Part shown: piece by piece, positions 1 to 64,000 of the stretch
Layout of the letters: every line of letters starts with the position of its first letter
Numbering within the stretch: position 1 is the first letter of the stretch
Source: a virus
Taxonomy: Duplodnaviria; Caudoviricetes
Length of the DNA stretch: 64,000 bases
Virus record (IMG/VR): IMGVR_UViG_3300049212_000062
Location: 34-64,033 of that record
Strand: one strand, 5' to 3'
The notes under the pieces: generated by a model
What the model was told of the DNA's origin: nothing
Databases searched by the model: none
The model's input: the letters and a program-made list of their open reading frames with translations, nothing else
Translations under genes and position numbers: made by a program

Positions 1-94
1 GCGCATGAGCTGCGCATCGGTCTTCCCCGGGCCGCGCGTGCCATCGTACAGGATGATGTGAGCCGGGCACCATAGGGCCAGCCGCTGCGAGCCC
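1..94. repeat. Terminal direct repeat, identical to 63907-64000 (circular or circularly permuted assembly overlap)
   Basis: Bases 1-94 match 63907-64000 exactly, and the terL reading frame is continuous across the junction. Confidence 0.97.
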
Positions 95-180
95 GGCAGG
101 GGCTGCCAGACAATGCGCGGCGGTGCCGGGGGCGGTGGCGGTTCGAAGGCTACGGGAAGCGTACTGGGCAGGCCAAACAT
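1..180 (-). CDS. terL: Terminase large subunit, N-terminal part (continues from 63906 to 62413; about 557 aa in total)
   Basis: ATG at 180-178 overlaps the terS stop. It reads MFGLPSTLPVAFEPPPPPAPPRIVWQPLPGSQ...YDGTRGPGKTDAQLMR (Walker A) and joins the 499-aa ORF in frame. Confidence 0.93.
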   Translation of the reverse strand, partial: MFGLPSTLPVAFEPPPPPAPPRIVWQPLPGSQRLALWCPAHIILYDGTRGPGKTDAQLMR

Positions 181-680
181 CAGTCGACGCGCGAAGCTTC
201 CATAAGCGCCGACTGGCTTGCCATCGCTTGCTGTTCCCAGGTGTCGATGTCACCGACCGGGATGACCATGACGCCGCCGGACTTGCCGGAGATGTCGACC
301 TTGGTGGGCGCGTGCAGCCCGTGCATCGCGTTCAGCTCTCGCGCGGCTGACACACGCGACGCGGCCTTCTGCGATTCATCGTTGATGATGGCGCGCAGGC
401 GGGCGCGGGTGTTGATGGCGTCCCACTCTTTTTCCCGCATGGGGTCCGCCCGCTGGTGCTCCAGCATGGCGAGGCGCCGCTGTACGTAGCTCTTTTGAAA
501 CAGGAGCTTCCCGTACTCGTCGCAGAACACGGCCTGGAACCCGCACCGGCTGGCCGCTTTGGTAGTGCTGCGGTCAACGAGGTACTCTTGGCAAAACAAG
601 TCGAACAGGGCGCGCTCGCGCTCCGTCGGTTCTGGCTCCATCGCGGCCCATGTCCACGAATCTTGTTCAAGGGAGGCCAT
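180..680 (-). CDS. terS: Terminase small subunit
   Basis: Directly upstream of terL; FCQEYLVD..TKAASRCGF is the N-terminal HTH pattern typical of TerS. Confidence 0.85.
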   Translation of the reverse strand: MASLEQDSWTWAAMEPEPTERERALFDLFCQEYLVDRSTTKAASRCGFQAVFCDEYGKLLFQKSYVQRRLAMLEHQRADPMREKEWDAINTRARLRAIINDESQKAASRVSAARELNAMHGLHAPTKVDISGKSGGVMVIPVGDIDTWEQQAMASQSALMEASRVD

Positions 681-762
681 GCCTCGTTCCCATTCCTGCG
701 GTTGTGCCGGCGCACATGCGCGGGCCGTTGTCGGATATGGTACGCGAAGACTTTTGCGAGGC

Positions 763-1107
763 TTACTGTTGAGTAGTCTTCTTCGCCGCGCTGCGAACGT
801 AGTCGATCAGCGCACCGTGCCTGTCCGCACAGTCAAGGAGGGCGCTGTGCACGGCCTTGACCACAGGTGCCAGCACGTTCAGCGGCTGCGGCTGGCCCTC
901 CGGCGGTAAGGCCGGGATGTGGCAAAGTTCGGTGAGGCTAGCGTCCGGGAGCTCCAGCGCTGGCCGCGTTGGCGGCAGGGCGGGGCTCACGGCTGAACAT
1001 GCTATCAACAAGGTCAGCAGGTAGCACAAGGTCACCAATGCTGCCGCCAGCAGGGCATAGCGCAGGCCGCCTGAGGGCTTGCGCGAGTTGTTGCGAGGTG
1101 CGTTCAA
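763..1107 (-). CDS. Outer-membrane spanin (Rz1-like lipoprotein)
   Basis: Signal peptide with lipobox-like LLIAC, Pro-rich mature region, and overlap with the i-spanin in another frame. Confidence 0.7.
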   Translation of the reverse strand: MNAPRNNSRKPSGGLRYALLAAALVTLCYLLTLLIACSAVSPALPPTRPALELPDASLTELCHIPALPPEGQPQPLNVLAPVVKAVHSALLDCADRHGALIDYVRSAAKKTTQQ

Positions 1108-1345
1108 CGAGGTCCTCCCTGTTGCCGAGTTTGATGAGCAAATCGGTAGCCAGTGCGTGTCCCTCGTTCCGAATGCGCGCCGTCTCCTTGTCGTTGGCTT
1201 CTTGCTGTGCCTTGGCCGTCTTCTCTCGCTCCGCCGCCTCGGCCCGCTTGCCTACGCTGTAGCCCTTGGTCCACAGCGCCGCGCCACCGCCCAGCAGCGC
1301 CAACACGGCGACAAGCACGGCAATGAGGCGCAGCTCGAGGCTCAC
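938..1345 (-). CDS. Inner-membrane spanin (Rz-like)
   Basis: Probable GTG start at 1345; N-terminal TM helix (LIAVLVAVLALLGGG) followed by a coiled coil. Confidence 0.7.
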   Translation of the reverse strand: MSLELRLIAVLVAVLALLGGGAALWTKGYSVGKRAEAAEREKTAKAQQEANDKETARIRNEGHALATDLLIKLGNREDLVERTSQQLAQALRRPALCPAGGSIGDLVLPADLVDSMFSREPRPAANAASAGAPGR

Positions 1346-1815
1346 TTCTGCACGGGCTGGGCCGGCGCCACTGCGGCCGGCGGTTGCGGGTAGCTGAAGC
1401 GCGGGACGTCGACTATCACCAGCTTGACAAGCGCTGCGCCCATCATGCCGACGCCCGCCAGCACACCGGTGACGACCCACTTGCGCATCTCCAGCAAGGC
1501 GGGCAGGTTCTGCTCCACCAGTTGAAGCCGCTTCTCGTGGTCGGTCATCCGGATGCTGCCTTCTTTCAGGCTTTCAATGACGTGCCGTTGCTGCGATTCG
1601 ATGCTGGCGAGCATGCGCAGGCTCTCGCTGACCGAGATGATGGCGTCGGCATTGCGTTTCGTCTCGTCGGCGATGTGCGCCAGTGTGACCGCAATGACCC
1701 GCGCTTCGGCGCTCTGTAGCACGTCGCCAAGGTCAGGGGTAGAGGGTGGTGCCATGTTGGTCAGGAGCGCCGGGTTGCTGCCAGTGCTCGCGAGTATAAG
1801 GGCCAAGTTAGTCAT
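1342..1815 (-). CDS. Coiled-coil membrane protein with C-terminal TM helix (holin/XhlA-like)
   Basis: Coiled coil ending HEKRLQLVE, then WVVTGVLAGVGMMGAALVKLVI; adjacent to the spanins. Confidence 0.5.
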   Translation of the reverse strand: MTNLALILASTGSNPALLTNMAPPSTPDLGDVLQSAEARVIAVTLAHIADETKRNADAIISVSESLRMLASIESQQRHVIESLKEGSIRMTDHEKRLQLVEQNLPALLEMRKWVVTGVLAGVGMMGAALVKLVIVDVPRFSYPQPPAAVAPAQPVQK

Positions 1816-2053
1816 CGTGGTGCTCCATCAGCTTGCGCGTGAGCGTCATTGCTCCCGCTGCTTGATCGAGCATCTCATCGAGTGCCGTGTGCAGCGCCAT
1901 GCGTTGCGCGTCGGCAAGCTGCCCGTCGCCTGCAAAACAAGCGGCGTCGAAGAGCTGCTTCGCTGCCTCGTAGGTCCTGGCACAGACAACTAGCTGGACC
2001 TGCGTGGCCCGGAGCTTCTCGAGGATCTGCTCGCGGGTCAGGGCTGCTGACAT
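1808..2053 (-). CDS. Hypothetical protein
   Basis: ATG at 2053 (MSAALTREQ); packed between neighbouring genes. Confidence 0.6.
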   Translation of the reverse strand: MSAALTREQILEKLRATQVQLVVCARTYEAAKQLFDAACFAGDGQLADAQRMALHTALDEMLDQAAGAMTLTRKLMEHHDD

Positions 2054-2508
2054 TTGTACTCCACAGCCACCCCCTGACCGGTTGCATAGTCCAAGAAGCA
2101 CTGCCTTGCGTCCCGCCAAGACCAGCACACGGCGACTGCATAGCCCACGCTTCGCAGATCGCCGTGCCACTGCTCCTGAGTCTCCGAAACGCGCCCGCCC
2201 GGCAGTACCTTCATCTCGATGTACAGCCCTGCGAACACGCCACGGGGGACCGGCCAGCAGATGTCCGGTACGCCGCTCTTCACACCCTCCGTCTTGAGGC
2301 GAGACGCAACGATCAGATTACGCTCGCCGCCGTTTGGCACAGCATACGCCAGACGGGCCAGTGGATGCGTACCTAGATTTATTTGGATTTGCAACCACGC
2401 GAAGAAAGCTCGCTGTTCGGCATGCTCGGTCTTCGCCTTGGCTAGACCGTCGCAGTACGCGTCGACGTCTAAGCCTGCGGCAACTTCCTGGGCTGTTTTC
2501 TTCGTCAT
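2038..2508 (-). CDS. VRR-NUC family nuclease (Holliday junction resolvase-like)
   Basis: AVPNGGER...LKTEGVKSGVPD...LYIEMK...SETQEQW PD-(D/E)XK motifs. Confidence 0.88.
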   Translation of the reverse strand: MTKKTAQEVAAGLDVDAYCDGLAKAKTEHAEQRAFFAWLQIQINLGTHPLARLAYAVPNGGERNLIVASRLKTEGVKSGVPDICWPVPRGVFAGLYIEMKVLPGGRVSETQEQWHGDLRSVGYAVAVCWSWRDARQCFLDYATGQGVAVEYKCQQP

Positions 2509-2858
2509 TTGTTGAACAAGTCGATGGCGTTACGCAGTTGACCACAGTTGGCGCACTGCACGCACGGCGTACCGTCGGCAGCCAAGATGATGCAGAACAG
2601 CCAGCCACGGCAGCATTCACAGTGCCACGTCGGCGCCTTGCTGTAGGTGACAAACTCAGAGAAGATGCCCTTGCGCGCGTGACAGCGCGGGCACTCGAAG
2701 CCTTCGCCCTGGCCTACGTCGCGCGAAGAACCCGGGTCACCAACCTTGGCAACACCGCGGAACCTGTGCTCGCACGCGCCGCAGACGACCTCGCCCTGCG
2801 CGTGCGGGTTGTCGGGCTCTTGGGGCCTGCGTGGCTCAAACTGGTGGACTGTGCCCAT
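2505..2858 (-). CDS. Multi-CxxC zinc-binding hypothetical protein
   Basis: Four CxxC pairs (CGAC, CPRC, CECC, CANC). Confidence 0.65.
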   Translation of the reverse strand: MGTVHQFEPRRPQEPDNPHAQGEVVCGACEHRFRGVAKVGDPGSSRDVGQGEGFECPRCHARKGIFSEFVTYSKAPTWHCECCRGWLFCIILAADGTPCVQCANCGQLRNAIDLFNK

Positions 2859-3228
2859 TGGGTCGCCTCCCGGGCGGTAGTGGGCCCGTGGCGGCCTCGC
2901 GCACGTACTTGCGCACGCTGGCTAGGCTGACACCGACCTCCTGTGCGATCACTTCGTACTTCCCGCCGGCTCGCACCTTCGCCAGCACGGCATCACGCCG
3001 GGCGTGGTACGTGCGCATGCGCTCTGCCCCGCGCCGGTTGTGCCCCAGCAATTCCTGGACCCGCTTGCCGGCGAACTTCTTGATCAGTGTCTCCAAGACT
3101 TCAACGGTGTTGAAGCGGTGCGCTACCGGTTCGGCAGTGCAGCCCATGCGCCGAACGACGTAAAACTCGCCGTTCGGCGTGCGTGTTGAAAGGACGCGCG
3201 CAGGCGCCCCGCAGTACCGGCACAGCAC
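2836..3228 (-). CDS. Zn-ribbon plus HTH protein, putative transcriptional regulator
   Basis: GTG start at 3228 after AGGGGG; CRYCG...RRMGC...HRFNTVE (NrdR/Ogr-like ribbon) and a C-terminal YEVIAQEVGVSLASVRKY HTH. Confidence 0.6.
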   Translation of the reverse strand: MLCRYCGAPARVLSTRTPNGEFYVVRRMGCTAEPVAHRFNTVEVLETLIKKFAGKRVQELLGHNRRGAERMRTYHARRDAVLAKVRAGGKYEVIAQEVGVSLASVRKYVREAATGPLPPGRRPNGHSPPV

Positions 3229-3236
3229 CCAACCCC

Positions 3237-3683
3237 CTAGCCGGCGGCCGTTTGGCCCGTGGCGGGGCCGCCAGCCTCGCGCGCGGGGTGGTATGGGCAG
3301 GAGTCGGACCGTGCACAAGCGCGCGTCGGGCAGTGCATGCAGCCCGGTACGGGCGGCGGGAGCGGCCACTCCGGGGTCTCTGGCAGGTTGGCACGCAACG
3401 CAGCCGCCAGGGCCTTGTCAACCTCTTCCAGCTTCTGCAGCACGTGGCGGGCCTTGCCGATGTCCACCGGGCCCGCCTTGTCGCGCTCTCTGGCAATGTA
3501 GACAATTGCCTCACCCTTGAGGTAGCCTCGGAACTCCTCGGGCGTCAACCACGCCTCCAGCGCTTGCCAGGGCGTGATCTTCAGCTTGCTGTAATGGTCA
3601 CCGCCGACTTGGTGCTGGTCGAGCCGGTTCGGCGCATCCGTCGAGCGTGTCGCGCCAAGTGACGCCGGTGAAGCTGCGGTCAT
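3237..3683 (-). CDS. DUF3310 (SaV-like) protein
   Basis: QVGGDHY...GYLKGEAIVYIARERDK...DIGKARH motif. Confidence 0.8.
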   Translation of the reverse strand: MTAASPASLGATRSTDAPNRLDQHQVGGDHYSKLKITPWQALEAWLTPEEFRGYLKGEAIVYIARERDKAGPVDIGKARHVLQKLEEVDKALAAALRANLPETPEWPLPPPVPGCMHCPTRACARSDSCPYHPAREAGGPATGQTAAG

Positions 3684-3805
3684 AGTGTTCTCGCAATTGG
3701 GTTGACTGGGCCGCTAACCACATGCGCAGCGCCTCTTCGCCGTGTAGTTCTTTGACAACCGGGACGGGCAAGGGCTTCACGAGTGGTACTGCGGTACTCA
3801 TGGCG

Positions 3806-4042
3806 TCACAGTTTACCGCGCAGCCTCAGCAGTTCAGCTTCACGCTCGTGGTTGCGCTTCGGCAGCGGTGCCCAGCCGAGATAACGGTTGCCCTTGTCGT
3901 CCCAGGGCCCGCGAACGCAGATGCCGCCGACCGTAAGCAAGTGCACGTCGGCGCCCTTGGGCGGCTTCTCGTCGCCGAGCGCTGGATACTTGTATTCGTC
4001 GACCTTGCCGGCGACGTAGCTCGGGCCTTGGTGTGTGGTCAT
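3806..4042 (-). CDS. Hypothetical phage protein
   Basis: ATG at 4042 after GAGG; PPKGADVHLLTVGG...GWAPLPK. Confidence 0.6.
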   Translation of the reverse strand: MTTHQGPSYVAGKVDEYKYPALGDEKPPKGADVHLLTVGGICVRGPWDDKGNRYLGWAPLPKRNHEREAELLRLRGKL

Positions 4043-4107
4043 AGCAGTTCCTCGCAGGCAAGCGCCACCAGTAGGCAGCAAAGGAAGATCGGGTACATGG
4101 CGGCAGG

Positions 4108-4368
4108 TCAGCAGATGGGGTTGAAGGGTTTGTATTGCGCCTCGAGGTAGGCGTGGGCGATGTGCGCGTTGACGGCCGCACGTGCGCCGATGTCGAAGGC
4201 GTCTGGCGCGGTGTCCAAGAAGCAGCCGACGTCGATTTGGTTCTGCACGTCGTCTTCACTGGCACCGCGAAGCAACTGCCCCGCAGCCCAGTTCCAGCCG
4301 CTGTCGAACCGCTGGGCGGTGCGCTGCGTGCGGCGGTTGCGCAGCCAAGCCATCAGCCGGGCTAGCAC
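4108..4368 (-). CDS. Hypothetical protein
   Basis: Protein-like ORF in operon context. Confidence 0.55.
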   Translation of the reverse strand: MLARLMAWLRNRRTQRTAQRFDSGWNWAAGQLLRGASEDDVQNQIDVGCFLDTAPDAFDIGARAAVNAHIAHAYLEAQYKPFNPIC

Positions 4369-4784
4369 GACACGCCTTCCAGCCGACGGAACTTCGGCAC
4401 CACTTCAACGCAGTGCTTCCAGTTGCTCATGCGCAGCGGCGGCAACGGCTCTTGCCACACCCTCACCGCGTAGCCGGCGCCGTCCAGGCCCTGCACCAGC
4501 GACGTGACAGCGCCCAGCGCGACGTCCTTGTCCGGCACGTCGCGCCACTCGGCCACGCCAACCGACAGCGGGGCATGCGTCTTGCCGAACACAGACAGCA
4601 GCACGCAGCCGCCGGCCAGCAGTAGGGCCAGCTCGTCGGCGCTGGGCTTCCAGAAGCTCTGCACGACGTTGCAACCGTATTCCTCGGAAAAGCCCCGGCA
4701 GACGTGCAGGGTGCTGACGCAGTCCTCTTGGCCGTCCGGCGCGTGAAGCGCCGTGTTGCAGGCGGGGTGTTTGAAGTGCTCCAT
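4362..4784 (-). CDS. Hypothetical phage protein
   Basis: GGAG RBS; SFWKPSADELALL motif. Confidence 0.65.
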   Translation of the reverse strand: MEHFKHPACNTALHAPDGQEDCVSTLHVCRGFSEEYGCNVVQSFWKPSADELALLLAGGCVLLSVFGKTHAPLSVGVAEWRDVPDKDVALGAVTSLVQGLDGAGYAVRVWQEPLPPLRMSNWKHCVEVVPKFRRLEGVSC

Positions 4785-4820
4785 GTAGACTCCGATTGTG
4801 GGTGGGCAGCGTGTTCCGGC

Positions 4821-5087
4821 TCAATCCCCCGTTTGGGGGCCCTTGGGCAGTGGGCCACGGTCTGCGGCCATGCGTTTGATGTCAGCGCGCAGACGTTGCT
4901 CGCGCTTGGTGAGCATGTCGCGTTGTGCGGCGTGGTGCTCCGCTTCGCTGGTGTGGTGCAGCCGCTCGCGCTGGCACTGCTCCAGGTCGGCCACAGCCAG
5001 CTCCAGCGCCGTCGGCGTGGGCAGTCGGCGGAACAGGTCGCGCCACGTGAGTTGACGGTTGGCGTAGTAGCGTTCGATGATGCTCAT
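4821..5087 (-). CDS. Hypothetical coiled-coil protein
   Basis: ATG at 5087 immediately after the DUF2786 stop. Confidence 0.6.
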   Translation of the reverse strand: MSIIERYYANRQLTWRDLFRRLPTPTALELAVADLEQCQRERLHHTSEAEHHAAQRDMLTKREQRLRADIKRMAADRGPLPKGPQTGD

Positions 5088-5088
5088 G

Positions 5089-5808
5089 TTACTTGAGGCG
5101 CAGGGCGCCTTTGTTGGCCGTGCCGATCTGGCGCGACAGGTTGATGGACTTGCCGTGCTCGATGCCGCTGCGGTATGCGTCGCCGCCGACACGCTTGGTG
5201 AGATCCTTGGCGACGGCCAGCCCGCCGACGTTGGCTTTGATCCAGCCCTCGTTCTCCGCCTTCTCGCTGTCGTACAGGTTCACCAACACAAGCGCGCGGC
5301 TGCTGCTTTCGCCCTTGGCCGCCTGCACGGCCTCGGCGCGCATCTCGTTGCAGCGCCGACGAATGGCCGTTTCGACGCCCGTGGCGAAGTTGCGGGCTTC
5401 AGGGCTGGTGTCGCTGCCGTAGCGGGCGCGCAGTTCTTTGAACACGCTGGCGATCACGTACTCGGACAGCTCGCGTGCCGTGATGGCGTTGCTGGCTTTG
5501 CCGACGAAGCTGTGGGTTGCCGACTTGCCCCGGCCACGGGCGAAGAAGTAGCTGCAGAAGAACAGCAAGGCGATGTTGTGGGCAATGCCACGGGCCCAGG
5601 GATAGACCGACATGGTGGCGCGCTGCTCTTCGCGCTTCTCCTGCGCCTCCGTGCTGCCAACCTCGGCGATGTCCAGGTTGTGCTTCGTCATCAGCGCATA
5701 CGCCTGACGCAGCGCGGTTTCCCGCGTGGTCTGGTCACCGCGCTCGTCGTTGCCGACGGCAAGGCACTTGCGGATCTTGTCGAGGATGCGGTCTTGGTCG
5801 GTTGCCAT
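5089..5808 (-). CDS. DUF2786 family protein
   Basis: ILDKIRKCLA...ALRQAYALMTKHNL N-terminus; AAGGAG RBS; strong upstream promoter. Confidence 0.85.
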   Translation of the reverse strand: MATDQDRILDKIRKCLAVGNDERGDQTTRETALRQAYALMTKHNLDIAEVGSTEAQEKREEQRATMSVYPWARGIAHNIALLFFCSYFFARGRGKSATHSFVGKASNAITARELSEYVIASVFKELRARYGSDTSPEARNFATGVETAIRRRCNEMRAEAVQAAKGESSSRALVLVNLYDSEKAENEGWIKANVGGLAVAKDLTKRVGGDAYRSGIEHGKSINLSRQIGTANKGALRLK

Positions 5809-5834
5809 GCTGGGCTCCTTGTTGCGATGGGTGG

Positions 5835-5863
5835 ACTTTACGGTCGTTAAGTCCGCCTGTCAA
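5835..5863 (-). promoter_or_regulatory. Sigma70-type promoter TTGACA-N17-TAAAGT
   Basis: Consensus -35, 17-nt spacer, followed by CATCGCAAC and an RBS. Confidence 0.85.
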
Positions 5864-6142
5864 CCCCCTTCTTTCGATGTGGTCTCCAGGTGAGCACATT
5901 GCCACCGACCGCCAGCTTGTATTGACCACACCTGCCGCCGACGCATAGCGGCAACGTGCTGCGCGACTGGGCTTCGAGTCGAATCCACTTGCCGTGGAAC
6001 GGACCACCGCTGCACCGGTAGCTCGCCCGCTTCACGGGCTCTATGCGGCGCTTGCCGGGTGGGCGCATGCGTGCTCCCACCTTACCGGTGTACACGCAGG
6101 GGTTCTTGCGAGCTTTCATGTCGTGCAGTTTAGCAGCGGCAC

Positions 6143-6178
6143 AAAGAGAAAGGGCCCAACCGAAGTTGAGCCCTTTCC
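6143..6178 (-). terminator. Rho-independent terminator after the tail-fibre cassette
   Basis: GAAAGGGCTCAAC-TTCG-GTTGGGCCCTTTC stem with a UUCG loop, followed by a U-rich tract. Confidence 0.8.
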
Positions 6179-6315
6179 GACGGATTTTTGCCCGTCCACG
6201 ACCAGAGGCAAGCCTAGCCTTGTGCCGAACGCTTCTAGGGCCGTAGTGGCGGCCCGGTGCTGCGCGTTGCTGCCAGTATGCCCGGCAGTGTTTGATTGTT
6301 AAAGAGCGGGGCGGG

Positions 6316-7173
6316 TCAGACGTCCGACTCGCCGTAGAAACTCATGAAACGGATACCGATGACACCGGTTACACCCGCGACCGACATCGCGATGCGCGGA
6401 GCAAGGAAAGTGCCCTGCGCTGGGATGTCAGACGAATAGGTCTCAAAGTCAAAGGCGCCGCTTGACAGGGCTTCCAATCTCCAAGCCATAGCCGACCCGT
6501 TCGGGTGGGCGTAGATTTCAAACTGATAGCACTCGCCGTCGGTTGTGGTGGGCTTGGCGAAGGACGTGTTGTACTTCTGCACTGTGCCCGTGCCCGTGCG
6601 GCGCATGATTTGGATGTTGCTATCTGCCGTGTCCCAGCCCATGCCGAACACGTCGTCTTGCGCGCTCGGCTCTGCGTCAGTGAGACCTGACGTTAGGCTG
6701 GTGACACCGCAGAAACCGCGCGTCGTGCTGGCCTGCCCGATACCGGGTGCCCAGCGGAACGCCATGTAGAAGCCGCCCTTGCCAGCCGCGTCGCCGCGCG
6801 TCCATTGCGCCTTGTTTGCGAAGATGCCGGCCACGGCAGAAGACGAAGAAGCGGCCTCTACGGCAACCCTGCGCATACCTTGAACAAACCCGCCAGTCGG
6901 GTCCGTTGTCACGGCTGTGAGCGTCGAGATGCTGCCGGCGGTGAACGCGGCGCCAATGTTGTCGACGGTCGTGCTGTCGCCCTGCGCCTGCGACATGACT
7001 GCCCGCACGCGGCCCAGGTGGCTCTGCAGCACGCTCGGCCTATGGCCCGCCCTGCGCGTGTGCAAACGCGCCCGGCCACCGGTCAGGTCGTTGTAGAGCC
7101 GGACATAGCCTGCGGCCGGGTCGCTTTGCGAGTTGGCGTCGAACTCCAGCGGGACAAGGATGCGCTTGCCCAT
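6316..7173 (-). CDS. Tail fibre / receptor-binding protein paralogue 3
   Basis: Beta-rich; shares RGDAAGxGGF and TDAEPS.Q..V.G.GWD.ADSNI with 7175-8044. Confidence 0.65.
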   Translation of the reverse strand: MGKRILVPLEFDANSQSDPAAGYVRLYNDLTGGRARLHTRRAGHRPSVLQSHLGRVRAVMSQAQGDSTTVDNIGAAFTAGSISTLTAVTTDPTGGFVQGMRRVAVEAASSSSAVAGIFANKAQWTRGDAAGKGGFYMAFRWAPGIGQASTTRGFCGVTSLTSGLTDAEPSAQDDVFGMGWDTADSNIQIMRRTGTGTVQKYNTSFAKPTTTDGECYQFEIYAHPNGSAMAWRLEALSSGAFDFETYSSDIPAQGTFLAPRIAMSVAGVTGVIGIRFMSFYGESDV

Positions 7174-7174
7174 G

Positions 7175-8044
7175 CTAGGTATCTGATTCGACGTAGCAGT
7201 TGAAGAGCGTGATGCCGATCACGCTGCTGACACCGCCAACACTGTGATACATCTTCGGCAAGAGTAACGTTGTGTTCGCCGGCAGGCTCGAGCTGGCGCT
7301 GCCGCTGGTGGTTGTGCCTGCGGTCAGGTTGTCAAGCTGGTATTCGACTGTTGAACCGTTGGGCGCGCAGTAGATGGTCGCTTCGTACACGGCGTCTTCG
7401 TTGGCCGCCGGCCGGGCCCAGCTACCCGACAGCGTGTCTTTCGCGACGGTGCCGCTGCCGGTCTTGTGCATGAACGAGATGTTGCTGTCGGCAGCATCCC
7501 AACCGAAGCCCAGGACGTTGTTCTGCCCGCTCGGTTCGGCGTCTGTCGGCGCGCCAGTGGCGCTCACGAAGCCGAAGAATCCGCGCGTTGTGCTGGCAAC
7601 GCCGGTTGTGAAGCCGACGCGCATGCACACCAGGAAGCCGCCGCGACCTGCGGCGTCACCGCGATACCACTGGCTCTGATTCCAGCGGAAGCCGGCGACG
7701 GCCGTTGTGGACGGCGTTGTCACCAGTGCGTCGACACGGCGCTGCGACTTGTAGAAGTTGGTGTTGTTGACAGCAGCAAGGGTAAGCGTGCCCGTTGTGG
7801 TCACGCCCATGCCGAAGGTGTCGATGGTGGCAACGTCACCCCGTGGGTTCCACCATGCCATGCGGGACCGGCCGAAGCTCGGTCCTAGCGGCTGTGCCTT
7901 GCCACTTGGGCCGCGTTGGAAGAGGCGAGGTTGGTTCGCCATCTTCCCCGCATAAACGCGCAGGTCGTTGCCCGACCCCGCTGCCGGTGCACCGCTAGCG
8001 TCGAGTGCGACGAAGTCGTACGGGGTGAGGATTCGCTTTGCCAT
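7175..8044 (-). CDS. Tail fibre / receptor-binding protein paralogue 2
   Basis: Paralogue of 6316-7173; G/T/S-rich composition. Confidence 0.65.
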   Translation of the reverse strand: MAKRILTPYDFVALDASGAPAAGSGNDLRVYAGKMANQPRLFQRGPSGKAQPLGPSFGRSRMAWWNPRGDVATIDTFGMGVTTTGTLTLAAVNNTNFYKSQRRVDALVTTPSTTAVAGFRWNQSQWYRGDAAGRGGFLVCMRVGFTTGVASTTRGFFGFVSATGAPTDAEPSGQNNVLGFGWDAADSNISFMHKTGSGTVAKDTLSGSWARPAANEDAVYEATIYCAPNGSTVEYQLDNLTAGTTTSGSASSSLPANTTLLLPKMYHSVGGVSSVIGITLFNCYVESDT

Positions 8045-8063
8045 TCACCGCACTGTAGCCCGG

Positions 8064-9254
8064 TTAGGCGTGGATGACCACACGCAGCGCATTGCTTGCC
8101 GGCGCCACGGCGAAGGTGAATGACGCTTGCGTGGTGCTGGCAGCGACGCACTCGCAGTCCACGAAGGCATCGTCGCTGTTCTGCCGCACGCTGTAGGTGA
8201 TGTCCTTGGTGCCCAGGTTGTGCGTGACGGTGATGGTGGTGTTGCTGCCGTTGCCGATGTCCGCGGCGTACTTGGTGACGACGACAGCGGTGTTGATGGC
8301 AACATCGTCCGCGTTCACCGTGATGCCCGTGCCGGCACCGACAGCGAAGGTGCGGTTGGCGCTGATGTCGCCACCGCCCGTCAGGCCGTTGCCTGCGGTG
8401 AGGGTGACGCCGGTGTGGTCGACGTTGCGCGCGTGACTGGTGTCCAGTTGCACGTCGTCGGCGTTGACGGTGATACCGGTGCCCGCGCCGACGTTGAAGG
8501 TGCTGCCCGACAGGGTCAAGCCCGCGCCTGCGCTGTAGCTGCTGCCACCACCGAACGACACGAACGTCAGCGACGTGCTGCCGAGCGTGATGGTGCCGGT
8601 GTTGTTGCACACCCAGCGCGTGCCGCCATTGGTGGTGCCTTCGCTGACGAAGACCGCCGCGCCCTTCATTTCTTCGCCGCTGTCCGCGTCCGTGGCGCGT
8701 GTGCCAGAGCCCGACAGCACAACCACGTAGATCCCGTTTTCGGCCCCGGCCGACTGGTTCTTCACCAGCACGCGGTCACCCGTTGCCAGTGTCACCCCGT
8801 CCAGGCCCGTGCCGTCTTGCAGGTCGGTGCTGATGTCCAGCGGGTCTGTGGTGGCGACGCGAACCTCGTCTTTCCACGACAGGCCCGCCAGCTTGTCGTC
8901 GACGTAGGCCTTCGTTGTTGCGTCACCGCTGGCCGTGGGCGTGGCAAGGTTGGTGATTTTCTGCCCGTTCAGCGACACGCTGGCCGTCGGTGCGGCCATT
9001 TGGTCCAGGCGGCTGGTGCGGACCTGGGTGTCGAAGTCGCTGATCGTGCTAGCCGTCTGCGTGCCGGTGTGACGGCTGCGCGCGGTATCGCTGACGAACG
9101 ACGTGCCGTTGTGGTACTTGAAGAGGTTGTTGGTGCTGTCGTAGTAGAACTGACCGGCGGTCGGCGAGCTTGGGTCGGCTGCCAGTACGTGCGCAACCGC
9201 GTTCATCACCTGATTCTTGGTGAAGTCGTAGTTGACAAGGATTTTCTTTGCCAT
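8064..9254 (-). CDS. Tail fibre protein
   Basis: KITNLATPT...DATTKAYVD, GDRVLVKNQ...ENGIY, repeated GAGTGITVNADDV and TVTHNLGT motifs. Confidence 0.85.
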   Translation of the reverse strand: MAKKILVNYDFTKNQVMNAVAHVLAADPSSPTAGQFYYDSTNNLFKYHNGTSFVSDTARSRHTGTQTASTISDFDTQVRTSRLDQMAAPTASVSLNGQKITNLATPTASGDATTKAYVDDKLAGLSWKDEVRVATTDPLDISTDLQDGTGLDGVTLATGDRVLVKNQSAGAENGIYVVVLSGSGTRATDADSGEEMKGAAVFVSEGTTNGGTRWVCNNTGTITLGSTSLTFVSFGGGSSYSAGAGLTLSGSTFNVGAGTGITVNADDVQLDTSHARNVDHTGVTLTAGNGLTGGGDISANRTFAVGAGTGITVNADDVAINTAVVVTKYAADIGNGSNTTITVTHNLGTKDITYSVRQNSDDAFVDCECVAASTTQASFTFAVAPASNALRVVIHA

Positions 9255-9270
9255 GACCCAGCTCCTGAGG

Positions 9271-9603
9271 CTAGTTGAGGTACGCGGTGCCCGAGAACGG
9301 GGCGGAGAACGTCAATTGAATGTTGTCGGTGTCGGTGAAGGCAATAACGCCTTCGACCTCATCGCCGCCGCTGTCGATGACCAGGACAGCGGGGTACTTG
9401 TGCATGTTGTGGTTGATGGTCCACACGGCCGACGCGACGGCCTGCGTGTGCTCGTAGTGCAGGTCACTGCCGACCGCACCGTCGTCGCCCTTGGGCCCTG
9501 CGGGGCCCTGTGCGCTGCCCAGCGTGACGCTGATGACCGGCGCGGGCTGGACTGTGACGTCAATGACCGGCGGTGGTAGGACCTCGAGGTCGATATCGCT
9601 CAC
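9271..9603 (-). CDS. Tail-fibre associated protein
   Basis: GTG start at 9603; short collagen-like GPAGPKGD and WTINHNM..YPAV motif. Confidence 0.65.
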   Translation of the reverse strand: MSDIDLEVLPPPVIDVTVQPAPVISVTLGSAQGPAGPKGDDGAVGSDLHYEHTQAVASAVWTINHNMHKYPAVLVIDSGGDEVEGVIAFTDTDNIQLTFSAPFSGTAYLN

Positions 9604-9986
9604 GGCCGGGTCACCTCGCGTAGTACGGTCACGTTCCCGTAGAACAGCGGTGTGACCCGGCCAAGCGAGTCCTCCAGCTCCATATCCCACACGTACAGCG
9701 AGGCCTCCTCAGTGGGCTGCTCGCCGGCCGCGATTGCGGCCGTTTCTTCATCGGTCAAGCCGAACGTGAACACGCCGTTGACAGCGTCGGTGATGGTGCA
9801 CGTGAAGGACTCGACGACTGCGGTGTCGAGCGCCTTCTTGCGAATTTGGCCCCGCACCGTGGCGCCCGTCAGGTTGATGGGCGTGGTGTCGGGGTTTTTG
9901 GCGGTGGCAGTTGCATCGAACGTTCCGCCCTGCCTGATGTTCAGGTTGAGCTTACTGCCGAAACTGCCGATGCTCTGCGTTGCCAT
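9600..9986 (-). CDS. Virion structural protein (BppU N-terminal-like fibre adaptor)
   Basis: IRQGGTF...PINLTGATVRGQIRK...YVWDMEL motif. Confidence 0.7.
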   Translation of the reverse strand: MATQSIGSFGSKLNLNIRQGGTFDATATAKNPDTTPINLTGATVRGQIRKKALDTAVVESFTCTITDAVNGVFTFGLTDEETAAIAAGEQPTEEASLYVWDMELEDSLGRVTPLFYGNVTVLREVTRP

Positions 9987-10075
9987 GGGGCCGCATTATG
10001 CGGGCCGCCAGTAGGGCAAAACAGGGTTGAAGACAAGGACGGGCCACCAAAACAGGTAGAAGGCCAGGAGCGGGG

Positions 10076-10282
10076 TCACGTGGCGCTGCTTTCGTATGCT
10101 GCCAGCAGGGCCTCGGCCGCGACGTACACGTAGTCCTTGAGGTCGGTCTGACCTTCCTTGATGGTGTAGCCGTTGGCAAGCAACACCTCGCGGATCTTCG
10201 CGCGCCGGCAGTCGGTGGGCGGGACCAGCGGTTGCGCGCACTTGCCGGACGTGCCGCCGCAGGCGGAGCAGATGGTGGGCAT
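10076..10282 (-). CDS. Hypothetical protein
   Basis: AAGGAAAAG RBS; IREVLLANGYTIKEGQTDLKDYVY. Confidence 0.6.
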   Translation of the reverse strand: MPTICSACGGTSGKCAQPLVPPTDCRRAKIREVLLANGYTIKEGQTDLKDYVYVAAEALLAAYESSAT

Positions 10283-10294
10283 GGAACTTTTCCT

Positions 10295-10477
10295 TTAGGC
10301 TTCGTCAATGACGCGTTGCGTTTGCTGAAGGGCGTGAGCATGCAACAGGGCAACGACGTAAGCCTGCGGCACACCTGCTTCCACGACCTTGGTGATCGCC
10401 GCCACCAGCTCTTGATCGAACTGGTGGACAGCGCTCGGCGCTGACTCGATAGCCACAAGCGCCGGCACATCACTCAC
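10295..10477 (-). CDS. Hypothetical protein
   Basis: GTG start at 10477 overlapping the upstream stop. Confidence 0.5.
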   Translation of the reverse strand: MSDVPALVAIESAPSAVHQFDQELVAAITKVVEAGVPQAYVVALLHAHALQQTQRVIDEA

Positions 10478-11061
10478 GCTGCGCACTCGCTGGCGTTGAG
10501 GGTACGCGGCAACCCGCGTTTCTCGAAGAAGTCCTCGGTCACGCGCATGCCGTTGTGCGGCCCGTCGGCGTCTTTGCCTTTCACGCCCGGCGACCTGCCG
10601 CCGACCTTGACCTTGGCGCTGCGCTTGTTGTACTCGGTTGCCACGGTGAGGCACTGCGTTCGAGCCGCGCTCGCGTCTGTCGTCGACAACGGCTGCGCGC
10701 CCTTGTTGTGCAAGCGGGCCACGCTGTAGCTGAACAGGGCGTTGGCGTCCACGTACCACTCGCCCGGGTCGTGGGCACACTTGGCCCCCACAGCGCACGG
10801 CACGGCCCCTGCCGGCACGCCTGCGCCGTGCGCCGGGGTTAGGGCAAAGAACACGTACAGCACCAGGAACAGCCAAGCGGCAACGCCGATTGCGATCCGT
10901 TTCTTGAAGGTCATGAACACGAGTTTTCTCCGTTTTGGGTGGTTGGGATTGGCATCGTACACCCGTGTCGCCCCATGCACAACTTGACACAAGTCTTGAT
11001 GGCACGGCGTTGGTGCCGTGCGCAAAGGGCAGTCACCGCACTTCACGCCACACGCCTTCAT
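10474..11061 (-). CDS. Hypothetical membrane or secreted protein
   Basis: Hydrophobic segment IAIGVAAWLFLVLYVFFAL and several Cys; start position uncertain. Confidence 0.55.
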   Translation of the reverse strand: MKACGVKCGDCPLRTAPTPCHQDLCQVVHGATRVYDANPNHPKRRKLVFMTFKKRIAIGVAAWLFLVLYVFFALTPAHGAGVPAGAVPCAVGAKCAHDPGEWYVDANALFSYSVARLHNKGAQPLSTTDASAARTQCLTVATEYNKRSAKVKVGGRSPGVKGKDADGPHNGMRVTEDFFEKRGLPRTLNASECAA

Positions 11062-12490
11062 TCAGCGGCTGGATGCCGATGCCGAGGGCGCGCTCGACGG
11101 AACGAACAAGGTCGTTGTACGACGTGCTGGGCGCGTCCAACCAGCTGCTGTAGATCTCCGTCACACGCTCGTCGCTCAGCGGCTGCGCTGGCTGTGTGGC
11201 GAGAGCGGCCAGCGTACGATTGCAGAGCAGTGACCCTGCATACCCTGGCAGGTGGACCATGTCGTGCTCGTGACGGAACCGAAGTTCGCTGGCCAGCGTG
11301 ACCGGGCCGCAGCGCTCATCGTCGAGATCGTTCCCCTGCCCCACCTCTGCGGCAACAGCCACCGGCAGCGAGGCGGCTTCGGGCAATGGCGAGTGCTTCG
11401 GCTTCGCGGCATGCTTGGCGCGGATCTGGTCCACCTTCGTCCAGATCCTGGCCAGCTCGGCTTCGGCGGCTGCGTGCATGTCCAGGCCATTGGCGAGGCA
11501 CAGCGCGGCCAGGGTGATCATCACGCCGCCGGCTTCTTGATGCGGCTCGCCAACCGGGCGGCCGAAGGTGTAGTCAACCAACTGGTGCGCTTCGCTCTGC
11601 GTGCACCCACAAGCCTGCACCAGTTCCAGCGCCTCTTCGAGAAAGCGATGGTTTCGCTCGATCTTGTCGCTGGCAATCTCGGCGCCGAAGCAAGCCAGCA
11701 TCCACGGTTGAACGCGCCGCTGCAACGACTCGGGCTGTGTGGCGGCAGGCGCTTGCGGATTGGCGGTTGGCAGTGGTTGTGTGACGACTGCGAGCAGAGC
11801 GGCCTCTGCTTTGGAGCATCTTTCAAGCGCGCCGGGCAGCAGTGGGCCATGGCGGACAGCATCACCACTAGCGATGTACTCGCGGCAGGCGGCAGTCACG
11901 TCATCGACCGCGGCATAGATGGATGCCTGTTTAGCCTCCCCCTGTGCGGCACCTGCCAAGCGGGCAGGTGTGGCGATGCCGTACCCGAGCTTCCAGAGGA
12001 ACAGGCAGAAGTTCGCCACGTCGCGCGGGTCCCCTTTCTCGACGTGCTCGCGGAGCATTCGCGACAGATCTTCCTGCGAGCAGGTGTCCCACCCACCGCG
12101 CCCCTTGGCGCGGGCTTGAGCAAGTTTTTCCTTCATGGCAGCGGCGAACTCGTCCGCAAAGACATCGTCGCTATGCTGCTCCTTCGGCTCGGCAACAGCG
12201 GGCGCGGCCAGCATCGAATCGCGCTTGTGGATCACCTCGACGGACCCATTGCGTTCAGCCTGGTACAGGCGAATTGCCGCACGCAGCACCTGATCATCGG
12301 TCATCCCCTGCCGCTCAGCCAGTTCGGACACGGCCTTGGCGTAGTCGGCGGCAACAACCACCGGAGGCAGGGCAGCGCGCAGCGGTTCCTCGCCGTCCCG
12401 GATCAGCACGCCCGCCGGGTCACTCTTGATGTCGTCCGGGTGGCGCGGTGTGCCCGTGAACGGGTTGAAAAGCATCGTCCTGCCGATCAT
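11033..12490 (-). CDS. Mosaic Ead/Ea22-like protein with a MazG-like all-alpha NTP-pyrophosphatase domain
   Basis: ATG at 12490; KEKLAQARAKGRGGW...HVEKGDPRDVANF module plus RFLEEALELVQA...GRPVGEPHQEAGGV module. Confidence 0.6.
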   Translation of the reverse strand: MIGRTMLFNPFTGTPRHPDDIKSDPAGVLIRDGEEPLRAALPPVVVAADYAKAVSELAERQGMTDDQVLRAAIRLYQAERNGSVEVIHKRDSMLAAPAVAEPKEQHSDDVFADEFAAAMKEKLAQARAKGRGGWDTCSQEDLSRMLREHVEKGDPRDVANFCLFLWKLGYGIATPARLAGAAQGEAKQASIYAAVDDVTAACREYIASGDAVRHGPLLPGALERCSKAEAALLAVVTQPLPTANPQAPAATQPESLQRRVQPWMLACFGAEIASDKIERNHRFLEEALELVQACGCTQSEAHQLVDYTFGRPVGEPHQEAGGVMITLAALCLANGLDMHAAAEAELARIWTKVDQIRAKHAAKPKHSPLPEAASLPVAVAAEVGQGNDLDDERCGPVTLASELRFRHEHDMVHLPGYAGSLLCNRTLAALATQPAQPLSDERVTEIYSSWLDAPSTSYNDLVRSVERALGIGIQPLNEGVWREVR

Positions 12491-12674
12491 GGCAATTCCT
12501 TTCTGAGCAGAAGCAGCCGTAGAAGCTGCTGTCGACCCCGCAATGCGGGCAGCGGGGCGCACGGCCCTCCAGCAGCGCCGCAACGTAGTCGGGTGGCAGG
12601 GTAGCCAGCACCCGCAGCTCCAAAGCGCTGTAATCGCCTTCTGGAGCCCCGGTTGCGGTGCCACGTGGGTTCAT
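12420..12674 (-). CDS. Small protein with a PolA motif-A-like peptide and a Cys cluster
   Basis: DYSALELRVLA followed by CPHCG...CFC; ATG overlaps the upstream stop. Confidence 0.5.
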   Translation of the reverse strand: MNPRGTATGAPEGDYSALELRVLATLPPDYVAALLEGRAPRCPHCGVDSSFYGCFCSERNCHDRQDDAFQPVHGHTAPPGRHQE

Positions 12675-12871
12675 GTTTCGTCCACCAGCTTCTTCAAGTC
12701 GCGCTCCAGCATGGCCCGGCGCATGCCGTCAGGATAGCAGTTGCGCACGTTCTTCACCATGCTGGCGAACTGCTTGAAGCCCTCGCCAGCACAGCACAGG
12801 ATCCGGCCGTTGCGGGCCTTGAGGTGCCAGAACCACTCGCGGGACGGGCCGCGCCAGAATTCGAACTTCAT
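12671..12871 (-). CDS. YegP/DUF1508-like protein
   Basis: MKFEFWRG...WFWHLKARNGRIL..GEGF; GGAGG RBS. Confidence 0.75.
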   Translation of the reverse strand: MKFEFWRGPSREWFWHLKARNGRILCCAGEGFKQFASMVKNVRNCYPDGMRRAMLERDLKKLVDET

Positions 12872-12872
12872 G

Positions 12873-14174
12873 TCAACCTCCGTGTGCGATGCACAAGTAT
12901 TGAGAAGGGCGTGTAAAGCCCACGTACAGCAGCCTAGCACGCATCTCGCGCGACCTGTAGATATCGGGGAAGTCGCAGATCGCGACGTCGTACGTGCTGC
13001 CCTGGCTCTTGTGCACCGTGTTGCTGTAGCTGTGGCGCAGCGGAGCCAGCTTGTTGAGCGGCCTGCGTTCCTCGAACAACTTGTCGGCCTCGCCGATCTT
13101 GCCCTCTCGGCGTAGTTCATAAATACGGTCGGTCAGGGCCCTGTGCGTGCGCATGGCGTGCACTGGGTCAAGCGCGACCTTGAACACCAGTTCGTTGCCT
13201 ACCGTTTCACCGTTCACCACAAGGTTCGACGCCAGCCTGTGCGCACGCACCTCGTACGTATCAACGCCGGCGATTGGGTCAACCTGTTCGGCACCTACCA
13301 CCCGCAGCATTTCGCCATTGCAGAGCAGTGTGTCTTCGTCGTAGTCGAACGCCTCGTTCACCAGCACCAGCTCTTCTGGGCCGAACAGCGCATGGTTCGG
13401 GTAGCGCCGTGCGTGCATGGCTGCATTGTTGGCGGCGACTGCGGCGTTGGTGAATGCCAGGATGCGGCAGTCCATACCCGTGTCGATGGCGCGGTCAGCC
13501 CAGTCGTGCACGTTGCGCAGGTTGGTGAAGCACACGCGGCCGTCGTCTTTCTTGGCAAACCCGCGGATGTCTTGCAGCGTGAACCAGTTCTTGTCCACCA
13601 CGCGCTCACGCAGGTAGGTCGCGAGCTGGATGATGGGGCTGTCGGCTGCCTGCCGCTGCACCTCTGTCATCATGCAGCTATGCGGCACCTCTGCCGCCGG
13701 CATGCTGTCGTCGCCCACGGGCTCCAACTGGGCCGGGTCCAGTACGTACAGCACAGGCACGCGCTTCCACTCGAGCTCCTTGTGGTACTCAAGCTTCACC
13801 ATGCTGCCCTCGTCGCAGATCACCAAGTCGGGCTCGTCCTGCGGGTTGGTGCCCTTGGTGCTGCGCGACTTCTCCATCTGCCAGTCGTCATTCCGGCGCA
13901 CGCGAAAACCGAGGTAGCTGTCGAGCGTGCGGAAGTCGACGGGCAAGTGCCCGATCTTGGCCCGCAGCACGTCCACGGCCTTGTTCGTGGGCGCAACGAT
14001 CATGATGCGCATGTTGGGCCGGTCTTCCAGCAGGCGTTCCACCCAGTGGCAGATCAGCCACGTCTTGCCGACGCCAGCATAGCCTTTGACGGCTGCAAAG
14101 CTGCTGTGCCCACGCTGCGTGGTGGCGAGGTAGGCGTCCAGGAACGCCAGCGCGTTGATTTGGTCGTTGGTCAT
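12873..14174 (-). CDS. Dda/RecD-like SF1 DNA helicase
   Basis: GYAGVGKT, APTNKAV, DEGSM, DPAQLEPV and TVHKSQGSTY motifs. Confidence 0.92.
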   Translation of the reverse strand: MTNDQINALAFLDAYLATTQRGHSSFAAVKGYAGVGKTWLICHWVERLLEDRPNMRIMIVAPTNKAVDVLRAKIGHLPVDFRTLDSYLGFRVRRNDDWQMEKSRSTKGTNPQDEPDLVICDEGSMVKLEYHKELEWKRVPVLYVLDPAQLEPVGDDSMPAAEVPHSCMMTEVQRQAADSPIIQLATYLRERVVDKNWFTLQDIRGFAKKDDGRVCFTNLRNVHDWADRAIDTGMDCRILAFTNAAVAANNAAMHARRYPNHALFGPEELVLVNEAFDYDEDTLLCNGEMLRVVGAEQVDPIAGVDTYEVRAHRLASNLVVNGETVGNELVFKVALDPVHAMRTHRALTDRIYELRREGKIGEADKLFEERRPLNKLAPLRHSYSNTVHKSQGSTYDVAICDFPDIYRSREMRARLLYVGFTRPSQYLCIAHGG

Positions 14175-14176
14175 GA

Positions 14177-14338
14177 TCAGTTGGCACACAGGCGGCAGTC
14201 GTGCTCGGCGGTTTGGCGGTCGGTGGTGGTGAACTTCGACAGCAGCTTCCACACGCCCTTTTCCAAGCGGTAGACCTTGTAAACGCCACGGGTTGACACG
14301 ACCTTGCCGAAGCCCTTGGTGGTAGTGAAGACGGTCAT
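14177..14338 (-). CDS. 53-aa basic early protein (absent from the ORF track)
   Basis: MTVFTTTKGFGKVVSTRGVYKVYRLEKGVWKLLSKFTTTDRQTAEHDCRLCAN; first ORF after the promoter at 14370-14398. Confidence 0.6.
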   Translation of the reverse strand: MTVFTTTKGFGKVVSTRGVYKVYRLEKGVWKLLSKFTTTDRQTAEHDCRLCAN

Positions 14339-14369
14339 TTTGTGTGCCCAGTGCGTTGTCGATGTCTAG

Positions 14370-14398
14370 ACTTTAACAGACATCAATCTCCTACGCAA
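14370..14398 (-). promoter_or_regulatory. Sigma70-type promoter TTGCGT-N17-TAAAGT
   Basis: 17-nt spacer, followed by CATCGACAAC. Confidence 0.7.
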
Positions 14399-14409
14399 GA
14401 CGAGGGCTT

Positions 14410-14904
14410 CTAGCCGATGCGGCGTGTTGGCAGCACTTCGGCCGTCGCGACAATGTGCTCGGCGTAGCTGGCGCATGGTCGGCGAACGATGTACATGGGC
14501 GCACCCATCCACTCGCCCTTCTCCAGCGCTTCGGCGTCGGTTGGCATCATGGTGACACCGTTGGCGTTGCCGCGCAGTTCGCGCAAGAGCTTGATGTACG
14601 TGCGGTCGTCCACATACACGCCGGTCAGTATCGGCTCGCGGTTAGACCGGTCGTTCACTTTGGCCGCTTCCAGGGCCTTGCTGCACGCCTTAACGATCTT
14701 GAATCGCACGGTGAGCGGGGCGCGGTGGTCTGTGAACTTGGAGGGTGTCTGGCCCATGTTAATGACCGGCGCCGTTAGGCCGCCGACCTGTGCTAGTTGA
14801 TGAATGCGGTGTTGTGCGGCCTCGGCCGAACTCATCGCGCGGTACGCGCCTAGCCCGTCGTCGAAAACCTCGGGCTGGCCCCAATCGTTGTATCGGTAGC
14901 GCAC
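14410..14904 (-). CDS. Hypothetical protein
   Basis: Probable GTG start at 14904 (VRYRYNDWG). Confidence 0.55.
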   Translation of the reverse strand: MRYRYNDWGQPEVFDDGLGAYRAMSSAEAAQHRIHQLAQVGGLTAPVINMGQTPSKFTDHRAPLTVRFKIVKACSKALEAAKVNDRSNREPILTGVYVDDRTYIKLLRELRGNANGVTMMPTDAEALEKGEWMGAPMYIVRRPCASYAEHIVATAEVLPTRRIG

Positions 14905-14908
14905 ACGG

Positions 14909-15112
14909 TTACCCCCTATACTCGATGTGAATATCGATCCGATCGACCATAGGGAAGTGCGCCACGGCGACAACGCGCCATTGCAGGTCTTGCCCTTTGC
15001 CGTCGGGGATGAACACGTGCTCGCCCACGCGAGGCACGAACATAGTGTCCAGCGGCTCGGGTTCGATTTCAAGCAGCTTCACACCCATGTTGCTGATGTA
15101 TTGCAGCCTCAC
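14909..15112 (-). CDS. Hypothetical protein
   Basis: GTG start after GGAGG; VPRVGEHV motif. Confidence 0.6.
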   Translation of the reverse strand: MRLQYISNMGVKLLEIEPEPLDTMFVPRVGEHVFIPDGKGQDLQWRVVAVAHFPMVDRIDIHIEYRG

Positions 15113-15345
15113 GCGACCTCCTGCAATGTGAGGACCAGCTTGGCGCGCAGAATGTAGCCCTGCGCCTGATAATGGCCCACGGCCTCCAAAGCGATGACGT
15201 GCCAGCCGGTGTCGTACGGCGTTTCGACCGGGCACTCCATGATCGCAACTTGACCGTGAAAGCGCGCTCGCCGCACGGCTTCTTCGTACGTGCCGATCGC
15301 GTGGCAACCGGGTTTCTCGTAAACGGTATGTGTCACAGCCACCAC
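15109..15345 (-). CDS. Hypothetical protein
   Basis: GAGG RBS; stop overlaps the next start. Confidence 0.55.
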   Translation of the reverse strand: MVAVTHTVYEKPGCHAIGTYEEAVRRARFHGQVAIMECPVETPYDTGWHVIALEAVGHYQAQGYILRAKLVLTLQEVA

Positions 15346-15433
15346 CTCTTGATTGACATGCTAAACCAGCCCCGGCGCCTACGCTTGCGGGGCGTAGGGC
15401 GGCACAGGGCGCGAAAGAAGGTTGACCACAGGC

Positions 15434-15823
15434 TCACGGCGCGGCCCAGCCCTTGTCGACGCCATAGGCGGCCACGGCCACCCCGCCAGCCTTCAGCAAC
15501 TGCCAGAACGTGCCGGCGAGCTGCACCTGGGCTTCTGCGTAGGCCACGCGGTACTCGTCATAGAGCGCGATGTCTTCGACAATGGTGCGTGCCACAACCG
15601 AGGCGGCGTCGAGATAGGCTTCGCTTGTGGCGCTGTACCATTGCACGGTCATTGCGCTGTACCATTGCACGGTCCTGGACATGTCGTGCTTCGCGGCTAG
15701 GGCTTTCTGTTGTTCGCCAAGACCGGTCAGGTGTTGCGCCAGCTCGCGCAGGTTCTTGAAAACGTAGTTCACGGCAGGCTCCAAGCCAGTTGTTCGGTCA
15801 GGTGGCGAATGCGGGCCAAGCAC
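15434..15823 (-). CDS. Hypothetical protein with an internal duplication (start uncertain)
   Basis: TVQWYSA occurs twice. Confidence 0.5.
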   Translation of the reverse strand: MLGPHSPPDRTTGLEPAVNYVFKNLRELAQHLTGLGEQQKALAAKHDMSRTVQWYSAMTVQWYSATSEAYLDAASVVARTIVEDIALYDEYRVAYAEAQVQLAGTFWQLLKAGGVAVAAYGVDKGWAAP

Positions 15824-15969
15824 GTCGACTCGCGCTGCGCCAGGGCGACCCAGGGGTCAGACAGCACCATGTGACGCGCCATGTCGACGCGCAGCTTGGC
15901 AAGCAGGGCGTTGAAGTCCTTGAGGTCACGCAGGATGGCAATGACCTCGGCGATGGTGAGTTCGGGCAT
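15769..15969 (-). CDS. Hypothetical protein
   Basis: AGGAG RBS. Confidence 0.6.
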   Translation of the reverse strand: MPELTIAEVIAILRDLKDFNALLAKLRVDMARHMVLSDPWVALAQRESTCLARIRHLTEQLAWSLP

Positions 15970-15977
15970 GGCGGCTC

Positions 15978-16169
15978 CTAGGCGCGTTGCAGACCGAGTT
16001 CCTTGACCCGCAGACCCTTGCCCGCTGCGAGGCCCGCCTGCGGCCGGCTAAGGGCCTGCATGCAGGCGTCGCGACGGCTACACGGGATCTGCTGCACGAC
16101 GATGAGCGTCACGGGATCGTACACGTAGACGTCATCGTCGTTGAAGGCTTGGCGCGGGATGATGTGCAT
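15978..16169 (-). CDS. Hypothetical protein
   Basis: Second ORF of the early operon. Confidence 0.55.
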   Translation of the reverse strand: MHIIPRQAFNDDDVYVYDPVTLIVVQQIPCSRRDACMQALSRPQAGLAAGKGLRVKELGLQRA

Positions 16170-16185
16170 GGTGGGTGCTGCCAGT

Positions 16186-16380
16186 TTAGCGGGCCAGGGC
16201 CGGGGCGGACTTGACGTAGTAGCCGCGCGCCTTGCGCCAGTGGTAGAAGGCGATCTCGGCGCTGGTGACGTTGAGCTCTGCGGCGGCTGCCACTTCGCGG
16301 GCCATGGCGACCGTTGCGGTGAGGCCCAGTTCGTCGAACAGGCTGAAGAGGATGGCGGTGATGGTGGTGCGGGTGGTCAT
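16186..16380 (-). CDS. 64-aa early protein, stand-alone WRK-domain paralogue
   Basis: AGGAG RBS; LFDELG...AAAAELNVTSAEIAFYHWRK resembles the C-termini of 30361-31029 and 31610-32185. Confidence 0.7.
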   Translation of the reverse strand: MTTRTTITAILFSLFDELGLTATVAMAREVAAAAELNVTSAEIAFYHWRKARGYYVKSAPALAR

Positions 16381-16427
16381 GATGTAGCTCCTGGGTTGGC
16401 GACTGCGTTGTTGCTGTCGATGAATGG

Positions 16428-16481
16428 ACTGTAAGGTCTACATCGATGCACGTCTAGTCGGAGTTACATCTGTTACATCTC
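16428..16481 (-). promoter_or_regulatory. Promoter TAGACG-N17-TACAGT with an upstream GAGATGTAACAGATGTAAC box
   Basis: The same tandem ATGTAAC box precedes the promoter at 40261. Confidence 0.7.
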
Positions 16482-16499
16482 CCGATGTACAGCGTATGT

Positions 16500-17171
16500 G
16501 CCCCGTCACGAGTGAACACGGGGCCACGTTCGGCGCACCGCCCTTGCGGCCAACCCGCAAGCGCTCCTCTACTCAGACCACCGGCCCGAAGGATTCGAAC
16601 CGACTACCGGGGCAAAACACAAGGTTAGCTGACACCCGACGCGTTCCCAGACGCGCATTGACCGTGGCCTGCATACCGCACCAGCCTGCTCACGGTGGCG
16701 GCTGGCCGGGTTGGCTTACGCGCAGTGCGGCAACCCTGTTGAATTGGTGGGCGTCTGCGGATACCGCTAGACAGGCCACCACGCACCGGATATTTCGCCG
16801 TAGTGCCTTGCTGGTGGCCGACTGCCCGTAGGTGGCGACAAGTAGTGCCAGTGTCTTCTAACCATGTAGACACAAGCGCATTCGCCGTAAGGCTTGGGCA
16901 CCGCCGTACAACCGGCCTGACGCTGCCCGCCTGCGCACAGTACACGGCCGTGATGGACGTGACGCAGGCTCTGTTCACGCTAACGTTCAGTTCTGGGTGA
17001 CTGTTCTCGTCCGGCATTGTTGGCTGGTCATGCCTCCCGCCGGCGGGGCTGTCGCATAGCCTCGTGTCTAGCGTCCTAGCGGACACCACCGACCAAACGC
17101 TCTAGCTCGCCGCAAGGGTGCCAGTGCAAAGGGCCAGTTAGACACTGCGCAATGCGCTTGTGTTTGTTGGT
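16500..17171 (-). ncRNA. Candidate large structured ncRNA (about 670 nt)
   Basis: Own promoter; 13-bp long-range helix 17151-17163/16870-16882; crossing helix 17137-17147/16849-16862; at least six further hairpins; no credible ORF. Confidence 0.65.
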
Positions 17172-17177
17172 GAGTGC

Positions 17178-17206
17178 ACTGTACGGCCGTTAGTTTGTGA
17201 GCACAA
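17178..17206 (-). promoter_or_regulatory. Promoter TTGTGC-N17-TACAGT driving the candidate ncRNA
   Basis: Matches the other phage promoters; predicted start near 17171, about 8 nt before the first helix. Confidence 0.7.
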
Positions 17207-17244
17207 GCGATGAGGTTGACCACACCTTGCCTGTGCGTGCCGCC

Positions 17245-17530
17245 TACGTAATGGGTAATGCTTACGCTTTAATCGTGAATAACAGTAATGCTAATTGGCT
17301 GCCCATAGGTACTACTACACTATTATTATTCGTTTATTTATTTATTCATACAAAAACTCATTATTAGCTTATTCATTATTTATAATGGCATTATGCATAT
17401 ATGCCAGTAATGTAAAATAATAAGGGAAGTACCATGACGGGTTAAAGGCGCTAATTTGAATAATTTCAGTAATGCATAATGGTATTACGAAAGCCTTATT
17501 GTTTTGCTCTGTGCTGGCAAACAAATATAC
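17245..17530. other. AT-rich putative replication origin with GTAATG repeats
   Basis: Only strongly AT-rich stretch in the genome; lies at the strand-divergence point; GTAATG at 17248, 17255, 17285, 17407 and 17469. Confidence 0.6.
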
Positions 17531-17570
17531 GGTACACTGGCACCTAGATTATTCGCGAAGGATGTTACAC

Positions 17571-18080
17571 ATGGCCGCCTTACCTGAAGACTTCCGCGTG
17601 CAGTCTCTTGAGGAGATTGACCCGCACACGCTGGGCAAGCAACCCGGGCCGTTTGACGCCCCGCCGCGCGAGGAGTGGCCTACGTACGAACTAAGCGGCG
17701 AGCGTTGGGACCTGGACAACCCGCCGACCCGACTCCCGCACGAAACCTATCGCATGTGGCTAAGTCGTCTGTACGCGCACTCTTTGTTCTGGGCCAACGA
17801 GGACACCAAACAACAAAAGCAGACCCCGGCATCCGACCGCCCACGCGGCAGGCCCAGCCAATACCCGACGCTTCCGGGGGAGCCGGCGGCGGAGCGCACC
17901 AAGCGGCTGAATCGCGAAGCGCAAGCGCGCTGGCGTGCGACGCACAAGCCGGGCAAGAAAGCCACGTACACACCGGAGCTGCGCGCTGTATACGACGAAT
18001 GGGTGGCGGTGCGCGACCAAATCAACGCCCTCACGATTCGTGCTACGGAGTTGAAGGCGCGACTTGACAACGGGGCGTAA
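17571..18080 (+). CDS. Hypothetical DNA-binding protein (AT-hook-like RPRGRP plus basic helix)
   Basis: Probable ATG at 17571; RPRGRPS and RTKRLNREAQARWRA. Confidence 0.6.
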   Translation: MAALPEDFRVQSLEEIDPHTLGKQPGPFDAPPREEWPTYELSGERWDLDNPPTRLPHETYRMWLSRLYAHSLFWANEDTKQQKQTPASDRPRGRPSQYPTLPGEPAAERTKRLNREAQARWRATHKPGKKATYTPELRAVYDEWVAVRDQINALTIRATELKARLDNGA

Positions 18081-18089
18081 ACACCCGTT

Positions 18090-18118
18090 TTGCGACGTAA
18101 GCGGGCCGCGTGTACACT
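18090..18118 (+). promoter_or_regulatory. Promoter TTGCGA-N17-TACACT
   Basis: Upstream of the HTH/primase operon. Confidence 0.65.
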
Positions 18119-18150
18119 GGCCCCGCCACCACCTGCCAACCCCCTAAATC

Positions 18151-18432
18151 ATGCACCCTGCCACGCCACCGGACAGCGAAACCGCGCAACAGCGGTTTGA
18201 CAGGCTGTACATCGCCAGCAGCGAAATCTGTCGCGAACTGGGTGTCACCCGCACCACGGTACTCGCTGCCCGGCGCAGGGGGTTACTGCCTGAGCCCATT
18301 GCGGTGAATGGCTGCACCCTGTACATCTGGGAGCGCCACGTTGCTCGGCCGTTTATCGACGCGTGGAAGGTCATCCTCAACACCCGTCGCAACCACTACG
18401 CCGCACAGCAGGCCGCAGCAGTACCCGCATGA
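18151..18432 (+). CDS. AlpA/excisionase-like winged-HTH DNA-binding protein
   Basis: SEICRELGVTRTTV...RGLLPEPI...YIW. Confidence 0.75.
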   Translation: MHPATPPDSETAQQRFDRLYIASSEICRELGVTRTTVLAARRRGLLPEPIAVNGCTLYIWERHVARPFIDAWKVILNTRRNHYAAQQAAAVPA

Positions 18433-20846
18433 CCACACAGGCGCCCGCGTGGGATCGCCTGCCTGTGGAACTTCGCCAGCGCCCTCAGTGGCTGTTGGCA
18501 GGGCCCAATGAGCTCGGCGAACTCAAAGTCCCAACCACCGTCACGCTGGACGGTAGGCCAGCCCCTGGCAGCCACAGCGACCCGGGCACATGGCTTGACT
18601 ACGACTACGCGGCGCAGTGCGCCCGGGAGTTCGGCTACGGCTTGGGCTACGTGCTGTCCGCGGACGACCCGTTCACCTGCGTCGACCTGGACATCAAGAA
18701 CCAGCACAACGCACCTAACAACCCAGAGTTGTGGACGCCGGCTGACCGCATTGAAACCATGCGGTACATTGCCGAGGAGCTGGACAGCTATACCGAGCTG
18801 TCGCAAAGCGGCCAGGGCGTGCACGTATGGTGCTACGGGGATATCGGCGAAGGCGTCAAGCGCAAGGGCGTTGAGGTCTACAGCAAGTTGCGCTTCATTG
18901 CCTGCACGGGCAAGACGATTCACGCGCCACCCAAACCCATCGCAGAGCGCCAGGAGGGCCTCGGCGTGTTGGTTGCCAGTATGCGCGCGGCGCAGGAGGC
19001 ACAGCGCGGGCACTTGCAGGACAACGAAGACGAGCTGACCGACGACGAAGTTTGGCGGCGTGGCAGCACGGCGGACAACGCAGAGAAGTTTATCAAACTC
19101 TGCGAGGGCAAGTGGCAAGAGCTGGGCTACCCGAGCCAGTCCGAAGCCGACCTGTCGCTCATGTCCATGTTCACCTTCTACAGCCGCAGCAACGAGCAAT
19201 GCCGCCGGCTGTTCCGGCATACGGCGCTGGGGCAGAGAGAGAAGGCAACGAAGAACGACCGTTACCTTGACTACACGCTGCGGTTGATCCGCGGTAGGCA
19301 GGCGAAGGAAGAAGCCGCTGTGCAGGCCCTGGCAGCCCAGGGGCAGGCCCTGCTGTCAAGGCTGGCCCAAGCCCAGCAGGCCGCCCAGGGCGCGCCACAG
19401 CCCGCCGCAGGCCCCGTGCCGGGCAATGTGCGGGCTGTGGCGCTGGACTATGTGGCGGAGCTACAGGCGCAGACGCCGGCACCGCCCATGCCACCCCGGC
19501 CACCCGAGCCACCGGCTGGCGGTATCGACTGGCCGCCGGGGCTGGTGGGAGACATCGCCCGCTTCGTCTACAACGCCGCGCCGAGGCCCGTCAAGGAGGT
19601 TGCCATCGTTGCGGCGTTGGGCTGGATGGCAGGGGTGTGCGGCAAGGTCTGGGTGATCCCCGGCAGCGGCCTCAATATGTACATCATCCTTGTCGCCCGC
19701 AGCGGTGTCGGCAAGGAGGCTATGCATGGCGGGCTAGGTGCACTGACACACCGATTGCGCGAAGGCGTACCACTGGCCGGGCAGTTCGTTGACTTCAACG
19801 ACTTTGCCTCCGGCCCTGCCCTTGCCAAAGCCTGCGCCAACAACAGCAGCTTCGTCAACGTTGCGGGCGAGTTCGGTCGCAAGCTGCAACGCCTTGCCAA
19901 CAACGTCGGCGACGGGCCCATGCAGAGCCTGCGCACGGTGATGACAAACCTGTACCAGAAGTCAGGACCGGCCAGCATCGCCGGCGGTATCACCTACAGC
20001 GCCAAAGACAGCAGCGTCGCCGCCGTGTCCGGTGTGGCCTACAGCATGATCGGCGAAACCACGCCCGATACGCTGTACGCCAGTCTGACGGAAAGCATGA
20101 TGGAAGACGGTTTCTTGAGCCGCTTCACCATCATCGAATACACCGGTACACGGCCACGCAGCAACCCGTTCCCTAATCTTATCCCGTCACCCGACCTTGT
20201 GCAGCGTTGCCAGAACTTATGCCACACGGCTGCCGCAGCTATCGGTAACCACACCCGACATTACCTGCAACGCACGCAGGGCGCAGCAGCGGTCATGGAC
20301 GCCTTTGACGCTGAGTGCGACGCACAAATCAACGGCAGCGAAGACGAGTCGGTGCGGCAAATGTGGAACCGGGCTCACCTGAAGATGGTGCGAATGGCTG
20401 GGCTGCTGTGCATAGGGGAAGACCCACAGAACCCGACCATTGACGTGCATCACTGCACCTGGGCCCTAGACGTCGTGCGGCGCGACATTGCGCTTATGCA
20501 GCGGCGCATGGAAGCTGGGGACGTGGGCCAGGGCGACAACAGCCGGGACAAGAAGCTTCTGCATATTATCCACGAGTTCCTCACGCAGCCCCTGGGCCCG
20601 AGCTACGGCGTGCCCGCCGTCATGCAGCGTGACGCAGTGGTGCCCCGCAAATACCTGCAGATGCGTGTCAGCCGCGTCGCCAGTTTCAACCAGCACCCGC
20701 TCGGCGCAAAGCGTGCCCTGGACGACGCTATTCAAAGTTGTTGTGACAGCGGCTACATCGTTGAAATGGACAAGAACAAGGCGGGTGAGCAATACACCTT
20801 CATGGGTCGCTGCTATCGCGTAGTGAACCTCCCTAAGTTCAGCTAG
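18429..20846 (+). CDS. Primase-polymerase (AEP, NrS-1-like) fused to a DUF3987-like helicase domain
   Basis: LPVELRQRPQW, CVDLD, YTELSQSGQGVH, EVYS..RF and SQSEADL, then ARSGVGKE and DGFLSRF. Confidence 0.88.
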   Translation: MTTQAPAWDRLPVELRQRPQWLLAGPNELGELKVPTTVTLDGRPAPGSHSDPGTWLDYDYAAQCAREFGYGLGYVLSADDPFTCVDLDIKNQHNAPNNPELWTPADRIETMRYIAEELDSYTELSQSGQGVHVWCYGDIGEGVKRKGVEVYSKLRFIACTGKTIHAPPKPIAERQEGLGVLVASMRAAQEAQRGHLQDNEDELTDDEVWRRGSTADNAEKFIKLCEGKWQELGYPSQSEADLSLMSMFTFYSRSNEQCRRLFRHTALGQREKATKNDRYLDYTLRLIRGRQAKEEAAVQALAAQGQALLSRLAQAQQAAQGAPQPAAGPVPGNVRAVALDYVAELQAQTPAPPMPPRPPEPPAGGIDWPPGLVGDIARFVYNAAPRPVKEVAIVAALGWMAGVCGKVWVIPGSGLNMYIILVARSGVGKEAMHGGLGALTHRLREGVPLAGQFVDFNDFASGPALAKACANNSSFVNVAGEFGRKLQRLANNVGDGPMQSLRTVMTNLYQKSGPASIAGGITYSAKDSSVAAVSGVAYSMIGETTPDTLYASLTESMMEDGFLSRFTIIEYTGTRPRSNPFPNLIPSPDLVQRCQNLCHTAAAAIGNHTRHYLQRTQGAAAVMDAFDAECDAQINGSEDESVRQMWNRAHLKMVRMAGLLCIGEDPQNPTIDVHHCTWALDVVRRDIALMQRRMEAGDVGQGDNSRDKKLLHIIHEFLTQPLGPSYGVPAVMQRDAVVPRKYLQMRVSRVASFNQHPLGAKRALDDAIQSCCDSGYIVEMDKNKAGEQYTFMGRCYRVVNLPKFS

Positions 20847-20872
20847 CTACTCAACGCCCGTACCGTTAAGCT

Positions 20873-21130
20873 AACGCTCATGCACTCGCGCCTCGCCTCC
20901 TACCTCGCCCGCGCTACCCGCTTTGTAGCCGCGTGGTGTGCTGTGGATGTCGCGTGGTGTATCACCCCAGCTTCTGCTCGCCTCGACCGGCCACGCGGCG
21001 CTGAGGGTTCTTGCCGGGCCCCCATGCCGCACAGGCGGCCGCGAGGCGCGAGGGACCGATCCGAAAGGCCGATGGGCATGGTGCCGCCCTAGCACCGGTA
21101 TTGCCGCATATACCGAACTATGCATGAGCG
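20873..21130 (+). ncRNA. Candidate structured ncRNA (about 255 nt)
   Basis: Perfect helices 20875-20884/21121-21130 (10 bp), 20885-20896/21041-21052 (12 bp) and 20928-20936/20991-20999 (9 bp); crossing 7-bp helix; possible promoter TTCAGC-N17-TACCGT at 20838-20866. Confidence 0.6.
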
Positions 21131-21221
21131 ACGCACGAGGGTTAGAGCGGGGTGGTGTACACCATGCAGGGCGCCAGCCCCGCTCACCCGAAACACAACA
21201 TGCCTACAGAGGGGCAACACC

Positions 21222-21944
21222 GTGAACCCGAGCCAACACCACATTTTCATCGACAGCCGCTTTGCGGCGCACCTCGCAGACAACGCCGTGGCCGTGCGCG
21301 ACAAGCGCGCCGACGGCAGCCTGCCCGACTACCCGCTGTTCGTGGACCGCCTGTTCAAGGAACTGTTGCAGGTCAACGCAGCCACCATGATCGAGGCGAT
21401 CAACCGCATGGCGCACGACACCGCGCTGTGCCCCGACGGCAAGCTGAACCCCGCCATGGTCACCGATATGGTCACCATGCTGGCCGGGCAGAACCCCAAC
21501 GGCAGCGCCATGCACGCGGCGATCGGTTGCGCGGGCGAAGGCGGCGAGCTGCTGGACTGCGTGAAGAAGGTGTTCATCTACGGTAAGGACTGGTGCGTGC
21601 CCGATGCGAAGACCGGGCAGACGGCGCTGGAGAACCTGCTGGAGGAGCTCGGCGACTTCAGGTTCTATTACCAGAAGCTTCTGAACATGCTGGGCATCAG
21701 CGACGAGGACGTGCAAGCCGCCAACTTCGTCAAGCTCAGCAAGCGCTATGCCTCCGGCCACTACACCGACGCGCAAGCCCTGGGCCGCGCCGACAAGGCG
21801 CACGAGCCGCAATTCATCGGCGACAAGTCCGGCGGCCCCGCCAGCGTGCCGCGCAACGTGCTGGGCCGTCGCAAGGACGACCACGACACCAGCGGCGAAG
21901 CCAACGACGAGCACGGCCCCGAGGGTCACCACAACCTCGGCTGA
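21222..21944 (+). CDS. MazG-like nucleotide pyrophosphohydrolase
   Basis: GTG start; HAAIGCAGEGGELLDCVKK...LEELGD...N..KL.KRY. Confidence 0.85.
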   Translation: MNPSQHHIFIDSRFAAHLADNAVAVRDKRADGSLPDYPLFVDRLFKELLQVNAATMIEAINRMAHDTALCPDGKLNPAMVTDMVTMLAGQNPNGSAMHAAIGCAGEGGELLDCVKKVFIYGKDWCVPDAKTGQTALENLLEELGDFRFYYQKLLNMLGISDEDVQAANFVKLSKRYASGHYTDAQALGRADKAHEPQFIGDKSGGPASVPRNVLGRRKDDHDTSGEANDEHGPEGHHNLG

Positions 21945-21995
21945 CCACACCAGCACAACACGCCGGGCCGGGGTGCCCGGCCGCAAGGACACGCC

Positions 21996-22523
21996 ATGGC
22001 ACTCACTGCCGAACAGACCGCCAAGCTCGCCGAGTGGCAAGCCGCCCTCACCGAGCTGGCCGCCTGCAAGCCCATCATCGAACGCGAGCGCGAGCTGCGC
22101 AAAGAGGCGTTCGCCCTGCTGTTCCCCGACCCCAAAGAGGGCACCAATACGGTGGAGCTGGCGAACGGCTGGGTGTGCAAAGGCACTTACCCCATCGAGC
22201 GCAAGGTTGACGCCGCACTGGTGCAACAACTGCGCGGCCTCAAGGTCATTGACCTGTCGCCGGAGCTGCTGCAAAAGCTTTCCATTGACCCGGCCGCCTG
22301 CGGCAGCGGTGCAAGCGTGCTGGAAGTGCTGCGGTTCAACGTGGACGAGGTGCTGAACTACGAGCCGAAGCTTGTGGTCAAGCCCTATCGCCAGCTCACA
22401 GCAGAGCAAACCCTGCTGTTCGACCGGTGCCTCGACAGCAAGCCCGGCAGCATCAGCATGGAAATCACCCAACCCAAGCGCGCCCCCAAGGTGGGCGACA
22501 AAGCCGAGGGCTTCACTTCATGA
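21996..22523 (+). CDS. Conserved phage hypothetical protein
   Basis: AAGGA RBS; FPDPKEGTNTVELANG. Confidence 0.75.
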   Translation: MALTAEQTAKLAEWQAALTELAACKPIIERERELRKEAFALLFPDPKEGTNTVELANGWVCKGTYPIERKVDAALVQQLRGLKVIDLSPELLQKLSIDPAACGSGASVLEVLRFNVDEVLNYEPKLVVKPYRQLTAEQTLLFDRCLDSKPGSISMEITQPKRAPKVGDKAEGFTS

Positions 22524-23473
22524 ACAGCATCAAGGTACTGGACCACGGCTTCGTCACCCTGCGCAACCTTGCCGGGCCGACGCGGCGCGTGCACAACGGC
22601 CCGGCAGACTTGCAAGGGAACGACTTCTTGGAAGCCATGCTCGACGGCCCGCGCCCGTTCGACGCCGACGACGCTGACCCCGCCAACGCCGCGCGCATCA
22701 GCTTCGGCAACCTGGACAGCGACGTCGTCACGCTGCGCGACGGCAGCACCCGCCCGCGCACGCGGCAAGACGACTACAACCTGAACCGCTACCTGCTGGC
22801 GAACGAGCACGCCAGCCCGTTCGAAATGATCCAGGTGTGGATCGAGTGGAAGGTGCCCATTTTTGTGGACCGCCAGTTCGTGCGCCACGGCACCATTCGG
22901 CGCAACGAAGAAAGCGCACGGTACACTCAGCTCCCGGCCGAGTGGTACATCCCCGAGGTGGTTGGCGGCAAGGCCAAGGACAAGAAGCAAGGGCAGGCAG
23001 ATAACCTGCCTGCCGACGTGCAGCAGTTGTTCAAGGACTCGCTGGATCTTGCCTGTCGCAATGATTACGACAGGTACACGCAGTTCCTTGCCGCTGGTGT
23101 TGCCGCCGAACATGCCCGCATGTTCCTGCACGTGAACCATTACGTGCACTACATCACGACGGTGAACCTGCGCAACCTCATGCACTTCCTGCGCCTGCGC
23201 ACGCACGAGCACGCACAGATCGAAGCCCGTGTCTACGCAGAGGCGATCGTGGAGCTGGTGCGCCCGCACTTGCCGCAGCTCATGGCACTGTTCGACGAAC
23301 TGGTGCGTATCAAGCCGGCCATGACGCAGGAAGAGGCGGTGGAACTGGCGCGGTCAGTTGCCGCCAAGCACAACACGGCCCACGGCTACCTCGCCGACAG
23401 CGCAACAGACCCGAACTGGCTGCCGCACGAGTGGGTCGTCGACGCCATCTTGGCCGCTGCCAGCCGGCGCTGA
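22520..23473 (+). CDS. thyX: Flavin-dependent thymidylate synthase
   Basis: KVLDHGFV, AARISF, HASPFE, RHGTIRRNEESARY and NLRNLMHFLRLR...HAQ.E motifs. Confidence 0.93.
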   Translation: MNSIKVLDHGFVTLRNLAGPTRRVHNGPADLQGNDFLEAMLDGPRPFDADDADPANAARISFGNLDSDVVTLRDGSTRPRTRQDDYNLNRYLLANEHASPFEMIQVWIEWKVPIFVDRQFVRHGTIRRNEESARYTQLPAEWYIPEVVGGKAKDKKQGQADNLPADVQQLFKDSLDLACRNDYDRYTQFLAAGVAAEHARMFLHVNHYVHYITTVNLRNLMHFLRLRTHEHAQIEARVYAEAIVELVRPHLPQLMALFDELVRIKPAMTQEEAVELARSVAAKHNTAHGYLADSATDPNWLPHEWVVDAILAAASRR

Positions 23474-23475
23474 AC

Positions 23476-23736
23476 ATGGACAAGGCGCCCGACCCGGTAT
23501 CCTGCGCGGCTGGCTGCAAGCGCACGGCGCAGGACCCTGAAAAAGCGGGTTGGTCCTGCCTGCAGATCACGTCGGGCCGGTGGCGCTGTGGCGACTGCGA
23601 GCGCGAGCTGTGGCAGGCCCGCAATATGCCGGGCACCGAGGCCAGCTACACGCCGGACACGCTGCCACCCGATTCTATTGGCGCGCTGAAGAAGCTTCCA
23701 GAGCCGCTGCCATTGCACGAGAAAGTGAAGCCATGA
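23476..23736 (+). CDS. Small Cys-containing hypothetical protein
   Basis: CAAGC...WRCGDC. Confidence 0.55.
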   Translation: MDKAPDPVSCAAGCKRTAQDPEKAGWSCLQITSGRWRCGDCERELWQARNMPGTEASYTPDTLPPDSIGALKKLPEPLPLHEKVKP

Positions 23737-24083
23737 GCAACAACCTTCCCCGCCGTGGGCCCCGTGTGATGAACGGCGCTGCGGCCCTGTTCGCGCAGAG
23801 CCGCGACCTGTCTTCCTTGGCTGCCGCGACCAGCGTGTCGCCGCCCAGCAGCCCCATGCGGCGCACCATGGGCCCAGACCCTGAGGCGTTCCTGCGGGGC
23901 GCCGTGGCGCTGCATCAGGTGGCCTGCGTGCAGAAAGCGCTAACCACACTGGCGGAGCAGTGCGCCAAGCTGCCACAGGACCACATGGCGCGGGAGATCG
24001 GCGAGCAGATGATCCAGTTCCTGCGCGACGTGATCGCAAACGCCGAGGTCATCCCCGAGGAGAAGCCCAGTGACGGCCGGTAA
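23733..24083 (+). CDS. Hypothetical protein
   Basis: ATGA start-stop overlap in the operon. Confidence 0.55.
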   Translation: MSNNLPRRGPRVMNGAAALFAQSRDLSSLAAATSVSPPSSPMRRTMGPDPEAFLRGAVALHQVACVQKALTTLAEQCAKLPQDHMAREIGEQMIQFLRDVIANAEVIPEEKPSDGR

Positions 24084-24984
24084 GGTTCGGCCCATGCTGG
24101 CCTGCCCCTCGCCAAGCGAAGGGCTAGAGTTCCCGCTGTTCGCCAGCGCCAAGCTTGACGGCGTGCGCTGCCTCATTGGCGGTGCCAAGGCCATGAGCCG
24201 GCAGATGGAGGCGATACCTAACGCCTACGTCCAGCGCATGCTGGGCCACGCCTTGCTGGACGGCCTAGACGGCGAGCTGTGCGTCGGCCCGCCCTACAGC
24301 CCCACCCTGTTCCAAGACACGCAGTCGGGCGTCATGCGCCATGCCGGCGAGCCGGACTTCGTGTTCCACGTGTTCGACTTCTGGACCAACCCGGAGATGC
24401 CGTTCCACGAGCGCTACAAGCGCTTGTTTGACGCCCTGGCGACCGAGCCCTACAGCACCCACCCGCGTCTGCAACTGGTTGAGCAGGTGCCGGTGAAAGA
24501 CATGGACCAGTTGGTGCTCATGGAGGAAGACTATCTGGAGCGCGGCTACGAAGGTCTGATCCTGCGCAGCGTCGACGGCCCGTACAAATACGGGCGCAGC
24601 ACGGCGAAGCAAGGGTACATGATGAAGCTGAAGAAGTTCAGCACCGGCGAGGCCGTGGTGATCGGCTTCAAAGAGCTGTACGTCAACGAAAACGAGCTGG
24701 AGGAGAGTGCGCTCGGCCTTGCCAAACGCAGCAGCGCGAAGGAAGGCCTCGTGGCCGGCGGGGTGCTTGGCGCCCTGCTGGTTCGCGATTGCGTCAGCGG
24801 CGTGGAGTTCGGCATTGGCAGCGGATTCACCGCCGAGCAGCGCGCCACGTTCTGGAACCACCGCAACGAGATCCAGGGCAGCATTGTGAAGTACAAACAC
24901 TTCGAGATCGGTGTCAAGGACGCCCCGCGCTTCCCCACCTTCCTCGGCTGGCGCGACCCGCGCGACATGGGAGAACCGCAATGA
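24070..24984 (+). CDS. lig: ATP-dependent DNA ligase
   Basis: KLDGVRC, LDGEL, FHVFD, EGLILR, YKYGRS, KLKKF and GSGF motifs. Confidence 0.95.
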   Translation: MTAGKVRPMLACPSPSEGLEFPLFASAKLDGVRCLIGGAKAMSRQMEAIPNAYVQRMLGHALLDGLDGELCVGPPYSPTLFQDTQSGVMRHAGEPDFVFHVFDFWTNPEMPFHERYKRLFDALATEPYSTHPRLQLVEQVPVKDMDQLVLMEEDYLERGYEGLILRSVDGPYKYGRSTAKQGYMMKLKKFSTGEAVVIGFKELYVNENELEESALGLAKRSSAKEGLVAGGVLGALLVRDCVSGVEFGIGSGFTAEQRATFWNHRNEIQGSIVKYKHFEIGVKDAPRFPTFLGWRDPRDMGEPQ

Positions 24985-25283
24985 CGCTGCCTTACCAACC
25001 GTGGCACCCCATGACCGAGCCACGCGACCTGAAGACGTTGGGCAAGCTGGGCGAAGAGCTCGGCGAGACCAGCGCGGCGGTCAGCCGCTGCGTGATCCAG
25101 GGCATCGACGAATGTGAACCCGTCACCGGCAAGCCGAACAGGCAATGGCTGACGGAAGAGCTGGCCGACCTGTTGCTCAACGCCGACTTGGTGATCGAAC
25201 GTTTCGGGCTCGACCGCGATGCGATTGCGGCCCGCATGGCGCACAAGCGCCCACTCCTTGAAGGCTGGCACGCCGAGGCATGA
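24981..25283 (+). CDS. Small MazG-like protein
   Basis: KLGEELGE...LTEELADL ExxE pattern. Confidence 0.7.
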   Translation: MTLPYQPWHPMTEPRDLKTLGKLGEELGETSAAVSRCVIQGIDECEPVTGKPNRQWLTEELADLLLNADLVIERFGLDRDAIAARMAHKRPLLEGWHAEA

Positions 25284-25284
25284 C

Positions 25285-25548
25285 ATGAACCTGCGCCTAC
25301 CCACCATCACCACACAAGCGGCCACGCCGCCGCGTGTGCTGCACACCATGACGAACGCCGAGCTGGTGAACATCGCCGAGGGCGTGTTTCCCAACCCGAC
25401 GCCGATCATTGCCCTGATGATGCACCGGCTGATTGCCGGCAACAGGGCTGATCCAGACTTCATTCAACCCGAACCGGTGCAGCACGCGCTACACTGTCCT
25501 TGCTGCGGCACACAGTTGCAGATCGAAATCCAAGACACGGAAGCCTGA
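25285..25548 (+). CDS. Hypothetical protein with C-terminal Zn ribbon
   Basis: CPCCG near the C-terminus. Confidence 0.55.
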   Translation: MNLRLPTITTQAATPPRVLHTMTNAELVNIAEGVFPNPTPIIALMMHRLIAGNRADPDFIQPEPVQHALHCPCCGTQLQIEIQDTEA

Positions 25549-26270
25549 TGCAATTCACAACCACTTCGCAGGTCAGCGCCAACAACGGCGTCAAGGTCCT
25601 GGTATACGGCGGCCCCGGCATGGGCAAGACCACGCTTACGGCCACGCTGGGCCCGGACACGGTGCTGATCAGCGCGGAGAGCGGCCTGCTGTCGCTGCGC
25701 CGGGCGAACCTGGAGCGGTTGTACGGCGTCAACACGCCGGGCATCAACTACGACATCCCGGTCATGCAGGTCAGCAATGTCAACGACTTCAACGAAGCGT
25801 TGCAGTTCTTGCAGCACGACCAGCGCGGGCGCACGTTCCGCAACGTGGCGCTGGACAGCATTTCAGAGATCGCCGAGGTGATCCTGAACAACGCCAAGCG
25901 GCTTGTCAAAGACCCGCGCCAAGCCTACGGCGAGCTGACCGAGAAGATGGAGTCGCTGGTGCGCACGTACCGCGACCTGCCGGGCCGCAACGTGTACATG
26001 AGCGCCAAGATGGGCCCCATGAAGGACGAGATGTCCGGTGTGGTGAAGTACATGGCAATGATGCCGGGCCAGCGTCTGGGCCCCGCCCTGCCATACTTCT
26101 TCGACGAAGTGTTCCCGCTGCGCGTGCAGAAGTCTGCGCAGGGGCAAGAGTATCGGTTCCTGCAAACGCAGCCCGATTTGCAATACGATGCCAAAGATCG
26201 CTCGGGTGCGTTGGCGTCGGTTGAAGAGCCGCACCTGGGTAAAGTGTTCGCCAAAATCCAAGGAGCTTAA
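25548..26270 (+). CDS. Sak4-like AAA ATPase (ssDNA-annealing recombinase)
   Basis: YGGPGMGKT, SAESGLLSL, LDSISE, PYFFDEV and AKDRSG motifs; adjacent to the SSB gene. Confidence 0.88.
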   Translation: MQFTTTSQVSANNGVKVLVYGGPGMGKTTLTATLGPDTVLISAESGLLSLRRANLERLYGVNTPGINYDIPVMQVSNVNDFNEALQFLQHDQRGRTFRNVALDSISEIAEVILNNAKRLVKDPRQAYGELTEKMESLVRTYRDLPGRNVYMSAKMGPMKDEMSGVVKYMAMMPGQRLGPALPYFFDEVFPLRVQKSAQGQEYRFLQTQPDLQYDAKDRSGALASVEEPHLGKVFAKIQGA

Positions 26271-26275
26271 CGGCC

Positions 26276-27214
26276 ATGGCACAACTGAACTTCAACGCGC
26301 GCTCGGTGGACCCGAGTGTCGCACTCGACCCGATCCCGGCGGGGTGGTATAACGCCGCCATCGACCAGTCGGAGATGAAGCCCACCAACGACGGGCAAGG
26401 CGCGTACCTGGAGGCCCGGTACAACATCCTCGACGGGCAGTTCGTGGGCCGCAAGGTGTTCGCGCGCTTCAACCTGCGCAACAACAACGCGCAGGCGGTG
26501 GAAATCGCTTACAAGCAACTGAGCGCCGTGTGCCATGCCACGGGCGTTCTGGACTGCCTGGACAGCAACCTCCTGCACGGCATCCCGCACAAAATCAAGG
26601 TGTCCATGCGACCCGGCGGCCCCAAGCTGAACCGCGAAGGCCAGCCGACGGGCGAGAACTACGAGCCCAGCAACGAGATCAAGGGCTGGAAGAACATCAA
26701 CGAGCCCACCGACACCCCGGTCGCAGCGGCGTCGGTGAACAACGCGGGCTTCCCCGCCCAGCCGCCGGCCCAGCAAGCCCCGGCCGCGTGGGGTGCCCCG
26801 GCGCAGGCCCCCGTCCAGCAGCCGGCTCAACAGCCCTGGCAGCAGGGCGCAGCAGCGCCGACCACCGCACCGGGCCAGCCCTGGGGCGCCCCGCCGGCCC
26901 AGCAGCCCATGCAACAGCCGATGCAGCAGCCGGCCCAGCAACCCGCGCAGCAGTGGCAGCAACAGCCCGCCGCTCAACCGACGCAACAGCCGGGCTCCCA
27001 GCCCTGGCAGCAACAGCCCCAGCAAGGCCCCGCGCCGGCCCAACAGCCGTCGCAAGGCGCCCCGGCCCAGCCCTGGCAGCAGCAACCGGGCCAACCGGCC
27101 CAGCAGCCCGCCCAGCAGCCGCAAGGCGGTGGACAGAGTGCTCCTTGGGCCCAAGGCGCGCCGCAGGGTGGTAACATGGGCGCACCCGGCGCTCAACCGC
27201 CCTGGGCTCGCTGA
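26276..27214 (+). CDS. DUF669 ssDNA-binding protein with a long Q/P-rich tail
   Basis: PIPAGWY..I...E.KPT...G.Y...ILDG...GRKVF...N core. Confidence 0.85.
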   Translation: MAQLNFNARSVDPSVALDPIPAGWYNAAIDQSEMKPTNDGQGAYLEARYNILDGQFVGRKVFARFNLRNNNAQAVEIAYKQLSAVCHATGVLDCLDSNLLHGIPHKIKVSMRPGGPKLNREGQPTGENYEPSNEIKGWKNINEPTDTPVAAASVNNAGFPAQPPAQQAPAAWGAPAQAPVQQPAQQPWQQGAAAPTTAPGQPWGAPPAQQPMQQPMQQPAQQPAQQWQQQPAAQPTQQPGSQPWQQQPQQGPAPAQQPSQGAPAQPWQQQPGQPAQQPAQQPQGGGQSAPWAQGAPQGGNMGAPGAQPPWAR

Positions 27215-27274
27215 TTTTGGGTGTCCCTCGACCTACCTAACCGCGCAGTTGCCACTCGCTTCTAGGTAGCCTTC

Positions 27275-27307
27275 GGGCGGCAGTTCGCAAGGGCTGCCGC
27301 CCTTTTT
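27275..27307 (+). terminator. Rho-independent terminator
   Basis: GGGCGGCAG...CTGCCGCCC followed by TTTTT. Confidence 0.85.
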
Positions 27308-27320
27308 ACTTGGGCCCAGG

Positions 27321-28346
27321 ATGACGACCTTAGCCACACGGACGCTCCGCGCGTTCGATCAAGCCGTTGCATTCGATCAAGGCAACGCCTTCCGCATGTG
27401 GGAGGGCCGTGTACTGCCGCACATGGGCGACGCGTACCGGCAGGACAACGACCTATTTCGCACCCACATGGGCGCCAGCGGCATCGGCCGTGACTGCGCG
27501 CGTGCCGTGTGGTACGACTTCAACTGGGCCACCGCCAAGCGTGCCGAAGCCCGCATGCTTCGGCTGTGGAACCGGGGGCACTTGGAAGAGGCCCGGTTCA
27601 TTGCGCTGCTGCTCACCATCGGCTGCACCGTTATCCAGCAGGACGAGAACGGCCGGCAGTTCAAGATCAGCGAACTCGGCGGTCACTACGGCGGCAGCGG
27701 CGACGGCATGGCCGACGGCATACCCGACCTTAGCCCAACCACTCGCGCACTGACCGAGTTCAAGACGCACAACGACAAGTCGTTCAAAAAACTTGCTGGC
27801 GACAACTGGGGCGACGTGCACGCGGCTATCGTGGCTGACAAGCCGCTGCCCAAGTTTGAAGGCGAGGGGGTGCGTGCCGCCAAGTTTGAGCATTACGTGC
27901 AGATGCAGCAGTACATGCGGAAGATGGGGCTGGGCGTTGGCGTGTACTTTGCTGTCAACAAGAATGACGACCACATTTACGCCGAGGTCATCCCGCTGGA
28001 CGCCGAGCTGGCCGACAAGTTCACGCACCGGGCAATTCAGATTGTGCCCATGCGCGACCCGCCCAAGCGCGTCAACGAGTCGCCAAGCTGGTTCAAGTGC
28101 AAGTTCTGTGATCACCGCGCCGTGTGCCACTATGGCGCCCCGCCTGAGCGCAACTGCCGCACGTGCGAATGGAGCGTGCCGCGCGAAGACGGCCTGTGGT
28201 GGTGTGAGAACAAAGAGCGGCAGATGAAGATGCTTTTTGGTCCATCTCCAGGCGTCAGCAACGAAGGCGAGAACTTTAGCCTTAGCAAGCAACGGCAGCT
28301 CGAAGGCTGTTCGTTCTACACCAAGAACTCCCGCGCGTTCAAGTAA
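27321..28346 (+). CDS. Cas4-like PD-(D/E)XK exonuclease
   Basis: HMGASGIG..C.R.VWY, GSGDG, EFKT, QMQQYM and CKFCD...C motifs. Confidence 0.88.
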   Translation: MTTLATRTLRAFDQAVAFDQGNAFRMWEGRVLPHMGDAYRQDNDLFRTHMGASGIGRDCARAVWYDFNWATAKRAEARMLRLWNRGHLEEARFIALLLTIGCTVIQQDENGRQFKISELGGHYGGSGDGMADGIPDLSPTTRALTEFKTHNDKSFKKLAGDNWGDVHAAIVADKPLPKFEGEGVRAAKFEHYVQMQQYMRKMGLGVGVYFAVNKNDDHIYAEVIPLDAELADKFTHRAIQIVPMRDPPKRVNESPSWFKCKFCDHRAVCHYGAPPERNCRTCEWSVPREDGLWWCENKERQMKMLFGPSPGVSNEGENFSLSKQRQLEGCSFYTKNSRAFK

Positions 28347-28355
28347 ACTGGCGTC

Positions 28356-30212
28356 ATGGCCCTGCTACCACGCAACTACCAAGACGAAGCCGCGAACTCC
28401 GTATTCGCATACTTCGCAGAGAAGGACGGTAACCCACTTGTTGCCATGCCCACGGGCACGGGCAAGAGTGTGGTTATCGCCGAGTTCCTGCGCCGCGTTT
28501 ATGCGTGGTATCCGCAAGAGCGGGTGATGGTGCTGACGCACGTCAAGGAGCTGATTGCACAGAACTTCGCCAAGCTGCTCGAAGCGTGGCCGCTGGCACC
28601 CGCAGGCATCTACAGTGCCGGCATTGGCCGGCGCGAGACGCACCAGCGCATCACCTTCGCCGGCATTGCCAGCGTCGCCAAGCGTCCGGAGGAGTTCGGC
28701 TACATTGGGATCGTGTTGGTCGACGAGGCACACCTCGTTAGCCCCAGCGAAGCCACCATGTATCAGAAGTTCTTCGACGGGCTGCGCAAGGTCAACCCCA
28801 AGCTCAAGGTCGTGGGGTTGACGGCTACGGCGTGGCGGCTGGGTCACGGCAAGCTGCACGAAGCGCACCCCATCTTCACCGACATCTGTTTCGACATCAC
28901 TGGCCTAGAGGCCTTTAACCGCCTGCTGCGCGAAGGCTACCTGTGCCCGCTGATCCCCAAGTCTACCGACACCAAGCTTGACGCCGACGGCGTGCACACA
29001 CGGGGCGGCGAGTTCATTGCCAGCGAGCTACAGGCAGCGGTTGACAAGCATGAACTGTCTTACGCCGCGCTGAAAGAGGCCACAACCCTCGCGGCCGATC
29101 GGTATAGCTGGCTTGTGTTCTGCGCTGGTGTCGAACACGCGCAGCACGTTGCCGCCATCATGCGCGACGCCTTCGGCTTTGCCGCCGAGGCCGTGTATAC
29201 GGGCATGGAAAAAGATGCGGCAGCCATACGGGCGCGCAACCCTGGCATGCACAAGGGCGACCGCGACGAGGTGATTAGCTGGTGGAAGCAAGGCAAGCTC
29301 CGTGCGCTGACGAACAACAATGTCTTGACCACAGGTATCGACCACCCGGCGCTCGACTGCATCGTGGTGCTGCGGCCCACTGCCTCTGTCATCCTGTGGG
29401 TGCAAATGCTCGGGCGCGGCACGCGGCCTTACTACGCGCCGGGGTACGACCTGACAACCACCCAGGGGCGCCTAGACGCCATTGCAGCGAGCCATAAGCC
29501 GAACTGCCTTGTGCTGGACTTCGCGCGCAACACGGCCCGCCTAGGGCCCATCAATGACCCTGTGGTGCCGCGCAAAAAGGGCGAGAAGGTGGGAGAGGCG
29601 CCAATCAAGCTCTGCCCTACCTGCTCGACGTACAACCACGCAAGCGCTCGCATGTGTGTCTTTTGCGGCCACGAGTTCCCAGCCTACGGCCCGCGCGTGC
29701 AGCAGCATGCGGGTACGCTTGACCTGATCAAAGCCGACATGCCCGTGGTGGAGGTGTTCAAAATTGATCAGGTCACCTACAGCGTGCACACCAAGCTCGG
29801 CAAGCCGCCCAGCATGCGCGTCGCGTACTTCAGCGGCTACTCTAGGAAGTTCCAAGAATTCGTTCTGTTTGAGCACGGCGACGGCCTCAGCCAGCGCAAG
29901 GTCCGCCAGTGGTGGCGCGCCCGCGTGCCGGGGCCAGATGCCAACGCAGCCGCAGTGCCGGCCACCACGGCGGAAGCCCTGGCGCTGGTGCCACACCTAC
30001 GCGCACCGACGCACCTACGGGTCTGGACAAACAAGCAATACCCGGAGATCCTGGCCGCTTGCTTCGACGGCACCGCGTTCGGCACGCAACAGGCCGTGCC
30101 GGGCGACGAACCAGCGGTCGACGTAGCGGTTGACTTAATGAACCCAAGGCCGTACGAACCACCGCCCAAGCCGTCACCTATAGACATCATGGACAACGAT
30201 ATACCGTTCTAA
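28356..30212 (+). CDS. SF2 DNA helicase (RadD/YejH-like) with Zn finger
   Basis: PTGTGKS, DEAH, GLTAT, LTTGID, QMLGRGTR and CPTC...CVFCG motifs; ends in DIPF. Confidence 0.93.
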   Translation: MALLPRNYQDEAANSVFAYFAEKDGNPLVAMPTGTGKSVVIAEFLRRVYAWYPQERVMVLTHVKELIAQNFAKLLEAWPLAPAGIYSAGIGRRETHQRITFAGIASVAKRPEEFGYIGIVLVDEAHLVSPSEATMYQKFFDGLRKVNPKLKVVGLTATAWRLGHGKLHEAHPIFTDICFDITGLEAFNRLLREGYLCPLIPKSTDTKLDADGVHTRGGEFIASELQAAVDKHELSYAALKEATTLAADRYSWLVFCAGVEHAQHVAAIMRDAFGFAAEAVYTGMEKDAAAIRARNPGMHKGDRDEVISWWKQGKLRALTNNNVLTTGIDHPALDCIVVLRPTASVILWVQMLGRGTRPYYAPGYDLTTTQGRLDAIAASHKPNCLVLDFARNTARLGPINDPVVPRKKGEKVGEAPIKLCPTCSTYNHASARMCVFCGHEFPAYGPRVQQHAGTLDLIKADMPVVEVFKIDQVTYSVHTKLGKPPSMRVAYFSGYSRKFQEFVLFEHGDGLSQRKVRQWWRARVPGPDANAAAVPATTAEALALVPHLRAPTHLRVWTNKQYPEILAACFDGTAFGTQQAVPGDEPAVDVAVDLMNPRPYEPPPKPSPIDIMDNDIPF

Positions 30213-30264
30213 TCGATGGTCGTTATCTGATTGCAACGTTTTGAGCGTAATGCTCTAAAAACGC

Positions 30265-30293
30265 TTGCAAGGTGCTCACTGCTCGAGTACAGT
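30265..30293 (+). promoter_or_regulatory. Promoter TTGCAA-N17-TACAGT
   Basis: Near-consensus; preceded by an inverted repeat at about 30237-30263. Confidence 0.75.
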
Positions 30294-30360
30294 TGCGTCA
30301 TGGGTTGCAGCACGGTGCTGCGGTCCACAGAGTGGCAACTCAACAGTTAGGAGCACCAAC

Positions 30361-31029
30361 ATGACCCCCTTCACGTTCAAGGCCCAAGCCAAGTCCAACG
30401 CCAAGCGCTTCTTGGTGCAGACCTGCAAGCTGGAGAACTTCGAAGACTACCTGACCCAAGACGGCGACGGCCAGTGGGGAACCTACATGCGTGACGGCGC
30501 CCCGGTGCCGCATGCCACGGTGCGCGGCGAGATGGAGGCCAAGGTCGCGGCCCTGGCCGCAGAGGTCGCCAGCATTGCACCGGCCCCCGCTGCACCCGTG
30601 CCCGCACCGGCCCCGGCTTCGCTGGAAGAAGAGGTCGCGCTGATCGCCGGCAACGACACGGCAGCCGCTGCCTTCGGCGCCCTGGCGTTCGGCCAGCTCA
30701 CCGCCAGCACCAACACCACGCCGGCCCCCGTGGCAGGCACCACCGCACCCCGCAGCGCGGCCCGCGAAGGCGCCACGCCCACCAGCGGGCTGAAGATCCA
30801 GCGCGACCGCCCGGAACAGAACGGCATCCGTCGCCAAAGCGCCGGCAGCGTCGGCGACAAGCTGTGGGCGCTGTACGACAAGATCGGTCCGACCTGCACG
30901 CTGGAGCAAGCCAAGCAAGCCGCCACCGACGCGGGCCTGTCGACCACCAGCGCGGCGATCGCCCTGTACAACTGGCGCAAGTTCAACGGCATCGCCTCCG
31001 GCCGCACCGCCACGCCGGCAGCCGAGTAA
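30361..31029 (+). CDS. WRK-domain paralogue 1 (putative DNA-binding early protein)
   Basis: AGGAG RBS; PEQNGIRR...KLWALYD...YNWRKFNG. Confidence 0.8.
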   Translation: MTPFTFKAQAKSNAKRFLVQTCKLENFEDYLTQDGDGQWGTYMRDGAPVPHATVRGEMEAKVAALAAEVASIAPAPAAPVPAPAPASLEEEVALIAGNDTAAAAFGALAFGQLTASTNTTPAPVAGTTAPRSAAREGATPTSGLKIQRDRPEQNGIRRQSAGSVGDKLWALYDKIGPTCTLEQAKQAATDAGLSTTSAAIALYNWRKFNGIASGRTATPAAE

Positions 31030-31033
31030 CGCC

Positions 31034-31522
31034 ATGGGCTACGTCAAATGCGTAGCCTGCCCTTGCTCTGCGCAGTGCGACGAGGAAGGGCAGTGCGTCA
31101 ATACCTGGGTGACCGCCCAGGACCGGCGGGGCACGTGCGTTCGGAGTACCCTGCCGCCCGGCCACTACACGGCAACCATTGCGGCAGTCGATGCGCAAGG
31201 GCGCGCGGTGCTGGCGGTGAACACACCGAACGGCGTGGTTAACCTGCCAACCACAATCGCCTCGCCAAAGCCCGCAAAAGCCCCGCCAAGCGCACCGCGC
31301 CCGCCGGGTGGGGGTAGCGTGACAGAGCAGATCTTTGCAGCCTGCGACGCGGTGCTGGCGGAGATGTACCCGGAACCCACGCCACTGGACACGGCGCCGG
31401 GTGTGAAAGAGCAACGTCTGGCCGCTGCCCGCAAGGTGGCGATACCACGCCTGGAAGCGGCTGGTGTGAACATCAACAGCGCTCGCAAGGGTTCGAGCAT
31501 GTGGATTGCCTGCCGTCGCTGA
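31034..31522 (+). CDS. Hypothetical protein with a divergent WRK-like C-terminal domain
   Basis: PRPPGGGSVTEQIFAACD...AAGVNINSARKGSSMW. Confidence 0.65.
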   Translation: MGYVKCVACPCSAQCDEEGQCVNTWVTAQDRRGTCVRSTLPPGHYTATIAAVDAQGRAVLAVNTPNGVVNLPTTIASPKPAKAPPSAPRPPGGGSVTEQIFAACDAVLAEMYPEPTPLDTAPGVKEQRLAAARKVAIPRLEAAGVNINSARKGSSMWIACRR

Positions 31523-31523
31523 T

Positions 31524-31552
31524 TTGTGCTCAAACCCGCTCCCTGCTACATT
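31524..31552 (+). promoter_or_regulatory. Promoter TTGTGC-N17-TACATT with extended -10 TG
   Basis: Core CCCTGCTACATTGCCA is identical to 58652-58667 on the minus strand. Confidence 0.7.
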
Positions 31553-31609
31553 GCCATCACGTCCGCCGGACGCCCCATTGTCAACCGACCAACCACCAGG
31601 AGTCACCAC

Positions 31610-32185
31610 ATGACCGAGAAGACTGCAGAGCAACTGGCGGCCGAAGCCGCCGCGCAAGCGAAGGCCGCTGCCGAAGCCAAGGCCGCCGAAAAGGCTGCCG
31701 CCAAGGCGAAGAAGGACCAAGAGAAGGCCGACGCCAAGGCCAAGCGCGAGGCCGACGCGGCTGCCAAGAAGGCCGCCAAGGAAGCCGAGGCGCAGGCCAA
31801 GAAGGACAAGGCCGCTGCCGAGAAGGCCGCCAAGGAAAAGGCTGTCGCCGACGCCAAGGCCGCCAAGGAAGCCGCCAAGATGCCGGAACAGAACGGCGTG
31901 CGCCGGCCGGGCCCCGATGGCAAGTGCGGCAAGGCGTGGGCGCTGATGGACGAAATGTCCCGCAAGCTGGGCGCCCCCGTGGCGATCGCCGACCTGCTGT
32001 TGGCCTCCAAGGCCGCCGGCATGAACGACAACATGGTCCGCAGCAATTATGCCGCGTGGCGCAAGTTCAACGGCGTGACCGGCCAAGTGCTGTCCCAGGC
32101 TGCCATCGCCAAGGCGCAGGCCACCGCAGCCGCTGCCGCACAGGCCGCGCAAGCCGCAGCGAACGCCGGCAAGCCGGCCGCCTGA
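31610..32185 (+). CDS. Ala/Lys/Glu-rich protein with WRK domain (paralogue 2)
   Basis: AKAAEKAAAK repeats, then PEQNGVRRP...AWALMD...YAAWRKFNG. Confidence 0.85.
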   Translation: MTEKTAEQLAAEAAAQAKAAAEAKAAEKAAAKAKKDQEKADAKAKREADAAAKKAAKEAEAQAKKDKAAAEKAAKEKAVADAKAAKEAAKMPEQNGVRRPGPDGKCGKAWALMDEMSRKLGAPVAIADLLLASKAAGMNDNMVRSNYAAWRKFNGVTGQVLSQAAIAKAQATAAAAAQAAQAAANAGKPAA

Positions 32186-32277
32186 GCTTTGATGTACCGC
32201 AGCGCGTCGTAAACTAACGGCGCGCCGGAAACCCGCAGCCCGCCTTCGCGCGGGCTGCTCTCTCCCCGAGGTACACT

Positions 32278-33006
32278 TTGAAGCTCAACATCCAGCCCAT
32301 TGAGAAACTGGACCGCCGTGACGACGACAGCGTCGACGTACACGAGATCTTCGGCCCAACCATCCAAGGCGAAGGCCCCCTAAGCGGCCACCCCGCCATC
32401 TTCGTTCGCCTTGCCGGCTGCAACTTGCAGTGCCCCGGCTGCGACACCGACTACACCAGCAAGCGCACGCGCATGACGCCGGAAGGCGTTGTCGCCGAAG
32501 TCATGCGCATTCACCAAGGCCCGCGCCTTGTGGTGATCACCGGCGGCGAACCGTTTCGCCAGAACATCGGCCTGCTCACGCAGTTGCTTGAAGACGCCGG
32601 CTACCAGATCCAAATCGAGACGAATGGTGTGCTGCCCGTGCCCGACGGGCTGGCGGCCAGCACCGTCATCGTCTGCAGCCCCAAGACCTTCCGCGTGCAC
32701 CCCAGCGTCGTTGACCGTGCGTGGGCGTGGAAGTACGTGCTTGACCACAGGCACGTCGACCCAGACGACGGGCTGCCGACCTTCGCGCTGTACAACGAGA
32801 CGCAGGGCCGCGTCGCACGCCCGCCCAGTGACTTCTTCACCGTCCCTGGCCTCATTGGCGCCGTGTACGTGCAGCCCATGGACGAGGGCACCGGCTACGC
32901 GATCGGCGCGCACAACCACCAGAACCAGAAGGCCGCGCTGGCGACCTGCCTGAAGTACGGGTACACCTTCCAACTCCAACTTCACAAAACCGTGGGGCTC
33001 CTCTGA
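32278..33006 (+). CDS. queE: 7-carboxy-7-deazaguanine synthase (radical SAM)
   Basis: EIFGPTIQGEG...FVRLAGCNLQCPGCDT, TGGEP, ETNG, SPK and QLHK motifs. Confidence 0.95.
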   Translation: MKLNIQPIEKLDRRDDDSVDVHEIFGPTIQGEGPLSGHPAIFVRLAGCNLQCPGCDTDYTSKRTRMTPEGVVAEVMRIHQGPRLVVITGGEPFRQNIGLLTQLLEDAGYQIQIETNGVLPVPDGLAASTVIVCSPKTFRVHPSVVDRAWAWKYVLDHRHVDPDDGLPTFALYNETQGRVARPPSDFFTVPGLIGAVYVQPMDEGTGYAIGAHNHQNQKAALATCLKYGYTFQLQLHKTVGLL

Positions 33007-33449
33007 TGTACTACTCGACAAAGACATACGGGCACGACATCGGCCTGTCGGCCTGCTTCCGCCAGCACAAGGCGCAGAGCCACTGCCGGCACTTGCACGG
33101 CTACGCCCTGGCCGTGCACGTTGAGTTCCGCGCCAGCGAACTGGACGTGCGGAACTGGGTGGTTGACTTCGGCAGCCTGAAGAGCTTCAAGGGCATGCTG
33201 GAAAACACCTTCGACCACAAGCTACTCGTCGCCGAGGACGACCCGTGGAAGGACGAGCTGTGCGCGCTGTCGGGTTACGACGTGGCGAACATTGTTATCG
33301 TGCAGGCCACGGGCTGCGAAGCCTTCGCCAAGCTGATCTTCGAATACACCCAGCTCTGGCTCAAAGACAACGGCTACGCGCAGCGCGTGCAGGTGAGCAA
33401 GGTGGAAGTCCGTGAGCACGGTGCCAACAGCGCCATCTACTCGGAGTAA
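33006..33449 (+). CDS. queD: 6-carboxytetrahydropterin synthase
   Basis: HCRHLHGY, VVDFG and FDHK motifs. Confidence 0.95.
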   Translation: MYYSTKTYGHDIGLSACFRQHKAQSHCRHLHGYALAVHVEFRASELDVRNWVVDFGSLKSFKGMLENTFDHKLLVAEDDPWKDELCALSGYDVANIVIVQATGCEAFAKLIFEYTQLWLKDNGYAQRVQVSKVEVREHGANSAIYSE

Positions 33450-33452
33450 GGC

Positions 33453-34109
33453 ATGAGCCAACTGTTCAAGTCCATGCAGCAAATGGCCGACGCACACGAA
33501 GCCATGAACAAAGAGCAGAGCACCGTCCCGGTTGTTGACTACGGCCGTGACACGCAGCGCGTGCGCCCCGAGGAGCTGTTTCGGGGCCTGCTGCACATGC
33601 TGGACCCGCAGCCCGGCCGCGAAGGGCTGGGCGACACGCCGGCCCGTGTGGTCAAGGCGTGGCGGCACTGGTGCGGCGGCTACGCGATGGACCCGGCTGA
33701 CATACTGAAGGTGTTCGAAGATGGTGCGCAGAGCTACGACGAAATGGTCTTGGTCAAGGACATCCCCATCTACAGCAAGTGCGAGCACCACTTGGCTGAC
33801 ATCTTCGGCACGGCAAGCATCGCCTACATCCCCAACGGCAAAATCGTCGGGCTCAGCAAACTCAGCCGACTGGCCGATTGCTTTGCCCGCCGTCTCCAAG
33901 TCCAAGAGCGGCTGACGGTACAAATCGCCGACGCGCTGGTGGAGCACTTGCAACCCAAAGGCGTCGGCGTGATCGTACGTGCGCGGCATATGTGCATGGA
34001 GTCCCGTGGCATCAAGCAGCAGGGTCACCACACGCAGACACAAGCGCTGCGCGGCTGCATCAAAGACGACCCGCGCAGTCGCGCCGAGTTCTTCGCCGCC
34101 GTGGCGTAA
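33453..34109 (+). CDS. folE: GTP cyclohydrolase I
   Basis: TPARV, CEHH, GLSKLSR, LQVQERL and HMCMESRG motifs. Confidence 0.97.
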   Translation: MSQLFKSMQQMADAHEAMNKEQSTVPVVDYGRDTQRVRPEELFRGLLHMLDPQPGREGLGDTPARVVKAWRHWCGGYAMDPADILKVFEDGAQSYDEMVLVKDIPIYSKCEHHLADIFGTASIAYIPNGKIVGLSKLSRLADCFARRLQVQERLTVQIADALVEHLQPKGVGVIVRARHMCMESRGIKQQGHHTQTQALRGCIKDDPRSRAEFFAAVA

Positions 34110-34231
34110 GCTACGGCCTACAGCGCGCCGGCCGCCGGCAGGCTACCCCAGCACCAGCGCACCCGGCCGCACGCGCTGGCGGCCCGCGCAGCCCCGTTCC
34201 CGGGGCATATCTACCCAAGGAGCACACCCGT

Positions 34232-34954
34232 ATGAGCAAGGTATTGTTGAGCAGTGGCGGCATGGATAGTTTTCTGCTTGCCATGGAGCCCGAAGTGCGC
34301 GGCGCCAAGCATGTCTTCGTTGACATCGGCCAAGCCTACGTCGACAAAGAGCTGCGCAGCGCGGCCAACGTGGCAGAGGCTGCCGGCGCCGAGCTGATCT
34401 ACATGAGCGGCGCACGCTTTGCCCAGTATGAGCACAAGCCGACCGGCATCATCCCGTTCCGCAACGCGGAGCTCCTGCTGTGCGCGGCCCAGCACGGCGA
34501 CACCATTTACTTCGGCGTCATCGGCGACGAAGTCAACAGCGACAAGTCGCCGCAGTTCGTTGCCGCTATGGAAGGTGTGTTGCGCATCAGCCACCGTAAA
34601 CAATACTGGACGTTCGGACGTGACTTCGACATCCTTACGCCATTCCGAGGCCTAAGCAAGACCGAGCTTGTCAAGCGCTACCTGGAGCGCGGCGGCGACC
34701 TGCACAAGCTGACGCAGACGGTGAGCTGCTACGACGGCGGCGACATGCACTGTGGTCAGTGCAGTAGCTGCTTCAAGCGCTGGGTTGCCCTGACCACAGC
34801 CACCGGCCAGGACGCGGCCAGCCTGCACCCGTGGGTCAAGCACCCGGGTTACTGGCACACGCGCGAATACTGGGCAGAGAAGCTGGACCAGCCCGATTAC
34901 CAACGGCGCCGCTACACGGAAACGATGCAGGCCCTGGACATCGCGCGGCTATGA
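34232..34954 (+). CDS. queC: 7-cyano-7-deazaguanine synthase
   Basis: AAGGAG RBS; SGGMDS, PFRN, TPF..LSK and SCY...HCGQCSSCFKR motifs. Confidence 0.92.
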   Translation: MSKVLLSSGGMDSFLLAMEPEVRGAKHVFVDIGQAYVDKELRSAANVAEAAGAELIYMSGARFAQYEHKPTGIIPFRNAELLLCAAQHGDTIYFGVIGDEVNSDKSPQFVAAMEGVLRISHRKQYWTFGRDFDILTPFRGLSKTELVKRYLERGGDLHKLTQTVSCYDGGDMHCGQCSSCFKRWVALTTATGQDAASLHPWVKHPGYWHTREYWAEKLDQPDYQRRRYTETMQALDIARL

Positions 34955-35883
34955 ACCTCTTCCTTGCGGCCGTCTACACCAATCAATACAGGTGGGGGCA
35001 AAAGCAGTACCCCCACTTCAACGACCGCGAGCGGCAGGTTGTCGACAACATCCCGCACATCCTGGAGTCATACCACTACGTCGGTAAGCAGCGGTATGTG
35101 GACGAGATGCGCGCCAGCGGCGCTAAGGTGTTCTTGGACTCTGGCGCGTTCTCGGCGAAGAGCCTCGGCATTGACATCAGCGTGGACGAATACTGCGAAT
35201 ACATCCACCGCAACCGTGACATCATTCGGGTAGAGGACGGTGTGCTAATGGCGTCTGTGCTTGACGGCATTGGCGACCCGCTGCTTACGTACCAGAACCA
35301 GATCTACATGGAGCGTAAGGGGGCCAAGCCGCTCCCCTGCTTCCACTTTGGCGAGGACGAGCGTTACCTTGAGTGGTACGTTGCGAACTACGAATACATC
35401 ACGATCGGCGGCATGGTGCGCACAAGCGCCGAAGACGTCATGCAGTGGCTCGACCGCGTGTGGGACCGCTACATGCTGGACGGGGCCGGGCGCCCGAAGC
35501 TCAAGGTGCACGCCTTCGGCGTCACCACCATCTCGCTCATGGAGCGCTACCCGTGGCACAGCGTTGACAGCTCCTCGTGGATCCAGGCCGCCAGCTTCGG
35601 CAGCATCTACACCGTCGAACACGGGCCCATTGCCATCTCAGAGAAGAGCCCAAGCCGGCACGACATGGGCCGGCACCTGTCGACGCTCACCGCACCGGAG
35701 CGAGAGCAGGTCGAGCGAGAACTGATGCAGGAGGGCTTCGAACACGAGCGTCTTGCGTCGGTGTACCAAAGCCGCGCCGCGTTCAACATGCTTGGATACA
35801 TGAAGCTCAACGTCGAGCTGAACAATCACTTCGCCGCCTGCAATGGCGTGCTAGACTGCCACAAGGTCCAACAACTCTTTTGA
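34951..35883 (+). CDS. dpdA: TGT-fold DNA deazaguanine transglycosylase (DpdA-like)
   Basis: VFLDSGAFS, LDGIGD, IGGMV, KVHAFG and YPWHSVDSSSW motifs; follows queC. Confidence 0.8.
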   Translation: MNLFLAAVYTNQYRWGQKQYPHFNDRERQVVDNIPHILESYHYVGKQRYVDEMRASGAKVFLDSGAFSAKSLGIDISVDEYCEYIHRNRDIIRVEDGVLMASVLDGIGDPLLTYQNQIYMERKGAKPLPCFHFGEDERYLEWYVANYEYITIGGMVRTSAEDVMQWLDRVWDRYMLDGAGRPKLKVHAFGVTTISLMERYPWHSVDSSSWIQAASFGSIYTVEHGPIAISEKSPSRHDMGRHLSTLTAPEREQVERELMQEGFEHERLASVYQSRAAFNMLGYMKLNVELNNHFAACNGVLDCHKVQQLF

Positions 35884-35889
35884 GGTCTC

Positions 35890-36201
35890 ATGAAATACGT
35901 TGTTCTGCGCGTGCGCAAACCCGGCGAAGACAGCGCAATGGAGTTCCCGATTGCCTTCCCGGAGCATCTGGTGCACAGCTTCGCCGCCGCACAACTCACC
36001 GCAATGCTGCGCATGCAGTACCCGAAGCACACCGAGGTGACGTGCACGGCTGCCGGTATGTTCAGCTCTATGGTGTTTGCCGGCATGGAGCCGAACGGGA
36101 AGTCTGATTCGCTGGGCGGCATTGCCAACCGCGGCGACCAAGACATGCGGTTGTTCATGATGAACAACTACGGCGCGATGCACGTGGACGTCGAGCCGTG
36201 A
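35890..36201 (+). CDS. Hypothetical protein in the deazaguanine operon
   Basis: GAGG RBS; EFPIAFPEHLVH...AAGMF...GKSDSLG. Confidence 0.7.
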   Translation: MKYVVLRVRKPGEDSAMEFPIAFPEHLVHSFAAAQLTAMLRMQYPKHTEVTCTAAGMFSSMVFAGMEPNGKSDSLGGIANRGDQDMRLFMMNNYGAMHVDVEP

Positions 36202-36833
36202 AAGTCGTAGTGCTGTGGAGCGGTGGCGTCGAGAGCACGTCGCTGCTGCTGTGGGCCTTGCAGCAGCCCGACACAGAGGTGCACGCGCACTTCGTTGAAC
36301 TGCAGAACCAGGAGCGCCGGCACCTGTGCGAGCGGCGTGCGGTGAACCGCCTGCGGCGCCTGCTGCCTGCCAACCTTGTGGTTACCCGCTCCGCCATCAC
36401 GATCATGGAAGGGCAGGCTACGGCTATCGACGCCGAAGTGCTGTACCCGATCGGCCGCGTGGTTGCCCGGCACGTTGGCGCGGAGCGGGTGCTGCGTGGC
36501 TGGTGTGCAGAGGACGAGTGGCACCGGGGCTCGGGTGCACCGCCGATGAAATGGCGCGGCCCGTGCACACGGTTCGAAACCATCGCACGGCGGGTGCTTG
36601 GTGACGAGGCCGAGACGCTTACACCGTGGCTGCCCGAGCTGTACACCAAGGCGAAGGCATGGCACTGGGCCAACCTGGGCGAACTGGCGCAGCACACCTG
36701 GAGCTGTCGCCGGCCAGTCAACGACGAGCCCTGCGGCCTGTGCCATGCTTGCACAGAGCGCGTGCTGGCTGCCAAGGGGCAGAGCGCGCTGGTGTTCCCT
36801 GCGTTGCCACCTACTTCACCACATGCTCGCTGA
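36198..36833 (+). CDS. Second, divergent QueC-like PP-loop ATPase
   Basis: VVVLWSGGVEST and TWSCRRPVNDEPCGLCHAC; lacks the PxRN motif. Confidence 0.8.
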   Translation: MKVVVLWSGGVESTSLLLWALQQPDTEVHAHFVELQNQERRHLCERRAVNRLRRLLPANLVVTRSAITIMEGQATAIDAEVLYPIGRVVARHVGAERVLRGWCAEDEWHRGSGAPPMKWRGPCTRFETIARRVLGDEAETLTPWLPELYTKAKAWHWANLGELAQHTWSCRRPVNDEPCGLCHACTERVLAAKGQSALVFPALPPTSPHAR

Positions 36834-37776
36834 CCTCAAGTTCGTGCAGGGCGCCGTCGCCAAGAAAGACTTCCTGCCGGCGCTCACCCACTTCTGCATC
36901 GAGAACGGCACGGTGCGGGGCTATAACGGCACCATCGCGCTATGCAGCCCCATCCCGTTCGACATTGCCTGCAAGCCCAAGGCGGAGACGCTGGTGCGTG
37001 CAATCGGCAACTGCGCCGACACGGTGCAGTTGAGCCTCACGCCCGCCGGCAGACTCAGCGTGAAGAGCGGCAGCTTTAAGACGTTCATCGACTGCGTTGA
37101 CGGCGAGACGCCGCATTTGTTGCCAACGGGGCAGCGGGTGGAGGTGAACGGGGTTGCGCTGCTGGCCGGGCTCAAGGCCGTGCAGGCATTCATCGGCGAG
37201 GACGCTAGCCGGGCGTGGTGCAATGGCGTGCTGCTAAAGGGCGGCAGCATGTTCGCCACCAACAACGTGACGCTAGTAGAGTTCTGGGCCGGTAGCACGC
37301 TGCCCATTGTTGCCAACCTCCCGCGCACCGCAGTACGCGAGCTGATCCGTATCGGCGAGCCGCCATCGCATGCGCAGTACGACGAGACAAGCGTCACCTT
37401 CCACTACGAGGGCCGCCGCTGGCTGCGCACGCAGTTGCTGCCGGCAGACTGGCCGGACCTGAGCCGCGTGCTGGACCAGCCTTGCACACCGCAGCCCGTC
37501 GACAGCCGTATCTTCGAGGCCCTTGAAGTCATCAAGCCGTTCGCCGACAAGCTGGGCCGGGTGCTGTTCCAGGGTGGCAGCATGTGCACGCACGAGGCCG
37601 AGGGTGAGGGCGCGAGCTACGCTGTGGACGGGCTGGCAGTGGACGGGGTGTACAACATCGAGATGCTGGAACTGCTGCAAGGCGTGGCCGTGCAGGTTGA
37701 CTTCACCACATACCCGAAGCCGTGCTTGTTCTTTGGTGAGAACATTCGCGGCGCAATCATTGGGATGCGCAAGTGA
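36823..37776 (+). CDS. DNA polymerase sliding clamp (beta-subunit-like)
   Basis: MLADLKFVQGAVAKKD...NGVLL...FATNN...WPDL; located just before polA. Confidence 0.75.
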   Translation: MLADLKFVQGAVAKKDFLPALTHFCIENGTVRGYNGTIALCSPIPFDIACKPKAETLVRAIGNCADTVQLSLTPAGRLSVKSGSFKTFIDCVDGETPHLLPTGQRVEVNGVALLAGLKAVQAFIGEDASRAWCNGVLLKGGSMFATNNVTLVEFWAGSTLPIVANLPRTAVRELIRIGEPPSHAQYDETSVTFHYEGRRWLRTQLLPADWPDLSRVLDQPCTPQPVDSRIFEALEVIKPFADKLGRVLFQGGSMCTHEAEGEGASYAVDGLAVDGVYNIEMLELLQGVAVQVDFTTYPKPCLFFGENIRGAIIGMRK

Positions 37777-38225
37777 GAGCTGACTTCGTGGCTGCGGGGT
37801 TCGCGTACAGCATTGTCACAGGCAGGCTATATCGAGATGGCGTGCCCTGTTACTCGCTCGATAAACACGGTTATCGAATTGTTAGTTTCAACGGTAGAAG
37901 TTATCGGCAACACCGTGTTGCGTGGTTGCTTGTGACCGGCGAATGGCCAGCGTTCGAAATAGACCACGAAGACCGGCGTCCGTGGAACAATAGCTGGCAC
38001 AACCTGCGCGAAGCAACACACCCGCAAAACGCCCAGAATCGCGTTGCACACCGCAATAGCAAGAGCGGTGTCCGCGGTGTTCGTTGGCGCGAGAAAGACA
38101 AACTCTGGGAACCACGCATAATGAAGGACGGGCGTCCTGTGAACCTAGGCCTTTACGCCTGTCTGCTAGACGCTGTAGCCGCACGCAAACGCGCCGAAAG
38201 GACGCTCTTCACTCATGCGAGCTGA
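37773..38225 (+). CDS. Free-standing HNH(-AP2) homing endonuclease
   Basis: HRVAWLL.TGEWP..IDHED....NN...NLREAT..QN and SGVRGV.W...W...I...LG motifs; lower GC than neighbours. Confidence 0.92.
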   Translation: MRADFVAAGFAYSIVTGRLYRDGVPCYSLDKHGYRIVSFNGRSYRQHRVAWLLVTGEWPAFEIDHEDRRPWNNSWHNLREATHPQNAQNRVAHRNSKSGVRGVRWREKDKLWEPRIMKDGRPVNLGLYACLLDAVAARKRAERTLFTHAS

Positions 38226-40260
38226 CGCGCTCGGAATGTTCTGGGAGGACATACCCGTCAAAGCCGCACGCGGCGAACGCGGCCCGCGCATCATCCCGCC
38301 AACGCCCGACACCGGCTGGCAGCCGCCGCGCTACCTGCCGGACCTGTCGCGCGCACGTGTCATTTCCATTGACCTGGAGACCAAAGACCCGGAGCTGACC
38401 GACTACAAAGACGACGACGGCAACGAGGTCAAGGGCAAGGGCCCCGGCTGGGCGCGCGGCGTGGGCCATATCGTCGGCATTGCTGTCGGCGCGGACGGTG
38501 GCGGGCGGTGGTACTTCCCGATTCGCCACGAGGTAGAGCCCGAGTACAACTGGGATCCTGCGACCGTGCTGGCGTGGGCGGCTGAACAACTGGGCCGGGC
38601 ACACCAGCCGAAGGTCGGCGCCAACATCATCTACGACGTTGGCTGGCTGAAGCACGAAGGCGTAGAGGTGCGCGGCACCCTGTACGACGTGCAACACGCC
38701 GAAGCACTGCTGGACGAACGGGCGCAGGTCAACCTCGAAACGCTGGGTCAGAAGTACCTGGGCGAAGGCAAGGACTCGCGCATCCTCTACGACTGGTGTG
38801 CACGCGCCTACGGCGGGCCGGCAAGCCCGGTGCAGCGGAAGAATATCTACCGCACGTCGCCGCGCCTGTCGGGCCCGTATGCTGAGTCAGACGCGGACCT
38901 GCCGCTGCGTGTCATTGAACAGCAGTGGCCGCTCTTGGTGCGCGACGGCCTGCTGGACCTGTTCCACATCGAGTGCCGGCTAACGCCGTTGCTCATTGCC
39001 ATGCGGTTCGCTGGCGTGCGCGTGCACATCCCGCGCGCCGAAGCCCTGTATGAGACGCTCGGCGAGCGCGCCAAGAAGGCGAACGAAGCGCTGAACGAGA
39101 TGGCCGGCAGTGTGGTCAATGTCGACAGTGCGGAAACCATTGTGCGGGCGTTCGACAAGCTGGGCGTCCCGTACCCCAAGACGGCCAAGGGCAAGGCAAG
39201 CTTCCGGAAAGAGTTCTTAGAAGAGCTAGACCATCCGGTCGGCGCTGCGATCCGCGATGTGCGCAAGCTGGAGAAGCTGAAGAACGTGTTCGTTCGCAGC
39301 TACATCCTCAACGCCCAGCGCGCCGGCATGGTCTACGGTCAGTTCCACAACCTGCGCAGTGACCAGTCGGGCACCCGCAGCGGCCGGTTCAGCGGCAGCA
39401 CACCAAACCTGCAGAACCTGCCAAGCCGCGACGAAGAGCTGGCGCCGCTGGTGCGCGGGCTGTTCATCCCCGATGACGGTCACAAGCAATGGCGTCGGTA
39501 CGACTACTCGCAGATCGAGTACCGGTTCTTGATCCACTTTGCAGTGGGGCCGGGCAGCGACGACGCGCGCAGCCGCTTCATCGCCAACCCCGCAACCGAC
39601 TACCACGAGTGGACGCTCGACCTCGTGGCACCTGTCGCCGGCTGGGACATCAGCACCAAGGACAAGCGCAAGCACCGCCGCAAGCCAATCAAGAATATCA
39701 ACTTCGGCCTGATCTACGGCATGGGCGTCGACAAGCTGGCGCGCAGCTTGGGCCTCACCAAGAAGGAAGGTAAGAACCTCTTCAAGGTTTACCACACGGC
39801 CGTCCCGTTTGCGCAGGCCACCATGGAGGACTGCATTCAAGAGGCCCAGCGCACCGGCACCGTGCGCACGATCCTGAACCGTGCCAGCCGCTTCGACTTG
39901 TGGGAGCCGGCCGGGTGGGAGAACGAAGGCGTCGCCCTGCCCTACACCGCCGCGCTCAACAAGTACGGCAACAACATCGAGCGGGCGCACACGCACAAGG
40001 CGCTGAACCGCAAGCTGCAAGGCAGCGCGGCGGACCTGATGAAGAAAGCAATGCTGCGCTGCTGGGAAGAGGGCGTGTTCGACGTCACCGGCGTGCCCCG
40101 CCTCACGGTGCACGACGAGCTGGACTTCAGCGACACTGGCGCACCCGGCACCGAAGAGGCCTTCGCATACATGCAGCACGTCATGGAGACGGCAATTCCG
40201 CTGCGCATCCCGGTGCGGGCCGACATGGAGATCGGGCCTGACTGGGGACACTGCGAGTGA
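38215..40260 (+). CDS. polA: Family A DNA polymerase with 3'-5' exonuclease domain
   Basis: DLET, SGRFS..PNLQN, DYSQIE, KNINFGLIYG, LQGSAAD and VHDEL motifs. Confidence 0.97.
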   Translation: MRADALGMFWEDIPVKAARGERGPRIIPPTPDTGWQPPRYLPDLSRARVISIDLETKDPELTDYKDDDGNEVKGKGPGWARGVGHIVGIAVGADGGGRWYFPIRHEVEPEYNWDPATVLAWAAEQLGRAHQPKVGANIIYDVGWLKHEGVEVRGTLYDVQHAEALLDERAQVNLETLGQKYLGEGKDSRILYDWCARAYGGPASPVQRKNIYRTSPRLSGPYAESDADLPLRVIEQQWPLLVRDGLLDLFHIECRLTPLLIAMRFAGVRVHIPRAEALYETLGERAKKANEALNEMAGSVVNVDSAETIVRAFDKLGVPYPKTAKGKASFRKEFLEELDHPVGAAIRDVRKLEKLKNVFVRSYILNAQRAGMVYGQFHNLRSDQSGTRSGRFSGSTPNLQNLPSRDEELAPLVRGLFIPDDGHKQWRRYDYSQIEYRFLIHFAVGPGSDDARSRFIANPATDYHEWTLDLVAPVAGWDISTKDKRKHRRKPIKNINFGLIYGMGVDKLARSLGLTKKEGKNLFKVYHTAVPFAQATMEDCIQEAQRTGTVRTILNRASRFDLWEPAGWENEGVALPYTAALNKYGNNIERAHTHKALNRKLQGSAADLMKKAMLRCWEEGVFDVTGVPRLTVHDELDFSDTGAPGTEEAFAYMQHVMETAIPLRIPVRADMEIGPDWGHCE

Positions 40261-40315
40261 GAGATGTAACAAATGTAACGTCGACTTGCTCAAGAGGCAC
40301 CGACCGCTCTACATT
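40261..40315 (+). promoter_or_regulatory. GAGATGTAACAAATGTAAC box plus promoter TTGCTC-N18-TACATT
   Basis: Box shared with 16463-16481 on the minus strand; followed by CATCGCAACCGGAG. Confidence 0.7.
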
Positions 40316-40340
40316 AGAGCCATCGCAACCGGAGACCTAC

Positions 40341-40598
40341 ATGCAAGCCTTTAACCACCCGAACGAAATGATTCGCGCAGCCGACCTGCGTGGTCCTGCT
40401 GACCTGTATGCAGCCTTGCTGACGGTCAAGAACGGTTTCGGCAACGGCTCGATCCTGGGTTGCTACTGCATCACCAAGGCGCAAGCGAAGGCCGCCGGCA
40501 TCGAGTGGCAGTTCGTGGTTGACTCTTGCAACGTGCTGAACCTCAACCTCAGCAATCGCGCCGGCCGCCGTGGGCACAGCATCGACAACCTGGGGTAA
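40341..40598 (+). CDS. Hypothetical early protein
   Basis: GGAG RBS and its own promoter. Confidence 0.7.
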   Translation: MQAFNHPNEMIRAADLRGPADLYAALLTVKNGFGNGSILGCYCITKAQAKAAGIEWQFVVDSCNVLNLNLSNRAGRRGHSIDNLG

Positions 40599-40612
40599 GT
40601 AGAATTCCTGGG

Positions 40613-40641
40613 TAGGCGATGCGTCTAGCATCACCTACATT
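40613..40641 (+). promoter_or_regulatory. Promoter TAGGCG-N17-TACATT
   Basis: CTACATTAGAG..CAT..CAAC.GGAG is a near-repeat of 40309-40334. Confidence 0.55.
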
Positions 40642-40672
40642 AGAGGCATACAACAGGAGCCGGTTCCTAACT

Positions 40673-41038
40673 ATGAAAGCGAGGCTTACGATGCGTGAAT
40701 CACAGCGCGCCTACAGCGAGGGCTACGCGCCCGAAACCAACCTGCGTGAAGGCAGCGGTTTCCGGGCCCCCAGCCGCCAGGGGCGCCCTACCCCTTGCCC
40801 ACGGCGCAAACGCGCAGCCACGGCCCGGCCAGCCCGGTTCGCGCCCTACCTGTGGGCATTTGGCTTGCTGGTGTTGCTGTGGACGCTGGGTGCCGCTGTT
40901 GGGCTGTGGCTGCGGGACGTCCGACCGGTGGACACTTCCGCTTACTGCGCAGCCGTGTACGCGGGGCAGATCCCCGACTGGCGGCACACCTACGCCCAGC
41001 AGTGCGCCGGGCCCAAGCTCAAGACGTCGCGTAGCTGA
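40673..41038 (+). CDS. Hypothetical membrane protein
   Basis: Single TM segment YLWAFGLLVLLWTLGAAVGLWL; YC...PDW...C. Confidence 0.6.
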   Translation: MKARLTMRESQRAYSEGYAPETNLREGSGFRAPSRQGRPTPCPRRKRAATARPARFAPYLWAFGLLVLLWTLGAAVGLWLRDVRPVDTSAYCAAVYAGQIPDWRHTYAQQCAGPKLKTSRS

Positions 41039-41519
41039 GGCAGATGTCGCGCTCGGCTGCCCGGCGCTTGGACAAGCCCGGCAGCGGCACCAGCACGCCG
41101 GCGATACGGGCCTTGTCCCAGCGCGGCAGTTGATTGCACGCGCCGGCCCAGTCCTTCGCGGCCAGCATGCGCGCAGCCGTCGACGCCTGCGGGTTGCAGG
41201 CGATGGTCGGGCCCAGGTTGTAGACTGCGTCACTGAACGCTGCCAGCACAGCCGGCGGGGCCTCGGGCGCGCAGCGGTCGACCTGCACCACCGCGCCCAT
41301 CATGTCGGCGTCCAGGCGCGCCCGGCATTCTTCCAGGCTGTACACCTTGCCCTTGACCACATTGGTTGTTGACCCGTAGCACACCGTCAGGATGCCGGGC
41401 GGGTCGTAGTAGGCCACTTGCCGCAGGCCCTCGGCTGGCACAGCGAGTGCCGCCGCAACGGCCGCAGCGACCCCTAGGCGCTTCGCGCGGGGCGTCCGGG
41501 TGGGTTGGGCTTCGGTCAT
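41019..41519 (-). CDS. SAR-type endolysin (GH24 lysozyme)
   Basis: Ala-rich N-terminal SAR segment, then the E-x8-D-x5-T triad (EGLRQVAYYDPPGILT), YNLG and GLSKRR..E. Confidence 0.93.
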   Translation of the reverse strand: MTEAQPTRTPRAKRLGVAAAVAAALAVPAEGLRQVAYYDPPGILTVCYGSTTNVVKGKVYSLEECRARLDADMMGAVVQVDRCAPEAPPAVLAAFSDAVYNLGPTIACNPQASTAARMLAAKDWAGACNQLPRWDKARIAGVLVPLPGLSKRRAAERDICLSYATS

Positions 41520-41743
41520 GGCTGCGTGCCCCCTGTGCCGTTGATTTGCTGGTCTAGCACCCGCACCACGACGGCAGCAGCTCCGCACACGGCGCCGGCA
41601 GCCGCCAGCTTGCCACCGGCCGGGGCGTACTGGTTCGCCACAAGCTCGCCCGCCGACAGTACCGCGCCCACAGAGGCAAGGCGCACCGACCACGCCTTCT
41701 TGAGCACGTTCTTCCAGTTCGGGATCAGGTGCATCCTGCGCAT
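41516..41743 (-). CDS. Holin (two TM helices) with MRRM dual-start motif
   Basis: LIPNWKNVLKKAWSVR...VRVLDQ; immediately upstream of the endolysin. Confidence 0.8.
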   Translation of the reverse strand: MRRMHLIPNWKNVLKKAWSVRLASVGAVLSAGELVANQYAPAGGKLAAAGAVCGAAAVVVRVLDQQINGTGGTQP

Positions 41744-41756
41744 GGTGCAGCCCTCC

Positions 41757-42209
41757 TTAGGCCCAGGGGATCGACAGCGCCGAGGTCGGGAACTTGACCG
41801 GGTCTCCGTTGGCAATGGAACGCGGTGTCGGCACACCGCCGCTGTCGACAATGGCGCCCCACATGAGCCGGTTCCCGCTGGTGACGGCGTCGTACGCTTC
41901 CCAGTAGGTCACCGTTCCCCATGCCCCGCCAGCGGTGCCGAAGTCGATGTCGGCGTTGTTGCTGGTCGTGCCGCTGGTGCCGCTGCTGGCGCTGGTGCTG
42001 CCTGCGCCTTGCGTGCCGCACCAGTCGGTGAGCGACGTTGGTACTTCGACGCGGGCGTAACCCGTGCCGCTCACCTCCGTGCCCGCCGTGGCCGCGTTGG
42101 GCGTTGTGGTCACCAGCGCAATGAACACAGATGTCGGCGGAGTGAACGTCTGGCCGCGCATGAGCCAGTCGATCAGGTTGTTCCGCAAGTAGTTCGTCAA
42201 ACCAGCCAT
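41757..42209 (-). CDS. Virion/tail protein
   Basis: LTNYLRN.LID...EVSGTGYARV...WGTVTY...DA.TSGN motif. Confidence 0.75.
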   Translation of the reverse strand: MAGLTNYLRNNLIDWLMRGQTFTPPTSVFIALVTTTPNAATAGTEVSGTGYARVEVPTSLTDWCGTQGAGSTSASSGTSGTTSNNADIDFGTAGGAWGTVTYWEAYDAVTSGNRLMWGAIVDSGGVPTPRSIANGDPVKFPTSALSIPWA

Positions 42210-42218
42210 GTCAGCTCC

Positions 42219-42869
42219 TTACCATTCCACAACGCACACGCCGGGCGACCCGTCTTCCGGGCCGGGCGAGTGAAGACTTTCGTACGTGCCGCCGTAACCT
42301 TTGATACCGGCACCACCGCGACCACCCTTGCCGAAGCCTCGGATGATGCCGAAGTGGAAGATGTAGCGGCAGTAATGATCGTTGTCGTGGAAGACGGTCG
42401 GGGCGCCCGGCGGGAACGTTGCCGCGCCCGGGTTGCCCTTCGGCACGACCGCGTCATACCACACACCGGTCGGCGTGCCGCCAATCTGGCCGCCCGCACT
42501 GCTCATCAGTGTTCCGAAGCTGGTGGTGCCGCCCGTCGGTGTGCCGCTGGTGCCACCGGCACCGATGGTGACGTTGAACGCAGTGCCGGCGTCGTAGCCG
42601 GAGATCACGGCGCTGATCATTGGGGCATCGCCGCCCTCGCCACCAGCAAGCACGGTGCTGTCTTCGCCAAAGCCAACGTCCACGGCGGCATGCCCACGTC
42701 CACCACCGCCGCACAGCGTGACACGGAACCGGTTGATGCCAGCGGGTAGCGTGAACGTCCCGTTGCTGACGTACACCGTGCGACCACCGCGATTGTTGTA
42801 GTGGTCGATCATCGCGTTCATTGTCGCCGCCAGTACTGGGTCGGCGACTGCAACGTGGCTAAGAGGCAT
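42219..42869 (-). CDS. Glycine-rich tail tip protein
   Basis: GTFTLPAG...VTLCGGGG...VTIGAGG...GVCVVEW. Confidence 0.75.
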   Translation of the reverse strand: MPLSHVAVADPVLAATMNAMIDHYNNRGGRTVYVSNGTFTLPAGINRFRVTLCGGGGRGHAAVDVGFGEDSTVLAGGEGGDAPMISAVISGYDAGTAFNVTIGAGGTSGTPTGGTTSFGTLMSSAGGQIGGTPTGVWYDAVVPKGNPGAATFPPGAPTVFHDNDHYCRYIFHFGIIRGFGKGGRGGAGIKGYGGTYESLHSPGPEDGSPGVCVVEW

Positions 42870-45300
42870 ATACGTATCCCGGGTCTTGGTTCTCGCCTAC
42901 CGTGCGGTCTTCGTTGGTGAAGAACCCGTAGCTGTCATGTTCCTCTTCCGACGCAGCATCGTATGCTGGTGTCTCGTCGGGCGCATAACGGCAGATCCGC
43001 TCTCCGTCATCTCCGCCGCCACCACCGCCCCCGCCACCATCGGCGGCATGTACACGGGCATCCTCCACAACCGCCCGAATCTGCACCTCGTTGTTAGACT
43101 GCGGTGTGATAGAGACGATACGGCACAACTTCGCGTAAGCGTTCGCCGGGCCCATGGCAAACCGGGTGCGCTCACGGTCGGTGCCAGTGTAAATGTCAGC
43201 AGCCGGGTCGGGCGCTTCAAGGAAAACAAAAGAGCGCCGGGCTTCGCTGGGAGCAATCAAATACGGGCCATACACGTCGCCAGACGCGCCCTGGATGACT
43301 GCGTAGTTGTTGCCGACCGTCCACGACAGTTCTTCGGTAGACACCGCCGTTTGCGTTTCTTCAACGTAGTCTTCAATCTCACCGTTGACGCCCCAGCCCG
43401 CGATATCGTGCGCAACGCCAACGAGGTCACCGCAGCACGGGAGGTAGCCCTCCATCTCCGTCACGAACGAAATGGCGACACGGCGGTACGTGGCGTCTGC
43501 CACCGTGTACAGTGCTTCGCGCGTCGCTTGCTTCAGGTTCGTGATGCCCATGTAACTGAGCTTGGCGGGCGAAGCCGGCGGGTCTTCCGAGTCGGGGTCG
43601 ATAATGGTCAGCGTGTTGTTGCTTTCCACCTTGACCACAACGGTCGCTTCGCTCCACGTGGTCTCGTCGAAGTACGTAAGCTCCAGGCCGTCCGTGCTGT
43701 CGTCGGACAGCATGGTGTATTCAATGTTGAAGCTGCCGCGCTTGATGTTGCGCATGGTGAACAGCGCCACCGGCAGGTCTTGCAGCTCGTCTCGGATGAA
43801 CGTAAACACGCTGCCGCGCATGAGCGGGCGGGCCCGGCCAGCGCGGGCAATGGCAGACAGCGCGGCCCACAGCGTGATCCGTTTGTCAAAGATGCCATTG
43901 AATTCGTCGCCCCGGTCTTCCCAGACCAGAGACAGCTCGTATAGCGTCTGCAGGTCGATGCGGTTGTCGGGCACCATGCCGCCGTAATCGCTGTTCCGCA
44001 GTGCGTCTGCCAGCGCCCACGCAGGATTCGACGTCTCTGCTGCCGCAGCCCAACCACCGCCGGGGCTCCACGACGGCAGCCACCGGCGAAGGATCAAGCT
44101 GATGCGGCGCTGGGACAGACCGCTCAGTTGGCTGGTGGCGCGAATGCGCAGCGCCATGAACGTCGCGCTGCTTTCCATCGGCGCGCCGCTGTTGAGGTAC
44201 GCGCGCATGCCCAGCCATTGCAGGTCGTGGCCTGCGCGTGCGTTGTCGTCCCGCACGTCTTGGCGCGACACGCGCACTTCGTAGCGGCCAGCGGCCACGG
44301 TGTATTTGTACGTGCGGCGGATGGGCTTGTTCGTGGACGCAGTCAGCGACTCGTTGCCAATCAACGTCCACACGCCGGCCACGCCACCCGCGTCGGTGAT
44401 CTTCCGCGCCTCCACAAACCAGCTTGCAGACTTGGTGCCCAGCGTGCCATCGTCTTCGGCAAAGTACAGGCCCTTCGGGCACGTGATGTCAATGCCGATG
44501 ATGGTTGCACGCAAGCCAGGGCCACAGCACGCGAACGGCCCGATGTAGGCGCCGAACTCCATGTCTTGGCTGGCAACCTCAGGCGCGTTGACGACAGCGG
44601 GGTGCACCAGCGACAGCGGCGGGCCGAAGTTCGGACCGACGTACTGCATGGTGACTTCTTCGAAGTGCGAAATATCCGTGTCGTCAATCATCACCGTCTC
44701 GACGGTGAACTTGTCCATTTGCCCCAAGCAGAACAGGGCGTAGTAGAACTGATTGTCGTTGCCGTCAAACTCTGTGTAAGCCTGCGAAGCGAAGTCCGGC
44801 AGGATGATGTGACGCCCGTACAGCACGGGGATCGCTTGGCCGAGGCGCGCGGTGTTGCCTGCCAAACTGATATTGTAGGTGGGCGACGGGCTCTGCGCGC
44901 CGTTGCTGAGGTCAGCCAGCGGCGCATAAGACGGTGCCGGCATCAGCCCGCTGGCAAGGAGCGCAATGCCGACGAAGATCAGCGCCTGCGCGCCCGGCAC
45001 GATGTAGCCGACGATGATCAGCACAACGCCGAGCACTTGCTGGCTTGCGTTGCCGCCACCCTTCGGCAACGTCACGTAGACCACATGATCGTCGCTGCTG
45101 GGAATCCAGTCCCAGTCGTCTTGAATGGCGAACTCGCCGTTGTACAGGCACAGCGTCGGCAGGTTGCTCTTCGGCGCCAGCTCGCGCAGCGACTGCCCCG
45201 CTTCGGCGCGGAACACCTCGCGATGCCCGACGTTCAGCACGCCGCTCGCGTGCACAACCACCGGGCCCAGTTGGCTGAGTTCGACTAGCTGGTGGTGCAT
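42859..45300 (-). CDS. Central tail fibre / host-specificity protein (lambda gpI+gpJ-like)
   Basis: ATG at 45300; ARLGQAIPVLYGRH, GRYEVRV and SNPAWALAD motifs. Confidence 0.88.
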   Translation of the reverse strand: MHHQLVELSQLGPVVVHASGVLNVGHREVFRAEAGQSLRELAPKSNLPTLCLYNGEFAIQDDWDWIPSSDDHVVYVTLPKGGGNASQQVLGVVLIIVGYIVPGAQALIFVGIALLASGLMPAPSYAPLADLSNGAQSPSPTYNISLAGNTARLGQAIPVLYGRHIILPDFASQAYTEFDGNDNQFYYALFCLGQMDKFTVETVMIDDTDISHFEEVTMQYVGPNFGPPLSLVHPAVVNAPEVASQDMEFGAYIGPFACCGPGLRATIIGIDITCPKGLYFAEDDGTLGTKSASWFVEARKITDAGGVAGVWTLIGNESLTASTNKPIRRTYKYTVAAGRYEVRVSRQDVRDDNARAGHDLQWLGMRAYLNSGAPMESSATFMALRIRATSQLSGLSQRRISLILRRWLPSWSPGGGWAAAAETSNPAWALADALRNSDYGGMVPDNRIDLQTLYELSLVWEDRGDEFNGIFDKRITLWAALSAIARAGRARPLMRGSVFTFIRDELQDLPVALFTMRNIKRGSFNIEYTMLSDDSTDGLELTYFDETTWSEATVVVKVESNNTLTIIDPDSEDPPASPAKLSYMGITNLKQATREALYTVADATYRRVAISFVTEMEGYLPCCGDLVGVAHDIAGWGVNGEIEDYVEETQTAVSTEELSWTVGNNYAVIQGASGDVYGPYLIAPSEARRSFVFLEAPDPAADIYTGTDRERTRFAMGPANAYAKLCRIVSITPQSNNEVQIRAVVEDARVHAADGGGGGGGGGDDGERICRYAPDETPAYDAASEEEHDSYGFFTNEDRTVGENQDPGYVYAS

Positions 45301-45710
45301 TTGCTGACGTGCCGGAAGTAGGAGAGGTAACGCCAGCCCAGCATGCGCAGGTTGGAAGCTGGTGTGAACATGACGCCCGTGCCTTCGATGCAGTGCAACA
45401 CACCGAAGCCGCCGTTGGCGTAGATCCAAATGCCGATGTGGATAGGCAGCTTGTTGCGGCCCATGAGCACAAGGTCGCCTTCGAGCGGTGTGGTCACCTG
45501 CTGCCAGTGTTGGCGCTCTTCGTCGGCTTCGATGGCTTCGGCTGCAAGCCGCCAATCCTCATAGCTGTACCCGTGCCCGAGCGCGTGCATCTTGATGCCG
45601 TAGCGCACCTCCTGCACATAGCGGGCAAGGCCCCAGCAGTCGAATTCGTTAGGCCCCGTGGCGCCAAAGCTCCACGGTTTGCCGATGAGTTCAGATGCCC
45701 AGTGGCTCAT
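45285..45710 (-). CDS. NlpC/P60 tail protein (gpK-like)
   Basis: GATGPNEFDCWGL...HIGI...LH. Confidence 0.9.
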   Translation of the reverse strand: MSHWASELIGKPWSFGATGPNEFDCWGLARYVQEVRYGIKMHALGHGYSYEDWRLAAEAIEADEERQHWQQVTTPLEGDLVLMGRNKLPIHIGIWIYANGGFGVLHCIEGTGVMFTPASNLRMLGWRYLSYFRHVSKCTTS

Positions 45711-46279
45711 CGCACCACCAATCCCGGGAAGCGCCGGGCAATGTAGTCAGACGCAGGGAAGCGCCGGTTGGTGAGGTCAGACAGCCCGGCACGCGCCACA
45801 AGGCTCGTCATGTCGCCACCAATGTTCCGCAGCGTCAGCGTCAGTGGCGGGTTCATGTGCGGGCCGCTCAGGTCACTGAGCAGGTATGGCCGCCAGATCA
45901 TCGTGATGGGCACACGGCTTTCCTTGGCGCGGTCCAGGTACGGGATCAGCAGCCGCGACACGTTGTCGACACGCAGCTCTACCTCCGGCGTGCTGCTGAC
46001 AGCTTCGGCTTCTGGCGGACGTGTGAACGAGAAGTAGCAAGGGCTGAACGTGACCTCTTCGCCGGCGTTGAGCGGTGCGTCGTCTTCCAGGTAGGCCAGG
46101 AGCTCTTGGTGGTCGTTAACCACACGCACCGGGATGGTGGAGCTGTTCTCGTCGATGAACGTTGGATGCAACAGCTCAATCGTGTCGAACACAATGTCGT
46201 CAGTCGGCGCTGTTGCGTAGGCTGCCGCCAGCGCATCCGAGTAGGACACACCGCGACGGGGTGGGCGCATTGAAGGCAT
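45707..46279 (-). CDS. DUF1833 minor tail protein (gpL-like)
   Basis: AYATAP...TIELLHP...DNVS...YL.SDLSGP...FPGL. Confidence 0.85.
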   Translation of the reverse strand: MPSMRPPRRGVSYSDALAAAYATAPTDDIVFDTIELLHPTFIDENSSTIPVRVVNDHQELLAYLEDDAPLNAGEEVTFSPCYFSFTRPPEAEAVSSTPEVELRVDNVSRLLIPYLDRAKESRVPITMIWRPYLLSDLSGPHMNPPLTLTLRNIGGDMTSLVARAGLSDLTNRRFPASDYIARRFPGLVVR

Positions 46280-46293
46280 GGCGGGAGTATGCC

Positions 46294-47406
46294 CTAGTCG
46301 TACCGGACAATGTTCGTGATGCGCAGGTCTTCAATTTTGCCGGTGTAGTAGTGCATCAGGTCGTAGAGGAACTGTGCATCGTCTTTGCCGAGCACAAAGC
46401 GCGGCCAGATCGGCAGGTTGTAGAAGAACGGTGCCAGCGTGTACACCGTGCCAACCACGGCGCCAAGCGGCGCCACACCGATTTCCAGGAAGCCTTTCCG
46501 CACCTGCACGAAGCAGTGATACCAGTCCGTTGCGGGCACGAGTGCGTCTTCCAGCAGGGCCTCGAAATAGCGTGTTTGCGAAGCGTTGTCAGCGCACCAG
46601 AAATAAAGCTGCCGCCGACGCACGGCAAGGCCGTAAGCCCGTGCATATGGATCGGCTTCGGGCTCACCCTCCGTGGTGTTCATGCACCAGACAACGCTGT
46701 CCTTCTCTCCGCCGCGATTCTGGATCCAGCACTCGATGCAGAAGGCGACGCCGGGGAAGCTGGCCCGCAGATCCCACTCCGTGTTCGCCCCGTAGTCGAC
46801 AAACGCTTCGTCCCCGTGAATGTAGGCGTGCCGCGCCGGCTCTTCGCCAACGCCGTCCACAAGGTCAACCGTGCCGCCAACGGTCTCGGGCGTGAAACTG
46901 TTCTTCACGTCGTCCAATTGCGTGGCTGTCTCAAACGGCGCAGCGAAGGCAACGTTGGCCCACAGCGGGTCGTCGTCCAAGTTAGCCACAGTGAACGGCG
47001 CCGGCACCGTGTACGGGCGTGTCGCCAGGACGAAGCGGTCGCGCAGCTCCAGCCGGGCCGTAACGGTGTTCTGGTCGAAGCCAGCCGGCACCATCTCGTA
47101 AGGCTCAACGAAGCGCACAAGGCACCACGCCTCCAGGCCGTCCGGCGACGGTAGCTGCATCCAAAACGGCTTGAGCCCGTTCTTCAGCGTGTACGTCCAC
47201 CAGCTCTCGAACGTGCCGAACTCGTAACTGAACATCTCCCAGGTGACCTCGCAAGTCATCCCAGGGTCCAGCGTGTAGCCGCGCCGTGACCGCACCGCGT
47301 TCTCCTGCTCCGTGGCGGCGACACGGTTGGCCGGGCGCTGCCCGTTAACTGTGGTTACGGGCGGGACGTCCAGCGGCAGGAACTCGCGAGTCTGGTTGGA
47401 GATCAT
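46294..47406 (-). CDS. Distal-tail (gpM-like) domain plus C-terminal LamG-like domain
   Basis: FESWWTYTLKNGLKPFWMQLP, then FCIECWI...WYHCFV...GKIEDLRIT. Confidence 0.7.
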   Translation of the reverse strand: MISNQTREFLPLDVPPVTTVNGQRPANRVAATEQENAVRSRRGYTLDPGMTCEVTWEMFSYEFGTFESWWTYTLKNGLKPFWMQLPSPDGLEAWCLVRFVEPYEMVPAGFDQNTVTARLELRDRFVLATRPYTVPAPFTVANLDDDPLWANVAFAAPFETATQLDDVKNSFTPETVGGTVDLVDGVGEEPARHAYIHGDEAFVDYGANTEWDLRASFPGVAFCIECWIQNRGGEKDSVVWCMNTTEGEPEADPYARAYGLAVRRRQLYFWCADNASQTRYFEALLEDALVPATDWYHCFVQVRKGFLEIGVAPLGAVVGTVYTLAPFFYNLPIWPRFVLGKDDAQFLYDLMHYYTGKIEDLRITNIVRYD

Positions 47407-48758
47407 GGCAGTTCTTCCAGCATGCCCGTCGGGGTGACAACGATGCTAGCTGCGCCTTTGAGTAGGTTGGGCGTGCCGAAGAACCGGCCGCGCGCTGTTT
47501 GAATACCGCTGCCAGAAGCCAAGCCGTACATGCCAATCGGAAGCAGCCGGCCACGCGGGGTAACCTGGATGTCAGCCTTGCCATACAGCACAAGCGACAG
47601 CTCCAGATTGCCTCGTGCATTGGTGATGCCGATGCTGGTGGTGCCGTACAGCTCGTCCGTGCCGCTGGGCCGGTAGTAGAACATCGGGAACTTTGAGCGC
47701 AGTTGCATCGTCACGCGCCAGTACCCGCCGTCCAGTGCCTCTGCTGACGGCTCGCCAATGCACTCGCATGTGAACCATGCGTTGCTGTTGTAATTGAGCG
47801 GCAACTCGATGTCGAACTGCCGTGCTCCGCCGAGTGTGTCCTGGTGCCACCATTGGTCGAAGTAACGGTACTGGACCGCCGTGTACTGGAAGCACGCCTG
47901 CGTTTTGTACGGCGCGAACCGCATGGTATTGCGACGGCGCGGGCGGCCGATGGCGGGCTCGAACGCGCTGCGGCTGTCTTCGCGCGTGGACATGAAGTTC
48001 TCGCGCAGCGGCCCCGGCAGGTCCGCCGGGTAGCGAATGCCGGTTGGCGATTCATCGACGGGTGGCGGCTCTGCGGGTGGCGGTGCCGGCGGTGCAATCG
48101 GCGGGTCGGCTTCGTCGAAGTAAAGCTTGTGCTCGTCGATGCGCATGTCGCCCAGCGGAGCGGACAAGCCGTCGGTAACAAACTCGGTGTCTTCGGGGAT
48201 CGGCGTGACGCTGCCCTGCCCAAGGAACACGCCGTCGGCGAACACGTAGGCCGTGCCGGCGTCGTAGTACACGGCAATCTCTACCCACTCCCCGGGCGGC
48301 AGGTTGTACGTGACAATGAACTCGGGCGTGCCCACATTGGAGCCGCCATACACCTTGATCCGCCCGCCGAACTCCAGGTCTGCCGGGTCGTAGCCGTAGT
48401 CGGCTTTATAGAACAACGTGCCGGAGTAGTTGGCCGGGCCGCCCAGCGGTTGCAGCCAGAAGGAGTCGGTGTCATCAACTGGGTTGCGCCAGCCGTTCGG
48501 GTTGTAGACGCACGTCTTCAGCGTCAACTTGCCGTTGGTGACCGTGCCGAGGTGGTCGGTGTCCCACTCGCCAACCCAGAAGTTCTGCTGATACTCGGGG
48601 AACTCAGCCGAGCCGCTCAAGCTGGACCCGGACGTGCCCATGCGGTGCACGGTGTCCAGCCCGACATAGTCGGTGTATTCGACGACGTCATTAACGGTGT
48701 GGCCCTGCTGGTCTACCAACGGCAGGGCGTCGAACTTGAGGTAAACCGCCAACGTCAT
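47403..48758 (-). CDS. N-terminal LamG-like domain plus distal-tail (gpM-like) domain
   Basis: WVEIAVYY...VFADG...IDEHKLY, Pro linker, then GRPRRR...FDQWW...GGARQFDIELP. Confidence 0.7.
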   Translation of the reverse strand: MTLAVYLKFDALPLVDQQGHTVNDVVEYTDYVGLDTVHRMGTSGSSLSGSAEFPEYQQNFWVGEWDTDHLGTVTNGKLTLKTCVYNPNGWRNPVDDTDSFWLQPLGGPANYSGTLFYKADYGYDPADLEFGGRIKVYGGSNVGTPEFIVTYNLPPGEWVEIAVYYDAGTAYVFADGVFLGQGSVTPIPEDTEFVTDGLSAPLGDMRIDEHKLYFDEADPPIAPPAPPPAEPPPVDESPTGIRYPADLPGPLRENFMSTREDSRSAFEPAIGRPRRRNTMRFAPYKTQACFQYTAVQYRYFDQWWHQDTLGGARQFDIELPLNYNSNAWFTCECIGEPSAEALDGGYWRVTMQLRSKFPMFYYRPSGTDELYGTTSIGITNARGNLELSLVLYGKADIQVTPRGRLLPIGMYGLASGSGIQTARGRFFGTPNLLKGAASIVVTPTGMLEELP

Positions 48759-51646
48759 CGCGCAGACCCCACGGCACGGTTGAGGCCGTAGCGGGACTCC
48801 ATGGCTGTTGCGATGGGCCCGCCCCGGTTGATGTCGCGCGCCACGGTAGCAGCCACGGTGATCTCGATCTCACGCCCGTCCGGCGTCTGCCGCTCTTGCG
48901 TGGTGGCCCGCGTGCCGTCGGCATTGTTGTTGACAATGACGCGAACGTTGCTGGCGTTGCCTCCAAGCGAGCTGAGATCCTTGCCGCTGTTCATCGCCTC
49001 CAGCGCCGCACGGTTCTTGCGCGTGCCCTCGGCGTTCACAACGAACTCGCGGCCGTGCACCACGCCGGCAACGGTCTTCTTGCCGTAGTCGCCCGTATAG
49101 CCGCCCTGTTCGTATCCTGCGATCTTGGCCACATTCGCGGCAGCCGCCACGCCCACGGCAGCGGCAAGCGCGTAGTTGTACGGAGGCGGGGCGCTCGCCA
49201 GGGCCTTCTGCACGGCCACGATGCCGTCGATGGTTGCCTGCGCGATAGCTGCCGCCTTGCCGATGGCTGCAAGCTTCTTGTTGCTGCTGTTGGACAGCGT
49301 TGCGAGGCTGCTGAAGAACTGCTGCTCGTTGGCGAAGCGCGCCTGATGCTGTTCGATGGCGACGCGCGTGCGCAGCATCTCTGCGTCTTGTTCACTCAGC
49401 AGGTTCTTCTGCCGCATGGCGTCGATCTGCGCGTACATGGTCTCGAACGCGGCAAGCTGCGCCTGGATGGCGACCTGCGTGCCGTTGATGTCGAGGCCCA
49501 TGCTGGTGAGCATGTTGGACGTCGCCGTGGCCGCGTCACCTGTGGTGAACTGCGGGTTTGCGAGCATGTTCTGCAGCGCCACAAGTTGCGCCTCGAACTC
49601 TTTACGCTTGCCGATACTTTGCTCGTACAGCGCGTCTTGTGCCTGCACCACGCGGTTCAGGTCTTCGATGGCCGTCAGCTTGGCACGCAGGCCCGCAGTT
49701 TCCTTCTCAGTCAGCGTGATGCCCTGCTCTTGCAGTTGCAAAGTGATCTGTTGCAGTTGGGCGGCCACTTGGCGTTCGCCGGTGTCCACCTTCATAATCT
49801 CAATCTGTTGGTCCAGCTCGCGGTTGATCTTGCCAAGCGGGTCGATGAGATCTTGATAATACTTGCGCGCAAGCTCCAGGTATTGGTTCGCCGTGTTACG
49901 GTCGATGAGGCCGAACTTGACCGCGTTGTTCAGCGTCTGCTCGGCCTTTGCCAGTTCAAGCACGGCAGCGGCCGACGGCTTGATTGTGTTCAACAGCGAT
50001 TGCAGCGCGGTCTTCGCCTTGTCCAGCTCCTGCTGGTTCACCGGCGGCTTGGCCGGCGTACCGGCGACCGTGCTGGGCGTGTTGGGGTGCAGCTTGGCAA
50101 GCCGATCCACTTCGGCACGGGCTGCGCTGAACTCCTTGGCCCGGTCGATCATCTTGTCCAAGAACTGCTCGGTTGGGCCCTGTTCGTTGAAGCCTTCCAT
50201 GAACGCCGCGCCGACGTCCTTGCCCAGCTTGGCAGCGGCCCCGGCTTGCGCGTTGGGGAGCGTGAAGTCGATGTTGGTGGCGATCTTGCCCAGCCCCGCA
50301 AACTCGGTCACAGTGCTGAGGAGTTCGCCTGCCTTGTTGACAAAGCTCCCGATCTTCTCCAGCACCGCGTTCAGTGCCTGCGTGAACAAGTCAGACAGTG
50401 CGGGCGGAACGCCTTCGAAGAGCGCCGTGGTGGCGCGCACGGCACCACGCCACAGGCCGACATATACGTCAACGACCTTGGCTGCGCCGCGCAAGATGCC
50501 GACGAGGCTGATATCAACTGTGTTCCACCACTTCATGAACGCCTCGCCCAGCGGTCCCAAGGCGGCCAAGGCTGCGTCGTACAGTGCGCGGAAACCCTGC
50601 TGTGCAGCCTCGCCGATGGCGCGCAGCAAGTCCCAGAACGTCGTCATGCTGTTGACGCCCAGGTTGATCTTGTCGCTGAACAGAACAAGGGTAGTGACCA
50701 CACTGGTCAGCACCACCAACAGGGCGCCAATTGGGTTCGCGGCGATTGCCGCCGTCAAGGCCCCTACGGCGGCCGTGGCGCCGCGCAACACCGCAGCCGT
50801 ACCACCAACCAGCAGCAGGCCGCTCGCGAGCCCTAGCGCGGCTTTTGCGGCCGTGTCCAGGTTGTTCGCCAGGAACATCATGATTTGCGACAGGGTCTTG
50901 CTGAACCCCGTTGCTTCATCCATCGCGCCAACGTAGCTCAGTACGTTGTTCTTCAGCACCTGGAACGACTGCGACAGCGTGGGGATAGTCTTGCCGAAGC
51001 GCTCTTCCAGCTCTGCCCGTGCGTCCTGGAACGCGCCCAGCACAGTCTGCGCGGTGATCTTGCCCTGTTCGCCCATCAACCGCAGCTCGCCGCGTGTGAC
51101 GCCGAGCTTCTTGGCAATCACGTCCGCCACGGCCGGCAGTTGCTCCAACACGCTGCGCAGTTCGTCGCCGCGCAGCGTGCCGCTTGCCAAGCCCTGCGAC
51201 AACTGGATCAGGCCAGCCTGCGCCTCCGTTGCGCTGGCGCCTGACAGGATGATGGCTTGGTTCAGCGACTTGGTGAAATCGATGAGCTGCTGTTGGCTGA
51301 CGCCGAGTTCCTTGCTGCTGGTGGCAAGGCGCGCATACAGCTCCACGCTACCTTCGACACTGCTGCGCGTGTCGTTGCTGACATCAAGCAGTGACTTGTA
51401 GACGGCGGTTAGCCCTGCTGCCTCCAGGCCCGTGCTGCGCAGGCGGTTCTGGAGGTTCTGGTACGTGTTGATCAGCTCCAGCACTTCGCGGACAGCCAAG
51501 GCCCCGCCGATGCTTGCCAGGGCCTTCTTGAGGAAGTCCACGCCGCCGGCCGCCTTGCGGGCAGCCGGGTCCAGGTCTTCTAGCCGGCGCTTCACGACGC
51601 GCGAGCCGTCCTCGCGCACCTGGATGTCAATGCGTTCTGTGGTCAT
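48755..51646 (-). CDS. Tail tape measure protein (about 963 aa)
   Basis: QLSQGLASGTLRGDELRSVLEQ tape-measure motif and GGYTG...AGVVHGREFV C-terminus. Confidence 0.95.
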   Translation of the reverse strand: MTTERIDIQVREDGSRVVKRRLEDLDPAARKAAGGVDFLKKALASIGGALAVREVLELINTYQNLQNRLRSTGLEAAGLTAVYKSLLDVSNDTRSSVEGSVELYARLATSSKELGVSQQQLIDFTKSLNQAIILSGASATEAQAGLIQLSQGLASGTLRGDELRSVLEQLPAVADVIAKKLGVTRGELRLMGEQGKITAQTVLGAFQDARAELEERFGKTIPTLSQSFQVLKNNVLSYVGAMDEATGFSKTLSQIMMFLANNLDTAAKAALGLASGLLLVGGTAAVLRGATAAVGALTAAIAANPIGALLVVLTSVVTTLVLFSDKINLGVNSMTTFWDLLRAIGEAAQQGFRALYDAALAALGPLGEAFMKWWNTVDISLVGILRGAAKVVDVYVGLWRGAVRATTALFEGVPPALSDLFTQALNAVLEKIGSFVNKAGELLSTVTEFAGLGKIATNIDFTLPNAQAGAAAKLGKDVGAAFMEGFNEQGPTEQFLDKMIDRAKEFSAARAEVDRLAKLHPNTPSTVAGTPAKPPVNQQELDKAKTALQSLLNTIKPSAAAVLELAKAEQTLNNAVKFGLIDRNTANQYLELARKYYQDLIDPLGKINRELDQQIEIMKVDTGERQVAAQLQQITLQLQEQGITLTEKETAGLRAKLTAIEDLNRVVQAQDALYEQSIGKRKEFEAQLVALQNMLANPQFTTGDAATATSNMLTSMGLDINGTQVAIQAQLAAFETMYAQIDAMRQKNLLSEQDAEMLRTRVAIEQHQARFANEQQFFSSLATLSNSSNKKLAAIGKAAAIAQATIDGIVAVQKALASAPPPYNYALAAAVGVAAAANVAKIAGYEQGGYTGDYGKKTVAGVVHGREFVVNAEGTRKNRAALEAMNSGKDLSSLGGNASNVRVIVNNNADGTRATTQERQTPDGREIEITVAATVARDINRGGPIATAMESRYGLNRAVGSAR

Positions 51647-52107
51647 TCGCTGCTGCCTGTGATGGTGAGCTTCGCGCCTTTGACACGCGCCGCGCCCGCC
51701 TGGACAGCAGCTTCCACGAAACCGGCCGGCGCTTGCGCGCTCCAACCGTCATTCAACCGGCCGATGTATGGCAGGTTGTTTGTCAGGTGAATCGTCGAGT
51801 TACGATCCCCGTCGTAGCCCTCGATGACCTCTTTTGCCTTGGCAATGGAGCGTTGCGCCACGGCCCCGCCAGTGCCTTCGAAACCCTTGCGGACACCGCC
51901 CAGGGTGCCCACGGTGCCCTCCGCCGGCCCGTCGAGCTGCGCCTGCCAGTTGGAACGGGCACGCCCGGTATCGACGGGCGTGCCCAGCACAACGGCGGAG
52001 TCGACGGCCAGGGCCACACGACGCACCAGCTTGTCAGCGTTCTCTGCGACCGCGCGGCCCCGCACCCGCATTTTCCGGCCGAATGATCCGAGGTCGTTCG
52101 TTGCCAT
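51643..52107 (-). CDS. HK97 gp10-like tail completion protein
   Basis: TPVDTGRARSNW...NNLPYI.RLNDGWS.QAPAGFV. Confidence 0.9.
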   Translation of the reverse strand: MATNDLGSFGRKMRVRGRAVAENADKLVRRVALAVDSAVVLGTPVDTGRARSNWQAQLDGPAEGTVGTLGGVRKGFEGTGGAVAQRSIAKAKEVIEGYDGDRNSTIHLTNNLPYIGRLNDGWSAQAPAGFVEAAVQAGAARVKGAKLTITGSSE

Positions 52108-52459
52108 TGTTGCTAGGTGGTGGAGGCTTCTTTGCTTGCTTGGCCCGATGTTCGAGGTACACGGCATCCAGCTTGCTCACATGGTAGTGCAAGTCCTCCC
52201 ACTGGTCCCCGATAATGCCGTGTTCCCGGCAGTATCTTCGCACGGCCGACCACGGAATCGGTCCTTCGGCAAAGCCAAACGCGCGGTCAGTAGTTAGGTC
52301 CATGAAGGCTGTGAAGAACAGCTCCAGCCCTAACCACAGGTCCGGCGCGTTGGCGATGGCAGCCGGCAACGCCTTGCGCTGCCGGACACACTGCTGGAGG
52401 ATGAACTGTTCAGTCGGCCCCTGCTCCAGCGTGTACAGCAGGACCGCCGTCAGTTTCCC
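52034..52459 (-). CDS. Tail assembly chaperone, -1 frameshift extension (gpGT-like)
   Basis: Slippery G GGA AAC at 52459-52453 just before the chaperone stop; the -1 frame stays open (GKLTAVLLY...GPIPWSAV). Confidence 0.8.
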   Translation of the reverse strand, partial: GKLTAVLLYTLEQGPTEQFILQQCVRQRKALPAAIANAPDLWLGLELFFTAFMDLTTDRAFGFAEGPIPWSAVRRYCREHGIIGDQWEDLHYHVSKLDAVYLEHRAKQAKKPPPPSNNGNERPRIIRPENAGAGPRGRRER

Positions 52460-52899
52460 GCGTCGGCCTCGCGGATCTCGGCGCGGAACAGCGCGGCGCG
52501 TTGGGCCTGCTCGACGATGTCTTGGTACAAGTCGGGCAGGTCTTCGAACAACTCCAGGCAGGCTTCCACACTGAATTCGCGCGGGCTGAACGTGCCGGCG
52601 GGCGACCCGTCCGGGTTCTTGTCCATCAGCTCCACGTTCTCCCAGCCCAGCACCACCGTCTCGGCGTACACCTTGCGCATCAGCTTGGTGACCTGCTCGG
52701 TGGCGATGGTCTCGGTCTGGATCTGCCTGCGGTACGGCTTGACGACCGCCTCCAGCCGCTTGGCGAAGCGTTCGTTGGAACCACCGGCCCGCGCAATGCG
52801 GATGCAGATGGGCAGCCCTTGGCTGTTGTTGCCGTACTCCAGCAAGACGCCGGTCTTCTCGACGTTGCCGTCGGTCTTGAATTGTTCGTACAGGTTCAT
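52450..52899 (-). CDS. Tail assembly chaperone
   Basis: Lies between tail tube and tape measure genes; RIARAGGSN..F, VLGWENV and LPDL motifs. Confidence 0.88.
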   Translation of the reverse strand: MNLYEQFKTDGNVEKTGVLLEYGNNSQGLPICIRIARAGGSNERFAKRLEAVVKPYRRQIQTETIATEQVTKLMRKVYAETVVLGWENVELMDKNPDGSPAGTFSPREFSVEACLELFEDLPDLYQDIVEQAQRAALFRAEIREADAGN

Positions 52900-52915
52900 G
52901 GAGGCTCCGAGTTAG

Positions 52916-52940
52916 GCAGGGGCGCACTGCGCGCCCCTGC
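52916..52940 (-). terminator. Stable hairpin after the major tail gene
   Basis: GCAGGGGCGC/GCGCCCCTGC 10-bp stem with a weak U tract. Confidence 0.5.
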
Positions 52941-52949
52941 GGGCCTCCA

Positions 52950-54473
52950 TTATGCCTCTGCGACGGTGGGCAGGTACGCGAAACGCTGCATGAGCAGCGT
53001 GTGCCCGTAGGCACTTTCCGCCGCGCTGTTCTCCAGCGGCATCTTGATCGCTTGGTCTTGCTCCACGTTCAAGCGGCCGTCACCGAACGCCAGCAGCGGG
53101 ATATCGAACAGGATGCCGGCGTTGTTCTTCGCCACGGCGAAGTCCAGCGTCACGTCGTTGTACCCGCGCACGGCCTGAAGGCCGTTGGTGTCGCCGAAGT
53201 ACGCCTCGGCACTGCCGCCGACCTCGAACGTGCCCGTGGACAGGTCGAAGCCGCCCATCACGCCAATCGCCTTCAGCGGCGCGGCGTTGTTGTTGATGGT
53301 GAGCGTCATGTCGGTGACGAACGCGAACCACGGCGTGAGGTACGAATCGTCGACGGCCACCGCGCCGATCATCAGGCGGCTGAAGTCGTTGGAGGTGTTG
53401 AGCGCTTCTTCGCCCGGCGCCTCCACTTCGTTCCCCGCGCTCTTCAGCGCCGTGTCGCCACCCAGGATCTCGTGATCCAGGCCCACGAACGTCAGGTCCA
53501 CCGTGATCTTGTCCGCCTGCGTGACGTTGATGGTCAGTTCGTTGGCAACCATGCCGGTCAGGTACTCGGCCATCGGCTGATCGCTGTCATCCATGCCCAG
53601 GTAGCGCTCGAGCTGGTAGGTGCGGCGCTTGATCAGCGTGGGGTCGCCTTCGTTCTTCAGCACCAGCCCCAGCCAGATGCGGATCGTCTTGCCCGTGCCG
53701 GCTTCGGCCTGCGCGTCCCAGGAGGTCTTGTCGAACTCCAGGTAGCCGGCCGCGATGGCAGAGATGCGGGCGAACCCGCCGTTGTTGGCGAAGCGCTGTC
53801 CGGCCACGTCCGCGCCCAGGTAGATCCACTCGCCCACGATGAGGCCGAGTGTGGTCATGTCCTTCGCGCTGTCGGTCAGCCGCGCCAGCGTGCCATTCAG
53901 CGTGATGGCGCTGGTGCCGCTGTCGAACTGGAAGCCGACCGTTTCCACCATGGCCGCAGCCGGCGGAGTGGCTTCGTCAGCCAGACCTGCAGACGTTGTG
54001 ATGTCGTTGGCATCGGCAGACGCCACCAAGAACACACCGTTGTTCGCCAGCACGCCGAAGCCGCTGGACTTGATCAGGTCGCCGGCGACGAACGTGTCGG
54101 CGTAGCTGGTGAAGTTGAACTTGTGCGTGCTGCCGGTGACGCTGGTAACCACATCCTGAGTCGCGTTGAGCCCGGCCGTGGTTGCCTTCTCACGCGCATC
54201 GGCGAAGAAGAACCCTTGCAGCAAGCGCGTCAGGTTGTTGACCGTCAGGTCTTGGTTGAAGTTGGCCGTCACGTCCATGTCGGTCAGCGTACCCTTCCGG
54301 CGCTGGCGACGCGGGTTGATCGGGTTGCGCGACACGGCGGTCAGCTGGCCGCCAAAATCGCCGTAGCTGTTGGGCTCCAGCGCGTACCACGGCGGCATGA
54401 TGTCCGGCAGCACCTTCGGTGCTTCTTCCTCGGCGAACCGCAGGCCGGTCTGGTTGGAGTCTTGCTTGTTCAC
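52950..54473 (-). CDS. Major tail tube protein
   Basis: DSNQTGLRFAEE, LEPNSYGDFGG and RNPINPRRQRRKG motifs; position in the tail operon. Confidence 0.9.
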   Translation of the reverse strand: MNKQDSNQTGLRFAEEEAPKVLPDIMPPWYALEPNSYGDFGGQLTAVSRNPINPRRQRRKGTLTDMDVTANFNQDLTVNNLTRLLQGFFFADAREKATTAGLNATQDVVTSVTGSTHKFNFTSYADTFVAGDLIKSSGFGVLANNGVFLVASADANDITTSAGLADEATPPAAAMVETVGFQFDSGTSAITLNGTLARLTDSAKDMTTLGLIVGEWIYLGADVAGQRFANNGGFARISAIAAGYLEFDKTSWDAQAEAGTGKTIRIWLGLVLKNEGDPTLIKRRTYQLERYLGMDDSDQPMAEYLTGMVANELTINVTQADKITVDLTFVGLDHEILGGDTALKSAGNEVEAPGEEALNTSNDFSRLMIGAVAVDDSYLTPWFAFVTDMTLTINNNAAPLKAIGVMGGFDLSTGTFEVGGSAEAYFGDTNGLQAVRGYNDVTLDFAVAKNNAGILFDIPLLAFGDGRLNVEQDQAIKMPLENSAAESAYGHTLLMQRFAYLPTVAEA

Positions 54474-54482
54474 GGATTCACC

Positions 54483-54899
54483 TCATGAAGAAAAGTCGTC
54501 GTATGCGAAGTCGACAAGGACCAGGAAGCCGTTGAAGGAGCCGTCCCGCCCTGTCTCACGGAAGCGGTGCCTTGTGTACCTGATCGCACCACGCGCGACC
54601 CTGTATGCGTTCATGATGCTGCGGCACAGCGGGTAACCCGGCGTGGCGCCTTGGCCTGCCGGAATGAAGACCTGGATGAACAGCGTGCCTACGTGCTCCC
54701 ACATCTTCGCGCCCACGTGGTTGGACAGCGAGGTCTGACCGCCGTCATTGTGCTGAAGGGTGACACGGGCCCACGGCACCTCTTCACCCTCCGGCGCCCT
54801 TTGATCAGGCGTGTCCGGCCATACGGCAGCATACCCGGTTGCGTCCCAGGTACTCTTGAAAACTGTGAGCATCGCGTCGCGAGCCGCTTCCGGTGTCAT
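54483..54899 (-). CDS. Tail terminator protein
   Basis: ATG at 54899; PWARVTLQH...Q.SL...G.LFIQVFIPAGQG. Confidence 0.8.
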   Translation of the reverse strand: MTPEAARDAMLTVFKSTWDATGYAAVWPDTPDQRAPEGEEVPWARVTLQHNDGGQTSLSNHVGAKMWEHVGTLFIQVFIPAGQGATPGYPLCRSIMNAYRVARGAIRYTRHRFRETGRDGSFNGFLVLVDFAYDDFSS

Positions 54900-55276
54900 C
54901 GCTTCACTCCGATAGCGAACAGCAGCGACACATCGGCCGGCTTGAGTTCGTACACCCAGTCCACCATCCACTTGACGCCGCCGTCAACGATGGCGGTTGT
55001 GCGGTTGAGGTCGAACGTTGCGTTCGGGCCAACAAGACAGACCTGCTGCACGCGCGCCAGCATCTCCGGCGTGACCGTTTCTTTGCCCAGCCCGGCGCCG
55101 GTAGGAGGCACGAACGTCGCGGCCTGCGACAGCGTGGCGTCTACGCCTTGCTCCTGCGCGCCGCGCCAGGGCTTGCTCGGGTCCGCCGGCTCGCTGACCA
55201 ACCGCTCGAACGTCACAACCCTGCCGGTTGCGGCAATGAGCCGGAGCGCGGTTGCGGCAAGTTTCGGGTAGTCCAT
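54896..55276 (-). CDS. Head closure / head-tail joining protein
   Basis: MDY..LAATALRLI...GR...KPA motif; position. Confidence 0.75.
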   Translation of the reverse strand: MDYPKLAATALRLIAATGRVVTFERLVSEPADPSKPWRGAQEQGVDATLSQAATFVPPTGAGLGKETVTPEMLARVQQVCLVGPNATFDLNRTTAIVDGGVKWMVDWVYELKPADVSLLFAIGVKR

Positions 55277-55279
55277 GGG

Positions 55280-55783
55280 TCAGCGGATGACGCCGCCTGC
55301 GTTGCGGAGGAATGGGCGCACCAGCATGTCGGCGGCCGGGTATGGCTTGAATGGTTGGACGGTCTGCCCGGCGTCTTGGTACACCACTTCTGTCTCGATC
55401 GGGCCGACGACCTCCTTGGTGCTCTTCACCGCAGCGCCAGTCTGGTCTACAACCGGGTCGGGCGCCAGTGGCGCGGCCAGGGCACGCAGCGCGTACTCGG
55501 CCACAGCCTTCTTGATGCCGTCGGGCACGGCGTCGTCCCAGCCGATGTCCGTGCGCGGGTAGCTCAGGGCCTGCGTGTCCGGGTGGGCTTCGCTGCCGGC
55601 GAACTTGGTAGCCCAGCGGCCTTCGACGTAGTCGGTGGCGCGGATCAGCGCGCCTTGCTTGACGCCGTCGGTGCCGGTCCAGGCTGTGACCACACGGTCG
55701 GCAAAGTAGGCGTCGGCAAAGGCGACGTCGCACAGCGAGTTCGCGTTTGCCAGCCCGGTTCCGTCTTCTGCAACGAACGCCAT
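55280..55783 (-). CDS. Head-tail adaptor (DnaT-like)
   Basis: EDGTGLANANS...ADAYF..R...ALIRATDY...QAL.YPR. Confidence 0.85.
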   Translation of the reverse strand: MAFVAEDGTGLANANSLCDVAFADAYFADRVVTAWTGTDGVKQGALIRATDYVEGRWATKFAGSEAHPDTQALSYPRTDIGWDDAVPDGIKKAVAEYALRALAAPLAPDPVVDQTGAAVKSTKEVVGPIETEVVYQDAGQTVQPFKPYPAADMLVRPFLRNAGGVIR

Positions 55784-55787
55784 GATG

Positions 55788-56135
55788 TCAGCCTTGCGCG
55801 ATCAGTTGGCGCACACCGGCCGGATCCTGCACGTACAGGCTGACCGTACCGGGGGCGCCGGTGTGCTTGGTGATGGTGACACCGGGCTCGAAGAACCCGA
55901 TGCAGTGCTGGGCATTGGCTGCGCCAGCCGGTGCGCCGAGCTCCCGCGTGCCTGCGTCCACAAGCTTGGTTGTTGCCGCCAGCACAGACGACGTGCTGGC
56001 GTACAGCGTGCAAGCGGCGGGCAAGGCGACGCCTGTGGTCAGGTTGCCCGGCGTTGCCACCAGTGCACGAAAACGGTCGTACTGCTGGCGGCGACGCCGA
56101 ACGTGCATCGCGTGCTGTGCTGCGGCGCGCGTCAT
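55788..56135 (-). CDS. Hypothetical virion-module protein
   Basis: In-operon ORF. Confidence 0.6.
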   Translation of the reverse strand: MTRAAAQHAMHVRRRRQQYDRFRALVATPGNLTTGVALPAACTLYASTSSVLAATTKLVDAGTRELGAPAGAANAQHCIGFFEPGVTITKHTGAPGTVSLYVQDPAGVRQLIAQG

Positions 56136-56138
56136 GGC

Positions 56139-56891
56139 TTACTTGCGGGCCGGGAAGTGCGGACGCTTGCTGCCGTGCTCTTGCCGGCGCTTGAACACCT
56201 CGTCGATCTTTGCCTTGGAAGGCAGGATGGACTTGAGGTCGACGCCGCGCATGGCTTCGATCTTGGCGGCACGCAGGTCGCGGCCCGCCTGCTGCGCCTT
56301 CAGGTACTGGGTGAACACATTGCCACCGCCCAGATCCGCAGCTTGTCGGGCTTTGTCGATCTCTTGAACGATACGGTCAAGAGCCTCCTCCGTCTTCTTG
56401 ATATCAGCGTCGAGTTGTGCCCGCTCTTTTCGGAGCGAAGCCATGTAGGCCACTCCTTCCGCGTGGTACTTCTCGAGCTGTGCGATCGTGTCGACTGCCG
56501 GTTGGGCTTGCGAAGCGGTGCCTGCACCCTCACCGGAGGCTGCGGCCGGGTTCTGGACTTGCCCATCGGTGCCTCCGGCGGCCACGGAATCGGGGGCAGG
56601 CGCATCGTTTGCGCCTTGGGTGGTGGGTTGGGTGCTGGTGGTGGGCTGCGGGGCCTGTGCGGCGCCCGTGGCGGGCGGCAGGGTGGCGCCGTCGGTGGCG
56701 GCCTGCCAGTAGGCGCCGGCAGTGGCGCGGCTGTAGCCGGGTGCGGCCTGCGTCACTTGGTCGCGGGTGAGTGCGGCACCACCGGCCAAGAGCTTGACCG
56801 TGTCCAGGCGGGGCGAGCCGTCGGCGGTCCAGTGGTTGTCGTTGGCGGGGTCCAACTGCCGCAGCGCGGCCAGAATTTGTTCAGCAGACAT
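56139..56891 (-). CDS. Virion-associated protein with low-complexity linker and coiled coil
   Basis: LDPANDNHWTADGSPRL motif; AAGGAG RBS. Confidence 0.7.
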   Translation of the reverse strand: MSAEQILAALRQLDPANDNHWTADGSPRLDTVKLLAGGAALTRDQVTQAAPGYSRATAGAYWQAATDGATLPPATGAAQAPQPTTSTQPTTQGANDAPAPDSVAAGGTDGQVQNPAAASGEGAGTASQAQPAVDTIAQLEKYHAEGVAYMASLRKERAQLDADIKKTEEALDRIVQEIDKARQAADLGGGNVFTQYLKAQQAGRDLRAAKIEAMRGVDLKSILPSKAKIDEVFKRRQEHGSKRPHFPARK

Positions 56892-56905
56892 GCACGGGGC
56901 TCCTT

Positions 56906-56945
56906 GAAGACAAGGCGCCCCGTTCCCGTTGCGTCACGGGGCGCC
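56906..56945 (-). terminator. Rho-independent terminator
   Basis: GGCGCCCCGT/ACGGGGCGCC stem followed by TTGTCTT. Confidence 0.6.
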
Positions 56946-56952
56946 GGTTGGG

Positions 56953-57462
56953 TTAATCGTCGCCGAGGACGGTGTAGGCGATGACGACGTAGCCACTGGC
57001 CGTCATGTCGGCGGTGCCGCTGACGTTGGCATCATCGATCAGCAGGTTCAGATTCAGCTCCAGGCTGCCGTCCGTGTTGTCCAGGATGGTGCCCATGGCT
57101 CCGCCGCTGCTGGCGCCCCGCACCACGGGCGACACGCCGCCCGTCGCCGCGCCGAGCGCGGTGGACGGGATGACGTTGACGTCGGTGCCGGACAGCGTGG
57201 CGTCGGCCGTGGCCGTGGTGCCCACGCTGTAGTCGCCGTCGTAGGTGGCCTGGATGTCGGCGTCGGCTGACGTGAACTGCAAATACGACGCAGCGCCAAG
57301 CAGCAGGATGTTCCCTGCCGGCAGGTCGCCGAGTACCGCTGTGCCCCAGCCGACGCCGGAGGTGCCGGCGACCGAGATGGCGAGGGCGTTGACCTTGATG
57401 ACCTGCTTCACAACAGCCTGAAGCGACAGGTTGTTGCGGAGCGAACGGGGAAGACCCTTCAT
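56953..57462 (-). CDS. Head decoration / minor capsid protein
   Basis: MKGLPRSL...LPAGNILLLGA...LGDD; follows the major capsid gene. Confidence 0.7.
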   Translation of the reverse strand: MKGLPRSLRNNLSLQAVVKQVIKVNALAISVAGTSGVGWGTAVLGDLPAGNILLLGAASYLQFTSADADIQATYDGDYSVGTTATADATLSGTDVNVIPSTALGAATGGVSPVVRGASSGGAMGTILDNTDGSLELNLNLLIDDANVSGTADMTASGYVVIAYTVLGDD

Positions 57463-57517
57463 GCTGCTCTCCTAGGAGGTGGTTGCGAAGGGCCCGGCGA
57501 ACCGGGCCCAGGTGCGA

Positions 57518-58549
57518 TCAGAACTCGCGGGAGATCAGGCGGGCCATCTTGATCATCTTGCGCTCGCCCCAGACGCGCTGCCACGAGTCGGCGTGCGCGA
57601 GGTTGCCCGAGGTGGATGCATTGGACGGGCCGCCGTTGGCCGGGCTGGCGACGGCGAACTTGTGCCCTTCGGGGTGGATGGCCCACTCCGTGCGGTTGTA
57701 GAGCACCTCGGTGCCCGCGCCGTTGCCTTCGGCCGGCAGACGGTCGGTCTCGGTCGGCACCTTGGGCGAACCCATGCCGAGGCGCACGGCGCCAGCGCCG
57801 AACAGCCAGGACTCGAACACGCCACCCGTGCGCGGCACGCCGTCGTCCACCACGACCTCGCGGCCCAGGAACGTCGGGATCTGGATCGTCTGCGTGGCGT
57901 CGGGCACGAAGTCGATCATGTTGTTCTTCTGCATGCGTGCGTAGACGATGCTGTGCACGAAGATGATCGACACGCTGTCCATGCTGTCGCCCATCGTCAC
58001 GGCGGTGTCGACGAACGCTTCGGCGCTGAAGTTGGTCACGCCATCGACGAACGAGCTGCCGCTGATGTCGTTGGTCATGTCGTTCTGCACGTGCTCGGTG
58101 CCGGTCGGGGCCGCCGCGTTGTCGGCGTACACACCCTTGATCGTGGCAACGAAGGCGGCCTGCAGACGGCGCACCCAGTACATGCCCACGCGGCTCGCGA
58201 TGGCGTCGGCCGGGTCGCTGCCGGCCAGGGCCGCAGCCAAGTCGGCGGTCTTCCACGAGTTGTTGCGCGACAGGCGCACGGCGATTTCCACCGCCGAGCC
58301 GATCTTGTTCGGCGTGCTGGTTTGGGCCGGGTCGTCCGTCGACACGTTGTCGGCGTCGTTGTCCAGATCCTTCCACGACGGCGCGTTGAAGGTCAGGCCA
58401 CCGCCGGCGAGGTCGGCGTCGAGCTTGGCGTCACGAGCGACAGCGCCGCTCTGGATCAGCCGCGACTTCTCTTCGGTGATCTGCTGGACGTAGGGGGAAA
58501 AGATTTCCGGGACGATGACGTCGGCGATGCGGACGGTTCCTGCGGACAT
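57518..58549 (-). CDS. Major capsid protein
   Basis: RIADVIVPEIF.PY, GG.TFN.P.WKDL, DLAAALAGSDP, TFLGREVVVDD and NLA..DSW.RV motifs. Confidence 0.95.
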   Translation of the reverse strand: MSAGTVRIADVIVPEIFSPYVQQITEEKSRLIQSGAVARDAKLDADLAGGGLTFNAPSWKDLDNDADNVSTDDPAQTSTPNKIGSAVEIAVRLSRNNSWKTADLAAALAGSDPADAIASRVGMYWVRRLQAAFVATIKGVYADNAAAPTGTEHVQNDMTNDISGSSFVDGVTNFSAEAFVDTAVTMGDSMDSVSIIFVHSIVYARMQKNNMIDFVPDATQTIQIPTFLGREVVVDDGVPRTGGVFESWLFGAGAVRLGMGSPKVPTETDRLPAEGNGAGTEVLYNRTEWAIHPEGHKFAVASPANGGPSNASTSGNLAHADSWQRVWGERKMIKMARLISREF

Positions 58550-58651
58550 GCGCAATTCTCCAGTGGGTGAGGTTGGTCAAGTTTGGTTTCAACTCGACGC
58601 CCGCACCATGGCGCAGCGGTCGACAGTTTCAAGCGGGCCCTGCCGCATGCG

Positions 58652-58667
58652 TGGCAATGTAGCAGGG
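58652..58667 (-). promoter_or_regulatory. Extended -10 promoter core upstream of the major capsid gene
   Basis: CCCTGCTACATTGCCA, identical to 31541-31556. Confidence 0.55.
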
Positions 58668-58715
58668 CCGCCTGAACAGGAGTTTGAAGAGTGCGCCTCC
58701 CGGCGCACTATTTCT

Positions 58716-59546
58716 TCACGCAGCCTTCTTCACCGGCCGCTTGCCGCCGACAGTGGTGCCGGCAGCCTTCGCCAAGCGGTCCGCATGCTCGCGGCCCTTG
58801 GTGCGCAGGATGGCACCCTGCTCGGTCATGTTCCAGTGCTCGGCGCTCCACGGGTTCACGCCACCAGTCGCGCCACCGCCACGGTTGCCCGCCGCGCCAC
58901 CACCGGCCGTCGTGCCCCACCAGTGCGGGCGCTTGCCCTGCATGTCTTCGAGCCACTGCTTCGGCGACAGGCCAGGAGTGACACCGACGCCATCCTTGGT
59001 GACCACACTGCCGTCTTCCTGCACTTCGAACAGGCGCTCGCCATACAGCTCGATGTCGTCCACGGCGCTGTCGGTCACCTTGGCTTCGCGGGCGGCCTTG
59101 GTGACGGCGTGGTTGACCTTGCGGCGGACCTCGGCTTGCGTGTACTCGCCGATCTTCTGGTCACGTTCGGCGACGGCGCCCTTCAGCTGGTCGCGTTCGC
59201 GCTCCAGCGGGGCGAGCTTGCCCTTGATGCGCGTGTCCACCAGTTGGTCGATCTGCGCTTGATCCAGCTTGCCCTTCGCGGCTGCTTCCAGCTCGGGGAT
59301 GCGGTCGAGCTTGGCTTGCAACTCGTCGATGCTGCCGAGAGACGAGAACGGCTTGAACTTGTCTTCGGCCTCGCGCGCCTTGATGCGGTGCTGCGCGGCC
59401 TCGTCCTTCAGGCGCTTGACCTGCGGCATGCCGTCGAAGCCTTCGAGGTCCAAGACGAACTTGCCGGACTTCTCGTCTTTCTTGTAGTGCTCTAGGAGGC
59501 CCGAGTCCAGCTCCTCCACCGTGTCCACGATTGCTTTCAGGCTCAT
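58716..59546 (-). CDS. Head scaffolding protein
   Basis: Coiled coil, then RPHWW...GGGA.G...NPWS...NMTEQG; precedes the capsid gene. Confidence 0.85.
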   Translation of the reverse strand: MSLKAIVDTVEELDSGLLEHYKKDEKSGKFVLDLEGFDGMPQVKRLKDEAAQHRIKAREAEDKFKPFSSLGSIDELQAKLDRIPELEAAAKGKLDQAQIDQLVDTRIKGKLAPLERERDQLKGAVAERDQKIGEYTQAEVRRKVNHAVTKAAREAKVTDSAVDDIELYGERLFEVQEDGSVVTKDGVGVTPGLSPKQWLEDMQGKRPHWWGTTAGGGAAGNRGGGATGGVNPWSAEHWNMTEQGAILRTKGREHADRLAKAAGTTVGGKRPVKKAA

Positions 59547-59606
59547 GCCCGTTCTCCTGTTCAAACGCCGCACATGCGGCTCACTTGCCAGCAGGCCCCA
59601 TGCCCG

Positions 59607-60809
59607 CTAGAAATCTGTCGGGTCCAGCCCCGCTGCCCGAAACGCGTCGGCTTGTTTGACTGCGAGCTGCGCCAAGGTTAGCTCACTGCCGTCAGCCGCC
59701 ACGAACTTGTCCAGTGTAAGGCCGCCGTCCCTGAAGAGCTTGGCCCTCGTTACCCCAAGTGTGTCTTCCTGGAATTGGCGGCTCTGCTGTTGCAGCCACT
59801 GTTGATAAGAAGTCACCGAAGGCACACGCCCTGTCAGCTCGCGCACGCGCTTGCGGGCGAAAGCGTCGTACTGGCCCTTTGTGCCGCGTGGCAGGTCGTC
59901 ACGGCTGGTCACCTTCGGCAGCTTGTTAGCTTCCGTGAACTCGCGGAGTAGCTGCTTCGTGGTGCTTGCCTTGGCCGGGCGCTCGCCCAACTGCTCGCCG
60001 TCCAGCACAGCAACGCGCAGGCTTCGGCAAGCGATGTGCAACGGCGGGCGTGGCCCTTTGCCGACCGGAAACTGCTTCCCGTCGTTGGCGCGGCAAACGG
60101 GCGTTGTGCGGCTGTCCAGTGTGGCTACGAACTGTTCTGCCAGGATGATGTCGGCGTTGGCACGCATGGTCTCGTCACGGGCGCTGTTAGCCACATGCTG
60201 CACGGCCGTCCGCGTGATGGCCTGCACCTGCCTGCGGGTCAGCTCGGTGACGCCGTCGGTGCCTTTGAGTACGGTTGTGCCCATCACCCGGCGCGTGATA
60301 GCATCGGTGCTTTCGCCTGCCACCATGCCGACCTGAATGGCCGCGTGGATGCGACGCAGGTCTTCGCTTGCAAGCGTGTCGGCCCAGTCTCGCAACAGGC
60401 GCCCTTCGAACGGCCTGGACAGCGCGATCGCCTTCAGCAGCGCTGGCGCCGGCAGCGTGGTCGTGACAACCACGGGGGACACGGTACTAATCATGTTTGC
60501 GATGGCGATTGGCTCTTGGTAGGCCAAGTCAACCATCTGGTCTTCAAGCCAAGTCGTCGCGTCCGACCACACGCCGAGGCGCAGCTTGTCGATCGCCTCC
60601 AGCAGCGCGTTCAGTCGCTTGACGTCCGCAGGCGTGTTGAGGCCCGTACCGGCCGCCAGCCGGCGCGCGATGAGCGCAGCAATGTCTTCTTCGCTCTTGT
60701 CCAACAACCCGCGAATGCGGTTGCGCACGTAGCCGCTGTAACGCAGCAGGTACGTCTGATGACGAACCAGTGCGTCCAGCAGCAACTCATTCGCGGTGCG
60801 CTGGGCCAT
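59607..60809 (-). CDS. Head morphogenesis protein (SPP1 gp7/MuF)
   Basis: ATLDSRTTPVCRANDG...PPLHIACRS. Confidence 0.92.
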   Translation of the reverse strand: MAQRTANELLLDALVRHQTYLLRYSGYVRNRIRGLLDKSEEDIAALIARRLAAGTGLNTPADVKRLNALLEAIDKLRLGVWSDATTWLEDQMVDLAYQEPIAIANMISTVSPVVVTTTLPAPALLKAIALSRPFEGRLLRDWADTLASEDLRRIHAAIQVGMVAGESTDAITRRVMGTTVLKGTDGVTELTRRQVQAITRTAVQHVANSARDETMRANADIILAEQFVATLDSRTTPVCRANDGKQFPVGKGPRPPLHIACRSLRVAVLDGEQLGERPAKASTTKQLLREFTEANKLPKVTSRDDLPRGTKGQYDAFARKRVRELTGRVPSVTSYQQWLQQQSRQFQEDTLGVTRAKLFRDGGLTLDKFVAADGSELTLAQLAVKQADAFRAAGLDPTDF

Positions 60810-62410
60810 TACTTACCGCCCTTGGGTGCTGGCGGGGCGGGCGGCTTGTTCGGCGCAGGCGGGGCCGGAGGCTGCGGCAGCGTGGCGACCCGCTTGGCGC
60901 GCTCCAGGTCTTCCTCGGCAATGAGGTCGAGTTCGTCTTCGTAATCCATCTGTGTGAGGTTGCGGTCGCGCATGACGCCGTGAATGGAACGCAGCGACAG
61001 CGGGGCACCCATGGTGCGCGCGGCCATGAGTTGCGTGATCTCTTGTGCGGTCACCAGTTGCGTCTCGAACTGCAAGTTCGGCGTGACTTTCACGGCTTCT
61101 GGGTCTTGCCCCATCCACGCGGCAGCGATGCGCAGAATGTTCTGCAGGGCTGCCGCACCGGTCTGCGCGATCTGCGTCAGCGACGCGGTTTGCGCGGCGA
61201 CACGTGTGGTCAGTGCATCGCCGCTTTCTTGCTTGCCAGCCGCAGGCGAAATCATCGTGCCGGCTTTGCTTTCGGCCAGCTTGCGGTCGTCCAGCAGTGC
61301 CAGACGCTGACCGTCGATGCCTTCGGCGCCGACGCCGATGTACTTGGCGTCCCCGTTCAGGTCCATGTTGATGTGCGCGCCTGCGCCCACCCGCAGCGGG
61401 TCTTCGCCAGCCACAACCGTCTGACCGTTTTGCTGCACGGTGCCGATTGTGACAAGCGTGGCTTGACCCTGCATGAACAGGGTGAAGCGGTAGTCGGCCT
61501 CGCCCCGGTACACGGTCATGCACAGGCGGCCAAGGCCGATCAGCGGAGGGTTGTCAGGCGAAGACGTGATGTCTTTGCTGTTCACCATCACGAATGGGAT
61601 TTGTGCCAGCGGTACACCACGGTACACCGGCATCAGCATGCCGGCAGGGTCGAAGGAGGTGCCGCCCTCGTTCATCTCGAACACGCCCTGCATGTAGACC
61701 GGGCTTCCCACGCCCTCGGTTGCGTCGTCCGGGACGGTGCTGTTCCCATTCTCGTCTCCGGCGTCGCCGCTGTTGCCTTCTGCTGGCGCGGGCGGGACGG
61801 GCATGCCAAGTTGCAGCACGCGGTAACGCTCTGTGTCCTTCCACTCGAACTCGTTGATGCGCACCGGGCCGCTCTCGTCTAGCACCACCATCGTGAGCGC
61901 GTTGACGCCAACGTGGTCTGAGCTGCTGTCCCAGTTGCGCACGGCCTCGGCGACGTACATGGCGATGTACGGCATTGGCGCGGTTGGGTCGGGGTTGGGC
62001 GGGAAGTCCAGCAGCAGGCCCAGCCGGCCGCTCACCAACTGTTCTTCATTGATGCGCCGCAGCAGGTTGAGCAACGACTCGCCGTCGGCCGTTGCCTTCT
62101 CCCGCAGCGGCTCCATCGCCGGCGGCAGTTCGATCTCGGCGTCCTTGTCGTGCAGCATGCCGATGTACCGTTCCACGGCATCGCTGACGTAGTCGGGGAA
62201 CACTGCGCGGGCAAGGTAACCTTGATAAGAGACGTAACCCGGCTTCTTCGGGTCTTGGTCCAACGCCCCGTCCAGCACCTGTGCCGGCGTTGCGGGCAGG
62301 TACACAAAGCCCTTCGCCTTCACCGCGCCTTCGCCGGAGTAGGAGTCGCGCATCAGCTCCCAGTCTTTGACATGCGCGTCATAGCTCGGGTGCGTGCTGT
62401 TAAGTGCCAT
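60809..62410 (-). CDS. Portal protein (DUF4055-type)
   Basis: HP.Y....DW..MRD.Y.GE..VK...YLP...YLARA.F and GR.GLLLD motifs; follows terL. Confidence 0.9.
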   Translation of the reverse strand: MALNSTHPSYDAHVKDWELMRDSYSGEGAVKAKGFVYLPATPAQVLDGALDQDPKKPGYVSYQGYLARAVFPDYVSDAVERYIGMLHDKDAEIELPPAMEPLREKATADGESLLNLLRRINEEQLVSGRLGLLLDFPPNPDPTAPMPYIAMYVAEAVRNWDSSSDHVGVNALTMVVLDESGPVRINEFEWKDTERYRVLQLGMPVPPAPAEGNSGDAGDENGNSTVPDDATEGVGSPVYMQGVFEMNEGGTSFDPAGMLMPVYRGVPLAQIPFVMVNSKDITSSPDNPPLIGLGRLCMTVYRGEADYRFTLFMQGQATLVTIGTVQQNGQTVVAGEDPLRVGAGAHINMDLNGDAKYIGVGAEGIDGQRLALLDDRKLAESKAGTMISPAAGKQESGDALTTRVAAQTASLTQIAQTGAAALQNILRIAAAWMGQDPEAVKVTPNLQFETQLVTAQEITQLMAARTMGAPLSLRSIHGVMRDRNLTQMDYEDELDLIAEEDLERAKRVATLPQPPAPPAPNKPPAPPAPKGGK

Positions 62411-62412
62411 GG

Positions 62413-63906
62413 TTAGGTTCCCTTTGTGCGTCCACTACGGGCGCCAGTAACGGCGGACAATACCTTGTAACGGGTTTCGTCGCCAATGTGATCTTCGCTG
62501 TCGGTGTCAACGTCGTCCTGGTCGTCCTCGTCGCGTGGCAACGTGGGGAACAGGTCGATGAAGTGGGTGCAAGTGTTGAAGACAAACAGGCCGGGGCGCT
62601 CGCGCGGCACTCGGACCTTCTTGCCCTCCTTGTTGACCACATACTCGGGAAGGCCGTCGTTCAGGTACGTGCGCACACGTTCCCAGCCGAGCTTCCGGCT
62701 CCCGGGCGACTTGTCGCTGCGTGTCCAGTTCACGCCCTTGAACGTTTTGCCGCGCACCTTCACGGGCCGCTGCATGTCAGCGGCAATGCTGTTCCCGTTC
62801 TCGATGTCCCAGATGCTGTTGTCAGCCGGGCCGGGCTGCACACGGCGGTTGAGGCCGTCAGGCGATGTCCAGCCAAGCGCCATCTCACGTTCAACAATGC
62901 CCGCCGCGATGTCGTTCGCCAGCATGCGCAGACCTTGGTTCGGTTTGCCCGTGGTGCCGTACCACTCTGCAACGCGGAACAGGTCGCCGCGCACGGTACT
63001 GCGCCACGTGCCATCGGGCATTTGCACGTCACTACCGTCCGACTCAGCCCACCAGCCGACGCTGAACGGCTTGCTGCTGCCCCAGTCGAAGCTCCTGTCG
63101 ATCTTCCATGTCGGCGGCAACTGGAACGGCACCAGGACGTGGAAGTCGCTGTCCCACACGTCGTCGAACATGCCGCCGGCAACAATGTCCCAGCTTCCGC
63201 CGAGCCATGCCTTGCGCTTGTTCTTGTCCGTCATCTGCTCGAGCTCGGCAATGTATTCCGGGCTCAGGTAGATGTTCTCGCGGTAGCTGCCGAAGAGCCG
63301 TACCTGCGTCTTAACGACGTTCTCGCGCTGCTGCGTGCGCGGGTTGAACACGTTGACCGACTTGCGCACAATGCGCCCGGCCGGTGCTGCGTTGATGAAC
63401 CGCTTCTTTACCCAGTTGTGCCCCGGGCCATAGGGGTTCGTTGTGGCAAAGACCTCCAGGGGCAGCTCAGGCAGCACGTGCCCAACGCCGCGCGAGTCGC
63501 CCTCGTTTAGGATGAGGATCTGGCCCGTGCGGTTGTACTCGTCGCCGTCGATGGTGAGCGGGTAATCCTGCGGGCGGTAGCTGCTGCGGTTGCACGACAT
63601 CATCATGTCGAACAACTCGTCGGTTGGGTACTTGGTCAGCTCGTTCCAACCAATGAACGGGAACTCCTGGCCGTGGTAACCCCAGTAATCGGCGGGCCGC
63701 TTGATGACACGAAACAGCAGCTCTTCGCCCGTCTCCCAGCGCCAACGGTAGTCGGCTTTACTGGACATGAAGTGCGGCTTGGGCCCCGCGATCTCTGGGA
63801 ACCATCGCATCGACTTGGCAACCAAGTCATCGAGGTTCTTGTACTCGCGGTCGAAGATGACACCGCGCCAAAAACGGCCGTAGCCCCGACCCACGTTGCG
63901 GCGGAA
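62413..63906 (-). CDS. terL: Terminase large subunit, main part
   Basis: GWNELT, TTNPYGPGHNWVK, FDWGSSKPFSV and EDHIGDETRY motifs; N-terminus lies at 180-1. Confidence 0.95.
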   Translation of the reverse strand, partial: FRRNVGRGYGRFWRGVIFDREYKNLDDLVAKSMRWFPEIAGPKPHFMSSKADYRWRWETGEELLFRVIKRPADYWGYHGQEFPFIGWNELTKYPTDELFDMMMSCNRSSYRPQDYPLTIDGDEYNRTGQILILNEGDSRGVGHVLPELPLEVFATTNPYGPGHNWVKKRFINAAPAGRIVRKSVNVFNPRTQQRENVVKTQVRLFGSYRENIYLSPEYIAELEQMTDKNKRKAWLGGSWDIVAGGMFDDVWDSDFHVLVPFQLPPTWKIDRSFDWGSSKPFSVGWWAESDGSDVQMPDGTWRSTVRGDLFRVAEWYGTTGKPNQGLRMLANDIAAGIVEREMALGWTSPDGLNRRVQPGPADNSIWDIENGNSIAADMQRPVKVRGKTFKGVNWTRSDKSPGSRKLGWERVRTYLNDGLPEYVVNKEGKKVRVPRERPGLFVFNTCTHFIDLFPTLPRDEDDQDDVDTDSEDHIGDETRYKVLSAVTGARSGRTKGT

Positions 63907-64000
63907 GCGCATGAGCTGCGCATCGGTCTTCCCCGGGCCGCGCGTGCCATCGTACAGGATGATGTGAGCCGGGCACCATAGGGCCAGCCGCTGCGAGCCC
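63907..64000. repeat. Terminal direct repeat, identical to 1-94
   Basis: Exact match. Confidence 0.97.

Follow-up and report, generated by a model that had tools for sequence, protein, structure and literature searches.

A covarying H-type pseudoknot in a non-coding stretch ahead of the leftward early genes of a Nipunavirus-related phage

A compact H-type pseudoknot, located in a non-coding stretch that heads the leftward early genes, covaries across a family of phages and is missing from Rfam. The DNA in which we studied it, referred to below as the window, is the whole stretch analysed (64,000 nt, positions 34 to 64,033 of the IMG/VR virus record IMGVR_UViG_3300049212_000062); its minus strand carries an RNA that we accept as a divergent member of the family, the deciding model, R3, having been picked after the pairing in the window had been seen. 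The initial annotation of positions 17206-16500 had described a single ornate, pseudoknotted non-coding RNA of ~670 nt, and this was only partly right. A conserved knot without an Rfam family is present, but the knot that is supported is a compact H-type element of ~66 nt at 17067-17000 and not the long-range A-B-A'-B' arrangement that had been proposed.

The source record is a complete virus, 64,033 bp long and bounded by direct terminal repeats. Its primase-helicase gene (18363-20846) encodes a protein that shares ~53% identity with its counterparts in the Nipunavirus phages PaMx25, NP1 and JG054 (Queuovirinae) and 43-60% with the primases on 35 IMG/VR contigs, and we regard this soil phage as a relative of Nipunavirus. 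The non-coding stretch (~830 nt) sits between an AT-rich divergent control region and the first gene of a leftward block, among whose genes is a RecD/UvrD-like helicase. A neighbouring protein of 169/202 aa has four relatives (48-53% identity); no relative of it was found in IMG/VR, and a metagenome scan returned a single match of 25 residues. The features of the locus are as follows, in the direction of leftward transcription.

17230-17470: AT-rich divergent control region, GC 0.29-0.36
17178-17206, minus strand: sigma-70-like promoter TTGTGC-N17-TACAGT, read from the sequence, with a predicted start near 17171
17140-17165, minus strand: near-palindromic 26 nt at the 5' end of the RNA, with perfect complements at five sites further downstream
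17064-17145, minus strand: P0 domain, a stem (GUGUCUA/UAGACAC) closing two sub-hairpins, from the MFE and centroid folds
17000-17067, minus strand: H-type pseudoknot motif, model R3, 28.9 bits, E 3.5e-5
16969-17158, strand unreadable from the contigs: part found as separate contigs in two soil metatranscriptome runs of different studies
16870-16882, minus strand: 3' partner of the 13-bp helix A, a perfect complement of 17163-17151
16565-16999, minus strand: lineage-specific non-coding tail, with no codon periodicity, a folding z of -0.19 and no similarity to relatives
16540-16564, minus strand: GC-rich hairpin (16564-16555 with 16549-16540), with a compensatory natural variant
16500-16524, minus strand: second hairpin, perfectly complementary, 7 bp with an 11-nt loop and no U-tract; no terminator called
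16186-16380, minus strand: first leftward gene after the non-coding stretch, 64 aa, with AGGAG 7 nt 5' of its ATG and strong GC3 periodicity

The stretch is non-coding, as the initial annotation had maintained. Codon-position GC periodicity is absent across 16351-17610, the longest such stretch of the genome, and the two longest ORFs had no PHROG match. The 154-aa ORF at 16625-17089 had no protein relative among 5.8 billion clusters, not even an entry for itself, and 35 stop-to-stop frames compared with the relatives' loci by tblastn gave no match (best E 0.046). Among the natural variants listed are 1-nt indels at 17159, 17163 and 16483/16489.

The matching leftward early region of PaMx25 contains a conserved non-coding unit that is common to 19 phage records (16 of Pseudomonas, two of Xanthomonas and one of Variovorax, RefSeq/GenBank duplicates counted) at 71-100% identity, and to IMG/VR relatives. 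This unit opens with TTGTGC-N17-TATAGT, the -35 context of which, GCTTGTGCTC, is identical in the window, and its 3' end is an annotated intrinsic terminator; the ATG of the next gene follows ~35 nt beyond, leaving no space for a promoter of that gene. Nipunavirus-type phages have the unit as a cassette that runs from promoter to terminator and contains no ORF, and in known phages it is either unannotated or overlapped by small annotated 'hypothetical protein' ORFs. Promoter-to-terminator units in the relatives measure roughly 220-450 nt, and at locus L023 ~890 ORF-free nt follow the knot. Strong terminator-like hairpins occur ~250-300 nt past the knot in L016 and L028, and the variable sequence between knot and terminator was estimated by eye at about 15 to 200 nt among the relatives.

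The core of the family is a 66-nt element in the 5' part of the unit, in which GAC is followed by a 7-bp hairpin with a 3-nt bulge; the hairpin loop pairs with a segment ~25 nt downstream, which makes the fold an H-type pseudoknot, and its third loop, GACCACAUAAU, is conserved. In 16 Nipunavirus-type sequences, 177 of 177 cells pair and double changes occur at four pairs. Covariance models led to distant members in L011, L031, L026, L030, L016, L023, L028 and L022 and in Acinetobacter phage HD01; besides HD01, the named phages with this core include the Nipunavirus phages PaMx25, NP1, JG012, JG054, PAJD-1, Quinobequin-P09, PIP, DoCa3 and VPv62. The family alignment, from which the window was excluded, comprised 17 distinct sequences and 13 pairs (the 7-bp bulged hairpin and the 6-bp helix between loop and 3' segment). 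Pairing was observed in 95.4% of its 218 cells, compared to 71.7% in shuffles, and changes on both sides at 12 of the 13 pairs. The covariation score was 0.562 versus 0.121, none of 500 shuffles reached 0.562, and slid controls remained at or below 0.122. A U-G pair kept in 15 of the 17 sequences fixes the RNA strand, and in the relatives the knot is without exception encoded leftward, next to the primase module.

In the window, the GAC of the knot is found at 17053-17051, the hairpin is formed by 17051-17045 with 17038-17029, and the loop helix by CCGGC (17043-17039) with GCCGG (17015-17011), five of its six pairs forming. Ten of the 13 family pairs form in register, and with shifted bulges the hairpin reaches 7 bp. 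Model R3, which was built without the window, structured on the loop helix and selected only once the window's pairing was known, scored the knot at 28.9 bits (E 3.5e-5) as its top match, the next match reaching 10.1 bits. Earlier models structured on the hairpin gave 10.0 bits (R1; E 2.5, rank 1) and 10.9 bits (R2; E 1.1, rank 2), and a profile of the Nipunavirus 3' module, made from a rough alignment, did not match the non-coding stretch, its best match (E 0.52) lying elsewhere in the genome. The RNA strand of the window is the minus strand.

A scan of IMG/VR with a pattern of the motif yielded 53 stretches, of which 14 passed R3; since 11 of these 14 were on contigs already found via the primase, the family appears confined to this phage lineage, as far as the pattern sees. 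The pattern GACAGCC-N16-TGACCAG matched at least 119 IMG/VR stretches, and all 80 of those listed were chance matches by R3. The motif was not found in the two closest primase relatives (L002, 60%; L003, 54%), nor in phages R7M and Knedl. The family is absent from Rfam, judged by searches of the window at E up to 10 and of PaMx25 2400-4200 at E up to 1, and the results of full-text searches, mostly listings and the first lines of abstracts, included no paper describing this RNA in Nipunavirus or PaMx25. As PMC10690425 reports a catalogue of 8,495 candidate structured RNAs from IMG/VR, the pseudoknot family may already be catalogued there.

Upstream of the knot, the P0 stem pairs 17145-17139 with 17070-17064 and is flanked by the conserved GCGCAG on its 5' side and GAGGC on its 3' side; judged by eye from the alignments, the P0 domain corresponds to the variable hairpin that the family has between these two elements. 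The window shares with the Nipunavirus/HD01 unit the 66-nt knot core, the strand, the place beside the primase module and a TTGTGC-type promoter. It differs in that its hairpin has two single-A bulges instead of one 3-nt bulge, its third loop is GACCAGCCAACAAU instead of the family sequence, its P0 domain is ~50 nt longer, and the knot is followed by a tail of ~500 nt that lacks a terminator and is unrelated to the tails of that unit. No intrinsic terminator like those downstream of the knot in PaMx25, L016 and L028 was detected on the minus strand between 17206 and 15800. Within the family the terminator is a feature of some members and lies outside the core motif.

The promoter proposed in the initial annotation held up: TTGTGC-N17-TACAGT at 17206-17178 on the minus strand points into the non-coding stretch, and the motif is conserved, being found in its TTGTGC form 5' of the conserved RNA in seven relatives' loci (L004, L006, L007, L008, L029, L037 and L038). 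The wider pattern TTGTGC-N16-18-TANANT occurs twice in the window, where 0.05 occurrences would be expected. A consensus promoter scan left this site below its threshold and off its list, because the first hexamer matches at only three of six positions. Promoter-like hexamers were seen by eye 39-104 nt upstream of the knot motif in 12 of 12 relatives; the window promoter, ~104 nt ahead of the motif on the leftward strand and beside the primase module, has the same setting. At 16456-16428 there is a weak promoter-like site from which the first gene could be transcribed independently, and the RNA would then be a separate gene.

The reading that we favour, to which we give slightly less than an even chance, is that the locus is a non-coding unit or long leader heading the leftward early genes, and that its 5' knot acts on them in cis. 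The host-type promoter would start the RNA near 17171, and its first ~180 nt would fold into the P0 hairpin domain and then the compact pseudoknot, the remaining ~500 nt being lineage-specific non-coding sequence. Acting on its own transcript or on the polymerase transcribing it, the knot may promote processive antitermination or read-through, or may stabilise the 5' end, and would thereby license expression of the early genes. In this phage there are, in addition, several sites in the tail with which the 5' end of the RNA could pair. In the relatives, the knot follows the promoter and precedes a terminator through which transcription of the next genes has to pass; as the window has no canonical terminator, this logic is not carried over to it, and for the window it is homology that points to action in cis.

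The putL and putR elements of phage HK022 are RNA-only processive antiterminators, each consisting of two stem-loops without a pseudoknot, and antiterminators of the put type bind and modify the transcribing RNA polymerase and suppress downstream terminators in cis. The element described here may be likened to them by position, as a folded RNA, proposed to act in cis, that in the relatives closely follows an early promoter and precedes terminators; its pseudoknot sets it apart. In fold class, with a hairpin loop that pairs with a 3' segment and a conserved A-rich loop, the knot resembles preQ1-II, SAM-II and the leader of T4 gene 32, while differing from preQ1-II and SAM-II in that it has no Rfam match. 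The pseudoknot of the T4 gene 32 leader, mentioned in PMC10690425, is likewise located in a phage 5' leader, but the knot in the window is ~620 nt from the first start codon and is thus not a translational operator of the T4 type.

Instead of a long leader with a compact knot at its 5' end, the whole of 17171-16500 could be one large structured RNA of ~670 nt, held together by long-range helices and representing a new phage RNA class, which we consider rather unlikely. The helices on which this reading was originally built do exist: seven of the eight listed are perfect complements, and helix B has 6+5 bp with a 3-nt bulge, as described. The 13-bp helix A is above chance, no shuffle out of 200 having attained it. 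Helices A and B are two of five downstream sites to which the 5'-terminal segment is complementary, namely 16882-16870 (13 bp), 16623-16615 (9 bp), and 16660-16653, 16727-16720 and 16856-16849 (8 bp each). The mean number of such sites in 2000 dinucleotide shuffles was 0.26, and none of the 2000 reached five (maximum 3); further long-range complements of 9-10 bp are also present. The length of the proposed RNA finds some parallel in the relatives, in the 220-450-nt units and the long ORF-free sequence of L023 described above.

The energetics and the comparison with relatives argue against such a molecule. A folding energy no better than that of shuffled controls had been named beforehand as grounds for rejection, and this is what was observed: the minus strand had an MFE z of -0.91, 6 of 20 shuffles folding as well, the plus strand one of -0.26, and the 3' 495 nt of the minus strand (16490-16984) one of -0.19. 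The helices said to tile the rest are at chance level, with 16, 5 and 1 local stems of 6, 7 and 8 bp (span up to 60 nt) compared to 12.2, 3.2 and 0.8 in shuffles. On the 5' segment the five sites overlap, so that they exclude one another, save for non-overlapping pairs such as A and B. The 5' strand of helix B is better explained by the local P0 stem, because this stem matches the family architecture, and helix B is broken by a natural variant (16861 A>G), as is the helix 16774-16781/16812-16819 by another (16779 C>T). A long-range 5' helix comparable to helix A (at no more than 1 in 200 shuffles) was found in 1 of 12 relatives and multi-site pairing in 0 of 12; a shared long-range 5' helix was accordingly dropped as a feature of the family.

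Nor did the stretch resemble known large RNAs. ROOL and GOLLD are associated with phages, and the likeness of the stretch to these and to OLE, HEARO and raiA lies in the size range that had been proposed; no covariance model of the five matched, whether the whole window was searched at gathering scores, where Rfam gave no match of any kind, or E values of up to 10 were admitted, and the stretch lacks a thermodynamic signal. A search of 16000-17600 against Rfam at E up to 10 returned only unrelated weak matches (CRISPR-DR28, STnc420 and CC3513). The T-loop-like GGTTCGAATCC is indeed present at 16601-16591, but it does not form a tRNA-like arm: ARAGORN found no tRNA or tmRNA gene over the window, and by eye the sequence has two flanking pairs, compared to the 5-bp stem of a T-arm.

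No homologue of the whole stretch was found by blastn against 50,697 phage records, by blastn or nhmmer against the loci of 35 relatives, by an exact 27-mer scan of IMG/VR or by six-frame tblastn. Patches of similarity link the tails of L016, L023, L026 and L028 to one another and none of them to the window, and without a homologue the covariation of its tail cannot be tested. Natural variation could be followed in part, four of the 22 listed runs having been compared with 15800-18100. In run X13, the double change 16544 T>C and 16560 A>G converts a U-A into a C-G pair in the hairpin 16564-16540, and each of the changes 16561 G>A and 16540 G>A leaves a G-U pair in the minus-strand hairpin. This compensatory variant speaks for the large RNA, and the hairpin is the only supported structure of the tail. 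The second hairpin, 16500-16524, is a possible 3' boundary of the RNA, and variable indels (16483/16489) lie just downstream of it. Within the non-coding part, the DNA-type run X16 shows differences at 7 of 488 positions and X13 at 13 of 733, compared to 18 of 231 in the flanking coding pieces of X16 and 9 of 406 plus 11 of 213 in those of X13. The tail, too, is less variable than the flanking genes in both runs, and this low variation across the whole stretch is in keeping with the favoured reading as well as with a large RNA.

Another unlikely explanation, with a somewhat smaller chance, is that the knot stabilises a stand-alone small RNA of ~190-300 nt (17171 to ~16970-16870), which would act in trans on host or phage RNAs or titrate a protein. 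Helix A would close such a domain (17163-16870), and the Nipunavirus-type cassette without an ORF would suit a separate RNA gene. The metatranscriptome contigs also span only 16969-17158: run X18 yielded a contig of 169 nt (16985-17153) with no differences and run X19 one of 190 nt (16969-17158) with three, each being the only contig of its run that fits 15800-18100. However, the contig ends coincide with polymorphic indels at 17159 and 17163 and with breaks of DNA contigs at 16978 and 16991, and are not RNA ends. Since the contigs are sparse, the uncovered parts of 15800-18100 in these RNA runs are no evidence of silence. The two contigs, which bear on the favoured reading as well, are a hint, not proof, that the RNA is present; they show neither strand nor level, and carry-over of DNA is possible. 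Against a small RNA there is, in addition, no terminator-like site near 16970-16870, and the next gene of PaMx25, having no promoter of its own, argues for a role in cis.

If the pairing of the 5' end with the tail is functional, the RNA might be a self-addressing riboregulator that joins the conserved knot, as a module engaging polymerase or a protein, to the ~500-nt tail, and in which successive hand-overs of the 5' end among the five sites during transcription time or gate the entry of polymerase into the early genes. We regard this as a speculative proposal with a small chance of being correct. A precedent for a leader RNA complementary to several sites of the same leader, as 17165-17140 is here, exists in the P4 CI RNA and the c4 antisense RNAs of P1 and P7, which form the Rfam family C4 and act in the immunity of temperate elements; the window differs in that it has no C4 or other Rfam match and in that its multi-site pairing is not found in the relatives. 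Were the proposal true, the ~670-nt RNA would be one functional molecule, an RNA-only timer with a logic like that of P4 CI in a phage of virulent type.

The same complementarity could be a property of the DNA, with the near-palindrome and the 3' 500-600 nt serving as operators or belonging to a replication origin next to the primase module, and to this we assign a low probability. The imperfect palindrome 17163-17142 would lie at +8 to +30, related half-sites recur downstream, an AT-rich repeat tract adjoins, and the matching stretches of L026 and L028 hold at least four GTTAAC-type repeats of 22-25 nt in both orientations. On the other hand, no repeated operator consensus emerged: AATGCGCNNGTGTCTA (up to three mismatches) had six matches in the window where 5.7 were expected, and GCGCATTGCGC nine where 8.3 were expected. 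The five sites match differing parts of the 5' segment and not one site, and the knot covaries as RNA, with G-U pairs.

It is very improbable that the knot is the aptamer of a riboswitch controlling a downstream terminator. An H-type knot whose third loop is A-rich and conserved and which precedes a terminator, as found in the relatives, would fit such a device, and a 7-deazaguanine precursor suggests itself as ligand because the relatives are Queuovirinae. Yet neither preQ1-I, -II or -III, SAM-II, guanidine-III nor any other riboswitch model matched (window at E up to 10; PaMx25 2400-4200 at E up to 1), variable sequence of about 15 to 200 nt separates knot and terminator in the relatives, the window lacks a terminator, and the Queuovirinae phage R7M lacks the motif. 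Lastly, a decayed or unrecognised protein-coding gene such as the 154-aa ORF can practically be set aside: a mild GC3 excess over 16870-17140 is in its frame, but it has neither protein relatives nor a PHROG match, the variants carry 1-nt indels, and it overlaps an RNA motif showing compensatory changes.

For the window, the outcome is a defined 66-nt element in place of the speculative ornate giant RNA, and for this element we favour, in the qualified manner given above, the role of a cis-acting element of an early leader. The knot family is found in cultured, tractable phages of Pseudomonas, Xanthomonas, Variovorax and Acinetobacter, and its function is therefore directly testable. To our knowledge, very few RNA-only read-through or antitermination devices have been described (put and EAR). 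If the pseudoknot is such a device, it would be a second structural solution besides these few, and it would explain how these phages pass the terminator ahead of their early genes.

The TTGTGCTCA-type promoter motif was searched for across the genome, and matched only the sigma-70-like promoter (17206-17178, minus strand), which lies upstream of the conserved pseudoknot of about 66 nt, and one other site. This second copy and further elements of the window are:

31524-31552, plus strand: second copy of the promoter motif, TTGTGC-N17-TACATT.
17278-17480, AT-rich divergent region: a 24-nt AT repeat, together with three 14-mers of the CAGTAATG type.
16707-16715 and 16393-16400, minus strand: two copies of GCCAACCC.
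16456-16428, minus strand: weak promoter-like TAGACG-N17-TACAGT, upstream of the first gene (a leftward 64-aa ORF).

The promoter-like site could serve as a separate start for the first gene. Visual inspection places a tandem ATGTAAC repeat (16478-16463, minus strand) ahead of it, and a related ATGTAGAC stands at 16443-16436 (minus strand). Natural variants carry indels at 16483/16489, one of them a CAG duplication. One GCCAACCC copy lies directly 5' of the first gene's AGGAG, and both copies are complementary to GGGUUGGC, on the loop side of the 16564-16540 hairpin in the RNA's tail.

Long non-coding stretches of two related loci share a tandem 19-20-nt repeat, CCCACCTACTATTTTTTGA (L016:2516-2558 and L023:2384-2421). 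In two others (L028:1551-1825 and L026:3744-4010), the non-coding sequence downstream of the RNA motif holds at least four GTTAAC-based repeats of 22-25 nt, in both direct and inverted orientation, which look like iterons or operators.

The conserved promoter-to-terminator RNA unit is overlapped in GenBank records by small "hypothetical proteins":

L041:194-736, L042:407-771 and L168:2958-3083.

Such ORFs, which are probably spurious, occur in the records of Quinobequin-P09, Sew_P3 and HD01; the unit is left blank in other records. PaMx25-type units contain a further repeat:

L037:2757-3000, minus strand: three CCUGGG copies, one just 5' of the pseudoknot and one in each terminator arm.

As seen by eye, any two of these copies could pair via G-U, a possible terminator/antiterminator choice.

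What the first reader, a model, noticed from the sequence alone, without database searches (positions are those of the whole stretch)
20838..21130. Second candidate structured RNA (~255 nt) directly downstream of the primase-polymerase
Seen: in the 375-nt gap between prim-pol and MazG, CGCTCATGCA (20875-20884) pairs perfectly with TGCATGAGCG (21121-21130), closing the element. The adjacent CTCGCGCCTCGC (20885-20896) pairs with 21041-21052 (12 bp), and GCCGCGTGG (20928-20936) pairs with 20991-20999. CCATGCC (21022-21028) with GGCATGG (21075-21081) crosses the 12-bp helix as a pseudoknot, and a short CC-GAAA-GG hairpin lies at 21061-21068. A weak TTCAGC-N17-TACCGT promoter would start transcription at about 20873, just before the closing helix. 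Inference: a compact multi-helix ncRNA, ribozyme-like element or ssDNA origin structure of no family I recognise.
Basis: partly seen in the sequence, partly recalled or inferred. Interest (0 to 1): 0.75.

Follow-up and report, generated by a model that had tools for sequence, protein, structure and literature searches.

The report
Orphan structured spacer before phage MazG
A soil phage carries a 375-base GC-rich stretch between its primase and MazG genes that does not look protein-coding and is predicted to fold into a tightly closed RNA, but no related phage has it, so its function is unproven.

Summary
The gap 20847-21221 exists, and the 10-bp and 12-bp helices share one unbroken 22-nt 5' arm. 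No shuffle reached 22 (0 of 300, maximum 17), and it is the best such pair in the genome (next best 19). Its pseudoknot and GAAA hairpin are at chance level.

The stretch has no codon periodicity and no coding-like codon usage. The 70-aa ORF has no relative among 1.84 billion proteins. Rfam gives nothing.

None of 70 related loci or 15 whole relatives' genomes holds the element, by BLAST or by covariance model. The closest relatives have 30-50 nt there. Most relatives carry a sigma-70-like promoter right after the primase gene. The window keeps a 24-of-32 remnant of it, which overlaps the closing helix's 5' arm.

Near-identical copies occur in soil, rhizosphere and wastewater runs. Their few variants fit RNA pairing and synonymous sites of the 70-aa ORF about equally; neither fit is significant.

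Best reading (about 0.4): a lineage-specific non-coding insert transcribed as a structured leader of the MazG-ThyX mRNA. Function is unproven and interest is modest.

The parts
20838..20872 (+). Degenerate promoter region. By homology with relatives the -10 is TAAGCT (20867-72), with a poor -35 (TAGCTA, 20844-49) overlapping the prim-pol stop.
   Evidence: 32 of 47 unique relatives have TTGnnn-N16-18-TAnnnT within about 100 nt after the prim-pol stop, against 6% of random 125-nt pieces. The window itself does not match that pattern. 20855-20886 aligns 24 of 32 with the PaMx25 spacer, -10 and start region. The consensus scan finds none.
20872..20884 (+). Conserved 13-mer TAACGCTCATGCA, the promoter-proximal or transcription-start sequence inherited from the ancestor. 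It overlaps the 5' arm of H1.
   Evidence: An exact copy sits at the same place, 57 nt after the prim-pol stop, in 12 relatives' loci of 72 held. It occurs once in the window.
20875..20884 (+). H1 5' arm (CGCTCATGCA)
20885..20896 (+). H2 5' arm (CTCGCGCCTCGC), contiguous with H1. This is the start of sequence that has no counterpart in relatives.
20900..20946 (+). Hairpin HP1 (stems 20900-03/20943-46, 20906-17/20925-38). It contains the 24-nt patch 20910-20933 that is about 50% different in run X9.
   Evidence: (z = -2.38). The test of whether the variant retains folding energy was not significant.
20949..20999 (+). Hairpin HP2 (10-bp stem 20949-58/20990-99).
   Evidence: probability 0.97; z = -1.51.
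21002..21039 (+). Two short hairpins (21002-21024 and 21026-21039) that complete a four-hairpin junction inside H2.
   Evidence: minimum-energy fold only.
21041..21052 (+). H2 3' arm (GCGAGGCGCGAG)
21053..21120 (+). 68-nt segment between the two 3' arms. It has no structure above chance.
   Evidence: z = +0.14, with 103 of 200 shuffles folding as well.
21121..21130 (+). H1 3' arm (TGCATGAGCG)
21139..21189 (+). Strong 3' hairpin of about 20 bp, -32.7 kcal/mol, containing the palindrome GGTGTACACC. No U-tract follows it.
   Evidence: z = -3.64 on + (1 of 200 shuffles) and -2.82 on -. Also, and no terminator.
21210..21224 (+). MazG ribosome-binding site (GAGGGG, 21210-15) and GTG start (21222).
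   Evidence: The coding signal starts at about 21200. Relatives' MazG aligns from residue 4. The variant at 21230 is synonymous.
20880..21092 (+). 70-aa ORF, a candidate only and not supported as a gene.
   Evidence: Codon score -0.37, like spurious ORFs. No relatives found. The variants inside it are mostly synonymous, but the counts are too small.

Best explanation
The element is a lineage-specific, non-coding insert of about 310-340 nt (roughly 20885-21195). It sits in the variable slot between the conserved post-primase promoter and the MazG start of a Queuovirinae-like soil phage.

It is transcribed on the + strand as part of the rightward replication and nucleotide-metabolism operon (prim-pol, MazG, DUF7173, ThyX, ligase and onward). 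Transcription would come from read-through or from the weak promoter remnant at 20838-20872.

In the RNA it folds into two domains. Domain I is a four-hairpin junction closed by 22 bp (H1 + H2). Domain II is a 20-bp hairpin that ends about 30 nt before the MazG start.

The most likely action is in cis on the mRNA. Long double-stranded stems between cistrons are the kind of structure that RNase III cuts and that protects mRNA ends. The element would therefore set the processing, stability or translation of the MazG-ThyX message.

Shown here: the element's presence, its non-coding character, the predicted fold with its statistics, its absence from relatives, and the promoter homology. Inferred: that it is transcribed, that it folds this way in the cell, and any effect on the mRNA.
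For: - Helices are above chance and stable in the ensemble. Domain I has z = -3.11 and the 3' hairpin z = -3.64.
- The + strand folds better relative to shuffles than the - strand (-3.11 against -1.96).
- No coding signal. GC at the three codon positions is about equal, 0.62-0.75, across windows spanning 20880-21119. Flanking genes show about 0.7/0.4/0.9. Codon log-odds are -0.37 to -0.84 for every ORF in the gap. Training genes score at least 0.30 and small reference genes 0.06-0.78.
- The 70-aa ORF has 0 relatives. The 84-aa antisense ORF has none in phages.
- The element has the same orientation as the operon and sits directly after a promoter that relatives conserve.
- It is kept in a compact 64-kb genome. 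Near-identical copies are seen in runs of four different studies from soil, rhizosphere and wastewater.
- Of the 5 single-base variants in the gap, 3 lie in predicted stems and all 3 keep pairing: U-G to C-G at 20948 and 21156, and C-G to U-G at 21180. One lies in a loop. One breaks a weak 3-bp stem.
Against: - No homologue exists anywhere outside near-identical copies, so there is no covariation test. Searches were phages, plasmids, 70 related loci, the covariance model on 72 sources and 15 whole records, and exact probes.
- The low variation of the gap in X6 and X9 is not evidence of constraint. The adjacent coding ends (20778-20846 and 21222-21320) are just as invariant, which suggests a recently shared segment.
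- The 24-nt divergent patch in X9 keeps a hairpin, but random changes do so as often (22-77% of simulations).
- Three pair-preserving transitions of three is about p = 0.1-0.2 by my estimate.
- If transcription starts at about 20879/80, half of H1 is absent from that RNA, and the pair probability of the remaining H1 pairs falls to 0.00.
- There is no terminator and no clear sequestration of the ribosome-binding site.
- The boundaries used for the z-scores were chosen at the helix ends.
- No RNA data were available. The one 'RNA?' run that was laid is probably DNA.
Confidence: 0.4

Rival explanations
1. The element is functionless leftover DNA at a mosaic junction. A fragment of foreign GC-rich sequence, or a decayed accessory gene, was trapped in a slot where relatives carry small accessory genes. 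The inverted repeats are by-products of how it arose, for example an inverted duplication of the adjacent promoter-proximal sequence that a 68-nt insertion later split.
For: - It is an orphan, absent from all relatives. The closest relatives (73% and 69% prim-pol identity) have gaps of 30 and 50 nt.
- The slot is variable. 7 of 60 loci have gaps of 195-315 nt, and I inspected 6 of those 7. Five hold a plausible small ORF with an ATG, and L035 is unclear.
- H1's 5' arm is ancestral promoter sequence, and its 3' arm is an exact inverted copy of it.
- The codon score resembles spurious frames.
- The low-variation zone extends into the coding flanks, as expected for a recently shared segment.
Against: - Phage genomes are compact, and a useless 311 nt would be expected to be lost.
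- The 22-nt split helix and the separate 20-bp hairpin are both individually above chance.
- No remnant of any relative's protein is detectable in the gap, and there is no similarity to the prim-pol 3' end.
- The element occurs in several habitats.
Confidence: 0.3
2. The gap holds a small protein gene. The 70-aa Arg/Ala/Pro-rich ORF at 20880-21092 would be translated from a leaderless mRNA that starts at its ATG, 7-8 nt after the -10 TAAGCT. A 33-aa ORF at 21124-21225, whose TGA overlaps the MazG GTG, may also be involved.
For: - Outside the X9 patch, the three variants inside the ORF are all third-position and synonymous: 20948 (GAT to GAC), 21053 (AGG to AGA) and 21056 (GAC to GAT). Three changes inside the patch (20915, 20918, 20921) are as well (codons read).
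- Frame +0 has the most synonymous codon changes: 5 of 11 in X9 and 2 of 3 in X6. No variant creates a stop in it.
- 21156 and 21180 are synonymous third positions of the 33-aa ORF (my reading).
- Relatives carry small ORFs in this slot.
Against: - The codon score of -0.37 per codon is typical of spurious ORFs (mean -0.51). GC at positions 1/2/3 is 0.69/0.70/0.74, against about 0.7/0.4/0.9 in real genes.
- No hit in 1,835,955,588 representative proteins, none in the word-indexed search, and none by tblastn in phages.
- No Shine-Dalgarno sequence lies before the ATG (read).
- The ATG is not conserved in all relatives that keep the motif. L009 has ACG and L015 has TGT.
- The X9 patch replaces 5 codons radically.
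- An antisense frame scores nearly as well (4 of 11 and 2 of 3).
- By my estimate the synonymous pattern has p of about 0.03-0.1 after allowing for four candidate ORFs.
Confidence: 0.12
3. The element acts at the DNA level. It would be a binding array or origin-like site for the neighbouring prim-pol/helicase or for a regulator, using the TGGTGT repeats and the GGTGTACACC palindrome.
For: - TGGTGT/ACACCA occurs 4 times in the gap against 0.25 expected (p = 1.4e-4 before correction for 306 hexamers). TGGTGTA occurs 3 times against 0.05 expected.
- Two GCGTGGTGT copies lie 21 nt apart.
- The site is directly after the primase-helicase gene.
- The single-stranded DNA fold has z = -2.74.
Against: - GC is 0.66-0.67, above the genome's 0.64, and there is no AT-rich unwinding stretch.
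- Relatives with homologous prim-pols lack it.
- The genome has a far better origin or control candidate in the low-GC non-coding region 17030-17558. That region corresponds to the 1186-bp repeat-bearing non-coding segment described for phage MMDA13 (PMC7472734, passages read).
- The motifs form no genome-wide family.
Confidence: 0.1

Closest known systems
Intercistronic RNase III processing hairpins of phage early mRNAs (T7 R-sites; recalled from textbook knowledge, not from a call)
   Same: Long double-stranded stems of about 20-22 bp lie between cistrons of a phage polycistronic operon, on the sense strand, with no terminator tail.
   Different: This element is about five times larger and has a multi-hairpin junction. 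The 22 bp are interrupted on the 3' strand by 68 nt. No cleavage data exist. It is not conserved in relatives.
Structured cis-regulatory leaders and riboswitches (Rfam)
   Same: A long structured 5' leader closed by a terminal helix, lying upstream of nucleotide-metabolism genes.
   Different: No Rfam family matches, even at E up to 10. No expression platform is recognisable. There is no conservation across lineages, which is what defines known riboswitch classes.
Post-primase promoter of Nipunavirus-like phages (PaMx25 group)
   Same: The window's 20855-20886 is homologous (24 of 32, with a 13-mer identical) to the -10 and start region that follows the primase gene in PaMx25-like phages.
   Different: In those phages the next gene starts about 25-30 nt later. 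Here about 340 nt intervene, and the -35 is lost under the prim-pol stop codon.
Small accessory ('moron'-like) genes in the same slot of relatives
   Same: They occupy the same position, between the promoter and the next replication-module gene.
   Different: Those are ORFs with ATG starts, and a few have recognisable relatives among the loci. The window's insert has no coding signature.

Membership tests
Any Rfam family | Covariance-model score at or above the family's gathering threshold | tested here: not met
   One search found 3 matches at E up to 10 in 20000-22000, all far below threshold. The only one inside the element is malK-III at 15.6 bits against 50. One search found 0 matches at gathering scores in the whole window. 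One search found no tRNA or tmRNA.
Riboswitch / cis-regulatory leader | Ligand-binding fold conserved, with covariation, across distinct lineages | tested here: not met
   No homologue in 70 related loci or 15 whole relatives' records, by BLAST or by covariance model.
Riboswitch / cis-regulatory leader | Expression platform (terminator, or sequestration of the RBS or start codon) | tested here: inconclusive
   No terminator. Only weak 4-5-bp pairings touch the ribosome-binding site and the GTG in the minimum-energy fold.
RNase III intercistronic processing site | Roughly 20 bp or more of double-stranded RNA within a transcribed spacer | tested here: met
   By prediction only: H1 + H2 give 22 bp and the 3' hairpin about 20 bp, with pair probabilities of 0.88-1.0.
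RNase III intercistronic processing site | Cleavage by RNase III | not testable with these tools
   This needs an in vitro cleavage assay or mapping of RNA ends.
Small protein-coding gene | Codon usage and GC3 periodicity like the genome's genes | tested here: not met
Small protein-coding gene | Protein relatives | tested here: not met
   The exact look-up is uninformative, because even prim-pol and MazG were not found.
Small protein-coding gene | Excess of synonymous changes among natural variants | tested here: inconclusive
   Frame +0 has 5 of 11 changed codons synonymous in X9 and 2 of 3 in X6. The counts are too small, and an antisense frame scores similarly.
Iteron-type origin (P4 ori/crr or plasmid-like; features recalled) | Regularly spaced direct repeats plus an AT-rich unwinding region, kept wherever the initiator is kept | tested here: not met
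   Repeats are weakly enriched. The region is GC-rich and is absent from relatives that carry the prim-pol.
MITE / IS-derived element | Terminal inverted repeats with a target-site duplication, and several copies | tested here: not met
   One copy in the window. No copy elsewhere. No flanking duplication is visible. The single 22-mer hit, in a Labedella coding gene, does not extend beyond about 40 nt.

The most novel reading that the evidence does not exclude
The insert is a functional structured RNA of a class not yet described. It would be a roughly 320-nt two-domain RNA that a soil Queuovirinae-like phage acquired and keeps because it does something beyond spacing two genes. Possible roles are a ligand- or protein-sensing leader for the nucleotide-metabolism genes, or a processed RNA that acts in trans, for example as a decoy against a host defence.
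Probability: 0.2. Interest if true: 0.6.

Novelty: new member of a known kind. Interest (0 to 1): 0.3.

Why it matters
If the fold is functional, it would be a new phage RNA element placed in front of nucleotide-pool genes (MazG, ThyX) in a group of phages known for DNA modification. It would also show how a new regulatory RNA can be inserted behind an old promoter.

If it is not functional, it is a clean example of leftover DNA at a mosaic junction. It is also a warning that strong inverted repeats in GC-rich spacers do not by themselves make an RNA gene.

Either way the element is confined to one species-level lineage, so its general importance is limited until expression data exist.

Tried and rejected
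- **Known RNA family:** none.
- **Pseudogene of the prim-pol 3' end:** this was suggested by a 72%/32-nt direct repeat (D1) and an 'RVV..P.F' peptide echo. The local DNA alignment score of 19 equals the shuffle mean of 18.8, so I rejected it.
- **Remnant of any ORF of relatives or of the window:** blastx gave only compositional noise, with the best E = 0.003 obtained without composition correction.
- **MazG N-terminal extension from ATG 21120:** the codon score is -0.84, and both variants there are non-synonymous in that frame (my reading). Rejected.
- **Amber read-through or TAG recoding:** frame 0 is open from prim-pol to MazG apart from two TAG codons. About 2.7 stops are expected by chance at this GC content (my estimate), and relatives' prim-pols end at the same residue. 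Rejected.
- **Compensatory changes in hairpin HP1:** X9 changes 20910/20933 from C-G to A-U and 20911/20932 from G-C to A-U. The retention-of-folding test was not significant, with 22%, 37% and 77% of three null sets folding as well. I do not count this as evidence.
- **Low variation as purifying selection:** rejected because the invariant zone includes the coding flanks.
- **Host or mobile origin:** a 44-mer gave no hit in genome contigs. The 22-mer gave one hit, in a Labedella endophytica coding gene, with 87.5% identity over 40 nt and nothing beyond. I judged this chance.
- **Genome-wide motif family for GCGTGGTGT or TGGTGTACACCA:** none.
- **Exact look-up of 9 candidate proteins:** none was in the collection, including prim-pol and MazG, so the result carries no information.
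- **Literature:** two full-text searches listed no paper on non-coding RNAs or transcript maps of Queuovirinae or Nipunavirus phages. I saw only the listings, plus passages of PMC7472734.
- **RNA-labelled runs:** the one that was laid (X10) is probably DNA and consists of contigs, so it says nothing about expression.
Full report
**Context**

The window is a complete 64,033-bp virus record with direct terminal repeats and GC 0.64. Its prim-pol/helicase (18363-20846; DUF3987 plus an NrS-1-type helix bundle) is at most 53% identical to those of Pseudomonas phages JG054, PaMx25 and NP1. PaMx25 is classified as Queuovirinae, genus Nipunavirus.

Downstream genes follow the PaMx25 order: MazG (21222-21944), DUF7173, ThyX, ATP-dependent ligase, AAA_24 and DUF669. 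The finding therefore lies inside a rightward replication and nucleotide-metabolism operon.

**Observation**

The gap from the prim-pol stop to the MazG GTG is 20847-21221, 375 nt. GTG 21222 is supported as the start in three ways:
- Coding periodicity begins at about 21200.
- Relatives' MazG aligns from residue 4.
- A GAGGGG ribosome-binding site lies at 21210-15.

Two of them are remarkable together. The 10-bp H1 (20875-84/21121-30) and the 12-bp H2 (20885-96/21041-52) share an unbroken 22-nt 5' arm.
- In 300 dinucleotide shuffles of the gap, 2 had any perfect repeat of 12 or more. None had a split helix of 18 or more; the maximum was 17.
- Across 510 overlapping 375-nt windows of the genome this is the top value, and the next best are two windows at 19. 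By extrapolation I put the genome-wide chance at a few percent.
- Pair probabilities are 0.88-1.0 in four of five contexts, including an 800-nt one. In the context starting at 20880, H2 keeps 1.0 but the remaining H1 pairs drop to 0.00.

The whole gap folds with z = -1.46 on + and -0.36 on -. With its own boundaries, domain I (20873-21132) gives:
- z = -3.11 as + strand RNA (2 of 200 shuffles fold as well)
- z = -1.96 as - strand RNA
- z = -2.74 as + strand DNA

These boundaries were chosen at the helix ends, which flatters the scores.

It has about 20 bp and -32.7 kcal/mol, with z = -3.64 on + and -2.82 on -.

The other proposed elements fail:
- The 9-bp helix has probability 0.01, because its 3' arm pairs with the repeat copy at 20949-58 (probability 0.97).
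- The 7-bp pseudoknot is shorter than what shuffles give on average (8.3).
- The 68-nt segment with the GAAA hairpin has z = +0.14.

**Coding or not**

Across windows spanning 20880-21119 the three codon positions have nearly equal GC (0.62-0.75). The flanking genes show about 0.7/0.4/0.9.

I trained a codon log-odds score on 33 genes of the window:

| Sequence | Score per codon |
|---|---|
| 70-aa ORF (20880-21092) | -0.37 |
| Other ORFs in the gap | -0.40 to -0.84 |
| 139 spurious ORFs (mean) | -0.51 |
| Training genes (minimum) | 0.30 |
| Eight small reference genes | 0.06 to 0.78 |

The 70-aa ORF has no hit in the word-indexed search of 5.8 billion clusters. It has none at E up to 0.001 in 1,835,955,588 representative proteins, and none by tblastn in phage records. 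The 84-aa antisense ORF also has none in phage records.

**Relatives**

I fetched 35 loci from IMG/VR and 35 from metagenome contigs, using the prim-pol C-terminal half as the query. Several are the same contig in both collections.
- BLASTN with 7-nt words finds no counterpart of the gap in them, in phage records or in plasmids.
- In 53 of the 60 loci where the stop and a following ORF of 80 aa or more could be read, the gap is 95 nt or less. The closest relatives, L038 (73% identity) and L002 (69%), have 30 and 50 nt.
- The 7 loci with gaps of 195-315 nt were checked in 6 cases. Five hold a plausible small ORF, and L035 is unclear.
- A covariance model of domain I (260 positions, 83 pairs) finds only itself, at 323 bits, in 72 sources totalling 491,197 bases. 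The next best is 10 bits at E = 0.4.
- The same model finds nothing at E up to 0.1 in 15 whole records of relatives. The best is 8.4 bits at E = 0.15 in PaMx25, and five of the 20 handles asked for were not held.

The element is an orphan insert in a variable slot.

**The promoter**

Of 47 unique relatives, 32 have TTGnnn-N16-18-TAnnnT within about 100 nt after the prim-pol stop. The rate in random 125-nt pieces of the same loci is 6%.

The window lacks that pattern. Even so, 20855-20886 aligns 24 of 32 with the PaMx25 spacer, -10 and start region. The 13-mer TAACGCTCATGCA is identical at the orthologous place in 12 loci and occurs once in the window.

By this homology:
- The -10 is TAAGCT (20867-72). 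L022 has the same hexamer with a good -35.
- The -35 has decayed under the stop codon.
- Transcription would start near 20879/80.

Two consequences follow:
- H1's 5' arm is ancestral promoter-proximal sequence, and the insert carries its exact inverted copy.
- RNA made from this promoter would lack half of H1, whereas read-through RNA would have all of it.

**Natural variants**

Twenty-four runs from 15 studies hold at least part of the stretch. I laid four of them.
- X5 is identical to the window.
- X6 (soil), X9 (rhizosphere) and X10 (wastewater; labelled RNA but probably DNA) carry variants.

In the gap the listed differences are:
- 20948 T>C (X6, X9 and X10)
- 21053 G>A and 21156 T>C (X9)
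- 21056 C>T and 21180 C>T (X6)
- a 24-nt patch at 20910-20933 in X9, with 10 substitutions, one insertion and one deletion

At most one further unlisted difference exists per contig piece.

Per-piece divergence:

| Run | Pieces covering the gap | Coding flanks |
|---|---|---|
| X6 | 0.9% and 2.2% | 2.0-6.8% |
| X9 | about 1.1% outside the patch | 2.4-4.7% |

Of the 32 listed flank variants, 26 are synonymous.

The invariant zone also covers the last 69 nt of prim-pol and the first roughly 100 nt of MazG. It therefore looks like a recently shared segment, not site-by-site constraint.

The variants can be read two ways:
- **As RNA.** Three lie in stems and keep pairing. In the X9 patch two stem pairs change on both sides and stay complementary. 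However, simulated random patches fold as well in 22-77% of trials.
- **As coding.** Six changes are synonymous third positions of the 70-aa ORF, but five codons in the patch are replaced. Frame +0 has 5 of 11 changed codons synonymous in X9 and 2 of 3 in X6. An antisense frame has 4 of 11 and 2 of 3.

Neither reading reaches significance.

**Verdict**

I rank the explanations as follows:
- Transcribed structured leader or intercistronic RNA acting in cis: about 0.4
- Leftover DNA at a mosaic junction: about 0.3
- Small protein gene: about 0.12
- DNA-level site: about 0.1

No paper on RNA elements or transcript maps of this phage group turned up in two full-text searches, of which I saw the listings only. 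Passages of PMC7472734 describe the large low-GC non-coding control region of a related phage. That corresponds to 16432-17558 of this window, not to this element.

Noticed in passing
window 16432-17558: A non-coding zone of about 1.1 kb lies between the leftward and rightward gene arms. It comprises 16432-16892 (GC 0.61) and 17030-17558 (GC 0.44, very AT-rich around 17280-17470). It matches the 1186-bp low-GC non-coding segment with repeats and divergent promoters described for phage MMDA13 (PMC7472734).
   Followed up: partly
loci L004-L070, first ~100 nt after the prim-pol stop: A sigma-70-like promoter (TTGCnn-N16-18-TAnAnT, often followed by TAAC) is conserved right after the primase gene in 32 of 47 unique relatives.
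   Followed up: yes
L033 4297-4553; L047 4294-4548; L057 from ~1274: A conserved small protein (MNFRLVATV... / MHFRLIATE... / MNFRLIATE..., about 60-80 aa) occupies the slot after the promoter in three relatives. L004, L041 and L042 carry a different small basic protein there.
   Followed up: no
window 21124-21225: A 33-aa ORF has a TGA that overlaps the MazG GTG start (GTGA). Both natural variants in it (21156, 21180) are synonymous third positions by my reading. Its codon score is poor (-0.60).
   Followed up: partly
window 20601-20777 in run X10: The wastewater run's prim-pol pieces are only about 81% identical (17 of 89 and 7 of 37 letters differ). Its piece over 20933-21125 differs at 1 of 193 letters. 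Either two related phages are present, or the element is shared by more divergent genomes. The short contigs cannot be linked.
   Followed up: no
L073 6285-6324 (Labedella endophytica): An exact 22-mer match to the H1 + H2 5' arm lies at the 3' end of an actinobacterial coding gene, with 87.5% identity over 40 nt and nothing beyond. I judged it chance.
   Followed up: yes
window 20885-20925: The first 40 nt of the insert are strongly C-rich and G-poor by my count. This composition resembles Rho-loading sites. It was not tested.
   Followed up: no
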